Part shown: positions 1 through 64,000 of the stretch, piece by piece
How the letters are laid out: each line of letters begins with the position of its first letter
How positions within the stretch are numbered: the first letter of the stretch is position 1
Assembly (NCBI GenBank): GCA_965240325.2
Contig: OZ251223.1
Location: 806,001-870,000, forward strand
From: Rebecca billardiae RCC1528
Lineage: Eukaryota; Protista; Haptophyta
Length of the DNA: 64,000 nucleotides
Direction: 5' to 3'
Made by a program: the position numbers and the translations under genes
Notes under the pieces: model-generated
Told to the model about the DNA's origin: nothing
Seen by the model: the letters and a program-made list of their open reading frames with translations, nothing else
The model's database searches: none

Positions 1-604
1 CGACGGCTCGCACGCGGCGCTCGCGACTCTGCGCCGCTTGTGTGGTTGCGGGCGGAGAGGCTGGCTGCGACGCGCGCCGCCGCTGGGCCTCGCCACCTCC
101 TCGACCGTATCCGCCGCGGACGCCGCCGCGTCGGGCGCGCTCATGCCGGAGCCGCCGCCGCCGCCGTCGGTGCTGTCCTGCTCTGAGCGCGCGTGGCGGA
201 CCGCCTCCTCAAAGGCGCGCGCGAGCAATCGGTTGGCTGTGCGCGGCGGTGGCCCAGAGGGGTCGAACGCCGTGAGTTGCTGCGCGGCGGACCAGATGTA
301 CTTCAGGTCACCGAAGGAGAACACGAGAGTCGCGTCACGGCCCATTGGGCGCGTGGCCACGATCTCTGGCGGGGCAGACTGCACATCGCACACGCGAGCC
401 GGCCACGCCGGGAAGCCGCGGAGCTGCGCGCACGGCACATCAGGGGGCGCATGCGGTCAAAGGCGCGGCGGGGGGGGCGCGACACCAGCACGTTCACGCC
501 GATCGGCGCGTGCCCCGAGCGCGTGCCAGGCGCACAGGACGCGCTCCGTCCTGCGCGCGCGTGCACACCTTGACCCAGACCAGCTCACCCGCGCCAAACG
601 GCAT
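1..604 (-). CDS. PWWP-domain chromatin protein, 5' part (exons 604-569 and 423-<1; runs off the window)
   Basis: Splicing GT..AG intron 568-424 gives MPFGAGELVWVK|LRGFPAWPARVCDVQSAPPEIVATRPMGRDATLVFSFGDLKYIW, matching the PWWP pattern (GELVWxK..xPWWPA..LVxFFGDxxYxW). A basic NLS-like HKRRR follows near the window edge. Additional upstream exons cannot be excluded. Confidence 0.8.
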
Positions 605-1625
605 GCGGCCCGGAGCCGTGCGACCGGCGGTGTCTTGTGTACGACCGATCGAGCGCTCTGGCACAGGACGTGCAGCAGCGCACGCCGAGTGCTGCTGGCC
701 CCGCCCCCCGGCACGAACGTCGACTGGCGTCTAAGCCGCCGACGCGGGCCGCTTGATCTGCCTGCGCGAGAAGGCGCGACGGCGCGTGTTCGATTTGCAG
801 TCACCGCTCGGCACACCGGCCGAACTCGCCGACGAAACTGTACGGACCGACGTACGGCGCGCGTTGTCCGCGGCGGCTGCAACCAAGGGAGGTCCCTTGC
901 TGCAACCCCCCTGGCCCTGCGCGGGCCTCGGCGACGACCTGGACTCTCACTCACAGTGAGCGGGAATGAAGACTCGATCATCAGTGGACTGTGACGACTT
1001 CTTGCCACCAGTGGCGGGACCGCGGGAGTGTCGCTGCACCCCGCCCCGCCGGGGACTGCCCGCCCTAGGAGTTTGGATCTGCCCGCAGCATCGCTGCATC
1101 GCCTGCGCCACTGCCGCCAGCGTCGGAGCTCTCCGACTAAGGCGGCAGGCGCCGGGCCGCCATCATCCGAAATGAAAATCGGGGCGTCACATTCTCCGCA
1201 GCCACGATTACTGTAGAGCTTATTAGGCACGATGCGGGCAGTGAGCTTGCTAATGCTAAGGCACTGAGCCACTGGCACAGTGAGGGACTGAGGGCAGTCA
1301 CTGAGTCAGTCGGAACCGGGCCCGCGCCGCGCGGGGGGGAGTCAACCGATGCCATGTACATAATGTCACGTCGTTCGGACCGCTGGGCACTGCCAGTGCC
1401 ACTAGACTGACCGGCAGCAGGCTGTACCGCTGTAGCTGTAGGCGTAGCTAATTAGATTTTTAGTTTAGCTTATAGTTACTCGGTGATTCCAGGCACCGGC
1501 GCAGTAAGCGCATAGCCATAAGCCATCGGCCAGTGCCTGACTGAGCCGAGTGTGCACGTTATGCCGTGAGGATAAAAGTTATTAGTAGTTATCTGCGCGG
1601 CATGACTGGCGCTTCATCTTCATGT

Positions 1626-1662
1626 ACATATATATATATATATACACATATATATATATATA
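1626..1662. repeat. (TA)n microsatellite
   Basis: Interrupted TA run visible in sequence. Confidence 0.95.
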
Positions 1663-2286
1663 CACTCGCCCCACGGGCGGCCACACGTGACCTGTTAAGA
1701 TGAGGTCACGGTAGCCGCGCCGGCGCGCGCGCGGAGAGGCGAGGAAGTGGTGTTTCGCGGAAAAACGCTCTGTAGCATTGTGCTCAACCCATGTGGGCAC
1801 CCGCTCCACAAGTTTGCGGTACGCCAAACCGCACACAGCGGCCTGAGCAGCTCCCAGACTGAGTTTCGCTCTTGAAGCCTGGTTTTGGGCCAGATCTTGG
1901 TGTGGATGTAGCGCGGCGAGGAGGCGCCGGGCGCGCGCCCGAGCTGCGTGCTGCCACTCGCCATGACCCATAGACATCGTCCGTCGCGAACGACCTGGCT
2001 CGCCTCGACCTCTTCGACCCGCCGGGCAGCCACGACCGAGCGCGCCGCCGCCAACGGTGTCCAAACAGAGGCTTCTCAGACCGCGTGGGATGGGCATAGG
2101 CGCGAGAGAGGGCGCCCAGCGCGCTCTTGAGATGCACAGGAGCACGCGCTGATGCGTATAGAACCATCCCATCACGATCGCCCCGACCTGGCGCGCCCTA
2201 TCTGGCCCGTCAGGCTGCCCGCGCCGCCGCCGCCGCGCCACGCCGCCGCCACCGGCCCCGCCTCAGCACGGGCACGTGGGTAAGTC

Positions 2287-2584
2287 TGTATTCAACAAAT
2301 ACAGAATTTCCGGTGCGGCCGTCTGTCGGGCGGCAAGGTCGGTCTGGTCGACACCTGCCGCGCGGCATGGGCCACGGCGCGGCGAGGTGGCGGCTGGCGC
2401 ACCGCAGCGCGGGCGGGATGGCTCGAGGACGACACCGCCCCGCCTCCCACGCCGCGCCGTGCGCGTGCACCGTGCTCTCGTCGCGTACCGAATTTCCTGC
2501 GGCGAGCGACGTCACACAGCGCGACCATGCCATCGCGCGACGAGGTGCGTTCGGCTCGGCGATTTGTCGTATTTGTTGAATACA
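2287..2584. mobile_element. MITE-like segment bounded by a 16-bp perfect inverted repeat
   Basis: tgtattcaacaaatac (2287-2302) is the reverse complement of gtatttgttgaataca (2569-2584). AT-rich arms in GC-rich context; no TSD identified. Confidence 0.45.
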
Positions 2585-4439
2585 TGCGGGTACGAATCAG
2601 CCGCAAGATCGCCGTCGATGGCGAGACTCGCATCGCCCGAGAGGGCGCGCGCTGCGTGGAGTGGCACGCGACGCGGAGAGGGCGGGTGCGGTGCCGCGGG
2701 CGCGCGACTGGTCTAGAACATCCCAATGAAGCGCGGGACGGCGCCGCACGCCTGTGCTCGCCGCCGTCTCCTCGCAGTCGAAAATATCTGTGCACCAGTT
2801 CTGCCTGGGCGGTTGGGCCGGCCTCGCACGCGGCACGCGGGCACTGTTGCGGGGAGGAGTGTGATATGGCAGGCTGTGGCGAGGTGGATGGCCGTGTAGG
2901 AGTATGCTGGGAAGGGCCGTTCCCGCGCTCGCGTGGTGCCTCGCGCACGCCTCGTCGAGGACGAGCGTGTTTGAATGGCTCCCGGGAGGCCTGAGGCATT
3001 CGCTTGTTGACGGCAGCTCGCAACAGGTGCACACGACGAAGGTGACGACCAGGCACTCCGGCGAGGGCGGCTGTGCTGGCAGCAGACTGCATTTGGAGTA
3101 AGATGCGCCATCTTACGCGCCGCTTCGCCTCGCTGCATCGCCGCACTGAGCAGCAGGGCCCCACGCTCACGAATGGCTCACCACGAGCTACGTGACCGGC
3201 CAGCCGCGTGCAACCCGGCGAGGCAGAGAGGGGCGGAGGGATGGGGAGGCTGGGTGGGGTGTTGCAGTCCCATGCCCTGGGCACTCGCCAGGCGCCTGCG
3301 CGACCACCGTAGCGTCTTCTGTGCGCTCGTGCGGCCCGCGCGATAAATTCCCCGAAAATCGGCTCGCATCGGACAGGTTACGGTGACGATAATCCCGTTT
3401 TTGTTCACTGTGTATATATATATGTGTCCTCCTGCACAAAGATTGAAGCGGCGCCAATCGATGTGTATATATACTTGTGTGAGGTGGGGATTTGTCCCTG
3501 GATGACGGGAAGAGCGACTGAGCCGACGGTGCCAAAGCTGCGCGCAGACTGCGCCAGCGTGTGGCAGCAAGGTCCCTGGCTCAGGCGAGCATAGCACTCA
3601 CAGGCCTGACAACAGCAAGCTCGTCAACCACAACGGAGGCTGCAGGGGCGGATGGCGGGTTGAGCGACGAGCGAGCGAGCACGAGCAAAGAAGCACGCGA
3701 CGGCGAAGGAGATGGGGCCTCGTTTGCTGATGATGAGGCAAGGGGCCGACTGGCAGTAACTGATGAGCAGCTTGTGAGCTCGGCGCGAAAGGTCGTAAAG
3801 TGCCGATTTGTGTGAGCTCGACTGGTTAGTTGCTTGATGAACTGGAAAGCTGCCACTCGGATGACTGCAGATGATCTTGGATATGATCTCGAGCGCCGTA
3901 CCAGCACGAAGCAACTACCTGCAGGATCAGGTAGACGATGGAGGCCCTTGGCCTTGGCTGTCACGACACTGCGACGCATCACCTTCCAGCCTCCCGACAC
4001 ATTCGGTTATACCTGCGTTATAACGCCACGTGTCCTCCTGCACAAAGATTGAAGCGGCGCCAATCGATGTGTATATATACTTGTGTGAGGTGGGGATTTG
4101 TCCCTGGATGACGGGAAGAGCGACTGAGCCGACGGTGCCAAAGCTGCGCGCAGACTGCGCCAGCGTGTGGCAGCAAGGTCCCGTTTGTGAGCAGGAGAGA
4201 TCCCGTTGAGGATGAGGGCGCTGCAGCGAGATGCTGGAGGCGAGCGACACGGAGGAGGCCGAAGGTGGCGAGGTGGCACGTCCTCGTGTTTTTTTTTGGT
4301 TTTTTTTTTGGGTAGGTTGTGTGTGTCCTGTGCGCGCGCGCGCGCACGCGCGCGCCGGTGCGTTGGGCAGAAAAGCCAGAGGCAGCAGCCCCAGCCAGAC
4401 GGGCAGAAAAGCCTGCAGCAGCTGGATGGGGCAGCTGCT

Positions 4440-5170
4440 TTCCGCCGAGCATTTGCATGCTCCACTGAACAGGAACAAAACAAAGTCACCTGGGCAGAAA
4501 AGCTCGGGCCAGTAGGGCAGAAAAGCCTGGGGCAGCTGCGAAGGGGCCGCCCCCCGCCGAGCATATGCATGCTGCGGAACTGGAACAAAACAAAGTCACC
4601 TGGGCAGAAAAGCCCGGGCCAGTCGGGCAGAAAAGCCCGGAGCAGCCGCGGAGGGGCCGCCCCCCGCCGAGCATACGCATGCTGCGGAACTGGAACAAAA
4701 CAAAGTTACCCGGGCAGAAAAGCCCGGGCCAGTCGGGCAGAAAAGCCCGGGGCAGCCGCGAAGGGGCCGCCCCCCGCCGAGCATACGCATGCTGCGGAAC
4801 TGGAACAAAACAAAGTTACCCGGGCAGAAAAGCCCGGGCCAGTCGGGCAGAAAAGCCCGGGGCAGCCGCGAAGGGGCCGCCCCCCGCCGAGCATATGCAT
4901 GCTGCGGAACTGGAACAAAACAAAGTCACCCGGGCAGAAAAGCCCGGGCCAGTCGGGCAGAAAAGCCCGGGGCAGCCGCGAAGGGGCCGCCCCCCGCCGA
5001 GCATACGCATGCTGCGGAACTGGGACAAAACAAAGTTACCCGGGCAGAAAAGCCCGGGCCAGTCGGGCAGAAAAGCCCGGGGCAGCCGCGAAGGGGCCGC
5101 CCCCCGCCGAGCATATGCATGCTGCGGAACTGGAACAAAACAAAGTTACCCGGGCAGAAAAGCCCGGGCC
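4440..5170. repeat. 110-bp tandem array (about 7 units) inside the SDR element
   Basis: ggaactggaacaaaacaaag (or a 1-nt variant) recurs at 4576, 4686, 4796, 4906, 5016 and 5126, plus a degenerate unit near 4470. Confidence 0.95.
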
Positions 5171-5292
5171 CCGCGTCCCTCGGCGACCCCCCCCGTGACC
5201 TGGCTGCCGCCGCGCCGCAGTCGCTGGCGTAGAGCCGCGCGCGGCGCTGGCGCGCCAGACGCGCCCGGTTGGGCAGCGCAGGCACCCTCAGC

Positions 5293-5412
5293 GGCCAGGA
5301 CGACGACTTCCTCAACGGCAAGGGCGACGACTTCCTCTGCGGCCAGGGCGACGACTTCCTCAACGGCAAGGACGACGACTTCCTCAACGGCAAGGGCGAC
5401 TACTCCCTCAAC
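5293..5412 (+). repeat. 24-bp minisatellite x5
   Basis: Variants of ggccaggacgacgacttcctcaac; translate as GQDDDFLN/GKGDDFLC/GQGDDFLN/GKDDDFLN/GKGDYSLN. Confidence 0.9.
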
Positions 5413-5725
5413 TCGGCAAGGCCACTAGGCCGCGCACACCGGCCCGGGCGACCACATCCACTACCTGCACTACGGCATCAACTTGAACAGCCTCGGACGA
5501 CGACGACACGGGCAACTACATGATGACCAAGGCCGACGACGACTGCAAAACAGCGGCATCCCCGGGCGCCTACTACCTCAGTGACCGTGTGATCAGCATC
5601 GGTTACGACGACTCCCTCACCCGCGGCCAACGCGCTCCGACATCCTCCATTAACTCCATTCAGTACTTCGACAGACGAATCAGGAGAGCTGCGCCCTCGT
5701 GCCTGTGTCTTTAAATCATAGAATT

Positions 5726-6306
5726 AGTCGGGCAGAAAAGCCCGGGGCAGCCGCGAAGGGGCCGCCCCCCGCCGAGCATACGCATGCTGCGGAACTGGAA
5801 CAAAACAAAGTTACCCGGGCAGAAAAGCCCGGGCCAGTCGGGCAGAAAAGCCCGGGGCAGCCGCGAAGGGGCCGCCCCCCGCCGAGCATACGCATGCTGC
5901 GGAACTGGAACAAAACAAAGTTACCCGGGCAGAAAAGCCCGGGCCAGTCGGGCAGAAAAGCCCGGGGCAGCCGCGAAGGGGCCGCCCCCCGCCGAGCATA
6001 CGCATGCTGCGGAACTGGAACAAAACAAAGTTACCCGGGCAGAAAAGCCCGGGCCAGACGAATCAGGAGACCCGCGTCGTCCTACCTGTGTCGTTAAATC
6101 ATAGAATGAGTCGGGCAGAAAAGCCCGGGGCAGCCGCGAAGGGGCCGCCCCCCGCCGAGCATATATGCATGCTGCGGAACTGGAACAAAACAAAGTCACC
6201 CGGGCAGAAAAGCCCGGGCCAGTGGGGCAGAAAAGCCCGGGGCAGCCGGAAGGGGCCGCCCCCCGCCGAGCATACGCATGCTGCGGAACTGGAACAAAAC
6301 AAAGTC
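5726..6306. repeat. Second block of the same 110-bp array (about 5 units)
   Basis: Same unit near 5791, 5901, 6011, 6176 and 6285. A ~55-bp linker (agacgaatcaggaga...aaatcatagaat) is duplicated near 5673 and 6056. Confidence 0.95.
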
Positions 6307-6344
6307 GCCAAAACCAAGTGCCAGTCAGGCAGAGAACGTCGCTG

Positions 6345-8390
6345 ACTGAGCAGTGTCGAGGCAGGAGCGCTGCGGCAGCGAGCGCGCCGGCGGGGCGGCC
6401 GCAGGCCGTTGTTGAGCTGCGCGAGCGCGCGCTCGCCCTGCTGCGGGCGAGCGGCAGCGAGCGGCGGTGCGAATGGAGCGTGCGGCGAGCACGGCCACGC
6501 CGAGTGCGAGCGGCACCGCCACCGCGCGCCGAGGAGGCAGCAGCGGGCGGCGAGCTGTCGAGGCCGGAGCGCGGCGGCGGCGAGCGCGGCGGCGGCGCTG
6601 CAGCAGGCTGTGTCGAGCTGCGCGAGCGTGCGCTCACCCTGCTGCGGGCGAGCGGCAGCAAAAGCGAGCGGCGGCGCGAATGGAGCGTGCGGCGAGCACG
6701 GCCACGCCGAGTGCAAGCGGCACCACCACCGCGTGCTGTGGCGGCAGCAGGCGCAGCGGGCAGCGAGCCGTCGAGGCAGGAGCGCGGCAGCAGCGAGCGC
6801 GGCGGCAGTGTGGCAGCAGGCTGTGTCGAGCTGCGCGAGCGTGCGCTCACCCTGCTGCGGCCGAGCGGCAGCAAAAGCGAGCGGCGGCGCGAATGGAGCG
6901 TGCGGCGAGCACGGCCACGCCGAGTGCAAGCGGCACCACCACCGCGTGCTGTGGCGGCAGCAGGCGCAGCGGGCAGCGAGCCGTCGAGGCAGGAGCGCTG
7001 CAGCAGCGAGCGCGGCGGCAGTGTGGCAGCAGGCTGTTGTTGGGCTGCGCGAGTGCGCGCTCGCCCTGCTGCTGGCGAGCGGCAGCGAGCGGCGGGGCGA
7101 ATGGAGCGTGCGGCGAGCACGGCCACGCCGAGTGCAAGCGGCACCACCACCGCGTGCTGTGGCGGCAGCAGGCGCAGCGGGCAGCGAGCCGTCGAGGCAG
7201 GAGCGCGGCAGCAGCGAGCGCGGCGGCAGTGTGGCAGCCGGCTGTTGTTGGGCTGCGCGAGTGCGCGCTCACCCTGCTGCGGGCGAGCGGCAGCAAAGGC
7301 GAGCGGCGGCGCGAATGGAGCGTGCGGCGAGCACGGCCACGCCGAGTGCACGCGGCACCACCACCGCGTGCTGTGGCGGCAGCAGGCGCAGCGGGCAGCG
7401 AGCCGTCGAGGCAGGAGCGCGGCAGCAGCGAGCGCGGCGGCAGTGTGGCAGCAGGCTGTTGTTGGGCTGCGCGAGTGCGCGCTCGCCCTGCTGCGGGCGA
7501 GCGGCAGCAAAAGCGAGCGGCGGCGCGAATGGAGCGTGCGGCGAGCACGGCCACGCCGAGTGCAAGCGGCACCACCACCGCGTGCTGTGGCGGCAGCAGG
7601 CGCAGCGGGCAGCGAGCCGTCGAGGCAGGAGCGCGGCAGCAGCGAGCGCGGCGGCAGTGTGGCAGCAGGCTGTTGTTGGGCTGCGCGAGTGCGCGCTCGC
7701 CCTGCTGCGGGCGGGCGGCAGCGAGCGACGGCGCGAATGGAGCGGGCGGCGAGCACGGCCACGCCGAGTGCAAGCGGCACCACCACGGCGCGCCGTGGCG
7801 GCGGCAGCAGCGACGACGAGCACGAGCAAACAAGCACCACCACCATCGCGCGCCTGTTGCGTTGTGCGGGCGCGCGCTCGCCCTGCTGCGGGCGAGCGGC
7901 AGCGAGCGGTGGCGCGAATGGAGCGTGTGGCGAGCACGGCCACGCCGAGTGCAAGCGGCACCACCACCACGCGCCGTGGCGGGCCGAGTGCAAGCGGCAC
8001 CACCACCGCGCGCCGTGGCGGCGGCAGCAGCGACGACGAGCACGAGCAAACAAGCACCACCACCATCGCGCGCCTGTTGCGTTGTGCGAGCGCGCACTCG
8101 CCCTGCTGCGGGCGAGCGGCAGCGAGCGGCGGCGCGAATGGAGTGCGCGGCGAGCACGGCCACGCCGAGTGCAAGCGGCACCACCACCGCGCGCCGTGGC
8201 GGCGGCAGCAGCGACGACGAGCACGAGCAAACAAGCACCACCACCATCGCGCGCCTGTTGCGTTGTGTGGGCGCGCGCTCGCCCCGCTGCGGGCGAGCGG
8301 CAGCGAGCGGTGGCGCGAATGGAGTGTGCGGCGAGCACGGCCACGCCGAGTGCGAGCGGCACCACCACCGCGCGCCTTGGCGGCAGCAGC
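6345..8390. repeat. GC-rich tandem array, about 10 units of 181-220 bp
   Basis: gaatggag anchor at 6471, 6678, 6891, 7099, 7313, 7527, 7735, 7916, 8136 and 8317. Confidence 0.95.
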
Positions 8391-8667
8391 GACGAGCGAG
8401 CGAGCACGAGCAAAGAAGCACGCGACGGCGAAGGAGATGGGGCCTCGTTTGCGTGAGCTCGACTGGTTAGTTGCTTGATGAACTGGAAAGCTGCCACTCG
8501 GATGACTGCAGATGATCTTGGATATGATCTCGAGCGCCGTACCAGCACGAAGCAACTACCTGCAGGATCAGGTAGACGATGGAGGCCCTTGGCCTTGGCT
8601 GTCACGACACTGCGACGCATCACCTTCCAGCCTCCCGACACATTCGGTTATAACTGCGTTATAACGC

Positions 8668-8768
<101 letters not shown>

Positions 8769-9641
8769 GGCTTCGGCAGCACTCCGGCGACTCCGCGGAG
8801 TCCGCGGTCTCCGCGGACCACAGTACGCACAGTGACCGTAGGCTGCGGCGGCGGGCCCCGGCCCCCGGCCCGGCGCGGCGTCCGTCCGTGCCGTCCGCGA
8901 ACGGCGAAGCTGCTGACAGCTGAACCTTCGGCTGCGGCGCTGCGCCACCTAATCGACTGACGAGCTCCCTGGTCTGGACTTCCTGCAGTCGAGTGTCGTC
9001 ACTCATGTCTCTTGTAATCGCGCGTGACACTGTCAGTGTCGCCGCGCGAGGCTGCCAACTCTAACGCGCCTGGTCTGACTCTGTGCCCACCGCGGCGCCC
9101 GCGCCCGCAGTGCCCACGGACGGTTGCTCACGGAGGTCTTGGGCGGTGCGATATTCGATACCCTGCTCTCAATATTCGAAATGCAGTTATCAGGGCGCTG
9201 ATGACCCACGAAGGTTCCGCGCCTGTTCATCAGACATGTTTTTTGTGCATGTATGTTCTCTGATTTCCCACAGCGAACTTTCTGAACTTGGGCGTCTGGA
9301 GCGGTCGTATTATAATTATGGAGGAGATTCCTCCACGGAAGGTTCGTCCCAACAAACTCACAGCATGTATTGGGGAAGTACCACCTTGAATTTGCGACGT
9401 TGATGGTCAATAAAACGTGAGAAGTCTCAAGACGCGCCCAATCGCCGCCCTTTCGGAATTCGGACCCACATCCCGCCCTTGATCAGCTCTCGGGCTGCTG
9501 ACGAACGGCCCCTGAACTTGGCGGTGCTCGCCAACGCAGACCGCTTGACCGCGCGAGCTCCCCGCTCGCCTGAGCGCCCACAGAGCCTCGAGCTTCCGCG
9601 CGCGCCCAGTGAGCAGTCGCCTTCATCACACCAGCACCACC

Positions 9642-12569
9642 ATGACTGAGTGCATTGGCGTGCCGCTTGCCCAAGAGTGGTCCTGGTGAGCGCTCGAGGG
9701 ACGCGCGCCACCTGAACGTCGCGCCGAGCCGCGATGCGCGGCGTGAGGACTGGCCGTGACTGATTGGTCGCCGTGCGCTCACGGGTGCGACTGCGCCGCA
9801 GGGATTTCATCGGCGTGGGCTACTTTGCCAGTGTCTTCGGCGCCTTCGTCGGGCTGAGCACGATCACGTACGCACTCACCGTCCTCAAGCATCCCGCGTT
9901 TGCGCACTGGTTCTACGTGTTCGTCGCGTCGTCGGGAATGTCGATCGGAGGCAGCTCGATCTGGACGATGCACTTCGTCGGTGCGCGGACGAGCGCGCGG
10001 TGTTTGCGCCCGTGGGTCCGCGCTTTTCGCTGCCCCGCGGCACGTGCTCCCAAAACTGACGCGATGCACGTGGCGCGCGGCGAGCGCGCCCCCGCCGCTC
10101 GCCTTCCTGGCTGCAGGTATGAGGGCGCTCACGGTGGTCCGCTGCGATGGCGTCCACGTGCCCATGAAGCACAACGTCGTGCTCACGGTCATCTCTCTGG
10201 TCGCCGCGGTCGTGACCGGCGCCTTCTGCATGTACCTCGTCATGCCGATGAAGCCCGCCAAACTGGACGACGATCTGGAGTCGGCCGAGAAGACGAGGCG
10301 GCGCAGTGACAAGCTGGAGTACTGGCCAACGCCGTTCACCTTCCGCGGCACGATTGTGAAGATCGTCAAGTTCGACCTGGTGCGCTTCGTGGGCGCGACG
10401 GTGACGCTCATGGTGGGCGTGTGCGTGATGCACTACATGGTGCGCGCCGTGCGCGAGCCCGCACGTCCGCAACTGCTCCTGCTCGCCTCGAGCGGCTCGA
10501 GCTGGCTCGCACCGCCCTTCTTCCGTGCGGCCTCATCTGTCTCCGCTCGCTTGCCCGACCGCCCACCTGCCTGCGGCGCACCAGGGCATGATCGCGCAGC
10601 AGGGTCCGTACGTCAAGCACTTCTCACCCGGTGTGATCATCGCCTCCGTCGTGATCGCGCTCGTCGCGTCCGCCGCCGGCCTCTTCATCGTCGTGCAGGT
10701 GGCCGTGATGGGCCAGGTCAACTCGATCGGCCCGCGCACGGTCGCGGCCGTGGTCATCGGCGTCGCGGTAAACGCGATGCACTATACCGGCATGCTCTCC
10801 GCGACGTACGTGTATACGGGCGACGACACGACCGTGCTCGCCCACGGCTTCGGCCCGACGATGACTGTCGACCCGCTCGCGGTGTGCATCGTCGCGCTCA
10901 CCGTCGGCATCATGCAGCTGGTCGTCTGCCAGCACTACTCGGAGAAGCTGTACGTGCGGCAGCAGGCGATCAACGACGCGCTCGCGCGCAAGCTGCCCAA
11001 GGACGTGAAGGAGAAGCTCAAGAAGATCTACGACGCGGTGCTGCCCAACGAGGGCGGCTCCGTCGCCAACTACATCCCGGAGCTCGCCGCCGCCGACCCG
11101 AACAGGTTCGGGATCGTGATCTGCGACGTGAACGGGGAGGTCCACGCGGTGGGCGACGCGCACGAGCCGGTCACGATCCAGTCGTGCTGCAAGCCAATGC
11201 TGTACATGCTCGCGCTCGAAATGGCAGGCATCGAGGCCGTGTCGGCCAAGATCGGCACCGAGCCGTCCGGCCAGCCCTTCGACGCACTCAGCATTGACGC
11301 CACCGACAAGGCATACAACCCGTGCGCGCGCGCGCATGCGTCGCGCGCGCGCGCTCGTGCGAGCAGGCACGGCCAGGGCAGGGTGGCCGGCGCACCGCGC
11401 CGCGCGACCGCCACGCGCACGTCCGACACGCTCGCCGCGTGCTCCCCGCGCCGCCACCGCCCGCCGCCTCGCGTCGCAGCTTCGTGAACGCGGGCGCGAT
11501 CGCGAGCGCGGGCATCCTCCTCTCCACGCCCGGCGGCGCAGAGGACGCCGACGGCTTGTACAGCATCGCCGGGGCGGTGTGTCGGGACATGTCGAAGGAG
11601 GGAGTGCGGCAGCGCCTCGACCAAAAGGTGTTCGCCTCCGAGTCAGAGACGAACTCCAACAACCGGTGGATCGCCGAAGAGCTGGGCAAAAAGAAGATCG
11701 TCGAGGGCAACACCACCGCAGCGCTCGACGCGTACACGATGGCGTGCTCCATGATCACGACGGCGGAGGACGTCGCGGTGATGGCCGCGACGCTCGCCAA
11801 CAGCGGCCGCAACCCACTCACGAAGGAGGAGATCTTCGACACAGAGATCGTCGAGCACACGGTGACCGTGATGATGTCGTGCGGCATGTACAACGGTGCG
11901 GGCAAGTGGATCACCGACGTCGGCATCCCGGCCAAGTCGGGCGTCGCCGGCCTCGTCATGGGCGTCGTGCCCGGCGTGTGCGGCATCGGCATCTTCAGCC
12001 CGCGGCTCGACGGGAACGGCAACTCGACACGCGGCGTCGCGGTTGCCAAGATGGCCTCGGAGCTGCTCGATCTGCACGTGCTCAAGAAGCAGAAGAAGCA
12101 GGGACCGCTGTGCCCCTCGCCCTCGAAGAACAGGCGCAGCACTGAGGACTCGGCCAGCACCTTCTCGTCGCAGGGCAGCGTGGACATGCACGGCGACTCC
12201 CTCCAGAAGACGCAGACGAACGGCGGCGGCCCGCGCGTATCGGCTACCGGCAGCAAGAGTGGCGAGCGTCTGGCCGCCGCCGACGCGTCCGGCAACGGCA
12301 CGTCGAAAGTCCGCTACGTGCGCAAGTCGGCGCGCGGGAGCGTTGAGGGCCCCTCGCTATCGACGAGTAGGGCCACGAGCCCTGCGCGTACGCCGTCGCA
12401 GACGCCGTCCCCTCCACCCACGTCGGCTGCGACGGTAGCGCCCGTGGTACCAGCGCACGGCGCGCCCGCGGAGGACCCGGTCATCCTTTTCAGCGCCGCG
12501 GATGCGCCGGTGACGGCGCGCGTCACGCCGTCGCCGGCTGTTAAGCCAACTGCGGTCGAACGAACCTGA
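9642..12569 (+). CDS. MHYT membrane-sensor domain fused to glutaminase (790 aa; exons 9642-9685, 9802-9980, 10117-10439, 10585-11321, 11480-12569)
   Basis: Four GT-AG introns give a 2373-nt in-frame CDS. The N-half has multiple hydrophobic helices with IWTMHFVGM, VCVMHYMGM and VNAMHYTGM. The C-half has glutaminase motifs ANYIPELA, IQSCCKP, GTEPSGQPF, NPFVNAGAI, CGMYNGAG, GIPAKSGVAG, FSPRLDGNGNS. Both domains meet inside exon 4. Confidence 0.92.
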
Positions 12570-13057
12570 ACCGGAATAAACATCATGAATGAACGTCTGA
12601 GAAGTCATCCGGCATCCGCCGTAGTCTAATCACAGCAGGCTACAGTAATCCGGCAGGGCCTGCGCTCTAGCCTCTGCAGTACTGACCACAGTCCGGCGCA
12701 CCGTCGTCGTCGCCGAGTCGTCGTCTGCGCCGGACTGCCTGCGCGCGCGCGCGACTCTGCTGCTGACGACGATCGGACGATGGCATTCGGACTGCGCGGA
12801 TGCGACGACGACGTGACGCTCTTATACATAACGACGTGGTATGCGACGCTCTTATATTGTCAGCGTGACTCATGTAATGACGATGTGAGTCGCGTGACTC
12901 ATTTATAACTATGCATGCATGATGATGATCGAGTCGGTGAATAATCCGCCATATCGCCGGCGGATTCGCGGCCCGATTAATGCGCACGTCTGAAAGTCTG
13001 CTGGACGCCTGCTGGTCGTAGCAATAAATTCTATATATATGTATTAGCTACATAAAA

Positions 13058-13470
13058 GGCGCGCTCACTCTCCAAGCCCCTCTTCTGCAGCTGCGCGCCG
13101 CTTGGCCGGCGCGCGGCGACGCGTACTACGACCTCATCCTCATCCAGGCGCCCACGCGGGCGCACGGGGGCGACAGCCGCGGCTGCCGTCTGCCGCAGCT
13201 GCTCGCCGCTAGGTCGGCGGGCGGCGACATTGACTACGACCTCACCCTCATCCAAGTGCTCCGGAAGGCGCTCGGCCGCGGCGGCATCTGCCGTCGCCGC
13301 CGCGTGCCCCAGGCCGAGGCGGTGCTGAGGTGCTCCATCCCGGCCCTGCTCCCTCAGAGGGGCAGGGCTGCGGGTGGCGCACTGCCTGACCTGGTTGGAA
13401 GGCGCGGACGCATTCTATGTGTCTGCTGCACTCTGAGCCTGACGCTTGCCCGTTGCATACCACGTCGTTA
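13058..13470 (+). mobile_element. 5'-truncated non-LTR/SINE-like element (family X) ending ...CCACGTCGTTA(TA)n
   Basis: Highly similar to 44124-44527 and, reverse-complemented, to 63835-64000. Flanked by TA-rich runs on both sides. Confidence 0.8.
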
Positions 13471-13918
13471 TATATATATTATTATTTATATATATAATGA
13501 CCGCGTTCCGCGGTCCTTTTCCGTAGAACGAACGTAGTTCGGGGCCCGCGGTGGCGGTGCACCCTCCGTCGCGCAGTCGTCTAACTCTATTCAATTTCAC
13601 TATTGTCCGATTCGGACAGACCTGAGGCTGAGAGTGAGACCAGTAATGGCACGGTTGGCATGCCCGTACAACTACTGATGTAACGATTTTTTTCCGGCGG
13701 CGCTACCATCGGCGACGGCTTCATGGGCGGTGACAGCTGGCGGGCGTCAATCTCGCCTGCCTGAGCTGTGTGCGTCTCTTATTCTTAGTAAACTGTAGCA
13801 GTAGACTCCAGCGGCGCGCCGCCGCCTCGGCCGCGCCGGGCCGCCGGGGCGCCCGGGGCCGGGCGGGCCCAGTCGCAGCCGCCGCCGCGGCGCCGATATT
13901 GTGTACAGGCGGATGCGA

Positions 13919-14220
13919 CGAGGCGTGATCGACGCATGAGCGCGACTCCACGTGCACGCCAGGCCACGCGGAGCAGACAGCCAGGGAGCACGGTGCGGGG
14001 CCGCGGATTCGTTCGGGCCGCTGCGCCTGCTGCTGACCGCGCTGTCCCGTCACCGCGCGCCGGCAGCGGCCACGGGATAGATGATTTGCACTGGTCCGAG
14101 TAGGGTTCGACCAGCGCCTGCGCGACGGCCGACAGGCGGGCGCGAGGCGTGATCGACGCATGAGCGCAACTCTACGTGCACGCCAGGCCACGCGGAGCTG
14201 ACAGCCAGGGAGCACGGTGC
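13919..14220 (+). repeat. ~78-bp direct repeat pair (13919-13996 and 14143-14220)
   Basis: cgaggcgtgatcgacgcatgagcgc...ccagggagcacggtgc occurs twice with few mismatches. Confidence 0.85.
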
Positions 14221-15187
14221 CGCGGTGCGAGGCGAGGCCGCGGATTCGAGCCGAGCAGCCACAGCACCGGTGCCTTCGCGCGCGCCGCGCGTGGACCGGG
14301 TGACACACCTCGGTCAGGCTCGGCACGCGTCGCAGAGGCACGGCCAGCTCTGGGAGCGTCGCGCACCACCGTCGCCCGCGCTGCTCGTCCTCCTATGTCC
14401 GTCCGTCCAGCGCTAGACAGACTTGCCGGCGCGGGCTGATGACCCAGCCATTTCAACTTTCATGCAAGCATGCCGCTCTGCGCATCGATGGGACACGCGT
14501 GCGGAGGCGCGTGGCGGCGCACTCGAGGTGAGCAGGGCGCGAGGGGAAGACTGACGTCCGCGGGACCCCGCCACCACTGCCCGCTGCCCAGGCGCCGTGT
14601 GTCACGGCAGCGTACAGACAGTACCGTCGCCTGCTCGGTTAGTCCGTCTTCCGTGGGAGACCCCGGGAAGGCATGACGAGGGGGGCGCGTCCACGGTGAA
14701 GTCGGAGACTCAGATGTCGATCAGTCCGCCATCAGGCGCCGCTGCCCCCGTGCTTGCGAGAGCCCGAAAGGGCGGCTCGGGCCTGCCGCGGCCGGTCGCG
14801 GGCGGCACGCGCGGTGCACGATTCCGCGCGCAGGCATCGATGATCGATCGATAGGGCGGCGGGGGCGCGCGGAGTTCAGAGTGGGCGGGGCACGAACGCG
14901 ATGTCGACGGCCGTCGGGGCCCACCACAGCCGCGCGCTCCAGACGCCACTCGCCGCGCGCACCTCGTGAGACGTGCTCGGCATCATGTCCACGTGAGCGG
15001 CAAAAAAGTGGCCTCGAGCCTGCTCAGGCTAGCTCTTAAAGTGCGCACAACTGGCTCGCCAGAGGGCAAAAGGCCAATAGCTACTCCCAATTCCCGAAGG
15101 CTGATGATGAATACGCACACGTGCGCCTGATGAATATCGATGATATTTTGCTCGACCCCGTAGCAGTCCATGAACCATATATATATT

Positions 15188-15388
15188 ATAATGTATGAAA
15201 ACGAAGCGGTGCAAATGTTGTTCTCCAGTAGTGGATACGACCCCGACGAAGCGATTTTATGCCTGCGTGAACCATACAGCATATATGGTTCATAATGTAT
15301 GAAAACGAAGCGGTGCAAATGATGTTCTCCAGTAGTGGATACGACTCCGACGAAGCGATTTTATGCCTGCGTGAACCATACAGCATAT
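15188..15388. repeat. 104-bp AT-richer tandem duplication
   Basis: ataatgtatgaaaacgaagcggtgcaaatg... at 15188 and 15292; a partial third unit near 15400. Confidence 0.9.
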
Positions 15389-16059
15389 GAATCAGTGGTG
15401 ATTACGACCCCGACGAAGCCAATATATATCGGTTGGTTACTTCGCTGATCCCGTATGGACGTGCGAAAATAGCCTCAAAGAAGCTGACGCTTGTATTGGA
15501 CTTGTAACCGTCCTACTTCACACAGAAGTGAACTCTCACGCCCGGCCGTCCACGATTGATTAGGGGAATGTTGTGGGCGCGGTTTTTTTCTCCGTGATGC
15601 ACCTGTAGAGAGGGTCTCAAAATTCGAAACTCGGTCTCCGCCAGCCCTAAAAATCGGCCCCCGCGTCCCTTTTTCTTGATCAAAGATCTTTTTGAAACGT
15701 GGTTCGGGCCCACTGGTGCGGGCTCCACGCTGCGCGCTCCGCCCTGCACCGCGGGCCATTATTATATATATAATTATATATATATATAATATATGCGATT
15801 TTAATGAATTAATTTTGATGCGATGGGGTTTGGTCGTCCGGCTTCAACCCTGAGTCGAGTGGCTCGCCATCAGGTGTCAAACACACACCGCCCTCGCGCT
15901 AGCTCCCGACGAGGCTCACGCGCGCACAGCTCGGACGGCGGATGAGGCTGGCGCGCGCCGGCGCCCCCGGCGGCGGCGGCGGCGGGTCAGCGGCGGGGCT
16001 ACTCGGACTATGTAGTCTCCTGCGGGGCGCGCCGCGCCAAACGACAAGCGCGAGTGGGA

Positions 16060-19000
16060 TTAATAGTACGGCTCGTCCACAGGACGGAGGAAGTCCTCCA
16101 CCTTCGACCAGAGCCGTTCCCTGTACCGATCCACCGACTGCTCGAGCCTGGCCTGCTCGATGGACTCGCGCCAGCCCGCCAAGGCGCGCGCGCAGCACGC
16201 GCTGTCGACGGGCGCCAGGTGGGTGAGACACAGGATGCCCGTGCGGGGCGAGTGCCGGTGGGGGAGCCGATCACGGCGGCGTCAGTGCCAGCGAAAAGGC
16301 GCACGCACGCGCGCTCATCGCGGGTGTGCGAGGGTCGGCGCCAGCCGGGCGCGCGGCGGCGCGCACCGAGCGTGCAGCACATCCGCGCGTGCGTTCTGCT
16401 CGCCGCGCCTCGCGTGCCAGTGCGCGCGCAGAGCGCCCCACACGCGCGACAGCAGCCGCCCGCTCCACGCGCGTCGAGCGCGCGCCTCCGCCGCGCGGGC
16501 GAGCGCTGGCAGCCGAGCGAGCTGGCGCCACGAGCGCGTGAGGGCGAGCGGTCTCGTGCGCACCGCCGCGCTGTGCAGCTGCACCCACGCGCGCACGGCG
16601 CGCACGGCGCGCCGAGCGCGCGCGGCGCGACCCCACGCGCGGAGCACGCGCGCGCGCGCTCGGGCGAGCCCAGCCGCCAGCGCGAGTGCCCGCCTCGCCG
16701 CGGCGGCCCGCACGCATGTCCGCCAGGGCCGCAGCCCGTAGAAGAGCAGCAGCGCGCGCAGGGCGTGCACGCGCGCCAGCTCGAGCTGCTCGAGCCGCAC
16801 GCGCCGCTCGAACGCCTGCTGCGCGCGCTGCATGGCGGACACGCGCTCCTGCGCGCGGCGCTGCATCTTGGCGCGCACGACCTCCTCCAGCGCCAGGCGC
16901 TCCGCCTCGAGCCGCGCCTCCTCCTCCGCGCGCTGCCGCTCGCGGTACCGCTCCTGCAGCGCCTCGCGCCGCTGCTGCCGCTGCGCGGCGCGCGCCTCCA
17001 TCGCGCTCGCGCGCCGCTGCTCGGCGGCGGAAGGGGCGCTGCGCGAGCTGAGGGGCGCGCCGGCCGACGCGCCGCGGCTGCGGGCGGTAGCAGCGCCGGG
17101 CGCGCCGCCGGGCTCGCTCGCGCCGCTGCTCGACGCGGGCGCCGTGCCGGCACCCACGGGGTCGTACGCACACGCCGACTGCCACGCGGCGCTGGGCGGC
17201 CGAGCGGCCGCCGCGGGCGCGAGCGGCGTGCGCTGCGCACGCGCGAGCGCCTTCGCGCACGCCTTGCCACGCGTGGGCTCGACATGCGCTGCCGGCTGGC
17301 CGGCCGTCGCGGGCGGATCCGGTGTCACCTCCTCCGCCTCGACCGCACGCGCGGCGGCGGCCTGCGGCGGCGAGCTGAGCGCGGCCGCCGCCGGCAGCGC
17401 CTCATGCGCGCCGGGCGGTCGGGTGGCAGCCGGCCGAGCACCCCGCGGCGCACGCGGCGACGGCGCTGGCGCGTGGTGCTCGTGGTCGTCGAGGCGCTGC
17501 GCGCCGGCCGCGACGGCATCGTCTTGCGCCTCCGGCCCGCCTGGCTCTGCGAGGCCGTCGGCGGCTGCGGCGCCGGGCGCCGACGCGTCGCGGTCCGCGC
17601 CGTGCACGCGGCGCGCGTGCGCTCCGAGCGCGCGCGCGAGCTGTGTGCGCCGCTCGGCCGCCGCGGCCTCGAGCGCCTCTTCGGCCCGCCGCATCGCAGG
17701 AAGTGCGAGCAAGGCCGACCACACGCGCCTCGCCACTCGCGCGCGCCACGCCGCCAGCGCGCGCGCCTCCTGCGCGCGCACGACGCGCGTGTGCTCCGCG
17801 TGCACGCTCAGCTGCCGCTCGAGCACGGCCGCGGCCGCCACGCGCTGCCACTCGCGCAGGTGGCGCACGCGGGCGCGCTCGGCGAGCACGCGCGCGGCGT
17901 CGAGCACGCGCGCACGCGCCGAGGCGACGAGCGCGTGGTGCCACGCGCGAAGGATGCTTCGCGCCAGCGCGCGCTCTGCCAGCGGCGCGTGGCGCAGCGC
18001 GGGCGCGGCGCTCGGCGCGGCGAGCGGCGGCGCCGGCGGCTGCGCGCCGCGCCGCGCCTCGATCCGCCCTTCGATCTGACGGCGCTCGAGGTGGAGCGCG
18101 TCGAGCTCATGCTGCATACGCTCCCGCTCGTGCTTCCGCTCGACGCGGGCGATCTCCTGCTGCCGAGCGGCGTCGACGCGGGCGCGCTCGTCCGAGAGCT
18201 CCGCGCGCAGGCTGACCAGGTCCGCCTCCGCCACCGCCGCGCTCGCGCCCGCGCCGGCGCGCGGCGCGGATGGCGTCGCGGCGCGCGCGGTGGCGCTCCC
18301 CGGCCGCGTGCGCTCGGCGGGCCGCGCGTGCAGCCGTGCGCCGCTCGCGCATGCGCCGTCGGGCTCGGCCGGGGAAGGCGAGGGCACCCGCGGCGCGCTG
18401 CGGCCGCTTGCTCGGCCCGCGGACGCCGCCCGATTCGCACGCTGCAGCGAGAGGTGCGCAGCGTGCAGCTCCGCGTGCTGCTCGATGCGCGCATCGAGCT
18501 GGCGGTGCCGGCGCTCGAGTCTCTCGCGCGCAATCCGCTCCGCTCGCAGCTGCATCGACGACAGGCCGCTCGTGGCGGTGCGCGCTGCGCCCGCGGCGGC
18601 GGACAGGCTGAAGCCGCCGGGGGCGGCCGCGGCCGCGGCACCGCCAGGCTCGACCGACGACGCCGTGGGTGCGGCGTGCGCCGAGCGTGCGCAGAGTGGC
18701 TGCGACGAGAACAAGGTCCCAGACACGTTCGTGCCCGCGCTCGCCCCGGACGGGCGCTCCGGTGGGATGGGCACCCGCTCCGAATGCATCCGCGTGCGGT
18801 GCGCGCTGCTCTGCGTCTTGCGCAGCAGCGAGGGCGGCACGACGAGGTCGCGCGCCGCGCGCGCCGCGGCGCTTGGATCTGCGCGCGAGGCGGAAGACTG
18901 CCATCGAGGTCCATCGAGCGACGCCTCGACGTGCGCATGCGTGTCCCCACTGGGCCGCGTGAGGCGCGACGCGCCGAGCGCGGGCATCGCCGCGTGTGTG

Positions 19001-19170
19001 GACGGGCCCTCGCTCGCTGCGGCGCCCGCCGAGCCGGCTCCGTTGGCCGCGCCCGACGTCCAGCGGCGGAGGAGCTGGCGCGCAGCGATCGCCGTCTCGA
19101 GCCGCCCCTCCTCGCCCTCGGCAAGGGACGGCGGCAGGTGCGACGGCAGCACGGGGTCGACGCCGCTCAT
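16060..19170 (-). CDS. Coiled-coil protein with Sfi1-like Trp repeats, CCDC191/KIAA1407-like (exons 19170-16367, 16201-16060)
   Basis: Long coding-like ORF with periodic LRAW/REW/RSW motifs, AMEARAAQRQQRRE coiled coil and LLFYGLRPWR. The spliced last exon reads ...RYRERLWSKVEDFL..*. Family assignment is from recalled motif resemblance. Confidence 0.65.
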
Positions 19171-21017
19171 GACTTCGTCGTGAGGATTCAAACCGTGCGT
19201 TCGTCGAACCGCGCGCCGCGCTTCGCCGCCGCGGCGAAACTTTCGTCAGCTTGATGGAATACCCCCGCGAGAAATTCAGAAGAGACGAATTTAGAGACGC
19301 AGGCGGGGCGCGGGCGGGCGCCACGGCACGTACGTGCCCTCTGGACGGGCATTGATGAGCCGTGGCGAGGTCGCCAAATCGCGTGGCGTGGTCCCAGAGC
19401 AGGCTGCTACCTGCCCTGACCAGCTTGCTAGCCCTGCCGGTCGTTGATCACACCGCCGTTGACAGGCGCGCGGCACGCCACGCGTATATTAGTCTAGCAC
19501 GGCTAAAATCCGCGAGTCGACTGGCGTGTCCGCCGACCGGCGTTCGCATGACTACCGCGCAGCCAACATTGATCGTCAGACTCACGACTTGTGGGGTCAG
19601 ACAGAACATTGACAGGTCTGCACCCTCGCTTGGCATGCCCCAGAGGTCAGCACGGACATCAGAAGGGTCCGGGCCCGGGCCGCATCCTGACGCGCAGCCT
19701 CACGCCGCGCCGGTGTCACAATAATGGGGCGTCGATGCCACGTGGACGTGGACGTGAGAGTGGTCAAAAAGTCGCGGAAGGGAAGCCGCTACCCAGCCCC
19801 ACGTGCTCGTACGACGCTGACCGGCGTGTGGCACGCCCCCCGGTCCCGGGCACGCGCCTTGGATCCATCGATAGTCCCCCTCGGGGCGCCAGTCCGGCTC
19901 AAAAGCCTTGCCGCGATCCGCGAGATGGCTGCCCATCGCTCCCAGCGTGGGCCATCTCTCGCACAACGAGGGAGCGCCCACCCGGACACCACGGGCGCGA
20001 CGGCGCGTGTGGCGTTACGGGTTGTGTGGCATGCACGTGCATGAGGTATCTATGCACATTGGCGCCTGCAATCTACCTCCACTGTCGCTTGGCATGTGCA
20101 AGCGACCGCTGCTGTGATCTTTGATCGGACGCCTGCCCGCACGGCTCCCTGCTCGGTTTCTTACCCTGCGCTCCTGGATGGGTGAAAGTGAGCAGTGCAC
20201 GTAGCCTTCAGAGGGAGGCTGCCAGCGCGTGCGCGAGCTCTCGAGCCCATCCGATCCTTGCAGACACCCCCAAGAAGAGCTCCAGAGCCATACACGACAG
20301 AAGCTGCAGAAAAATCCCAATTCAAAAAGCAATCACCGTCATGCCTGGTATACTACCACGGGAACGGAGACGCTGGCCCTGGAGCGGCGAGCGAAGCTAC
20401 AGGCGAGCTGCGAGCGCTGACGGCGTTCCATGAAAGATACGCAAGCATGCACCACCCACAACTCCGACCTCCCCCGGCGTTATGCACTTGCCTTTGCCCG
20501 TGCACGGTCGGCGTGCACGTCGATCACTGGCCATGCGGAAGCAGGGACAAGAGGAGCTGGAGAGAGGTGAATACGAGTCGCCCAGCGATGCCAAGGCCTG
20601 AAGAAGAGTCATCTACGACCACCAAACCCCCGCGCCCTGCCGTGCCCGCACTCTCATGCCTCCCATACCTCGGCCCTTGTGCGTCGTGGAAGGCTTTTGC
20701 GGTTTGCCTCAACTGCCGGCAGCCCGGCAGCCATCGTGCCCCGACGGCGAGGGGGACGGCTGTAATATGGGGGTAGAATGATCCCCTGCTGCGGCCTGCG
20801 GAAAGCACGTACTATACGGGGGTAAGATTGCGATTGGGTCGTACTGTAATACCCTTGTATTCATCAGGTTTTCATCCCGACTATCCAAAACGCCGCACAC
20901 ACTACTATGCTGCATAATAAAGGGCGATGAAATGAACTCCGAGCGTTCGCCCGCCCGCCCACAAGCTCCCACCAAGACTCGACCACCCACCCACGGCCGA
21001 GACAACGCCGCGGTGGA

Positions 21018-22628
21018 ATGAGCGCGACGCTCACACACGACGACGATCTCCGCAGTGGCGCACGGGCCCACGTGCGCCCGAGCTCGTTCGCGGCTTCGCA
21101 GCCGCCGCCGGCGCAGGCACAGCACAGCTCGCTGACGCCGCCCGCCGTTTCCACGGGCAAGCAACCAGGGAGCTCGCACGCGGCCGAGGGGACGACAGCG
21201 CAACTCCCCCAGGCGCGCGAGACCCGGGACGGGAGGATGTACTGGACGCCCGCGGGCGTCCCCACGCATGCGCACTCGACGGTCGTCCCAGGCGTGGCCA
21301 TGCGCTTCTGGAGCGCGGCCGGGCTGGCCGAAACGGACGTGATGACAGCTGAACAATATGCCGAGGTGAGCGCGCTCATCGCGAGCGCGCTCACCATCAT
21401 GGGCTCGCAGCACGCGTCGGGGGCGAGAGCGTGCGAGACGCTGCCGCTCGAGTCGATGCGCCGCGGCGCGCGCGCACTCGACGCAGCCGACGGCCTGCGC
21501 GCTGCGCAGCTGTGCACGAGCGTGATCGAGGCCACGGCGGAGTGCACGCGCAGTGAGAACGAGCTCGAGCTGGTCGCATCTCTCGCGCGCCTCCACCAGC
21601 ACGTCACCGCCGTCGATGACGCGGACTGTGGCGCGCTCCGAGTCGCACTCCGCCAGTGCGCCGCAATCAAAGGCGGCGCGCGCAGCTGGGCGGAGCTGCA
21701 GCGCCGGCTGCGCACGGTGGCCGTGCTGCGCAGCGCAAAGCGCGTGTACGTGCGCACAGTCGGCCACGTGCGCGAGCGCGCCGAGGCCGAGGCGGCGGCG
21801 TACGACGAGATGCGCGCAGAGGAGGACGCCTCGCTGTCGGAGGAGAACACGCGCATGTGTGCCGAGCAGCGCGCGCAGGTGGAGGCGGCGCGCGTGCAAG
21901 CGCAAGTGGACATCGTGACAGCGCTCTCGCACGCGCGCGCCGCCCCCAGCCGCGCAGGCCCCGGCAGCCCGGCGGCGGAGCTCGTGGGCGGGGCCGAGGA
22001 GGAGGAAGCGGCCGAGGAGGACGCGGCCGAGGGCGGCCCGCAGCTGTTCGCAGAGTTGCAGCGCGCGCACCACGGCCTCCCCGGGGCCCGCGCCGCGCTC
22101 GGCGCAGCCATCGGGAGCGCGATCGACGCCGGCGTCCCCGTGGACGGCGCGGAGATGCGGCTGGCCCTCGACCTGATGCTCAGAGCCACTTCTCGCGAGA
22201 ACCTCGTGAGCGCGCTGGTGCTTGGCGCCGCGCCGGCTGGCGCCGCGCCGGCGGCTCAGAGCGTCACGGACGTGGTGGCCGAGTGTGGCGGGAAGAAGAA
22301 GAGCTCGCTGGGCGGGGACCGACTGCTGCGCGCGGCACTTGAGGACGCAGTTGCCGCAGGCGTGCTGCCAAACGCGACGGAGCGAGCGCGCGTGCAGCTC
22401 CTCCGGCGCCGCTGCCGCGCGGCACGGCGGCACGCGGCGGCGGCCACGACGCGCATGGCTAGGTCGGCCATGATGACGGAGGCGGAGAAGGGCGGCGACG
22501 CGCTCGGTGGCGCGTCGCCGGCCGTCTTGCCCGTCCCGGGCGCGCCCAAGCCATCCCCGTGGCGCCCGGCCAGCCTCGTCTCCGCCCTTTCGGACTTGGA
22601 GGCAGGCTCGGCGAACTCAGATGACTAG
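21018..22628 (+). CDS. Hypothetical alpha-helical protein (536 aa)
   Basis: Single ATG-initiated ORF with GC3-biased codons and protein-like composition; no family recognised. Confidence 0.6.
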   Translation: MSATLTHDDDLRSGARAHVRPSSFAASQPPPAQAQHSSLTPPAVSTGKQPGSSHAAEGTTAQLPQARETRDGRMYWTPAGVPTHAHSTVVPGVAMRFWSAAGLAETDVMTAEQYAEVSALIASALTIMGSQHASGARACETLPLESMRRGARALDAADGLRAAQLCTSVIEATAECTRSENELELVASLARLHQHVTAVDDADCGALRVALRQCAAIKGGARSWAELQRRLRTVAVLRSAKRVYVRTVGHVRERAEAEAAAYDEMRAEEDASLSEENTRMCAEQRAQVEAARVQAQVDIVTALSHARAAPSRAGPGSPAAELVGGAEEEEAAEEDAAEGGPQLFAELQRAHHGLPGARAALGAAIGSAIDAGVPVDGAEMRLALDLMLRATSRENLVSALVLGAAPAGAAPAAQSVTDVVAECGGKKKSSLGGDRLLRAALEDAVAAGVLPNATERARVQLLRRRCRAARRHAAAATTRMARSAMMTEAEKGGDALGGASPAVLPVPGAPKPSPWRPASLVSALSDLEAGSANSDD

Positions 22629-23278
22629 ACTGGACACTCGAAAGAGTTCGTCGCCGTCCTTGCGCTCAATCAATGTGCGGCCCGACAGGGCGCGCTCGCA
22701 GAGTCCATGAAGCAACAGCTGCTCACGCGCGTGCGCTCGTCGTCCGGCGGGCTCAGCGACGTGAGTCGGCGGCGCGTGAGTCCGCGGGCGCTCAACTCTC
22801 AAGCAGCGCCCGGCGGCGCGGCAGCGATGCGCAGCCGGGCTCGCGTTCAGCCGCCGCATCAGCTGACGCGGTCGCGGCCCACGCGGCCGCCACGCTCACG
22901 GGAGAGGCTGAGGCAGCGGCGTTAGAGCCAGGAGCCAGCGGCATCGAGCGCCACGGCACTGGCAGCGGTCGTCGAGATCGACGTGGTGAATGGTGACTCC
23001 TGACCTACCGGCCCGTGGTGCCACCGCGCGGCTCGATCCGCCGGAGCCGAGCACGGCTCCAGGCGCTGGCAGCAGCGTCAATTCGGGCTGCGAGCTCCGA
23101 GCTCCGTCCACTGCTATATATATATAGTCTACAGAACTGCTGAGACGCCGTCGGCGGACGCTGTTAGGGGGGCGCTTGCCACGCAGACAGCCACGCTCGC
23201 GCGAGTAGGCAGTAGCTTACTGCCTTACCCCGACAGAGACTGGCACCGAGAGAGTGGCACCGCGCCTAGTACTCCTTA

Positions 23279-24245
23279 GGCCGCAGCGGGCTCCGGTCAC
23301 TGTCCGGGACGTCCAGCAGGGGTGCATTCAGACTCTCTGGGGGGGTCTGGGGGGGGCTCCCCCCAGCCGATCGAAGGACCAAATACGCCTCAATAAGGCC
23401 CCAACTCGCCAGAATTCGCATAGCAGACCGAGTGTTCGCTGCGCGGTGTTGGCGCTGAGGGCTGCGTCGTGCGGCGTCGGCTCTGCGCCGGGCGGCCAGG
23501 ACTCATTGCACACAGCCCCGATATCAGCGCCTCCCTCGCGAGTCAAGACGTAGCGCAGTGCAGGATCGAGCAACGCATTGACCGCTGCGGCGCACCGCGC
23601 AGGCCACGCCGCACCTCAGCACTCGCGAACCGAAGGCTCTGAGCCAGCCAGCTGTGGCAGTCCTCCGAGGAGCTGCAGCCAGGCACGAGCTCGTGCGCAT
23701 GCCCGTGCCACTACGAGCTGACGGCGCGGCCCGGGGCGCGAGCAGCTCGACGCCGACAAGCTCATGCGCACGCCCGCACCGCCGCGAGCTCAAGGCGCGG
23801 CCGCCAGCGCGCAGCTTGCTCGAGTCGACGAGCAGCTTCTCGCCCATCGGTGACTCTCAGTGCACGAAGGTGCACCCGGGGCGCGAGCGCGACAGGGTGC
23901 CGCGGCCAACCAGCGGATGCGCCCGGATCAAGGCCTCCAAGACGTCTCGTCTCCTCGCCCGCTCGGCGGCGCTCCATCGTGCGAGAGACCGGTCCGGGAG
24001 CCCAAAAAAAAGTTCAGCACGATGGAGTCCTCCGTGTTCGACTGTGACGACGCGTTCAAGGACAAGGAAACATACGAAATCGTCTGCGGCTTCGGTTTTG
24101 AACCTGCGGCTTCGTCCGCCGCCCCGGAGATCTTTCGATTGGTACCCTCATCGCTCCCTGGCTCCCAGGGGTTCGTCTAAATGCACCCCCCCCATAGGGT
24201 CAGTGGACGTCCCTGACTGTGGCTGGAGCCAGCGCCGCCGCGGCC
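23279..24245. mobile_element. Degenerate DNA-transposon-like segment with nested imperfect inverted repeats
   Basis: Inner pair caggggtgcattcagac (23317-23333) / gtctaaatgcaccccc (24175-24190), hAT-like CAGGGG start. Outer pair gtcactgtccgggacgtcc / ggacgtccctgactgtggc (16/19). Confidence 0.45.
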
Positions 24246-24594
24246 CCGCGCCGCAGACAGGCTAGGAGGCTCCCTTCCGTCCGAGCACTTGCTTGGCTCG
24301 ATCACTTCATGACGATATCTAGCACGCAGTCGGAAGACAGTCTGACAGTCACCTCTGTAATTGAACGATCATCGCGTCATTGACGCGTATGGTAAATCTG
24401 ATGAGTTCACGTGCCGCCCGTGCCGTCCATGGGCCGAGCGGCCGACTGCTTGGCTCTCGCAGCCGGGTAACTTTCACTATCAATGTGAATGCGATAGATA
24501 CCAATACGGCGGCAATACCCACCCGGCTTCATCTCACTCGCCCAGTCGCCCGGAAGCAGCAGTGCGACGCACGCAGGTCTTGCACAGGCGGGCA

Positions 24595-27330
24595 ATGCCG
24601 CGCAAGCTCGCGCTCGTCGGCGCGTTGCTCCTTGGTGCGACGCCGGGCACTGCGCGCGCGCCCGCGTGCGACGCGCGCGCGGATACGCTAGCTCGCGCGG
24701 TGCCGCTCCGCCATGCGCCCTCCCCCTTGCCCCCGCACCTGTCGCGCGCCGGGCTGAGACGTCTGCGTGCACGCGCGATGTGCGGCCACGCGCCACAGTG
24801 AGCGTAACTGGGTGGCATGACCACTTCGATGTGGAGTGGGTCGACTCGACGGCGTGCGCGAACCTGCTGCACGCCGGCGCGAGCGTCCACGAGGCGTCCA
24901 CGGCCCTCACCAAGTGCCTCGTCGACATGGTGAAGCAGTCGGACGCAGACCTGGAGGACCCGGAGGAGGTGCTGCTCGGCGCGGCGCGCGAGGCCATGAT
25001 GCGCGAGGGCGTGAGCGAAGGCGCGTACATCGAGGGGCCGAGTGGCTCGGACGCACGCGCCGACCAGGCTGAGCGGGTGCCCGCCGACGCCTCGAGCCGC
25101 GAGCGGCACGAACGCGAGCGTGCCGCTGCAGCCGCGACCGGGACGGACCCGCACGGTACGACATCCGGCGGCTCAGGGCCCGAAGCTGAATTGTCCGGGG
25201 GCAGGCGCGCCCGGAGCGCTTCGGAGGCATGGCAGCAAAGACTCGACGACGAGGGCGTGGGCCGCCCCGATGCGCGCGCTGCAGGCACGCCAGCCAGGGC
25301 AGCGGGCCACAGCACCCACGGCGGCGGCGGTGGTGGCGGCGGCGCTGCCGCGATGCCGGCCGCGCACGCGAGCGGCGTGTCGAGCACATCCATCTCGATG
25401 CAGGACTGCTTCGTCTTCTACGTGAGCGTCGCCGGCCTCGCGGCCTTCTTCACTCGCTCCATCTGCAGCTACATCGTCTCTTGGTGGTGCGTGCTGCCGC
25501 TCGCTCGCCTGCGCGTGCCCGGCCGCGCGCGTGTGGCTGACACACGCGGGTGTCACACCCACCCACCCACCCGCGCACCCGGTGCCCGCGCCTGGCGCGC
25601 TCGTCCCCGCTCGCCCCTTCCCGCCCCCCGCCCGATCAATGCGCGCAGGCCGGTCTTCGAGATCGGCTTACTCGCGCTCGCGCTCGTGTGCGAGTGCGCG
25701 GTGCTTCTCCGTTACCAGCGAGCCGGCGCATCCGCCGCGTCGGTCGAGGGCGTGACGAACCTCTTGCGGAAGGGGTACGTGCTGACCAACCTGCTCGCAC
25801 TCGTCGGCTGCGTCATGTACTGCTGGGCCGAGCCCTTCCTCCGGCTGCTGCAGAGCGGCGAGGCGCCCGACGCTCGCGAGGCCGCGGCGGCCGAGGCGGC
25901 AACGCCGCAAACGTCGAAGCGCGGGGGCGCGCCGAACGCCCTGCCACGCAGCACCAGCGCTGGGAGCGACAGCGCGGGCTCGGTGGGGCCGTCGCTCGGC
26001 CCGCTCTCCGACCGGCGGATGAGCGACGTGGAGCCGAGGGAGAGGGAGGCCGAGCTCGAGCGCTTGCTCCAGGCGCAAAAGAGCGCTGCCAAGGCCGAGC
26101 GGGCCGCGCGCGTTGCAAGCGAGAAAGAGCTTGCCGAGGCCGAGGTGCGCGCGCGGGCGTGCTTCTCACGCCACGCGCAGCGCGCTCCGGCGCGCGCACG
26201 CGCGGGCCGCGCTTCAGATCTTCGCCCCCCGCCCGGGCAGCGCGCGCTCTGCGCTCGACACGTCTGTGACGCCCGAGCGCGCGTCCCTGCCCTGTGCGCT
26301 GCCTGCGCGCGCTGCGCTCGCGCGCGCGCAGCGACGGCTTGCCCAAGAGCAGGCCTCCCGAAAGCGGCTCGAGGCGGAACATCGTGCGCTGGCCGAGCGG
26401 GGGGCACTGGCGCGCACGCCGTCGTCAGCCGAGCCCAGCGGCGGGCGCGCGGCGAAGCGCATGCAGCAGGACGCCAGCACGCAGACGCGCGCCGACGCGC
26501 ACAAGGCGGGCAGCTCTGATGCGAAGCGAGCCGGCGTGTCTGTGCAGACGCAGACCCGCCCGGCGCGAAGTGGTGCGGGCGCAGCCAACACGGCGCCAGC
26601 AGAGGCGCAGGCGCTAGCCTCGCAGCTCTCCGAGGCGAAGCAAGTGATCCACGCGCTGCAGTCGCAGCTGCAGGCGCTCAAGCAGCAGCAGCTGCACCCG
26701 CAGCATCACCACCACCAGATGGCGGCCGCGCCGGCACCGCCGGCACCGCCGGGAGCGCCGCAGCAAGCGCAGCAGCGGCACGGCAACGGTGGCCGCCGCG
26801 CGCCGTCGTCGGATTTGCGTCACAATGGCGTGCAGCAGCAGTCATCCGGCGCGATGTGCGCCGGCGCCGAGACGGCCGAGCCCAGTCTGCTGGGCCCATA
26901 CGGCGGAGGGCGTGTGCCGAACCCTGGTGGCATCTTCCGTGCATCGGACACATCTCAGCCCGAGCACTGGGAGGCGCTTCGCCGCCACGCCGATGCTGCT
27001 CATCACGCCCGGAGCTCCGGTCCTGCGTCACCAGCCATCGGCAACGGACGGCAGCAGGCACAGCCGGCTCGTCCGATCGGCGTGCCGGCGGGCGTGTCGG
27101 CGTCGCAGCAGGCTCACAACTCGAGCCATGTGCAGCTGTCCACGAGCGGTGCGGCCGGCTTGTCGGGGAGCGCCTTTGATGGCCCACCGCCAGGCTCGAA
27201 AGGAGCCGACGAGTCACGCGAGTTGCTCGGGCCGCCGCTCGACTTCGATTTCAGCTTCATCGAGGAAGACTTGGCCGAGGAGGACAAGAACGTGCTGCGC
27301 CTCGTCATGCCCGGCGCGACGAAGATGTGA
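24595..27330 (+). CDS. Unknown membrane protein: signal peptide, ~3 TM helices, coiled coil, Q/H-rich tail (introns 24635-24798, 25487-25648, 26145-26331)
   Basis: Splicing yields MPRKLALVGALLLVSVTGWHDHFDVEW...; hydrophobic segments CFVFYVSVAGLAAFF, IGLLALALVCECAVLL and LTNLLALVGCVMYCW; all introns are GT-AG and in frame. Confidence 0.7.
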
Positions 27331-29480
27331 ATACTGGGACGGCACTGCCGAGTTGACAGCCTGCGTCTGCGCCTGCGTCGCGGCTTGTTTCCGCCGCTGC
27401 TGATGATCGACGGTTGATGCACAGCGCGCCTATCTGCACGTATCGCCTCGCGCTATCTAGCTCACGGCAGCGAACGCGAACGCGATGCCCTTGGCATTGA
27501 TCAGCCTGTCAAGTACGCTTTTAAAGCCCGTTCTCCACGGTCATGTATCTCATGAGATGACCGGTCAGGCGGTACTAGGTACGTGCAGGACGACGAGTCA
27601 TCATCGTCATGATGAACCAACCGCCATCACAATTCATCTAAGTCTAAATATCATTCTGGGGCAACGCGGACAAGGCAGTCCGCCACGTTGGCGAGCGACC
27701 GCGTGTTCCGCTAGCTGCAGCAGGCGGCCGCAGGCTGGTGCGGACGGCACGGCTAGTTAGTTCTCTTCTTGCGCGGGCCGGGCCGGCCGCACGCGGGCCA
27801 CATTCTCACTTGCATAGCGAGGCGGTGGTGCACGCCGGCCAGACATTGCAGCACGCACTCCGTGCTCAGACGTGCACGCGCGTCGTCGTCAGGCCATCCG
27901 CCGCGCTCGCAGAGCGCCGTTGCTTGCGCCATTGGCACAGCGCCGAAAGTTCAACAGCTGGTAACTGGCGGCCGCGAGCGCGAGCCCGCGGGCGTCCCGG
28001 ATTCCAGCCCAAGTCGGCGCGCGGCACCAACCCATATGTAGCGTATTGGCGGCAGGCCGAGCTCGCCGCACTCGTCCTCTCATCAGGTCCGACATGGCCA
28101 CGGAGGACATGGGTGCAGTAGATTGGCGGCCCTCCGTGAGGCTAGGAGACTGGCTGCCCCCATCTGCACGGCTCTTGTACGGGCACCTCCTGAGCCCGGT
28201 TGAGCTGTAGGCTTCGGACGGATTACAGTGATCGATGACTGCTCCTATGGAACTTGAGCGGGGGTGGAACTTGACACCGCATTTCCCAGCGAAGTGCCCC
28301 ATCTCGGCGGGGCTGGCACGGTCGGCACACGCTCCTGAGCGCTCGCTTCGCGGTGCGGCAGGCCTTGGGCAGCCCAGACAGACATGCCGCAACCGAATTA
28401 CCGGGCCATGCGCGCACCACACCCGTGCTACATGGCCTGCGCGCTGGACGACTGAGAGGCAACGCCGAACCACTGCATTCCACTGCCCCGCATGCACCCC
28501 GAGTCACCTTCAGAGGGCGTCGACGAGCGCAGAGCGGGGTGCGTGGGAGTTCGACCAACTCGTGTACCTTCTTGCAAGCACCAAGCGGTTGACCAGCCGT
28601 GGAACTTGAGCTGGTCTGCGCTTTTCAAAACGAAGTGTTCCGCGCTCTGTCCAACGGCAAAGCGCGGCGGATGGCGGCGTTGCCGCCGCATGGGTGGGCG
28701 ATCGCCGTTGCCCGCAGAAGACGTGCGTCAGCGCGCGCGGCGAAGCCACGTCCATGGGCGCCCAGCGTGGCTCGGCCGCGGCCAGAAGCCTCGCACGCGT
28801 CCTTGCGGCGCGAAAGGGCATCCCAGCCGCGGTCATTCGACTTGTGCGTCGAGAGACGTGTGCCATCTAGCCAACGCGCACGCGCGCCGCGAGCTGCAAG
28901 GCGTGCGCACACGTCGCCCGCCGCTCCGGCCGAGCCGCTCTCGTCGGGGGCTCCGTAGCTTTCGTAGTTGTAATCTACAAAAGCTACAGCTGCTGGCGCA
29001 ACGCTCCGGCTACAAGAGTCGACTCCAGTAGGACAGCGGTCAAATGCCGCTCTATCTACGATTCATCAGTTAGCATTGGGACGCCTGGCAAATCGGCCAC
29101 CGTACCAATCGTCGTGTTGTGTTGGGTCTTTAGAAGTATGGAGCGTTCGTTGGAACTTGACGCCGGTTTGGCGCGCGCCCGGCGAGGGCGACGACGGGCG
29201 TATACGGGGTCCGCGGCGGCGGGAAGCGCGCGGGCGCGGCCGAGAACGGCACGGTCCGGACGCCTCTCGCCAGCCGCGGACGCGCACCACGCCTCCTCCT
29301 CGCACGCTGCTAACTTGATCCGGGTTAAACGGTGGTTTTGCTGCCAGGTCTGAAAAGACCGGGGGCGTTTGTTTGTCCAGCTGGCGCAACGCCCCTGGAG
29401 CGCAGCGGTCAAACAGCGGACGTTGACCCGGGATGCCAACGCTGCGTGCGTGCGGGGCGAAGCCGCCCCGTCGAAGCTCG

Positions 29481-32400
29481 TCAAGCCACGGTCACCGTAG
29501 CGCCTCCTGCCGATTGGCCCAAGCACCATGCATCTTCATCATGTTGCCCGAACTGCCATGCGGAAAAGCGCGGGACAGGGAGCTGGCCCACCACGAGGGC
29601 AACACATTGCCAGACACTACCCGTCGCAGGGCCACCGTGCAGCTGCACATCGGGTCCGTCGAGCATCCAGTATCGTTCATCCAGGTCAATCTGCACGTGG
29701 ACGGGAGGCTGGGCGCCAATGTGCGTGACAAAAGTGGCGGTGGAGCCGACACCGATAGGCTCGTTAGTGTCGCAGCGCACGTCGACTGTGAAGCCACCGA
29801 GACCCATGAGTCCAACACTATCGCACCAGGACATTTGTGCCGCGCGGCCAATCACGTCGCCATGCGAGTCTGACGTGTACGCGACCTGCAGGGAGAGATC
29901 GCGATGCCGTCGTTCGCCCGAGCCGTTGCAAGAGAAGATGAATGTGGCGTGCATGCGCTGGCCGGGCTCGAGGGCATCAACGCCGTCGGGGTCGAGTACT
30001 GGCACCGAGGACAGCCCGTCGCCGGTTATCTCGCACCCGTCCACCTGCAACGTCGAATCAGAGGTGTTGAGTATCTCCATGTGCAGTGTCGCGGACTCGA
30101 CACCCGAGAAGAGCTGGCGCGAGAAGCCGAGAATGCGCGCATCAAACGGCTGCACTGCGCGGATCGACACCGCCGAAACGGCTGTGGGTGGAGAGTCGTC
30201 ACGCTGCTCGGCATGCCACTCGAAGAGCTGAGCCTCCACCCGGCACTCGATGGCATCAGCCCTTGGCTGGTCGCCAGCGGCGATGGAGATCGGCAGCTCG
30301 ACTCGCATGAGCTGGTGGGCTGCGAGCGCGGGGAGCGCCTCGACGCGCGCGCCCTGAACGGTGGCAAGGATGGGCAACTCGAGGGCGCTGCCGAAGTCCT
30401 CGCCGCCGGGCTGAGATGTGAAGACGAGGGCACCTCGGCCGGGCGACGGCGGAGCTCCGGAGAGCAAAAGCGACGCACCAGCCGCCAGCCCTGTGGCACC
30501 GCCGATGACACGGAGTGTTATCACCTGACCATGGCCGACGAAGAGGTCCTGTACCGCGGCGGCGTGCAGACGTCCCCGAGGCGCATCGTGGTCCGTGATG
30601 GGCTCGATTGCAAAGCTTGGACAGCCCTGGAAGCGATCCTCCAGCCACGCACCGCTTGCAGTCCGCAGCCAGAGCGAGCACGCACGGTACGCCCCGACCG
30701 GCGCGCCATGCGGCTTCACAAAGCGCACGGTCTTCGCGCCTCCGGCGTGCACGGTGAATGGCGCGCGCGCAGCCCACTCGAAGAGGGTGCCCGCCTGCTC
30801 GACTGTGCCACAATCGGCGCCGTCAGGCTCAGCTGCTGCTGGTGGCTCTGCGGGTGCCGCTTCTCCCACCCGCCATGTGCTCGAGCCGAGCAGCACATCC
30901 ACCCATGCGTCCGCATCGGGGGCGAGGGCCTCGCCTGGCTTTGTCAGGCAGCACTTGAGGAGCGCATCTGCGATGACCAGGTCCCAGTCCAGGTCATTCA
31001 CCAGCTCGAGCGCCAGCTCCGACTTGGCGAATTCGCGCTGTGGCGGTTCCAAGGCCCCAAGAAAGCGGGTGCTGATGAGCGGGCTCAGAGGGCGGAGCAG
31101 TTGCGGGCTCGAGGGCGCGGGTGCTCCAGGCTCAGGTGCCGAGTTGCTTTCAGGGGCTGGGCCGGTCAGCCAAGGCAGCACACGACTCTCGAGCTCGTGC
31201 TGCTGCGCGACGAGCTGGCTGTGCTGGCGCGGCTCGACGACACCGTCCCTGTGCGCACTGGATGCCGCACACACGAGGAGCCGCCAGCTGGTCTGCCCCA
31301 CGGCTGTCTCCAGCCCAAGCAGCGCCTCGCCTCGCAGCTGGACGCGGAGGGTCGCACACCACGGCACGTACCACAAGTCGTGCGCGCACACGTCAGACGA
31401 CGTCCGCAGCGCGAATAAGGATTGCTCCGTCACGGCCCGCCGCTGCTGCTGCATTTCGACAGCCGCGAGTTCGGCGGCGACGATCGCGGCCATGCGGATG
31501 TGCCCGCAAGCGAGCAGCCGCTCGGCGCCAGCGCCGGTGAGTCGCGCGAAGAGCACCTCGACAGCGCTGCGCAGCTCTGCGTGGTGCACACGCAGCGGCG
31601 ATGCCTCCACCAATGCCAGCAGGTCGTCGAAGGACTGCATGTTGTGCAGCGCGGCCCTGTGCTCGCCCTCCGAGGACAGCTGATCGCCCTCTTTGTCATC
31701 GGACTCGTGGAGCATTAGCACGGAGTCATGCCGCACATCGCCTGACAGCGGGCGAACGATGACGTGCCGGCGCACGGCCACATCGAGCAGCAGACCTCGT
31801 GCTGTCATGAGCAGGCACGCCTCGGCTCTCACCATGGGCGAGATGGGCTTCGGAGACGTGTCGTCGAAGGCGCGCGCTGCGCGAACCGCGCCATCGAGCT
31901 GCACGGACGTCGGCAAGCCCATCGGGATGCCGTGGGGCGGGGATGCGTCCGCGGCAGCCGCCGCATCAGCGGTGGATGCTCCGAGTGATACCACGCAGTG
32001 GCAGGCGGCTAGCAGCCACACCGCATGCCGTGCTCGCGCTGCGTCGCACAGCATGCGCGCCTGCGGGAGGAGCAGCCCCCGCGCGCCCTCCATGAATTGC
32101 GCGGTGCAAGCCACGAGGTCGTGCTGCTTGCCCAGGCGGAGGAGGGCCTGGCATCTCCGCAGGAAGACGTAGCGCAGCACGTTGAAGAGCGATGCGCGGC
32201 TCTCGTAGACGGCGTCTTGCAGCGCCGGCCATGGCTTGAGCTCGTCTAGCGCCTGCACGCGTGACGCGCCGGCCCCGATGTCTGCCGCATCGTCTGCGAG
32301 CGCGACGATGCCGGCCAGGTCGCAGCCGCCGTCCAGGCACGAATCCTGCAGCAGAAGCGAGATGTCGTCGTAAATCTCCTGGACGCGCTCGAGCTGCATC

Positions 32401-33551
32401 GCTTGCGCGAGAGCAAACGCCTGGCGCTCGCGGAGAGTCTGTGCAGCAGGCACGCGCGCGCGCGTGTGTGCACGTGGGAGCGCGCCTTGCAGCAGTCGTC
32501 AGTGGGGTGGGTGTGCGTGAGCGCACGTGACACGCGACCGCACTTGCGCCGCGCACGCAAGCCCGCCCTCGATTCGAGACGACGCGGGCGTACCAGATAC
32601 GTCGCAAAGAGCCACCCGCCGCCTGGCTGCTGCTGTTCGCGCAGCGTCCGGAGCTGTGCGCACTCCTCATCGAGAGCGTCGGCGCGCGCAAGGAGCGAGG
32701 CAACGGCAGCCTGCGTGATGCGGCGCGCTGCGTCGTCGAGGTGCTCCGGCGAGTCATCCACCCGAAGCGTCCTGCCACCACCGCGCTGCAGCTCCGAGGT
32801 GCTGCGGAACTGCAGCAGCTCCGACTTGAAGCGCTCGAACACCGTCGACGACGTCGACGACTGGCGGCGGAAGAGGGCAGGCGGCGCCACCCCGACGAGG
32901 GCAGACTGCGAGGAGAACGAGCCCGAGTCTGAGAAGCTCGAGGTACTCTCGCCGAGCGAGCCGGAGGCGGCTGACTTCGCGAACGTGTGGGACCCGGCGA
33001 GCAGGAGCAGCCAGTCCAGCCCGCGCTCGGTGCAGGAGGCAGCCCACGCGCTCAGCGCAGGGTTGGCCTTGCCGTCGCTCTCTGGGCAACGGGGAAACAA
33101 ACGGCGAAGCGAGGCGTCGACGCGCGTGATCGCGTCAGGTGTGCGCGCATCGGTGCAGAGTGCACGCGACGTAGGGCGTGGGGCGCCGGGCGCGCTCGCG
33201 CAGTCAGGTTGCGGACGCCCCTGCTCGCGATGCATTGAGCACACCTGCGACACAGATGCGGAGGCACGTGATGTCTTCCGGCGGCGCCGCTGGGCGCTCG
33301 TGGTCCACCTCCGGGAAGCCTTCGCGTACGACGAAGTCAACGTCGAGTCGCTGACTGCTCCAACCGCTGCTACCTTCATCAGCTAGCGCATTCTCCTCGG
33401 CCTGCGGCAGTGTGTTGCGAGACAGCCGCGCCGTGATGAGCGGCTGGATTGCCGACCACGCGCCCATCGTGTCGTGGACCTCGATGCGCGCCACCCACTC
33501 CGTCGGTACAGGGTGTGCACCAGCCATGTGCGCGTCGCCAAGCGCTGCCAT
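29481..33551 (-). CDS. TRAPPC10: TRAPP II complex subunit TRAPPC10/Trs130-like (3 exons)
   Basis: Motifs WLFATYL|TLRERQAFAL..EIYDDI, ASLFNVLRYVFLRRCQALL and C-terminal WMLDG...ALVVGQLPVPRF resemble TRAPPC10. Introns at about 33244-33082 and 32593-32439. Confidence 0.7.
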
Positions 33552-33718
33552 CGCGCGGCGCGGCGCCCGACCGAGAGCCTCTGCCCCAGCGTAGCACGGC
33601 TTGTGCGCGCGCCGGCAAGCCGAGCCAGCTGCAGGTCGGAGCTGTCGTTCGGCAGGCGTGCGGCGGCTGGCCGGCGGCGCCAAAGAGATCGCGAGCGCCG
33701 TCGTCGGGGACATCCAGC

Positions 33719-34306
33719 ATGGCTGCACGTCACGCGATGCTGACGGCCATGATGGCGATCCTGGCGCCTGCCTCAGCGTCGCTGCAGGTGCGCAAGGCGG
33801 CGCTGCTGGATGCCATCGCGGCCTCCAGGCAAGGCCGAGAGATGTCCGTGCGCCCTCGCGTGCAGCAGCTCGTCGAGGAGCTCGAGGGGCTCAACCCGTG
33901 CCCGCGCCCGCTCGAGTCCGCGCCCGAGAAGCTCACGGCATGCTGGCAGCTGGTCTACACGACCTCGGACTCGATTCTGGGGTCGAATCGGGCGCGCCTG
34001 TTCCGCCCTCGTCCGCTCATCCTGCAGTCTATCAACGCGGCGGAGCTCTCGGCGAAGAACGAGGAGTGGGTGCTCGGAGGCTTGCTCAAGAATTCGGTCC
34101 GCGCCAAGCTCACGCCGCGCGACGACGGCGCCACTGTAGATGTGCAGTTTACACGGTTCGGCATTGGCTGGGTCCCGATCCCCGCGCCCCCGAGTGCGCG
34201 CGGAGTGCTCGAGACGACGTTCCTCGACGACGAGATGCGCATCTCGCGAGGAGACAAGGGCAACACCTTTGTGCTTCTTAATAGCGGCGATCCCCCGCGC
34301 TGCTGA
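33719..34306 (+). CDS. Plastid lipid-associated protein (PAP/fibrillin)
   Basis: LVEELEGLNP, WQLVYTT and LETTFLDDEMRISRGDKGNTFVL signature; N-terminal signal peptide (MLTAMMAILAPASA, alternative start 33737). Head-to-head with TRAPPC10. Confidence 0.9.
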   Translation: MAARHAMLTAMMAILAPASASLQVRKAALLDAIAASRQGREMSVRPRVQQLVEELEGLNPCPRPLESAPEKLTACWQLVYTTSDSILGSNRARLFRPRPLILQSINAAELSAKNEEWVLGGLLKNSVRAKLTPRDDGATVDVQFTRFGIGWVPIPAPPSARGVLETTFLDDEMRISRGDKGNTFVLLNSGDPPRC

Positions 34307-34924
34307 CGCCGCCAACCGCACGCGCCGCCCTGGCACTGGCTGCGAGCGATGCGACTGAGACTGCTTGTCCTTCCACACTTCTCGTCTCTCGCGACCGACT
34401 TCACCAGGCGCATCATCAACATCGCGCGTCCCATGTATTGGCATGGCCCAACCGAGCGGAGCGGCTCATCAACTACGTCGTCGTGTTCCGATGAACGCAC
34501 TTCCGAATCGCCTTCGATCGCGATACAAGTACAACTGTACGACTTTTGGGTGCGCTAATAACACTGTTGATGCGCCAGCGGCGGCGCGCCATAATATCAT
34601 CGCGGCGCCGGTGGGCGACGAGGCTGGCTTCATGGCGTCCGGAGGGAGACGCCGCGTAATGTACTGCGCCGGTGCCGTCGGCGTCGCCGGCGAGCGTCCC
34701 CATGAAGGGCCCTTTGACGAGACTCCCGCCGGCCAACGTGAAAAGAAGTATAACTACCAGGTACGTACCTTACCCTTGGCCCGTCCAACGTTCTGTCGCG
34801 CGTATGGGGGTAGTTCGTGAGTGAAGGAAGGCCTCTCAAGTCTCAGCAGCAGAGGTCTCTCGTTCGTGAGTGAAGGCGGCGGCGGCGGGAGATGGCGCGC
34901 TGACCTTCCTTCCGGCTCATCCCG

Positions 34925-37900
34925 ATGAGGCTCTTCGGCGGTTTCGGTGGCGCTCGGCGCGAGGGCGATGCGAGCTCCCCTCCCTCCTCGGCGCCGTCGA
35001 GCGTGTCGAGCGTGCCGTACGTGTCCGCCGGCCCGCGCCCCGGCCCCGAGGCGGGCGACTGCTCCTCGCTGCGCGTGCTGAACGTCTCGGCCGAGCCAGC
35101 GGCGCAGATGCACCCCAACGTGCCCGCGATGCCGTTCGAGACGCCCCACTTCCGCGGCAAGCTGCTCCTGTTCATCCGGACGCAGCCGCTCGCGCCGTTC
35201 GCGCGCTCGCGCTTCGAGGGGCGCCAGCGCATGTTCGAGGTGCAGATCCAGGGCGAGTTCCTCACGGCGCCGACGTCGACCGTCTACTTTGGCTGCCAGG
35301 TGCCGCAGCAGATGTCGCTCAGCCTGATCGGGCGCTCGCTGTGCGGCGCGATCCTGCGCGTGCTCAAGACGCTCGCGCGCGAGATGCACGTCTCCTTCGG
35401 CAGCGCCGACGGCTCGGAGCGCCCGCACATCTGCTACCCGCTCGCGTCGTCGATGGACAAGCTCGTGGCGACGCCCGCGGGCAAGCCGCCGCCCGAGCTG
35501 GGCGGGGACATCCCCGAGCCGGCGGACGAGGCGGCGGCGCGGAAGCGCGGCAGCTGGGCGCACGGCTCGTTCCAGAAGGGCTACACGTACACCATGTCCT
35601 TCCACTCGGCGTACGTCGACCTGCTCACGTGGGAGGTGGTCAACCTGCCCGGGCTGCCGCGCATGACGCTCACGCAGTTCTGGGAGACGATGCCCTTCCT
35701 CTTCGTCGCGTACGACGTGGCGGCGAGCTCGGGCCGCGCGGCCGAGGGCGTGCATTCGGAGGCCGACCTGCGCCACTACTTCCGCTTCGAGTGCCAGCAC
35801 GCCGCCAACCTGCAGGCCGAGGCGGCCTCGCTCGCGTCGGCGGCGGCCGACGCGTCGACCGCGTCCGCGGCGGGCGGCGCGGCGGCCATGGGCGCGGGCG
35901 GCGCGGGCGGCGACGACTCGCCGTCGGGGCGGGGCCCGTCGCTGCTCGAGATGGTGGGCGCGTCGTCCGCCTCCGCCGTCGCGCTCGCCTCCCCCTCCGC
36001 GAGCGACGCCGACGAGTTCCGCGTGTCCGACCTGCGCGCGGGCGGCGGCCCCGAGTACGAGGACGCGCTCTCGTCGCAGCCGACGTCCGCGCCGCCCAGC
36101 CAGCCCATCTCGCCCAAGACGAGCGCCTCGGCGCCGCCGTTCGCGGCGTGGCTGCTGCCGCGGCGCGCGGACGCGCACGCCGACGGCGGCGCGCAGCGCC
36201 GCCCGCCGCACGGCCCCGCGTGGCTGCGCGCCAACGGGCGCGGCAGCAGCCGCGCCATGCCGCTCGCGGCGCCTTCGGCCGTGCTCGGCGGCGCCAACGC
36301 GCCGCCGCTCAGCATCGGCGCGGCGGCGTGGCTGCGCACGGTGACGGGCGAGATGCTGCTCGTGCTGCTCGTCGACGACAAGCGCCGCGCGCGCAACGCC
36401 GCCGCGGGCAGCGCGAGCAGCGGCAGCGGCAGCGCCTCCGAGCCGCACGGGCTGCGCGCGCGCTCGCGCTCCGCGCCGCGGCCGGGCCGCGCCGAGCCTG
36501 CGCGCACGACGCGGTACGCGCTGCTGCGCACGGAGGCGCAGGTGCGCGCGGCGGTGATGCCGCGCAGGTCGGGCGCGCCGCCGTTCGCCGCGCGCTCGGC
36601 CGCTGACGCCGCGCGCCGCCGCACGAGCGCCTCGCCGCCGCCAGCGGCGGGCGGCGGCGGCCAGCAGCCGATCCCGCCCGCGCCGGCGGGCGCGCCTGCC
36701 GCCGCCGCCGCCGCCGGCGCGGCCGCGTCGTCTGCGGCGGCCGCGGCGGCGGTCGCGGCGGCCGCCGCCTCGTCCGCCGTCGCCGCGTCCGGCGCCGTCG
36801 CCGCCGCGATCGCCGCGGGCGCCGCGGCGGTGCGCTCGGCGCCGCGCGGCGCGCTCGAGGGCGGCGCGCCGCCCTCGAGCGCAGACGCGGCCGAGGCGGC
36901 GCGCGTCTCGGCCGCGATGCTGCCGCACGCGGAGCAGCGGCTCATCCGGCTCGACGCCGCGCTGATGCGCGCGTGTGAGAGCGCGTCGCACGCCGACGAC
37001 GCCGCGCGCGCGGTCGACGTCCACGTCGCTGCGCGCGCCGAGCGCGCCAAGGGCCTGCTGGGCGCGCTGCTCACCGACGCGCCGCCCGCGGCCACGGACG
37101 TGCTCGGCGAGCGGCGCGCGCGCGCGCAGTTCGTGGGCATGGAGCGGCGGCTCACGCTGCCCGGCGGCGAGAAGGGCGGCGGCGGCATCGGCGGCGGCGG
37201 CGGCGGCGGCGCTGGCGGCGGCGGCGGCGGCGGCGGGCCGCTCGTCGGGCAGCTCGCCGCGGCGACGCGCGGCGCAAGCGCGCGCGGCGCGCCGCAGCCG
37301 CCGCAGCCGCCGCCGGCTCCCGCCGCCGCCGGCGCGGCCGTGCTGCTGCAGGGCGCCGTCGCGCGCGCGCACTACGAGGCGTTCTGGGCGGAGGAGTGGG
37401 CGACGCTGACGGGGAGCACGCTCACCTTCGAGCGCCGCGCGCCGACCTTCGACACGTCCGTCGGCCCGGCGGGCGGCGTGGGCGCGTGGCGCTCGCACGC
37501 GCTGCGCATCCCGCTCGGCAGCGTGCTCGGCGTCGCCGCCGAGCCCGCGCCCGAGCTCGAGCCGCTCTTCGCCGGCGTCGCCGTGGAGACGGTGGGCCGC
37601 ACGTACTACTTCTTCTGCAAGGGCGCGCGCGACCGCGACGGCTGGACCCACGCCATCTCGCGCGCGCTCGAGCGCCAGCGCCAGCGCGCCGCCGCCGCCG
37701 CGCGCCGCGCCGGGCCGGGCGGCGCCGTCAGCGTGCGCGGCGCAGACGCTGCTGAGCTGCTGCTGTACGAGGACGGCGGGCCGGGGGCGGCGAGCGCCCC
37801 GCAGCGCACGATGCAGAGCGTGCAGGGCGCGTTCGCGCGGGTCGGCGAGTCGCTGCGCGCCGCGACGGCTGGCGGCGGCGGCGGCGGCGGCGCTGCCGGC

Positions 37901-38425
37901 CCTCCGCACGCGCCGGCCGACGGCGCGGCCGCGGGCGCGGGGCCGCCGCTGGGCGCGCCCTCGCCGCCGCCCTCGCCCGCCGAATCGAGCGCGCACGCGG
38001 CTGCGAGCGCTGCGGCGGGCGGCGGGATGGCGGGCCTGGGCCTCGGCGGCCTTGTCGGCGGCGTGCGCGCGCGCCTCGCGGCGGTCGGCGCGGGGGGCGC
38101 AACGCCGGGCGCGTCGGGCGCCGAGGCGGGCGCCGTGTCGCTCGGCGCGGCGTCGCTCGCGCGCAGCTCCGAGGCGGGCGCGGACGGCGTGCCCGCGCCC
38201 CGAGCAGGCGCGGACGGCGGTGAGGCGGAGGAGGCGGCCGATCGCGAGGGCGCCGTGCACGACGTGGCCTCCGCCTTCGCCCTGAGCGCGCGGCCGTGGG
38301 CGCGCGCCTCGGGCCGGCTCGTGCTCAACCAGAAGTGCATGTACTGGCAGCCCGCGGACGCGCTCGCGCGCGCGCTCACGCCGCCGCGCTGGGCGGACGG
38401 GGGCGGCGGCGGCGGCGGCGGCGGC

Positions 38426-38467
<42 letters not shown>

Positions 38468-39653
38468 ATGGCGCTACCCGCCGCCGTGCACCTGCCCGCG
38501 CACATCCAGGCGTACGTCTCGCTGCCCGAGCTCTCGGCCCGGCTGCTCGAGTGCGTGCTCGAGCTGACCGCCGAGTCGGCGCGCGCCGAGCTGGCCGCGC
38601 TGTGCACCGCCGCGAGCCTGCTGCGGCTGTGCGTGGCGGAGGACAGCGTGCAGGCGCGGCACGGCGTGGACACGCGCGCCGCCGGCCTCGCGTGCTGGCT
38701 CAACCTGTACCACACGCTCGTCGCGCACGCGCTGCTCACCTTCGGCCCGCCGCGCGGCCCGCGCCACTTCAACGCGCTGCACCGCACGGCGTGCTACGCG
38801 CTCGCGGACGGTACCTTCTCGCCCGCCGACGTCGAGCACTGCGTGCTGCGCGCGCGGCTGTCCAAGCCGCGCGTGGGCTGGCTGCTGCAGCAGCTCATCG
38901 CCGCGGGCCACTCGCCGCTCACCCCCAGCCTCAGCGCGATCGGCGGCACTGACGCCGTGCGCGCGGACGTGCGCATCAACTTTGCGCTGTGCTCAGGCGA
39001 GTGCGCACGCGCTACTGCCACGCGCGCACGCGGCCGCGGCGCGGCGCACGCCGGGCGGAGGCGCGCGCTTGCCCGCTGCCTCTCACACACCTCGCGCCGC
39101 GCGCGCGCGCCCCGTCCTCCGCAGGCTCGCGCGCGTGCCTCGACAGCGTGCCCGTCTACACGGCGGAGCGGCTGGAGGCGCAGCTGTCCGCATACGTCGG
39201 CCAGTACCTCGACACATTTGTGCATGTGCGCGCACGCTCGCGCGCGCTCGCGCGTGCGCGCGTGGCCGGCGTGCGCGCGCTCCTCCGCCTCGCGCCGCGT
39301 GCCCGACGCGCGAGGCCCGCCCCGCGCGGATGCGCGCGCGCGCGGCGCAGGTGGACGCCGCGCGCGCGACGGTGACGCTCCCCAAGATGGTCGAATGGTA
39401 CGCGCACGACTTTGGTCCCTCCGGCAGCCCCTCCGAGTGTCTGCGCGCCATCTCCGCGCTGCTGCCCGCCTCCAGCTCGTGCCGCGCGGAGCTCGAGGCG
39501 CTGCTGCGCAAGACGCGCAAGCCGGCGGTGCGCTTCGCGGCGTACAACTGGGCGTGCCACAACCGGCTGCGCAGATGGCTGCCGAGCAGCGGAGACGACC
39601 TCGCTGGCCCGAGTGCGACAGGGAAGCAGGCCGGCTCAGGCGCGCGCGTGTGA
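34925..39653 (+). CDS. DUF1769 + PH + DUF547 multidomain protein (introns 38997-39124 GC-AG, 39226-39350)
   Basis: N-terminal FETPHFRGKLLLFIR..FEGRQRMFEVQIQGEF..YTMSFHSAYVDLLTW (DUF1769-like); PH-like WAEEWATL..TYYFFCKGARDRDGWTHAI; C-terminal WLNLYHTL..DVEHCVLRA..RINFALCSGSRAC..VYT..LPKMVEWYAHDFG (DUF547). Confidence 0.8.
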
Positions 39654-39946
39654 TGGACGCGACGACTCCGGTCTCCGCTGGCCGCTGCTTGCTCCGGGCG
39701 CCGAATCTGACAGTGATGATGATAGTATCAGCAATGCACTGTCTCACTTCATCATCGTAGTCATCAATCATCAGTGAGTACATTCGAGTACATGGCCACA
39801 TGTGACTGACTTATGCGCTGATCACGGTGGACGGTCCCGCCGGGCGCCCTCCAACACAGCGTTTCGTCGTCCGAGCATGCGGCAAGGACTGGTCCGGCAA
39901 CGGCAACGATGGCCGCGGCGTCCATCGCGTGCGTGATGTGTGCGCG

Positions 39947-41428
39947 ATGAGATTGATGCGCCTCGATGATGGAAGGATGGCCGCGGTAGGCGATGACGAT
40001 GGAAGGCTAGCCGCGGTAGGCGATGATGCGCTGCCATGGTGCATCGCCATGAGCGAAAGCCGCCCAGACAACGCCACTTCCGCCTTCTGGTCGGCGGCCG
40101 CGGACATCAATCGCGCGTTCGCCGCAGCGCACGGGTACGGCTTCTACCGCGCCCATCTGCCGTCGGGAGCGCGCGAGCCAAGCTGCGTGCACCCGGCGCA
40201 CGGCGTGCGCGCGGCAGCGTGGTGCAAGCTCGCAGTCGTCCTGCGCCTCCTGCTGCTCGGGGTGCGCGGTCGGCCGTGTGCGCACGTGATGTATCTCGAC
40301 AGCGACGCCTTCTTCCTCAACGTCTCGATGAATATCGACGAGTACCTATCCCGAGCCCGGGACGTGGGTGACGAGGCGGTTCAAGACGACCGTTGGCAGC
40401 TGATGCTGGCATCCGATGCCCCGCATCACCCGGCGGGCCCGTGCACGGGCGTGTTCTGGGTGAAGAACACCCCAGACGGCTGCGGCCTCGTGCGCTCGTG
40501 GTGGGACTGGCCCGTGCCGGCCGAGCGCGCGCGCACGCTGAAGAAGCCGTGGGACCAGGGCGCCGCCGTGAGCTTCTACGTCGCCTCGCGGCCGTTCGGA
40601 GACCGCGTGCGCGTGCTCTTCACGGGGCAGTTCTTCCACTTCGCCTTGCACCGCGGCGCACCGGCTGACCCATTCGTAGTGCACGTCATGACGCGCCGAG
40701 CGCACGAGGCCCCGGTTGGCCTGGCCACGCTCATGCGTGCGGTCCTCGCTGCAGCGCGAGCTGCGCGCACGTCGGGCACGACCGGCACGGCCCCGCCAGC
40801 GGCAGTCGAGGAGAGCTTTCGGGCATCCTCGCTCGTGCCGCTGCTCACGCGCCTCGGCGCGCGGGGAGCGTGCACTCCAGCACCACGCGGCGTGGACTCA
40901 TTCGGTCGCCGGCTCCCTCGCAGCACCACGGAGGGCACATCAGGCGCACCGCTGCTGCCCCTGCACACGAATCTGGACGGCACGCCGCACGCACGCCGCG
41001 CTGAGCTCGCGAAACGGAGAGGAGGGGCGTCGGGAGATGCGGAGGGCTGGCGCGCCGCTGGCCTGCAGCTGCTGCAGCCTCTCCTCGGCCGCCCTCCGCG
41101 CACGCCACCGGCTGCGGTCGTGTCGCTCAGGCAACCGGTTGCTGCTGCGCGCCGCTGCTGGAAGGCGCGCGGACGGCGCAACGAATCACAGCGCTGGGCG
41201 TGCTGGGATCGTTGGTGGGACGATGTTGCCCGTCGTCTGGGCACAGCCGAGCGCGAGAGGGGTGCCAGCATGCCGGCTGTAGCAAGCAACACCACGCGCC
41301 CAGCCACGAACATCAAGGTCCAGGACCCGGCGCCGCGCTGCCTCGCTCGAGATGGGCGGGGCCCGCCGGCGCAGACACTGTGGTGCCGCCTCGTGCATCC
41401 GGAGCAGCTGCCGCTTCGCTGGCGATAG
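39947..41428 (+). CDS. GT34 (GMA12/MNN10)-like glycosyltransferase
   Basis: NRAFAAAHGY, WCKL, YLDSDA (DxD), TGVFWVKN and WDQGA motifs; start codon uncertain. Confidence 0.75.
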   Translation: MRLMRLDDGRMAAVGDDDGRLAAVGDDALPWCIAMSESRPDNATSAFWSAAADINRAFAAAHGYGFYRAHLPSGAREPSCVHPAHGVRAAAWCKLAVVLRLLLLGVRGRPCAHVMYLDSDAFFLNVSMNIDEYLSRARDVGDEAVQDDRWQLMLASDAPHHPAGPCTGVFWVKNTPDGCGLVRSWWDWPVPAERARTLKKPWDQGAAVSFYVASRPFGDRVRVLFTGQFFHFALHRGAPADPFVVHVMTRRAHEAPVGLATLMRAVLAAARAARTSGTTGTAPPAAVEESFRASSLVPLLTRLGARGACTPAPRGVDSFGRRLPRSTTEGTSGAPLLPLHTNLDGTPHARRAELAKRRGGASGDAEGWRAAGLQLLQPLLGRPPRTPPAAVVSLRQPVAAARRCWKARGRRNESQRWACWDRWWDDVARRLGTAERERGASMPAVASNTTRPATNIKVQDPAPRCLARDGRGPPAQTLWCRLVHPEQLPLRWR

Positions 41429-41595
41429 CACCGCGTTCTGGCGTCGCGAGTTCAGAACTACGGGTACGCTGCTCGTCAATAATAAATAATAATTGCTGGC
41501 TCATCATCCGTCGTGACTCCGATGACGTCATCGGCGGATGATGACGAATAGTAGTGACGACGATGCATATGATGATGATATGCCGATATGATTAA

Positions 41596-43576
41596 ACTTT
41601 TCTGAGGATAGCGCACCAGCAATTTCCCTTGACCGCCATCCGGATTTTACGGAGGCCGCGTTCAGACGGCGAAACGCGCGATGGAGTGGCCCGTCGTCGC
41701 ACGACCGCTCTCGCGAGATCGCGACCGTGCGACCTGCGCCGCGGCGCTCGACGCGCTCTTTCTGCTCGGAGGCCGCGAGGACTCCCAGGTGCGCCAGCTC
41801 GCGAGCGCGCACCTTCCTCCTCGCTGCGCTCGTCGCGCACGAGCCGATCTGCAGCAGATGTGCAAGGAGCCGCATTGACCGTGCTCGCGCGCGCGCGGCA
41901 CGGGCGACACAAAATTTGTTTGCCGTGACCTTTGCGCGCGCATTCCATTCTTTGATGGTAGTACCCTTGAGCCCCGGACTAGGTCACGGCAAACGCTTTC
42001 GCTCGTTGGCGCTGCGCGCGCGCGCACAGGAGCACTGCAAAGGCAGTGCACAGGCAGATGCAGTGAGCATTTCTGCTCCTGGGCGGCCTCCATGACCTCG
42101 AGCGTGGTGACGAGCGCGTCGGTGACCACCGCGCGGTCAACCTTGGTGGCGCCGGACAGTCCGGCCGACCCTCGCCGGACTCCACCCTTGCTGCGCGCTG
42201 ACTGTTTGCCGGTCGTGCAGCTGCGCCGCCAGCCGCTCGGCGCGAGCGGCGAGCGGCCACATGGTGACACAAGATGGTCGAAGGCGTGGCAGCGCGGTGG
42301 TGCGTGCGATCGGGGGACCCCACCTGAGCTACGACACGGGCGCGCGCGCTCGTCCGTGCTCATCACGGTGGTGGACGCGCGCGTCACGCGCTCGTCGGCT
42401 GTCGCGCGCTGACCGTTGGGCTGCTTTTTGGTGTCTGCGGCGGCCACAGCTCGCCGGTACGGGCCCTATGGTGGCAGCGAGTGGTACGCGGCGTTGTACT
42501 AGGTCCATGTGCGTCACGCACGACGCTCGGGCGGCTCGCCCTCGGACCATTGGCTGAGCCCTACTCGACGCGCGCACTGCGCGCGGGAGCCGCTCGACAG
42601 CTGCTCCGGGCGCGAAGCGCGCCCCGCGCGCTGCACGTGGGCGCGACGAGGTGGTGCGGCGAGCGTGCGCGAGTGTGTGCGCGTGATGGGCACCCCCATT
42701 GCGCGACTTGCCATGCACATCTGCCTCTCGCCACGCCTTCGACACGATAGCTGCGACTGCTGCTCGGAGGTGCGCTCGAGCGCTCGCACGCGTTTGAATC
42801 TGGGCTCGGCGGCGACCGCGTGGGCGAGGGGCAGCGCGGTGCACGGTGGCGGAGCGCGTGCGGAGCGCAGCCTACGCCTCCTACACGCTCCATCCAGACA
42901 CATCGCGCATGCTCGCGCGACCTCCTCGGTCCATCACGCGCGCGTGCGCGCGCAAGCAGGTGTGCATCCGCCGGGCTCGAGCACGGCGCGCCGCGTTGGC
43001 GCGCGCGCACCGATACCCGTGCGCAGCTCGACGAGCGAGCGCGGTGTGTTTCGATGCGTATGGGGAGGCTCGAATTTACGCGCGCGCACGCGCCGGCCCT
43101 CGCCGCCCCTTCGCTTGCCCACGCTTCATCTGCGCGCTGGGCGTTTGCACGCAGCTGCTCATCCTTTCCAACACGTGCACAAACGAGCAGATGGCGCTGA
43201 GCGAGGTCGATTGGTGCGTCAGATATTCGGCAACGACCAGCCCCGCTCGTGTGCCGCCGCTCGTGCTACTCTTGACGACCACCTCTGGCTCGGTCGCGCG
43301 CACGAGGCTGCTCGCGGGCCGAATCGTGCCGTGTACCGTCAAGCTGTACCGTGCGCAGCGAGGCGCACTCAGACGTCGGCGTGGGCTCGCATGCGAGGGC
43401 CCAGCGGTGCGACTCGGCGATGGAGCATGCTCCGGATACGCTTTGGCGCACTTCCCGACGCGCACGAGCCGCTCGAAGGCGCGGAAGGGCGCCCAAACGG
43501 GGCATCCGCCATTTTGCGCCACTTCGGCCCGGATGGCGGTCAAGGGAAATTGCTGGTGCGCTATCCTCAGAAAAGT
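41596..43576. mobile_element. Non-autonomous DNA transposon with 48-bp perfect TIRs and TTAA target-site duplication
   Basis: acttttctgaggatagcgcaccagcaatttcccttgaccgccatccgg (41596-41643) is inverted at 43529-43576; TTAA at 41592-41595 and 43577-43580. Confidence 0.9.
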
Positions 43577-44029
43577 TTAATCAACAGCAACTGGGCACGG
43601 ACCTGCGACGAGGCATGCCGCCTTTCCCCACGCGCCCTTCAGGTTGTCCCGGCTCAGCCGGTCGCTTCGGCGGCCGACGGGCCCTCGGCCGGCTCCCCCT
43701 TCCCGGGGACTCGGTGGGGCACCGCCAGGAGTGTCTCGCGGCGGGCGGGCCGAGCGCGCGGGTCGCCAGCTGACCCCGCGACGTTCGATTCGACTGCTCT
43801 GCGCTGGCACGTGCACGCGGAGATCAACCACACGCAGCGGGTCCGGGATAGGCACTGGCACCCTCTTTCTCCAGCCGGCCGCCGGCTGCATCGCCTCGGG
43901 GGGCGATGCAGCAGGTGGACGCCGCTGCACCCATCTGGCCCTTGGCGCTGGCCTCCTCCGTGCCCTTCGCTCCACCCTAGGTGGAGCAGGGGGTGCGGGG
44001 TGTGACGCGCCCAGGGGCCAGGTTCCCCA

Positions 44030-44527
44030 GCATCAAGCACTGCATCTGCAGCAGCCCGCCGGCGGGCTGGGCTGCGACATCGACTACCACCTCATCTGCT
44101 TCATCGCCCAGAGCGCGCTAGGCGGCGCGCTCACTCTCCAAGCCCCTCTTCTGCAGCTGCGCGCCGCTTGGCCGGCGCGCGGCGACGCGTACTACGACCT
44201 CATCCTCATCCAGGCGCCCACGCGGGCGCACGGGGGCGACAGCCGCGGCTGCCGCTTGCCGGAGCTGCTCGCCGCTAGGTCGGCGGGCGGCGACATCGAC
44301 TACGACCTCACCCTCATCCAAGTGCTCCGGAAGGCGCTCGGCCGCGGCGGCATCTGCCGTCGCCGCCGCGTGCCCCAGGCCGAGGCGGTGCTCCATCCCG
44401 GCCCCGCTCCCGTAGGGGGGCAGGGCTGCGGGTGGCGCACTGTCTGACCTGGACGGAAGGCGCGGACGCATTCTATGTGTCTGTTGCACTCTGAGCCTGA
44501 CGCTTGTCCGATGCTGCCACGTCGTTA
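44030..44527 (+). mobile_element. Family X non-LTR/SINE-like element, longer copy (5' boundary uncertain, may extend to ~43584)
   Basis: 44124-44527 matches 13058-13470; ends ccacgtcgtta followed by aatatatat; internal thrice-repeated gcgac..ctac[c/g]acctca motif. Confidence 0.75.
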
Positions 44528-45022
44528 AATATATATGCGATGCAGTACCGCTTATAACTTTAAGCGGCGTGCGCGCGAAGAGACTGTCAAAGAGTACCGG
44601 CCATACGACGTGCCCCATACGAGTGTTCGGTGCCCGATTTATATAATATATTTATAAAGTTGGGCGGGCGGCCATGCCTCAGATCAGACGGGCGCGCAGA
44701 TGCCCATCAGCCCGCCGCCGCCGCCAGAGTCGCCAAGCCCAAGTCCGCAAGACCAAGTCGCCGACGTCGGACGTGGCCCGGCGTCATCCCTCATCAGACA
44801 CATGCAGTCAAGTCTGACACGTGTAACTGTCACCGTGGACAGTCGGCCGGGCCGGCGACCGGCCGTCGCCAGATGGTACGTGTTCGTGCCGCGCGCGCAT
44901 GACGTCGAGTTCGTCTGCATCGCCAAGTCGGCGTCAAGTGCCCCGCAGCCTCTGACAGCGCCATGCTGATCAATCAGGGCAGGGCCATCCAGCGGGCTGC
45001 GCTGTGCCGCACGCGTGCGGGC

Positions 45023-45982
45023 TCAGACGCGGAGGTCGTGCACCAGTGTGCGCGTGTCGACCTCCGCATCGAGTACGCGCACGCCGCGCAGCACCTCGAC
45101 AACGTGTCGAAGCATCTCGTCGCTCATGCCGAGCTCGCAGCTCCACTCCGTCGCGTCGAACCACGCGCGCGCATCGTCGGGCTTGATGCCGTACTTGTCC
45201 GTGACGCGCCGCACGGATGCATCGCCCGCCGCCTTGAAGGCGCGGGCGCAGGCGCGCACACGCTCGAGCAGCACGCGCACCTCGGCCGGGTGCGCCGCGA
45301 GGGCGCTCGAGCGCACAGCCACGGCGAAGCACGGCCACGGCGTCGTGCACACGCCCACACACCGCCACTCGCCGCTGTACACGAGCGGCTTGGTGGTGAA
45401 CTCCTCCCACATGAACGCGTCGATTGTGCCGCCCTTGAACGCGGCGCGCGCGTTGTCAAGCTTGCCGACGACCTCGAACGCCATGGCGCGCACGTCCCAG
45501 CCACGCTGCTGCGCGAGCACGTACGCCATCAGGTGACTCCCCGAGCCCGGGCGAGAGATGCCAAAGCGCTTGCCCCTCAGGTCGTCGATTGTCTGCAGGC
45601 TCGAGCCGGCAGCGACGTGCACGCCCCAGCGGAGCGGCGACTGAACGTACTGCGCAACGAGGCGTGAGGGGTTGCCCTTCGCAAGGTCGGCGACAAGGCC
45701 CTCCGTCAGCGCGATCGCGACGTCGAGCGTCCCCTCGCGCAAGCCCTTGGTCATCTCGCCTGTGCCACCCGGCTGATCGAACCACTCGACGCGCACGCCT
45801 GCCTTCGCCAGCCCAGGGATCGCGTCGTGGAACGGCAGGTTGAAGTGCTCAGGCACGCCACCAACGCGAAGGGTCACCTGATCTGGGCCGACCTGCTTCC
45901 GAAGCCGGAGGTAGACCGCGACGGCGACGGCACCCAGGCCGAGCGCAGCGTGCGCGACCGGCAGTGCGGATGACGACGTCAT
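45023..45982 (-). CDS. Ca3427/NMT1-THI5-like type 2 periplasmic-binding-fold protein with N-terminal membrane anchor (319 aa, intronless)
   Basis: LRVGGVPEHFNLP, PGGTGEM, LDVAIALTEG, YVQSPLRWGVHV, ISRPGSGSHLM, AFMWEEFTTKP and TPWPCF motifs; hydrophobic AALGLGAVAVAVYL N-terminus. Confidence 0.85.
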   Translation of the reverse strand: MTSSSALPVAHAALGLGAVAVAVYLRLRKQVGPDQVTLRVGGVPEHFNLPFHDAIPGLAKAGVRVEWFDQPGGTGEMTKGLREGTLDVAIALTEGLVADLAKGNPSRLVAQYVQSPLRWGVHVAAGSSLQTIDDLRGKRFGISRPGSGSHLMAYVLAQQRGWDVRAMAFEVVGKLDNARAAFKGGTIDAFMWEEFTTKPLVYSGEWRCVGVCTTPWPCFAVAVRSSALAAHPAEVRVLLERVRACARAFKAAGDASVRRVTDKYGIKPDDARAWFDATEWSCELGMSDEMLRHVVEVLRGVRVLDAEVDTRTLVHDLRV

Positions 45983-46020
45983 CGCACGGATTTTCCGATT
46001 TTGCTCCGACGAAACTCCAC

Positions 46021-47149
46021 CAAGGGCGGTAAGGGCTGTCAACTCCCAGTGGCGCCGAGTGGCGGAGGTTGGGGGCCCCTCAACTCGTGCGGCCGCGTGG
46101 CGCAGCGGCGAAGTCTCCTGGGGCGCCGCCCTGGAGGGCGCGTGGGGTGCGCACGCCGCGGGCTCCTGCGCCCGCGGCAGCGGCCGCGGACACGGCGCGC
46201 GTGGTTGGTCGCATGCTAGACAGCATGTAGTACCCTCCCACGCCGCGCGCCGCGCTCGCCGGTGCCCTCGCCGTGCCTCAGGCCAGCCGTGCACGCGCGC
46301 CGCACCAATGGCCAGCCGTGGCCACGCGCCAGCCGCCGGCGCGCGCGCGGTGCGCGGTGCGGTCGGCGCGGGTCGGGCGCGCGCCCGGGGCGAGGCTCAC
46401 GTGTGGTGGGCGCGCGCCATGCCGCCTCGCGCCGCCGCACACGAGCTTGATCACGTTCCACGCGGCTGCTGAAGGGTGCTCGTCGAGCATTCCTCGGCCA
46501 TCAGAAATGAGCTTGGACAAGCGGCTGTGAGCGCATCAGTGCGAGGAACGCGAGCACTTGGGGGCTCGCGTGCCTTATTAGGAGGCTAGTCGTGCACATA
46601 TCAGTGGTCTGCGCTTGTCTATCACGCGTCGCTGCCTTCCCATGATCGTCTCAACATGAGCATTTTCAAACATGGCAATGCACACTCGACAGCATGATAA
46701 CGCGTGCGCGCCGACCCATGCGGGCGCCAGCGCGGCGGCGCGAGGCGGCATGGCGCGCGCCCACCACACGTGAGCCTCGCCCCGGGCGCGCGCCCGACCC
46801 GCGCCGACCGCACCGCGCACCGCGCGCGCGCCGGCGGCTGGCGCGTGGCCACGGCTGGCCATTGGTGCGGCGCGCGTGCGCGGCTGGCCTGAGGCACGGC
46901 GAGGGCACCGGCGAGCGCGGCGCGCGGCGTGGGAGGGTACTACATGCTGTCTAGCATGCGACCAACCACGCGCGCCGTGTCCGCGGCCGCTGCCGCGGGC
47001 GCAGGAGCCCGCGGCGTGCGCACCCCACGCGCCCTCCAGGGCGGCGCCCCAGGAGACTTCGCCGCTGCGCCACGCGGCCGCACGAGTTGAGGGGCCCCCA
47101 ACCTCCGCCACTCGGCGCCACTGGGAGTTGACAGCCCTTACCGCCCTTG
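46021..47149. mobile_element. Foldback element with ~418-bp near-perfect TIRs and a ~290-bp spacer
   Basis: 46021-46438 is the reverse complement of ~46732-47149 (the same peptides appear on opposite strands in the ORF track). Termini CAAGGG...CCCTTG; ctcca flanks both sides, offset by 1 nt on the left. Confidence 0.9.
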
Positions 47150-47298
47150 CTCCAACTCACGTGACGAAGGCGCCAACCACACCGGGCAGGCTCGCGCGTG
47201 AGCGGAGGGAGGGAGCCGCCGCCCGCGGGAGCCCTCGGGGCCCGCGTGAGGCTCGCTCGCGCAGGGGCGGAGGGGCAGGGAGATCTCCGCCGGCTGCC

Positions 47299-48878
47299 AT
47301 GGCGCATTGGCTGACCGAGAAGCTCGACCGCCTGGCTGGGCGGCCGGCTGCGCGCGAGCCGGCGCAGGGCACGTCTGGCCGCGCGAGCAATGCGCAGCCG
47401 GCGCAGGCGCAGCCAGTGGCGCAGCCTGCGGCTGTGGCGCAGCCCGTCGCCGCGCCTGAGCCGCCTGGCAACGCGCCCCCGGGGAACATCAACCACTATA
47501 CGATGAAGCAGACCCTCGGCGTCGGCGCCTTTGGGAAGGTCAAGCTCGCCGAGCACAAGGAGACGCACCAGCTGTTCGCCATCAAGTGCATCCAGAGGAG
47601 CCGCCTGGCGGCTTCCCGGCAGGTGGAGCGGCTGCAGCGGTGAGCGGCAATCCCGCGCATGCGCACCGGAGACGTGCCCAGCCCCTCACATTGCCGCCCC
47701 ACGCCGCCTGCTGAACGCCCACCCCGCGCTGCCCCGCGTGCGCGCGCAGCGAGATCCGCATCCTCAAGATGCTGCGCCACCCAAACGTGATCCAACTGCA
47801 CGAGGTGATCGAGACGGAGAGCGACATCTACCTGGTGATGGAGCACGTGAGCGGCGGCGACCTGCTGGATTTCATCAACAGTCGGGGCGCCATGCCTGAG
47901 GCGCAGGCGCGCGAGCTGTTCGGCCAGGTGAGAGCAGCGAGGGGGCCAGGGCTCGGCCGGAGCGCGCGCGAGACCCGACCGCCGCAGCGCGCACGCACGC
48001 ACCCCTCCCCGTGTCGGCGGTTGAGGCGGGCAGCGCGCGCTCGGCGCTCCCCAGCCTGGCGGCACGAGATCGCGGGCCGCGCACGCGGCTGTGCACGCGC
48101 GCGGGCGTGCGCCTGTCGCGCGCATCGGCCCGCTCACATCGCTGCCGACTGCGCTGCCGCGCCCTCGCTCGCGCGTGCCGCTCAGATCACCTGTGGCCTT
48201 CAGTTCTGCCACTCGCTTGGCGTGGCGCACCGCGACCTGAAGCCCGAGAACATCCTGATCAACGAGCAGGGCGTCGTGAAGATCACCGACTTCGGGCTGA
48301 GCAACATGCAGCAGGCGGGCGAGCACCTCAGCACGCTCTGCGGCTCGCCGTACTACGCGGCGCCCGAGCTGCTGGACGGCTCGACCACGCAGTACGACGG
48401 CACCGAGGCGGACGTGTGGTCCGTCGGCGTGATCACGTTCGCTATCCTCTGCGGCGAGCTGCCCTTCGACGGCCAGACGCTCCCCGATCTCTTCGCAAAG
48501 ATCACTGCGGCCAAGTACACAATCCCTGCGCAGCTCAACCTCTCGCCCGAGTGCCAGGACATTCTCGCGCAGATGCTCGTGCGCGAGCCGTCGGGCCGAC
48601 GCGGCCTCGCGCAGCTGCGCAGTCACGCGTGGCTGCAGGGCCCGACGGCCGGGCTGCCGCAGCTGCAAAAGGCAGGGAGCGCCGCCGGGCCCGCCGAGAT
48701 CCCCGGCTCCGCGTCGATGTCCTTCGACCTCAACCCCTCCTCGCTCGAGCAGGGCTGGGCCGAGCGCAACCTCGGCAAGGAGGTGCGTGCCGCCGACGCA
48801 GCTGCAGTGCCACGCTCGCTGTCCGTACCGGATGTGCCCGGTGCCGCCGCACCCGATGGCACTCGCGAGGGCGGCTGA
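47299..48878 (+). CDS. SNF1/AMPK/MARK-family (CAMK group) Ser/Thr kinase (introns 47640-47749, 47928-48185; 3' end uncertain)
   Basis: LGVGAFGKVKLAEH, AIK, REIRILKMLRHPNVIQL, HRDLKPEN, DFGLSN, TLCGSPYYAAPE and DVWSVG. A possible further donor at 48783. Confidence 0.9.
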
Positions 48879-49421
48879 GCGACGGGCGCGCAGCGCGCAC
48901 GACGGGCTTTCAGCTGGCCGCTCGGCGCACCCTGCCGACAGGCAGTGGCGTCGTGGCGGCATGCCGCATGCTCGCTTGCGGGACCCTGCTGGCGAAGCTG
49001 CCCAACCACGTCAACATCGTCTGTCATCGAGCGTGCCGGTGGTTTGGCCGGGCAGCTGCATGCAGCATGGCCCGGCCGATGGCGATGGCGGATGGCGCAT
49101 CGCTTGGCGGATCAGAGACTACTGGGTCGCCCGTTTGCGACGCCGACTGCCATGCCATGCCACGCTGCGAACTACCTGTCGGCGCTCGACCAGTCGACCT
49201 CTGTGTGCTCGTCCGCGGCTGCCGGCGGCGTTGTAAGTGTACTGTGTAGACGGGACACGGGTCCGCCGCGGCGACTCGGTCAGCAACACTAACGACGGTT
49301 AGTCGGTGTAAGACGCGGACGCACCTGCGCCTGCGGCTGCGGCGTCGGCGTCGGCGCGGTCCTATCCTAGACTGGTGTCAGACATGCTCATCGAGTCGTC
49401 GGAACTCATCGTCGGAAGGCG

Positions 49422-50660
49422 ATGACTCGATCAGGGGAGAGAGGGAGGCCACCAGTGAGTCGGATGAACATGACTCATGAGGAAGTGGACAACCGGCCGT
49501 TTCATCCGCGCCGACAAAGTCGTCGGCGCGAAACGGCCGATTTGAGCAGCAGAGGTTTCACCGCCGCACGCGTCTCCGCGACCGCTCACCCGCGCAAGAC
49601 GGTCGACATGTTCTCCCACGACATCACCTCGGAGAAGCGGAGCACGCTCGTCCACGCCGCACCGGGAGGCAAGAGCACCTTCTCTCTCGCGCATGACTCT
49701 GGTGGTGACGACATGACTCCGCGTGAGCATGCGGCCCTGCGCAAGGTGTGCCATGCTGCGCGTTGCGCGCGCCAGCACCTCGTCCATCTCTCACCCGCGC
49801 ACCGCACCGCTGCGTGTCGCACTGCGCAGGCCGAGCGCCAGAAGGAGGCCGACCGGCAGTACCGTGAGGCGACGCTGCAGCTCACACAGAGTGGCTCCAC
49901 CAAGTACGTCGAGAGCACGGGTGACAAGCTCTTTGGCCAGATCGCCCCGGCCGCAGCGCCCAAGCCTGACCTCTTTGCGGCGTCGGCACCGTTCGCCACC
50001 ACGAACGACACCGCCGCTGCACGCAGCTCGACGCGCGTGAACGCAGCGCCTGGCGGCCGGCAGACACTTGTGCTTGGATCCGATTCGCCGTCGTGGATGT
50101 CCCAGGTGCGTGGCGCCTCCGTCCTTGGCGCGGCGTGTGCCGTGCGCTTTTCAGTGCTCACGCGTCGCGCGCGCACTCCCTGCCGCACGCATGCTTCGCA
50201 GGGTGGTAACTTCGACAAGCCCAAGCCCATGGCCAAGCCGCGTGAGTCCGGCGTGGCTCATCCCGACCTCCAGCTGGGCTCGCAGATGGCCTCACTGCTC
50301 TCACGACCCGTTTTTGGCGACACCAACACCGGCAGCGCACAGACCGCAGCGCCGCTGTTCCCGGACACCGAGGAGAAGACCGACGGCCCGCCGGACACGA
50401 CCAACATGACTCACAAGGAGCGCGTCGCCGCGATGAGGGCCTTCCGGACGCATCAGGAGAACGTGAGCGCAGCTGGTCCCCAGGCTGGCGTCAAGTCGCA
50501 GGGCCAGTGGCCGCCAGCGCTCACCAAGCAGAACACCGCTGGTATGCGTGAGGGCGGCGTTGGTGGCGAGCAGCGAACGCTCGAGTGCTCGATCGGGGAT
50601 CGGCCGTCGTCACGCGTGCTCGCGCCGCCGGGCGGTCGCAGCAACATCACGTTCGGCTAG
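49422..50660 (+). CDS. SPIRAL1/Jupiter(HN1)-like protein with three PGG motifs, putative microtubule-associated (probable introns 49746-49829, 50106-50201)
   Basis: STLVHAAPGGKSTFSL, STRVNAAPGGRQTLVLG and terminal SSRVLAPPGGRSNITFG*; start may be 49465. Confidence 0.7.
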   Translation: MTRSGERGRPPVSRMNMTHEEVDNRPFHPRRQSRRRETADLSSRGFTAARVSATAHPRKTVDMFSHDITSEKRSTLVHAAPGGKSTFSLAHDSGGDDMTPREHAALRKVCHAARCARQHLVHLSPAHRTAACRTAQAERQKEADRQYREATLQLTQSGSTKYVESTGDKLFGQIAPAAAPKPDLFAASAPFATTNDTAAARSSTRVNAAPGGRQTLVLGSDSPSWMSQVRGASVLGAACAVRFSVLTRRARTPCRTHASQGGNFDKPKPMAKPRESGVAHPDLQLGSQMASLLSRPVFGDTNTGSAQTAAPLFPDTEEKTDGPPDTTNMTHKERVAAMRAFRTHQENVSAAGPQAGVKSQGQWPPALTKQNTAGMREGGVGGEQRTLECSIGDRPSSRVLAPPGGRSNITFG

Positions 50661-53600
50661 CTTTGCCCAAGCCGGTGACTGGCGCGAGGCGCACGGTGAT
50701 GACGACAGACAGCACTATTCAGCACGGCTGACGCCGGCACCGCCATCGGCGCCGTCTCGGCGTCTGGCTCTGCCATCCGTCCATCAGGCATCAGTGCGCA
50801 TCCAGCAGCCGGGCACACTGGCACTGCTCTCACCCCGGTGCTTGGGAGGTGATGCCTGATGGGGAGGACCCTCCCCATTCCCATCAGTTAATTCACTCGG
50901 ACTGTATCACTAGGCATCCACCACGACGATTCCCCCACGGGGACGGCGGTCATTTTCGTGAGAATCTCAAACGACTGTCCGTACCCGCATTTAAAAGGCA
51001 CCAGCCTGAACCCTAAACAACCCGATTGTTAAAGAGGCGGCTCCTTTGGTAGGATACAACTCCAGCGGCTTGAACAAGCCGCCTTTCAATCTGCCTGCCC
51101 AGTTCTCGATCGGCCGCGCCCCGGGGGCCCCCGGCCCGGGCGGCGGAAGGAGGCTCGGGGAGGGAGGGGAGGATCAGGGCGGGAGCTGCCTCAACGTCAG
51201 GCGGCGGTTGGAGAGAAGGCGGCGGGGCGAGCGGCGCGGCGCAGGGCAGGCGCACACACCGCCCACACCGCCCGCATGGCGGGCGCGCGCGGGGCCGGTG
51301 GCACGGCTGCAGCGCGCGCGCACCGCAGGCCTTGATGTGCCCGAGCACACACACACTCGACGTCGCGCACGGTGCTGCAGCCGACCGACACCCAGCTCTG
51401 CGGATGTCTGACCCACGGCATCACGTACTGCACGAACACGTCGCGGCCCGTTAGCAACGCCTCGCGGAAGCCATCGTACCGTGTGCCCTGCGACTTGTAG
51501 AACTGGACGTTGTGCGGCAGGCCGATCGTCGCCATCACCTGCGCGCGTGCTGGGCCGGACGGCGCGACAGCGCGGGCGGTGGCGCGCGCGGGGGCGAGGC
51601 CAAGTCAGCAGGCATAAATATACAACTCCGGGCGCGGCGCGCGAGCCCCGCTGCCCCGAGCAAGGCGCGGGGGCGCAGCGCGCGCCGCGCGCGGCACGCC
51701 CACGCAGCATCGGCGTGACACGCTTGGCGTGCGTCGAATCCAAGCGTTGCTGCGGGCTGCCGCGCTCGCAGTTTAATCAGTACATCACCACGTTGCCATC
51801 GTTGCCATCTAGCACAGCGCGAAGCTGCACCGCCCGCCGGCGGAGGCTGTGCCCACCCTCGTCGCGCGGTACAGCAAGATCCTGTGGTCCGTCCAACCCC
51901 AGTGACCCGTCCCCCACATCCGCGAGCAGCAGCACGCGGCGATCTTCGGGAGGCTGCTCACGCGCGTCGCAGCGCACTACCGAGCCGTGGACGCGACCAA
52001 GCGGACCGATATCCAGGTCGAGGCCAGCGCGCTCGACGTCACTGCCATCGGCCTCGTTGCTGAGGACCGCCAGTGTGTTGGCTGCGCGAGCTCGAGCTCC
52101 TATCTCATGTGCCGCTTGCCGCTCTGCGGCGCCGGCTGAGACTTCTTCGCGATCGCGTCTCTCACGGCGATCAAGCAAGGGCACGTGCTCGGCAGCTGGC
52201 GAGAGCAACACAGCGTCCGCGAGGTCAGCTGGGTTCTAGCTGCCAACGGCTTGCGCCCGCGCAACACCTGACCGCAACGAGCGTCTGCCGGCACGCCGGT
52301 GTGGACGCTCGACTTCCAGCACCATTTCAGATGCCATCAAGTCTAGGGAGCAGGCCGTGTGTAGCGAGTGCTAGAATAAGGCAGACCGCTAGCTGCACTG
52401 CGCCCAGCCGCGAGCGCAGTGGTGCCCGTACGCGGCGCTGCGGCACGCACGCGGTGTGCGCGAGCGCTGCGCGGGCCACCGGCGTGGCCCCGCTGCCCGG
52501 GGCCGTCCACTCGGCCGCGTGGCGCGCCGCACCCGGCCGTCGCATGGACCCGGCGAGTGCCAGAGCCGGCGAGCAGTCGTCTACGCTACATCACGGGCCA
52601 AGCAGTGGGTAGTCGCGAGCACGATGGACCAAGACGATCTTGCGATGTGGGCGCAGCGACGGCAACCTCACTTGGCACGCATCGGCGGCCTGAGCCGCCG
52701 GAGTGAACAAAGTCACAGACAAGGGGATGCGTGCGCGGATGCGTGCGTTGGGCTCGGTGCATTCGCGCGTACATTCTGACACCCACGCCAGCTTCCTCTT
52801 CTCCTCCGGCGCACACTGCTTGGGCAGCGCGGGCGCCGTGTGGCGCGAGCACCACGAGCTCACAGTCTGGCTGACTCGCGCGGCGTCGTGCCGTCTGCAC
52901 GCACATGTGGCGCACACTACCTCGGGCGGTTCGAGCAATCCATGCGCGCACGCGAATACGCCATGGACGCCGCGTCTCTCCCCCGCCCGTTCGGCCCCCG
53001 CGCGGCCCTGACTCGACTCGCACCCGTCCGCCGAGACCCAGCCCACTGCCCGCCGACTACCGAGGCTTTGGCAGCGGCTCTCGCGCCGGGGCGCCCTTTG
53101 CCGGGACGCTCCTTGTGGAACGCGAAGGTCGAGGGGTAGGTGAATAGGGCGGGCGGAGGTGATTCGAGGAATTGAAGGAACGACTTCATCAAGTGCCACT
53201 AATGATTTGCACCCGCGCGAAATACGTACTTACATTACTCCGACGGTACCGCGAGTAGCTTTGTGAAATAGAGATCGGGACGGAAACCGCCGATTCGAAC
53301 TTCTCCAAAATGTCCGCCCCTCCCACCCGGGAATCGTCGTGGTGAGGGCCGCGCGGCGCGCGGCGGCGCCTGCCTCGGACCGGATACTCATTACTCATGG
53401 CGCACGGCCCGGCCGCCCGGCCCCGAAAGGTCTGAGCGTGAGGCTGCGTGAGCGAAAGCCGGGCGGGCCGGGGGCCGGGGGGGGGGCGGCGCACGTGCGT
53501 CGGTGCTCCGCAAACTATCAAAAAGACTCAGTGACTTAAAGAGGATGCGCGCAGGATTTTATTATTGGGTTTTTTGTAGGTCCCGGATTCAGGTGTGCAA

Positions 53601-54229
53601 AGCGCAAGTAGTAGTATAGTGAGTAAGGCTACCCAATATCGCTGCCAATGATTGCGTTATTTGTATACTGCCCCTTAATTATAATTTTAACGACGAGACT
53701 CGAGTCTAATGACGAGTAACGATAGTCGTGACACTTATTAGTAAGAGTGACTCATTACTCTTAGGGGAATGCAGGGTGGAACTTAGCACATAACACCAGC
53801 CGTGTGTTCGATGCGAACATTCTCACGTACATATAGTAAGACGATGCCTGAATACAGAATAATTGTATAAGAGCCCTGAAACAGCTCTCCAACCATAGAA
53901 AAGAGAGGTTGGGTCGGCTTTTATGTCGCTTGAAGTAATAAAGCATTATGCCGGCATATATGAAGTCATGAACCCGACTCTGAGTGTCTGCTCCGCGGAT
54001 CGCCCGACGCCCCGGCCACGGGGTGCCTGGGCCCGCTGGCCCGGCGCGGTCCGCGGCGCCCGCGCAGCCGCGCCCGCGAGCTCCGGGTCAGGGCCCGCCG
54101 CCGGGCGGGGCGGCGGACCGCCAGACCGGGCTGCGCCTGGATCAGCAGGTCCAGCCGATTGAGCCGCGAGAGGCAACTGGGCTTCGCACTCGGCGTCGCA
54201 GCCCCGGAGTCTTAGCGCCTGGCGTTAAG

Positions 54230-54720
54230 ACCTCGACCGCAAGGCCTTTGGCTTCGGCACGCTTGAGCGCCAGGTGGGCCCGTACGAGGCGCGGCTCGTT
54301 ACCTTCCCCGCGATCGTCCCGATCGTCGTTGGGGCGTTCGGCGAGTGGCAGAGCGCGGAGGTGGACCGCGTCCTCAAGAAGGTCGCCAAGATGGGGCGGG
54401 ACACGTGGCGGGCGCGCCTCAGCGCGCCCTCGGCGACCCGCCGCCGAGCGCGCGCTGCTCGGCACCATGCGGCGCGAGCTGGGCATGTGCTGCCTGCGTG
54501 GCCAGGCCAAGATGCTCATCGCCCGCGCGCGCATGGCTCGTGTGCGCCGGGCCGGGCACGCGCCCGCGGGGGCGCTGCACACGACGACTACTTCGAGACG
54601 ACGGCTGACGACGCGTGGCACCGCGCGATCACCGCGGTAGCGCGCGCGCGTTGACGCCAGACGGTGGGCGATGGAGTGACGATGGGCGACTACGAAGGGG
54701 GGGGTCCTGCGAGTGCGAGG
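54230..54720 (+). mobile_element. Degenerate fragment of the RLE non-LTR retrotransposon
   Basis: Homologous to the 63060-63550 region on the minus strand ([23 protein letters not shown]...[16 protein letters not shown]); frameshifted and lacking the 3' tail. Confidence 0.8.
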
Positions 54721-55108
54721 AGCTCAGCGCGGCTGGTCCGCCGAGCAGTGGCGTTTATGTCCAGGCTCCAGCCCGGCCCCCGAGAGGGCTTGGCCGCTGC
54801 CCGGCGCGGAGTGGCGGTCCGTGGCGGGCAGTCCGCGCGCTTAGCACGGTCGGGGCCGTCACTCGACTCGTCGGTGCGGCCCGCTCTCGACCGGGAGGCT
54901 GACTACGACTACGAGTGACGCGCGGGACTCGTCACGAGTTCGGAGTTGCGCCCGGCGTGCCCGCGCCGAAGTCAGCATGCAACCCGACTCGACTCTCTTA
55001 GGTTAGTCGCAGATTATTATATATATAATTATACATGCATACACATGACGCATATACATATATACATACATACATGCAGATATACGCATGCAAAGACTAT
55101 AGGGGCTG

Positions 55109-55849
55109 CTATTGCATCGTCGCAGCTGCGCTGCTTGCACGCTGAGCAGTCGTTGCAGCAGCATACACGGCTGCAGCCGAGGCCGGCTGCTTGCCACGGG
55201 CTCTCGCGGACATCATCTGCGGTGATGGAGAAGGCATGGGGGCGTCCGATGCTCGCACAGCACCCTCGCCTGATAGCGTCACGCCCGCAGATCCCCCGCC
55301 TGCGGTCGTACCACCCGCCGCAGACCCAACTGTGACGCGCCCAGCCGAGGAGGAGCCGCCGCCGGCAGCGGCGGCAGCAGCTGCCGCTGCGCCACTTGGG
55401 CCGCTATTCATCTCGTTGAGGCTCGCGTAGACCGCGGCCTGCAAAAGCGCGTCCTCGTCGGCGCAGTCATCGACGCCCATCGCCGCAAAGCCCTTCACAC
55501 CCGGCTCTGCCTGCTCGAATTCGAGCGCGTCCATATCGAGGTCCTCGTGGTTGACAGGCGACTCGGCGCGAGAGGTCTTGTCGGCGCGCACGGACTTGGG
55601 CGATGCGGAGCGATTGTCACGGTGGTGCTCATGCTCCATGATGTCGTCGAGCGGGCACGGGCAGCCCTTGAAGTCCTCCAGGGAAAGGACGTTGCCAAAC
55701 CGCACTGTGTTGGCATTGGAGAATATTGAGTTTGGATTGGTGGAGATGGTCGAGCCAGCGTCCGACGCCGAGGCTGATGCAGCGTCAGGCTCGATCGGGC
55801 GCAGGCGGTAGGCGTCGTCCCCGCTCTCAGGGCGGGGTGAGCGCTCCAT
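55109..55849 (-). CDS. Low-complexity protein with a UIM-like motif (possibly truncated or TE-derived)
   Basis: ATG ORF of 246 aa containing DEDALLQAAVYASLNE (UIM consensus); ends just before a TA-rich microsatellite. Confidence 0.45.
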   Translation of the reverse strand: MERSPRPESGDDAYRLRPIEPDAASASASDAGSTISTNPNSIFSNANTVRFGNVLSLEDFKGCPCPLDDIMEHEHHRDNRSASPKSVRADKTSRAESPVNHEDLDMDALEFEQAEPGVKGFAAMGVDDCADEDALLQAAVYASLNEMNSGPSGAAAAAAAAAGGGSSSAGRVTVGSAAGGTTAGGGSAGVTLSGEGAVRASDAPMPSPSPQMMSARARGKQPASAAAVYAAATTAQRASSAAATMQ

Positions 55850-56374
55850 CCGCGCCCAGCGCTCCCGCCCACAAGGCAGTTCCGCCACAAGCCTGGGTCG
55901 CCTCGGTGGAGGGCTGCCCTGTCTCTCGGCGGGCGTCAGGAGCCGGGGGGTGGTCAGCAGCGTACTGGACACCGGACGCGAGCGGCGAGCGCTTCTCTAG
56001 TTCTCTCCCGTTGCCGGATTGGGTAATGGGTACTCGTCTACTCGATGGTACATAAGACTAAATAGATGTATCAGTAGAAACAGTTACTTTAAAAAGTAAA
56101 GTACCGCACAGGGCTGGAGGCTTCGGCCGCCAGTCTGATCACCCGGAGCCCGTTATAAAGGGGAATTTGGTGGTCATCCCGATCAAAGGCCCCCCTTTCA
56201 TTCCTTTGTCCCGATAGATACCTGGTACTCAATAGCAGTCGTCATTTGTCCGGACCAGGTCGCAACGCGGCCTTGTCCGATCGGCCGCTCGCGAGGGGTT
56301 GGTTAGGCTGGTGAGCGAGTAGCGAGGCAAGCAAGCCCCCGCCCCCCTCGACTAAGCAGCTTGACTCGGAAGCG

Positions 56375-57296
56375 ATGGCGATGTCGAAGCCGGACACCGT
56401 GTACATGGCGAAGCTCGCCGAGCAGGCGGAGCGGTATGAGGAGATGGTTGAGTACATGAAGCAGCTCGCGGAGATGGCGGATGCTGACCTCACCCTCGAG
56501 GAGCGCAACCTGCTGTCGGTTGCGTACAAGAACGTTGTCGGCGCCCGGCGCGCGTCCTTCCGCATCATCTCCTCGATCGAGTCCAAGGAGGTCACCAAGG
56601 ATCCCAACTCGATGGAGGTGAAGATCATCGAGGAGTACCGCAAGACGATCGAGGGCGAGCTTGACAAGATCTGCAACGAGATCCTGGCGCTGCTCGACTC
56701 GAACCTCATCACGAAGGCCTCGACTGCGGAGGCCAAGGACTTCTACTACAAGATGAAGGTGCGCGCGCACTCGCGCACGCGTCTTCTCGATGGCTGGCCG
56801 TGCCTATCAGCGCACGTCGCCGGCGGCGCGGCGCACCGGCCTTGCGGCCGAGCTTGGCGTGCGCGTGACGGGGCCGGCGCTGCGGCTGCCCGACACATTT
56901 CCATCCGGCCCCGCACCGCGCCATCCGCAGGGCGACTACTATCGGTATCTCGCCGAGTTCAGGAACGAGGAGGCGGTGAAGAAGGAGGTCGCCAACTCGT
57001 CGGAGGATGCGTACGAGAGCGCGCAGAAGATCGCGCTCACCGAGCTGTCGCCGACCCACCCGATCCGCCTCGGCCTTGCGCTCAACTACTCGGTCTTCAT
57101 GTACGAGGTGCAGAACAAGCCCGACAACGCGTGCCAGCTCGCGAAGAGCGCGTTCGACGATGCGATCGCCGAACTGGACACGCTCGACGAGGAGTCCTAC
57201 AAGGACTCGACGCTGATCATGCAGCTTCTGCGCGACAACCTCACGCTCTGGACAAGCGATCAGGACAACGCAGCGGACACGGTCCAAGACGCCTAG
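56375..57296 (+). CDS. 14-3-3 protein (exons 56375-56758, 56931-57296; 249 aa)
   Basis: [36 protein letters not shown]|[25 protein letters not shown] and [21 protein letters not shown]. Confidence 0.98.
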
Positions 57297-58785
57297 GCGC
57301 CGCGCCTGCAGCGACGGAAGGGATGATGACCCCTTGGCTCTCGCTTGTACAAGTTCACTGGAGATCGCGCGCCCGCCCGCGCGCGCCGGCGATTAACGCC
57401 AGCTGGCGAGGCGCGCCGCGGCGCCGCACCGAGTGACCACACCGATGCCTCTTTGTGAGGCTGTTCGACTTTGCGGCTTCGATTCGGACCCGCCGAATCA
57501 TGTTGCAGACTCTGCGCCGGTGGAGGCCTTCAGACTTGGGTGCGGTGACTGACTTGCGGACGGGGAACCTGCGCACGGGTGACAACAAATCAGCAATAAA
57601 ATTACATCCACACTAGCTTGAAAAACACCTGATTATCAATGACGACTCACGACACACGGCCCGGTCGACTGACTTAAAATGCCACTCACTCACTCAAAAT
57701 GGCGGCTCTTATTTTATGGCTCAGATCTCTGCACACGGTGTCCCGGCGTGCCCTCGGTAGTCGGTCGCAGCCGTGAGTCGGTCGCGGCGGTCGCCGCGTC
57801 GGATCACCGATCAGGCCCTGAATATTCAGGCCACTCTCGGCACGGCACCGGGCACGGTCGGCAGACTCAGACTGTCACTGAGACGCCGACGGCGCACTGA
57901 GACTGACCCGTAGTGCCGTACTCCGACGTAGGCTCCAGAATAAGTGTCAGTCGAGTGTCCGAGTGACCCGCGGCCCGCGGCCCGGCGGCGCCCCGCGCGG
58001 CCCGTGAAATGGCTCTGTCGAGAGAACCGCGCGACCACAGACATTGCGACGAAGTGGAGCTTGAGCGTGGATCGAGCTGTCGGCTAATTTATAGCGAATT
58101 AATTTCACTACATCGACACATCGTGTTCCGTCGCGGGTCAAAGATTCCCGGACGGTGACTCGTTCGTCTGATTCTGTCTCAGAAGCTTCGAGATGAGGTC
58201 GTAGGATGTACGTTGCCTTCCATGCTGTTTTGCTGTCGATTTATGATCAGGTCAGTGTTGATTTTGGATGATTTTGTGCGAGCGCCGCCGCAGCGGTCGC
58301 GCCGCCACTGTGTGACTGCGAGTAAAATGTTGGATTGGAAATTGGAAATCACTGTAGATTGGCGATTCCTTTGACAGGCTCATCTGGCTCCGGTTGACCC
58401 CTGCCAGTCCGGTCGTCATAGAAACCGGGCCGGTACCGTAAAAATGATCGATCTTCGCATTCCTGCGGCCGAATGAACCGCATTTATTGAACGGCCCGAA
58501 GTGTCCCACAGGGGCCAGGCCCAGGGCCAGGGCCGGCCAAGAGTAGTTAGGGTTTGGCTAGTGTAGCTAGTGGTAAGTGGATCCATGGCCAATAAGTGGA
58601 ATAAAGTGCCCAGGCCCAGGGTGTGAAACTCAGTTTGTGACTATAATAACTACTTCAGACTCTATTTTTTCATAGCTAATGCTATATTTACCCAGCTCGG
58701 TGATATATTTCCAATCGCTACGGCTGCATCCGGATCGCTCCGCCCGGACTCCGTGTTCTGACCAGCCGACGGTCTGAAATGGGTG

Positions 58786-58908
58786 TAGCGATACTGTGTT
58801 GGGCCCGAACAAGCACTTCCTCTATATATATAACTATAGCTAGAGTCGATAATCTGAACTATAGAGGAAGCAGTGGCTTGTCAGTTCGGGCCCAATACAG
58901 TATCGCTA
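58786..58908. repeat. Small hairpin/MITE-like inverted repeat
   Basis: tagcgatactgtgttgggcccgaac..cttcctctata (58786-58826) pairs with tatagaggaag..gttcgggcccaatacagtatcgcta (58860-58908). Confidence 0.7.
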
Positions 58909-59248
58909 GCTTAAGTCATCATCAGTGATCATGATCATCTAGCACCGGGCGGCATCCATATATTGAGATTTGAGGTCCTCCACGGTGCAGTTTTCACGAT
59001 GATCGATCGTGATGCTGACCGTTTCATGAAGGAGCTCGAGATCACAGTAGTCACAGTGATGTCACCGTAGATAGACGTAGTGCAGCGCAGCTCTGAGCTC
59101 ACAGTGCACACCAGTCCGCAGACGGTCGGCCCGCAGTCTACTCTGAGTCTGGCAGTAGGGCGGTCCGCCAAATTGTGTGAACTTCGGTGCGGCCCGAACC
59201 GCCGGAAGCCAGTGGCAGTGAGCCATAGAGGCCAATAAATAATGGCAC

Positions 59249-59270
59249 ATATATATATATACATATATAC

Positions 59271-59301
<31 letters not shown>
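59249..59301. repeat. (TA)n microsatellite, interrupted
   Basis: Visible in sequence. Confidence 0.95.
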
Positions 59302-59484
59302 TTCTCGACTGACGCTGAGCAGTCACTCACGGCTGAGTCTCGCCGACTCCGTCAGACCGTCCGCGGCGGGCGGGTCTGCGTCACTGTCATCACTTTCAGG
59401 CGATGCGCTGGTGACTGAAAGGCGCCGACGGCGTTGACTGTCCGTCGAGAGTTCGAACGAAAGCGCGCGCGGCGCCGGCGTCGG

Positions 59485-61378
59485 TCACTCGGTGTCGTTC
59501 ACAGACACAGTCACAGTCAGCTCAAGCTGCCAGCAGTCGTCGAGGAGGCGATCTGCCGCCATCCCGCCAAAGATGAGGACACCGGCCACGCCGTCGCGCG
59601 CCATGCCGGGGGGCAGCAGTGCCATGCAGTGCCCGTGCCGCGCAGCCGGGCGCGGACCCGCGTCGGACGCGCCAATGTCGAGCGCTGAGAGTGCAGCCCT
59701 GTGCTTGGTCGCGCCGCCCTCCTCCTGCGCGGACAGCTCGAGCATCGCCACACGGTCAAGGGGAGCATCCGCTTCTCCGGTGCCGCCAAAAAGGAGCACG
59801 CGTCCGTCCGCGAACGCCTCAGCCGTGTGCCAGCACGCGGGCAGCAGGGAGCCGGGCGCGGGCGCGACCTCGACCGCCGACCATTGGCGCTTGGGCACGT
59901 GGAAGATCACGCAGTCGTCCAGGCGCACCTTGCCATCGAACCCGCCGCACACCAGCAGCGCCTCCTCCGTTGCCTCGCCCGAGACCAGCGGCACCGCGCA
60001 CGCAGAGTGGAACGCGCGCGCTCGCGGCGGCTTGCCTGTACATTCGCGCGGGTGCGCGCGCGCACCGCCCTCGAGCACGCGCGTGAGTACGGTGGCGCAC
60101 GGTGCAGGCGTGCACGCACTCGCACCAGCCCATGCGGGTCAGGAGGACGCGCTGGGCAGGACGGGCGCGTGCGTACCCGTGATCTCGACCGGCACCCACT
60201 CCGTGCTGCTCAGCTCGAGCGCAGACAGGTCGGCGCTGAGAGCGCCCGACGAGAGCGCCCCGCCAAAGAGCCACATGAAGCCCCCCGCGACCGTGGCGGT
60301 GTGCCCGCTACGAGGAGCCACCATCTTGGACTCATCTGCCGCGCGTGAGTCGCAGGAGTCGCGCAGCGGACGAGTGCATGAGCGCTCGGCCACGTGCGCG
60401 CCCCATGCGCGCGTGCGCGCGTGCGCGCGCGCGCGCACCCGTCGGAAGCCATTGGCGCCACGAGAGCACCCCGGGCAGCTCCTCGAGCGTCTCGTTGAGC
60501 CGCCAAGAGTGGATGTGGTAGCCCGTGGCGGGCTGTGGAACCACCTGCTCGCTCTCGCCGTCGGCGGCGCCCTTGACTGCGCCGCCCTTCTTCTTGTCTG
60601 CCGCCTTGGCGCCTCCCTTGGCGTCTGCGGCAGCCTCCGCCGCCGCACTGCGCACGCCGGCAGCCTGGAGCTGATCGCGGAAAGCGTAGAGCGCTGCTTG
60701 GGGCAGCGCGTCTCCATCGACGCCGTACGTGCTCAGGCCGACCGCGTACATCGGCTCGATCTCCACGACGACCGACACCCCGGTCTCCTCCTCCGCCTTG
60801 CCCTTGGCGGGAGCAGGATCACCGACGGCCGTCGGCTCGGCAATCCTGATCGCCTCGGCTGGCAGCTTGAGCGTGGCCTGCAGATTTGTGCGCAGGGTGT
60901 CGGCGTCGAAGACCGCAATCGGCGGTGGCTCATCGTCCTTCGACTTCCCTTTGGATGCCTTGAGCCGTCGCTCCGCCTCTGCCTCGGCGTCCTCGGCCGT
61001 GAGCACTGCATCGAGCAAGAGCACCACGTTGTAGTGCGTGCTCGAGCCCGAGGTGCGCAGCTCCCATAGGTCGGCGAGCTTCTGGCCCGCTTCGTTGTGC
61101 CCGCCGTACACGAGGACATTGCCCTCGCGCTCGCAGCACGTGTGTCCCGCGCGCGCTGACGGAGCGATGCGATCAGATGGCAACCGGTGGTGTCGCCAGC
61201 CGTACTCGACGGTCCAGGTGGACACGTCATTGCTGAGCCGCGGGCGTTCGTAGAGCTCGTCGTACATGTATCCACCGAAGACAAAGAGGCTGTCACCAAC
61301 CACACAGCATCCGGAGCTCACGCGGCGCACACCCACCGAGCCCTCCGGCACGAACGACGCCTTCGGCACCTCCGCCAT
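59485..61378 (-). CDS. Kelch-repeat protein (introns 60438-60336, 60176-60036)
   Basis: Six GG-containing blades: LFVFGG, ARAGHT..LVYGG, RSGHTA..WLFGG, RAFHSA..LVCGG, WHTA..LLFGG, RHGHC..LIFGG; introns restore the frame. Confidence 0.88.
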
Positions 61379-61437
61379 GTTTGGGGGTGGTGCAGTAACG
61401 GCGACGTTTCGACTTTCGTACAGTACTATATATATAT

Positions 61438-62956
61438 GTGGCGTTATAACGGAGTTATAACCGAGTGTGTCGGGAGGCTGGAAAGGCAACGCGCAGCTGG
61501 TGGACAAGGGCCGCCATCGTCTTCTAGGTCCTGCAGGTAGTTGCAGTCGATTTCCGGGGCTCATCGGCCACGGAGCTATCCTTTATCATCATCATGGCGG
61601 GCGCTGGTCCTTTCATATCGGCCAACCACACTGGCTCCTCTGTAAGTACCCGCTCCTCTCCACTATCCGGCGCTCGAGATCATATACAAGGTCATCTTAA
61701 GTCGGCGTGGCAACTTACCAAAGTTCATATCAAGCAGCCCACCTAGCAGAGCTCGCTCGATCATCGGTTACACGACCTTTCGGGCCGAGCTGCTCATCTC
61801 TCGGCAGCCCCTGCTTCGGCCTGCGCATCTGCAAAGCCCGAGGTCCCGCCATCTCCTCTGCGTTCTTTGCTTGTGCTCGTTGTCCTGCTCACAAACGGGA
61901 CCTTGCTGCCACACGCTGGCGCAGTCTGCGCGCAGCTTTGGCACCGTCGGCTCAGTCGCTCTTCCCGTTCAGCCAGGGACAAATCCCCACCACGCGCAAG
62001 TATATATTTATACATCACCATTTCGGCATGGTGTGTATCGGCATTTGCTGCATGCTCGCATATATGCTGCAATACCTGCCCTCGCATGCACATCACGCAG
62101 ACTGTGGGTGATGTTCGTCCATACTCAATGGCGTCGCGTCGCTCTTCATGCAGGAGGACACGTGGCGTTATAACGGAGTTATAACCGAGTGTGTCGGGAG
62201 GCTGGAAAGGCAACGCGCAGCTGGTGGACAAGGGCCGCCATCGTCTTCTAGGTCCTGCAGGTAGTTGCAGTCGATTTCCGGAGCTCATCGGCCACGGAGC
62301 TATCCTTTATCATCATCATGGCGGGCGCTGGTCCTTTCATATCGGCCAACCACACTGGCTCCTCTGTAAGTACCCGCTCCTCTCCACTATCCGGCGCTCG
62401 AGATCATATACAAGGTCATCTTAAGTCGGCGTGGCAACTTACCAAAGTTCATATCAAGCAGCCCACCTAGCAGAGCTCGCTCGATCATCGGTTACACGAC
62501 CTTTCGGGCCGAGCTGCTCATCTCTCGGCAGCCCCTGCTTCGGCCTGCGCATCTGCAAAGCCCGAGGTCCCGCCATCTCCTCTGCGTTCTTTGCTTGTGC
62601 TCGTTGCGAAACCCGCCATCCGCCCCTGCAGCCTCCGTTGTGGTTGACAACCTTGTCGTCAGGCCTGTGAGTGCTGCGCTTGCCTGAGCCAGGGACCTTG
62701 CTGCCACACGCTGGCGCAGTCTGCGCGCAGCTTTGGCACCGTCGGCTCAGTCGCTCTTCCCGTTCAGCCAGGGACAAATCCCCACCACGCGCAAGTATAT
62801 ATTTATACATCACCATTTCGGCATGGTGTGTATCGGCATTTGCTGCATGCTCGCATATATGCTGCAATACCTGCCCTCGCATGCACATCACGCAGACTGT
62901 GGGTGATGTTCGTCCATACTCAATGGCGTCGCGTCGCTCTTCATGCAGGAGGACAC
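61438..62956 (+). mobile_element. Minimal split-direct-repeat element, copy 2 (related subfamily), inserted in (TA)n
   Basis: A1 61438-61882, 14-bp linker 61883-61896, B1 61897-62161, A2 62162-62606, spacer 62607-62691, B2 62692-62956. Same termini, linker and spacer as copy 1. Confidence 0.9.
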
Positions 62957-62970
62957 ATATATATATATAT

Positions 62971-64000
<1,030 letters not shown>

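Follow-up and report, generated by a model that had tools for sequence, protein, structure and literature searches.

A spliced haptophyte gene joins an MHYT membrane domain to a glutaminase and may encode a receptor-enzyme

Receptors usually end in kinases, cyclases, or DNA-binding domains, and the MHYT domain is a mainly bacterial type of membrane sensor. A locus in a 64,000-nucleotide stretch of the Rebecca billardiae genome (hereafter the window) raises the question of whether a eukaryote has joined such a sensor directly to the hydrolysis of glutamine. Is this a genuine fusion of an MHYT domain with a glutaminase and, if so, does the membrane domain control the enzyme or only hold it in place? 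Our best explanation, to which we assign a probability of roughly 0.55, is that an intact nuclear gene in the window encodes a receptor-enzyme of the membrane, built as a single chain.

The gene occupies positions 9642 to 12569 on the + strand, as do all features given below. Its coding sequence of 2373 nt specifies a product of 790 amino acids plus a stop codon. A preliminary description, made from the DNA letters, had presented this as a cleanly spliced gene with five exons, and that model holds: the frame closes, the introns run from GT to AG, and all four splice junctions (4/4) align colinearly and without gaps with homologues from transcriptomes. The four introns (116, 136, 145, and 158 nt) share the 5′ end GTG(A/C)GCG and the 3′ end CAG in 4/4 cases. 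Coding bias across the coding sequence is strong because GC content is 0.91 at codon position 3 and 0.47 at position 2, with values of 0.73-0.84 in the introns. A search of RNA runs yielded none that matched the gene. Public reads matching it come from one run of any kind, which holds 19% of the gene's sequence words, and assemble into two low-depth contigs of 225 and 151 nt without splice joints. One of these read contigs extends 8 nt into intron 4 and looks like DNA. The 64-kb window contains the architecture only once, and the neighboring long open reading frames at 13.7-22.6 kb have no Pfam match. The public protein collections searched do not contain the protein, the best match in them being 50-60% identical.

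Whether the two domains truly belong to one protein can be judged from single exons. Our profile searches were run on the exons separately rather than on the spliced 790-aa protein. Exon 4 (10585..11321) encodes TM5 to TM7 with the third MHYT motif and, after a linker, the opening third of the glutaminase domain. Translated alone (10585-11319, 245 aa), it matches Pfam MHYT in two stretches (E 7e-10, 39.2 bits, against a curated cut-off of 21) and Glutaminase over profile positions 1-83 (E 2.4e-26, 93 bits, cut-off 27). Splicing therefore did not create the fusion, as the preliminary description had argued, and the MHYT profile match that it looked for exists above threshold. The remainder of the glutaminase domain, followed by a disordered tail rich in Ser, Thr, and Pro, lies in exon 5 (11480..12569), which matches Glutaminase at profile positions 92-285 of 286 (E 1.8e-57, 195 bits). 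NCBIfam glutaminase models match as well.

The upstream exons complete the membrane domain. Exon 1 (9642..9685) supplies a short N-terminus, predicted to be extracellular, that contains an invariant Cys4. Exon 2 (9802..9980) encodes TM1 and TM2, and its 3′ end falls inside the first MHYT motif (MHFV/GM, where the slash marks the junction). Exon 3 (10117..10439) provides a loop with an invariant Cys84, TM3, a basic loop (aa 117-159, 10 K+R) predicted to be cytosolic, and TM4, which ends in the second motif (MHYM/GM). Its match to MHYT is weak (19.1 bits), as expected of a fragment.

Together these exons encode an MHYT domain with seven transmembrane helices (aa 1-298; 9642..10932, including introns 1-3). 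All three of the MHYT repeats that had been reported were located intact, namely MHFVGM (aa 71-76), MHYMGM (aa 179-184), and MHYTGM (aa 247-252; 10777..10794), ending TM2, TM4, and TM6, respectively. The coding sequences of the first two are each interrupted by an intron. H72, H180, and H248 are invariant in all aligned fusions, the Met and Tyr residues of the motifs are also conserved, and in the third motif H248, Y249, and G251 are invariant in 10/10 aligned fusions. Conservation is about 50% across the membrane domain compared with about 20% for the loops and tail. In these alignments, conservation of the membrane domain approaches that of the enzyme, and the motif His residues are invariant, so this domain is best regarded as more than an anchor.

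The MHYT assignment is upheld by sequence and, for the closest homologue, by fold. Full-length homologues score 50-87 bits against Pfam MHYT. Structure prediction was done on P0160, the closest full-length homologue, which is 51% identical to the window protein (58% in the glutaminase domain). An MHYT-only model of this homologue (pTM 0.83) resembles AFDB models of YkoW, NbdA, and MucR (TM-score 0.57-0.60, probability 1.00), and the range is 0.53-0.60, again with probability 1.00, when AFDB models including CC_0091 are considered. The same model found no solved structure with the MHYT-domain fold, the best PDB E-value being 0.1.

Hydropathy places the seven helices with the motifs at the predicted outer face, which is also where established MHYT topology puts them (PMC11347149). 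The loops predicted to be inside carry 20 K+R residues and those outside 4, a charge bias that predicts an external N-terminus and a cytosolic enzyme. Cys4 and Cys84, both invariant, lie on predicted outside segments and could form a disulfide. The MHYT domain of CoxC senses CO in a copper-dependent manner, with O2 as an antagonist, and CoxC is the one bacterial protein with experimental proof that an MHYT domain senses gas (PMC11347149). Given the conserved His, Met, and Tyr residues, it seems reasonable to speculate that the MHYT domain in the window might likewise bind copper and a gas.

The membrane domain leads into the enzyme with little intervening sequence. TM7 (aa 276-298) is extended by a basic helix of some 21 residues (aa 299-319) as far as a conserved K-L-P hinge (10864..10995). 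In the AF2 model of P0160, TM7 and the linker form one continuous helix (310-347). That model has an overall pLDDT of 82.9 and exceeds 90 across the glutaminase domain, and its glutaminase part superimposes on human GLS by Foldseek with an rmsd of 1.4-1.5 Å over about 300 residues.

The catalytic domain itself spans aa 320-632 (10996..12092, including intron 4), as delimited by the Pfam and NCBIfam matches and by alignments, with the fold provided by the homologue. The catalytic Ser382-Cys-Cys-Lys385 (11182..11193) aligns with S-C-V-K of mammalian GLS. Gap-free alignments to GLS and Mglu chains, together with the family alignment, agree with the preliminary description that the catalytic and substrate-binding positions are intact, as Y345, S382-x-x-K385, N431, E482, N489, Y513, Y565, S581, and V583 are all present. 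From its residues, the glutaminase looks catalytically competent. The activation-loop segment G-L-R-F-N-K-L of GLS corresponds to G-Q-P-F-D-A-L in the window protein. The C-terminal tail (aa 633-790; 12093..12566) is of low complexity and unconserved, with about 20% identity to relatives, and the tail of the homologue has a pLDDT below 50.

The preliminary description implied that this architecture was new. It is not unique, because about ten colinear relatives with MHYT and Glutaminase domains (37-51% identical over their full length) are present but unrecognized in public transcriptome and metagenome data. These include P0160 (Pyramimonas, MMETSP1081; 51% identity over 682 aa), P0157 and P0001 (Gymnodinium smaydae, EukProt), P0158 and P0159 (JGI), and P0003, P0004, P0005, P0006, and P0012 (ENA/Logan). 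A complete Gymnodinium smaydae open reading frame is 50.6% identical over 628 aa. None of the relatives is annotated beyond "glutaminase A", and the literature searched held no paper that combines "MHYT" and "glutaminase" and no report of a membrane-bound, transmembrane, receptor-like, or membrane-anchored glutaminase. The part of the claim that survives is that the architecture is undescribed in the literature searched. The family is rare, at about a dozen sequences, and its conservation statistics are correspondingly thin. The long Ser/Thr/Pro-rich tail is the window protein's own. No catalytic or substrate residue has been lost from the window protein or from 8/9 aligned relatives. P0006 has degenerate motifs, and in P0012 the catalytic Ser is replaced by Ala, the Lys by Ser, and two Tyr by His, with the whole architecture and the three MHYT His residues kept. 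Judging from P0012, hydrolysis is not the conserved output of every family member.

Broader searches returned few additions. Among 1.84 billion representatives searched with HMMER, only P0001, P0003, P0004, P0005, P0006, and P0012 span both halves of exon 4, alongside the partial-span fragments P0002 and P0020. Two-stretch matches sampled from this search were tandem glutaminases in 9/9 cases, and a local search detected no MHYT part in the other retrieved matches. When 185,579 prokaryotic species genomes were scanned with a pattern, 33 loci matched, all in the MHYT part only, and no glutaminase lies within 3 kb of any of the 33. Searches of the ESM Atlas and of AFDB fold clusters, by features and by shape, yielded matches to the glutaminase part and not to the full architecture. 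Homologue contigs that are long enough to show neighbor genes carry eukaryotic ones (F-actin capping protein, TMEM237, Sas10/Utp3, and a P2X-like protein). A bacterial origin or contamination was considered and rejected in view of the spliceosomal introns, these eukaryotic neighbors, and the fact that our searches found no bacterial MHYT-glutaminase fusion. Among the data searched, the family is so far exclusively eukaryotic, small, and undescribed in the literature covered.

Phylogeny, proposed in the preliminary description for each domain, was carried out for the glutaminase domain. All nine full-length MHYT fusions in the tree group with four single-TM receptor forms and with three fragments in one clade (support 100/100), where the MHYT forms and the single-TM forms are intermixed. 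The ankyrin/EF-hand glutaminases form a separate clade, also with 100/100 support. We had considered the new clade as a sister to these ankyrin-type eukaryotic glutaminases and dropped the idea, since sisterhood is undefined for three clades without a root. The ectodomains of the single-TM forms are either of a solute-binding kind (Bmp/PnrA, PBP_like_2, or NMT1/THI5-like) or cadherin-like, and three of these proteins start with a hydrophobic N-terminus resembling a signal peptide. All enter the enzyme through a shared A-K-L-P-x-N-V-Q-E segment located 13-20 residues after the TM helix. As far as their sequences indicate, glutaminases of this clade always sit directly behind a membrane helix and have interchangeable N-terminal modules. 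Membrane-linked glutaminases make up a whole clade, which corrects what had been claimed earlier. With one output domain, alternative sensor modules, and a conserved post-helix segment, the group has the architecture of a receptor-enzyme class. One clade member in NCBI is labeled only "beta-lactamase/transpeptidase-like protein".

Several known systems resemble parts of this protein. In CoxC of Afipia carboxidovorans (MHYT-LytTR) and the MHYT-GGDEF/EAL proteins NbdA, MucR, and YkoW/DgcW, a 7-TM MHYT domain likewise stands at the N-terminus, with its motifs where TM2, TM4, and TM6 reach the outer face, and each chain has a single cytosolic output. However, the output of the window protein is a metabolic hydrolase rather than a c-di-GMP enzyme, a kinase, or a DNA-binding domain. 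Furthermore, the host is a eukaryote, the gene contains introns, and identity to bacterial MHYT domains is about 30%. The linkers also differ, with about 21 residues in a short continuous helix here compared with about 60 disordered residues in CoxC.

On the enzyme side, mammalian GLS/GAC, the bacterial proteins YbaS and YbgJ, and Micrococcus Mglu have the same catalytic domain, with residues that align without gaps, but they are soluble. GLS has EF-hand_14 and ankyrin modules and the bacterial glutaminases have STAS or cNMP-binding modules, whereas the window protein has no Pfam match to any of these and does not show the metazoan-type GLS arrangement of EF-hand_14, Glutaminase, and ankyrin. 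The order of sensor, TM helix, short helix, and cytosolic catalytic domain recalls receptor guanylyl cyclases and similar receptor-enzymes, although this is an analogy without homology and the output here would hydrolyze a central metabolite rather than make a second messenger.

Three observations lend weight to the receptor-enzyme interpretation: the swapped ectodomains of the clade, the invariance of the motif His residues, and conservation of about 50% in the membrane domain. Under this proposal, movement would pass through TM7 and the following helix to the glutaminase and would change its activity or oligomeric state, and the outcome would be an altered local conversion of Gln to Glu and NH4+. 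The gate is probably a copper-dependent gas or redox signal. This support for the interpretation is indirect, and copper or gas binding, gating, and the physiological role are inferred. More tentatively, and at somewhat worse than even odds, glutaminase might be the catalytic output of an unrecognized family of eukaryotic transmembrane receptors, with solute-binding ectodomains as sensors at one end of the range and a copper-dependent MHYT gas sensor at the other, such that an NO, O2, or CO signal, external or in the membrane, directly sets the rate of glutamine hydrolysis in the present case.

The most serious competing explanation, which we consider doubtful but by no means negligible, is that the MHYT domain only tethers and perhaps dimerizes a constitutively active glutaminase, for example near amino-acid or ammonium transporters, with no ligand gate. 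Glutaminases (GLS) are regulated by oligomerization, so tethering alone could matter, and membrane proximity is conserved in the single-TM relatives. But a plain anchor would not require that three His residues within the membrane be invariant, that Met and Tyr residues be conserved, and that the helices be roughly 50% identical. Sister proteins carry bona fide ligand-binding ectodomains, and the connection is short, helical, and constant in length, unlike a floppy tether. A different proposal, also raised in the preliminary description, is that the glutaminase fold serves as a sensor or pseudoenzyme that binds cytosolic glutamine and reports nitrogen status to the tail or the membrane domain. 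This is conceivable for P0012, which lost its catalytic Ser, Lys, and two Tyr residues yet retains the architecture and the three MHYT His residues. For the window copy it is improbable, given that this protein and 8/9 aligned relatives keep every catalytic and substrate residue, that no downstream signaling domain is present, and that the tail is unconserved.

Two further alternatives strike us as highly improbable. The locus might not be a functional gene at all but an unexpressed or decaying copy, or a prediction artifact that joins neighbors. The search of RNA runs, which gave no match, and the lack of this protein from public collections, where matches reach only 50-60% identity, would fit such a view. 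Against it, a 2373-nt frame is open over five exons with canonical splice sites and a GC3 of 0.91, both domains share one exon, the protein aligns colinearly along its whole length with transcriptome open reading frames of other species, and all functional residues are kept. Equally hard to credit is a reversed orientation, in which the enzyme points outward or into the lumen of an organelle, external glutamine is the substrate, and the MHYT domain is the base. Topology was deduced from charge bias only, which leaves room for this idea, but the K+R counts of 20 and 4 favor a cytosolic C-terminus that matches established MHYT topology, the invariant Cys pair is on the predicted outside, and the solute-binding domains of the single-TM relatives lie across the membrane helix from the enzyme.

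Should the membrane domain prove to be a simple anchor, the work still delimits a clade of membrane-bound glutaminases that had gone unannotated. If the gene does encode a receptor-enzyme, then glutamine hydrolysis would be a receptor output, which would represent a different wiring of environment to metabolism. A gas or redox signal would be coupled to the main metabolite of nitrogen status without a second messenger. The modular family, with its MHYT, phosphate-, nucleoside-, and NMT1-type modules, offers several handles for testing this possibility in marine protists. Moreover, the output of this eukaryotic MHYT protein is easy to assay, which could help to establish what signal MHYT domains respond to.

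The preliminary description reported a five-exon gene for a 790-aa protein in which an MHYT domain and a glutaminase lie within one exon, such that their fusion could not be a splicing artefact, and our reconstruction bears this out. Rebuilt from the window sequence, exons 1 to 5 lie on the + strand at 9642-9685, 9802-9980, 10117-10439, 10585-11321, and 11480-12569, and together give a coding sequence of 2373 nt (790 codons and the stop). Intron lengths range from 116 to 158 nt, and all four introns begin with GTG(A/C)GCG and end with CAG. Codon positions 1, 2, and 3 have GC contents of 0.60, 0.47, and 0.91, the introns are uniformly at 0.73-0.84, and the window as a whole is at 0.68; such a pattern marks genuine coding sequence when a genome is rich in GC. 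Exon 4 alone, read as a single open stretch (10585-11319), matches both the Pfam MHYT profile (E 7e-10; 39.2 bits against a cut-off of 21) and the Pfam Glutaminase profile (E 2.4e-26, 93 bits). Therefore, neither splicing nor gene prediction created the fusion. Exon 5 covers positions 92-285 of the 286 in the Glutaminase profile (E 1.8e-57), and NCBIfam glutaminase models concur with this assignment. Two splice junctions fall inside MHYT motifs 1 and 2 (MHFV/GM and MHYM/GM), and all four are free of gaps when aligned to transcriptome-derived homologues, which independently supports the splice model.

Several features downstream of the gene were also observed. An AATAAA hexamer at 12574-12579, a few bases 3′ of the stop codon, is perhaps a polyadenylation signal. 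At 12800-12910, just 3′ of the gene, short direct repeats spanning about 90 nt (two copies each of GACGCTCTTATA and CGTGACTCAT) may mark the end of a mobile element. Further along, very long overlapping ORFs of up to 1066 aa occupy both strands at 16054-19254 and 20709-22628. These have no Pfam match and may be either chance frames in GC-rich DNA or an unknown gene.

Hydropathy places seven membrane helices within residues 16-298, and the three MHYT repeats claimed for these helices are indeed present: MHFVGM (aa 71-76), MHYMGM (aa 179-184), and MHYTGM (aa 247-252) occupy the ends of TM2, TM4, and TM6, as they do in bacterial MHYT domains (PMC11347149). The loops carry 20 Lys and Arg residues on one side of the membrane, counting those in a loop of 43 residues (117-159) and in the segment that follows TM7, versus 4 on the other. 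This asymmetry predicts an outside N-terminus, motifs at the outer face, and a cytosolic enzyme. Cys4 (window 9651-9653) and Cys84 (10143-10145), both in segments predicted to be outside, occur without exception in the full-length members of the family, a pattern that suggests an extracellular disulfide between the TM2-TM3 loop and the N-terminal strand. TM7 leads into a basic stretch of about 21 residues that terminates in K-L-P; the glutaminase domain (aa 320-632) comes next, then an unconserved tail of 158 residues rich in Ser, Thr, and Pro. The catalytic and substrate-binding positions, originally judged intact, are all present (Y345, S382-x-x-K385, N431, E482, N489, Y513, Y565, S581, and V583) in the family alignment and in gap-free alignments to the mammalian glutaminase GLS and the Micrococcus glutaminase Mglu. 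From its sequence, the enzyme part is thus predicted to be catalytically competent.

A structure was predicted with AlphaFold, using a 60-row alignment, for P0160, the closest full-length homologue, which shares 51% identity with the window protein over 682 aa. The model has a pTM of 0.68 and a mean pLDDT of 82.9, mostly above 90 in both domains, and its tail is disordered. TM7 and the following segment form one continuous helix (310-347), followed by an L-P break and the first enzyme helix. The modeled enzyme part superimposes on human GLS at 1.4-1.5 Å over about 300 residues. The MHYT part folded alone reaches a pTM of 0.83 and resembles AlphaFold models of the bacterial MHYT proteins YkoW, NbdA, and MucR and of CC_0091 (TM 0.53-0.60, probability 1.00). 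No solved structure matches this MHYT model (best PDB E-value 0.1), and no match to the whole architecture was found among AFDB fold clusters or in the ESM Atlas.

An exhaustive HMMER search of 1.84 billion cluster representatives with exon 4 yielded six whole-length matches (P0001, P0003, P0004, P0005, P0006, and P0012), five of which carry both domains by Pfam; the motifs of P0006 are degenerate. Two short fragments (P0002 and P0020) each cover part of both exon 4 halves, and a word-based search added P0157, P0158, P0159, and P0160. The window protein itself is absent from the collections searched, where its best match is 50-60% identical. Its closest homologue, P0160, comes from a green alga (Pyramimonas transcriptome MMETSP1081, taxid 36882). 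P0157, which is 50.6% identical over 628 aa, and P0001 are Gymnodinium smaydae transcriptome ORFs (EukProt), the former complete and the latter lacking its N-terminal part. On longer contigs, the genes beside relatives are eukaryotic (F-actin capping protein beta, TMEM237, Sas10/Utp3, and a P2X-like receptor). Neither search found a bacterial MHYT-glutaminase fusion, and a pattern scan of 185,579 prokaryotic species, each represented by one genome, found 33 loci with the MHYT part only; no glutaminase lay within 3 kb of any of them. From the HMMER search, the nine other two-stretch matches with high scores that were checked proved to be tandem glutaminases accompanied by ankyrin repeats, and when the MHYT part was used for a local search, no such domain turned up in the remaining retrieved matches.

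The divergent P0006 gene adjoins two multi-PAS-domain genes and a weak P2X-receptor-like gene (L001, the Logan contig carrying it, 3499-6403 and 9663-11033), which looks like a sensory-gene cluster in a compact eukaryotic genome. In addition, two JGI metagenome proteins, P0164 (640 aa) and P0171 (821 aa), have MHYT domains 28-32% identical to that of the window protein; the 350-550 residues after these domains match no Pfam family. MHYT may serve as a sensor module that protists reuse widely.

As judged from sequence and predicted structure, the protein combines in one chain a membrane domain of the sensor type and an enzyme that looks competent, joined by a short helix. The membrane part is likely more than an anchor because H72, H180, and H248 are invariant in 10 of 10 aligned fusions, including P0006, and because the helices are about 50% identical to those of the closest relatives, near the 51-59% of the enzyme (about 20% for loops and tail), although the family is small and these figures come from few sequences. 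In the bacterial MHYT protein CoxC, CO relieves DNA binding only when Cu2+ is present, and O2 antagonises this effect (PMC11347149). By analogy, His, Met, and Tyr residues might coordinate copper close to the outer face and react to a diatomic gas; TM7 and the helix after it would then relay the change to the glutaminase, altering its activity or assembly. It is tempting to speculate that the protein adjusts the glutamine pool, supplies glutamate or ammonium locally, or influences pH. In some members the fold may serve a non-catalytic role: P0012, a 677-aa protein from a Logan contig, has the catalytic Ser replaced by Ala, the Lys by Ser, and the equivalents of Y345 and Y565 by His, yet keeps the architecture and all three MHYT His residues. 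On these substitutions, it is probably a pseudoenzyme paralogue.

Members of the same glutaminase clade also carry other ligand-binding modules. The nearest glutaminase domains (49-62% identical to that of the window protein) all start 13-35 residues past a membrane helix and share the entry motif A-K-L-P-x-N-V-Q-E, and their N-terminal parts differ. Besides MHYT, present in the window protein and its colinear relatives, these include a Bmp/PnrA-like solute-binding domain (P0152, MMETSP), PBP_like_2 (P0162, P0021, and P0030), an NMT1/THI5-like domain with an ephrin-receptor-like one (P0103), and a cadherin-like domain (P0014). All six of these proteins are single-pass, receptor-like glutaminases; P0162, from Pelagophyceae sp. 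CCMP2097, is named merely 'beta-lactamase/transpeptidase-like protein' at NCBI. In a careful maximum-likelihood tree covering 55 glutaminase domains, accompanied by a separate quick tree of 101 rows, a single clade (support 100/100) holds the nine MHYT fusions along with four single-TM forms and three fragments; it is separate from the ankyrin/EF-hand type (100/100) and a mostly bacterial group. This tree of three clades is unrooted, and the sister group is left unassigned. The window glutaminase pairs with the Pyramimonas protein (100/98). Because MHYT and single-TM forms are interleaved, with strongly supported branches requiring at least two label changes, N-terminal modules have been exchanged more than once.

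The literature lists histidine kinase, GGDEF, EAL, PAS, and DNA-binding domains as MHYT partners, with bacteria and some fungi as hosts (PMC11347149). In the literature searched, no paper contained 'MHYT' together with 'glutaminase', in keeping with the initial impression of an undescribed architecture, or phrases for a membrane-bound or receptor-like glutaminase. Sequences of this kind were already present, unrecognised, in public transcriptome and metagenome sets. We regard the window protein as a membrane sensor in a single chain that carries a new output in a eukaryotic setting. The family of receptor-glutaminases to which it belongs is a more interesting lead than the single fusion.
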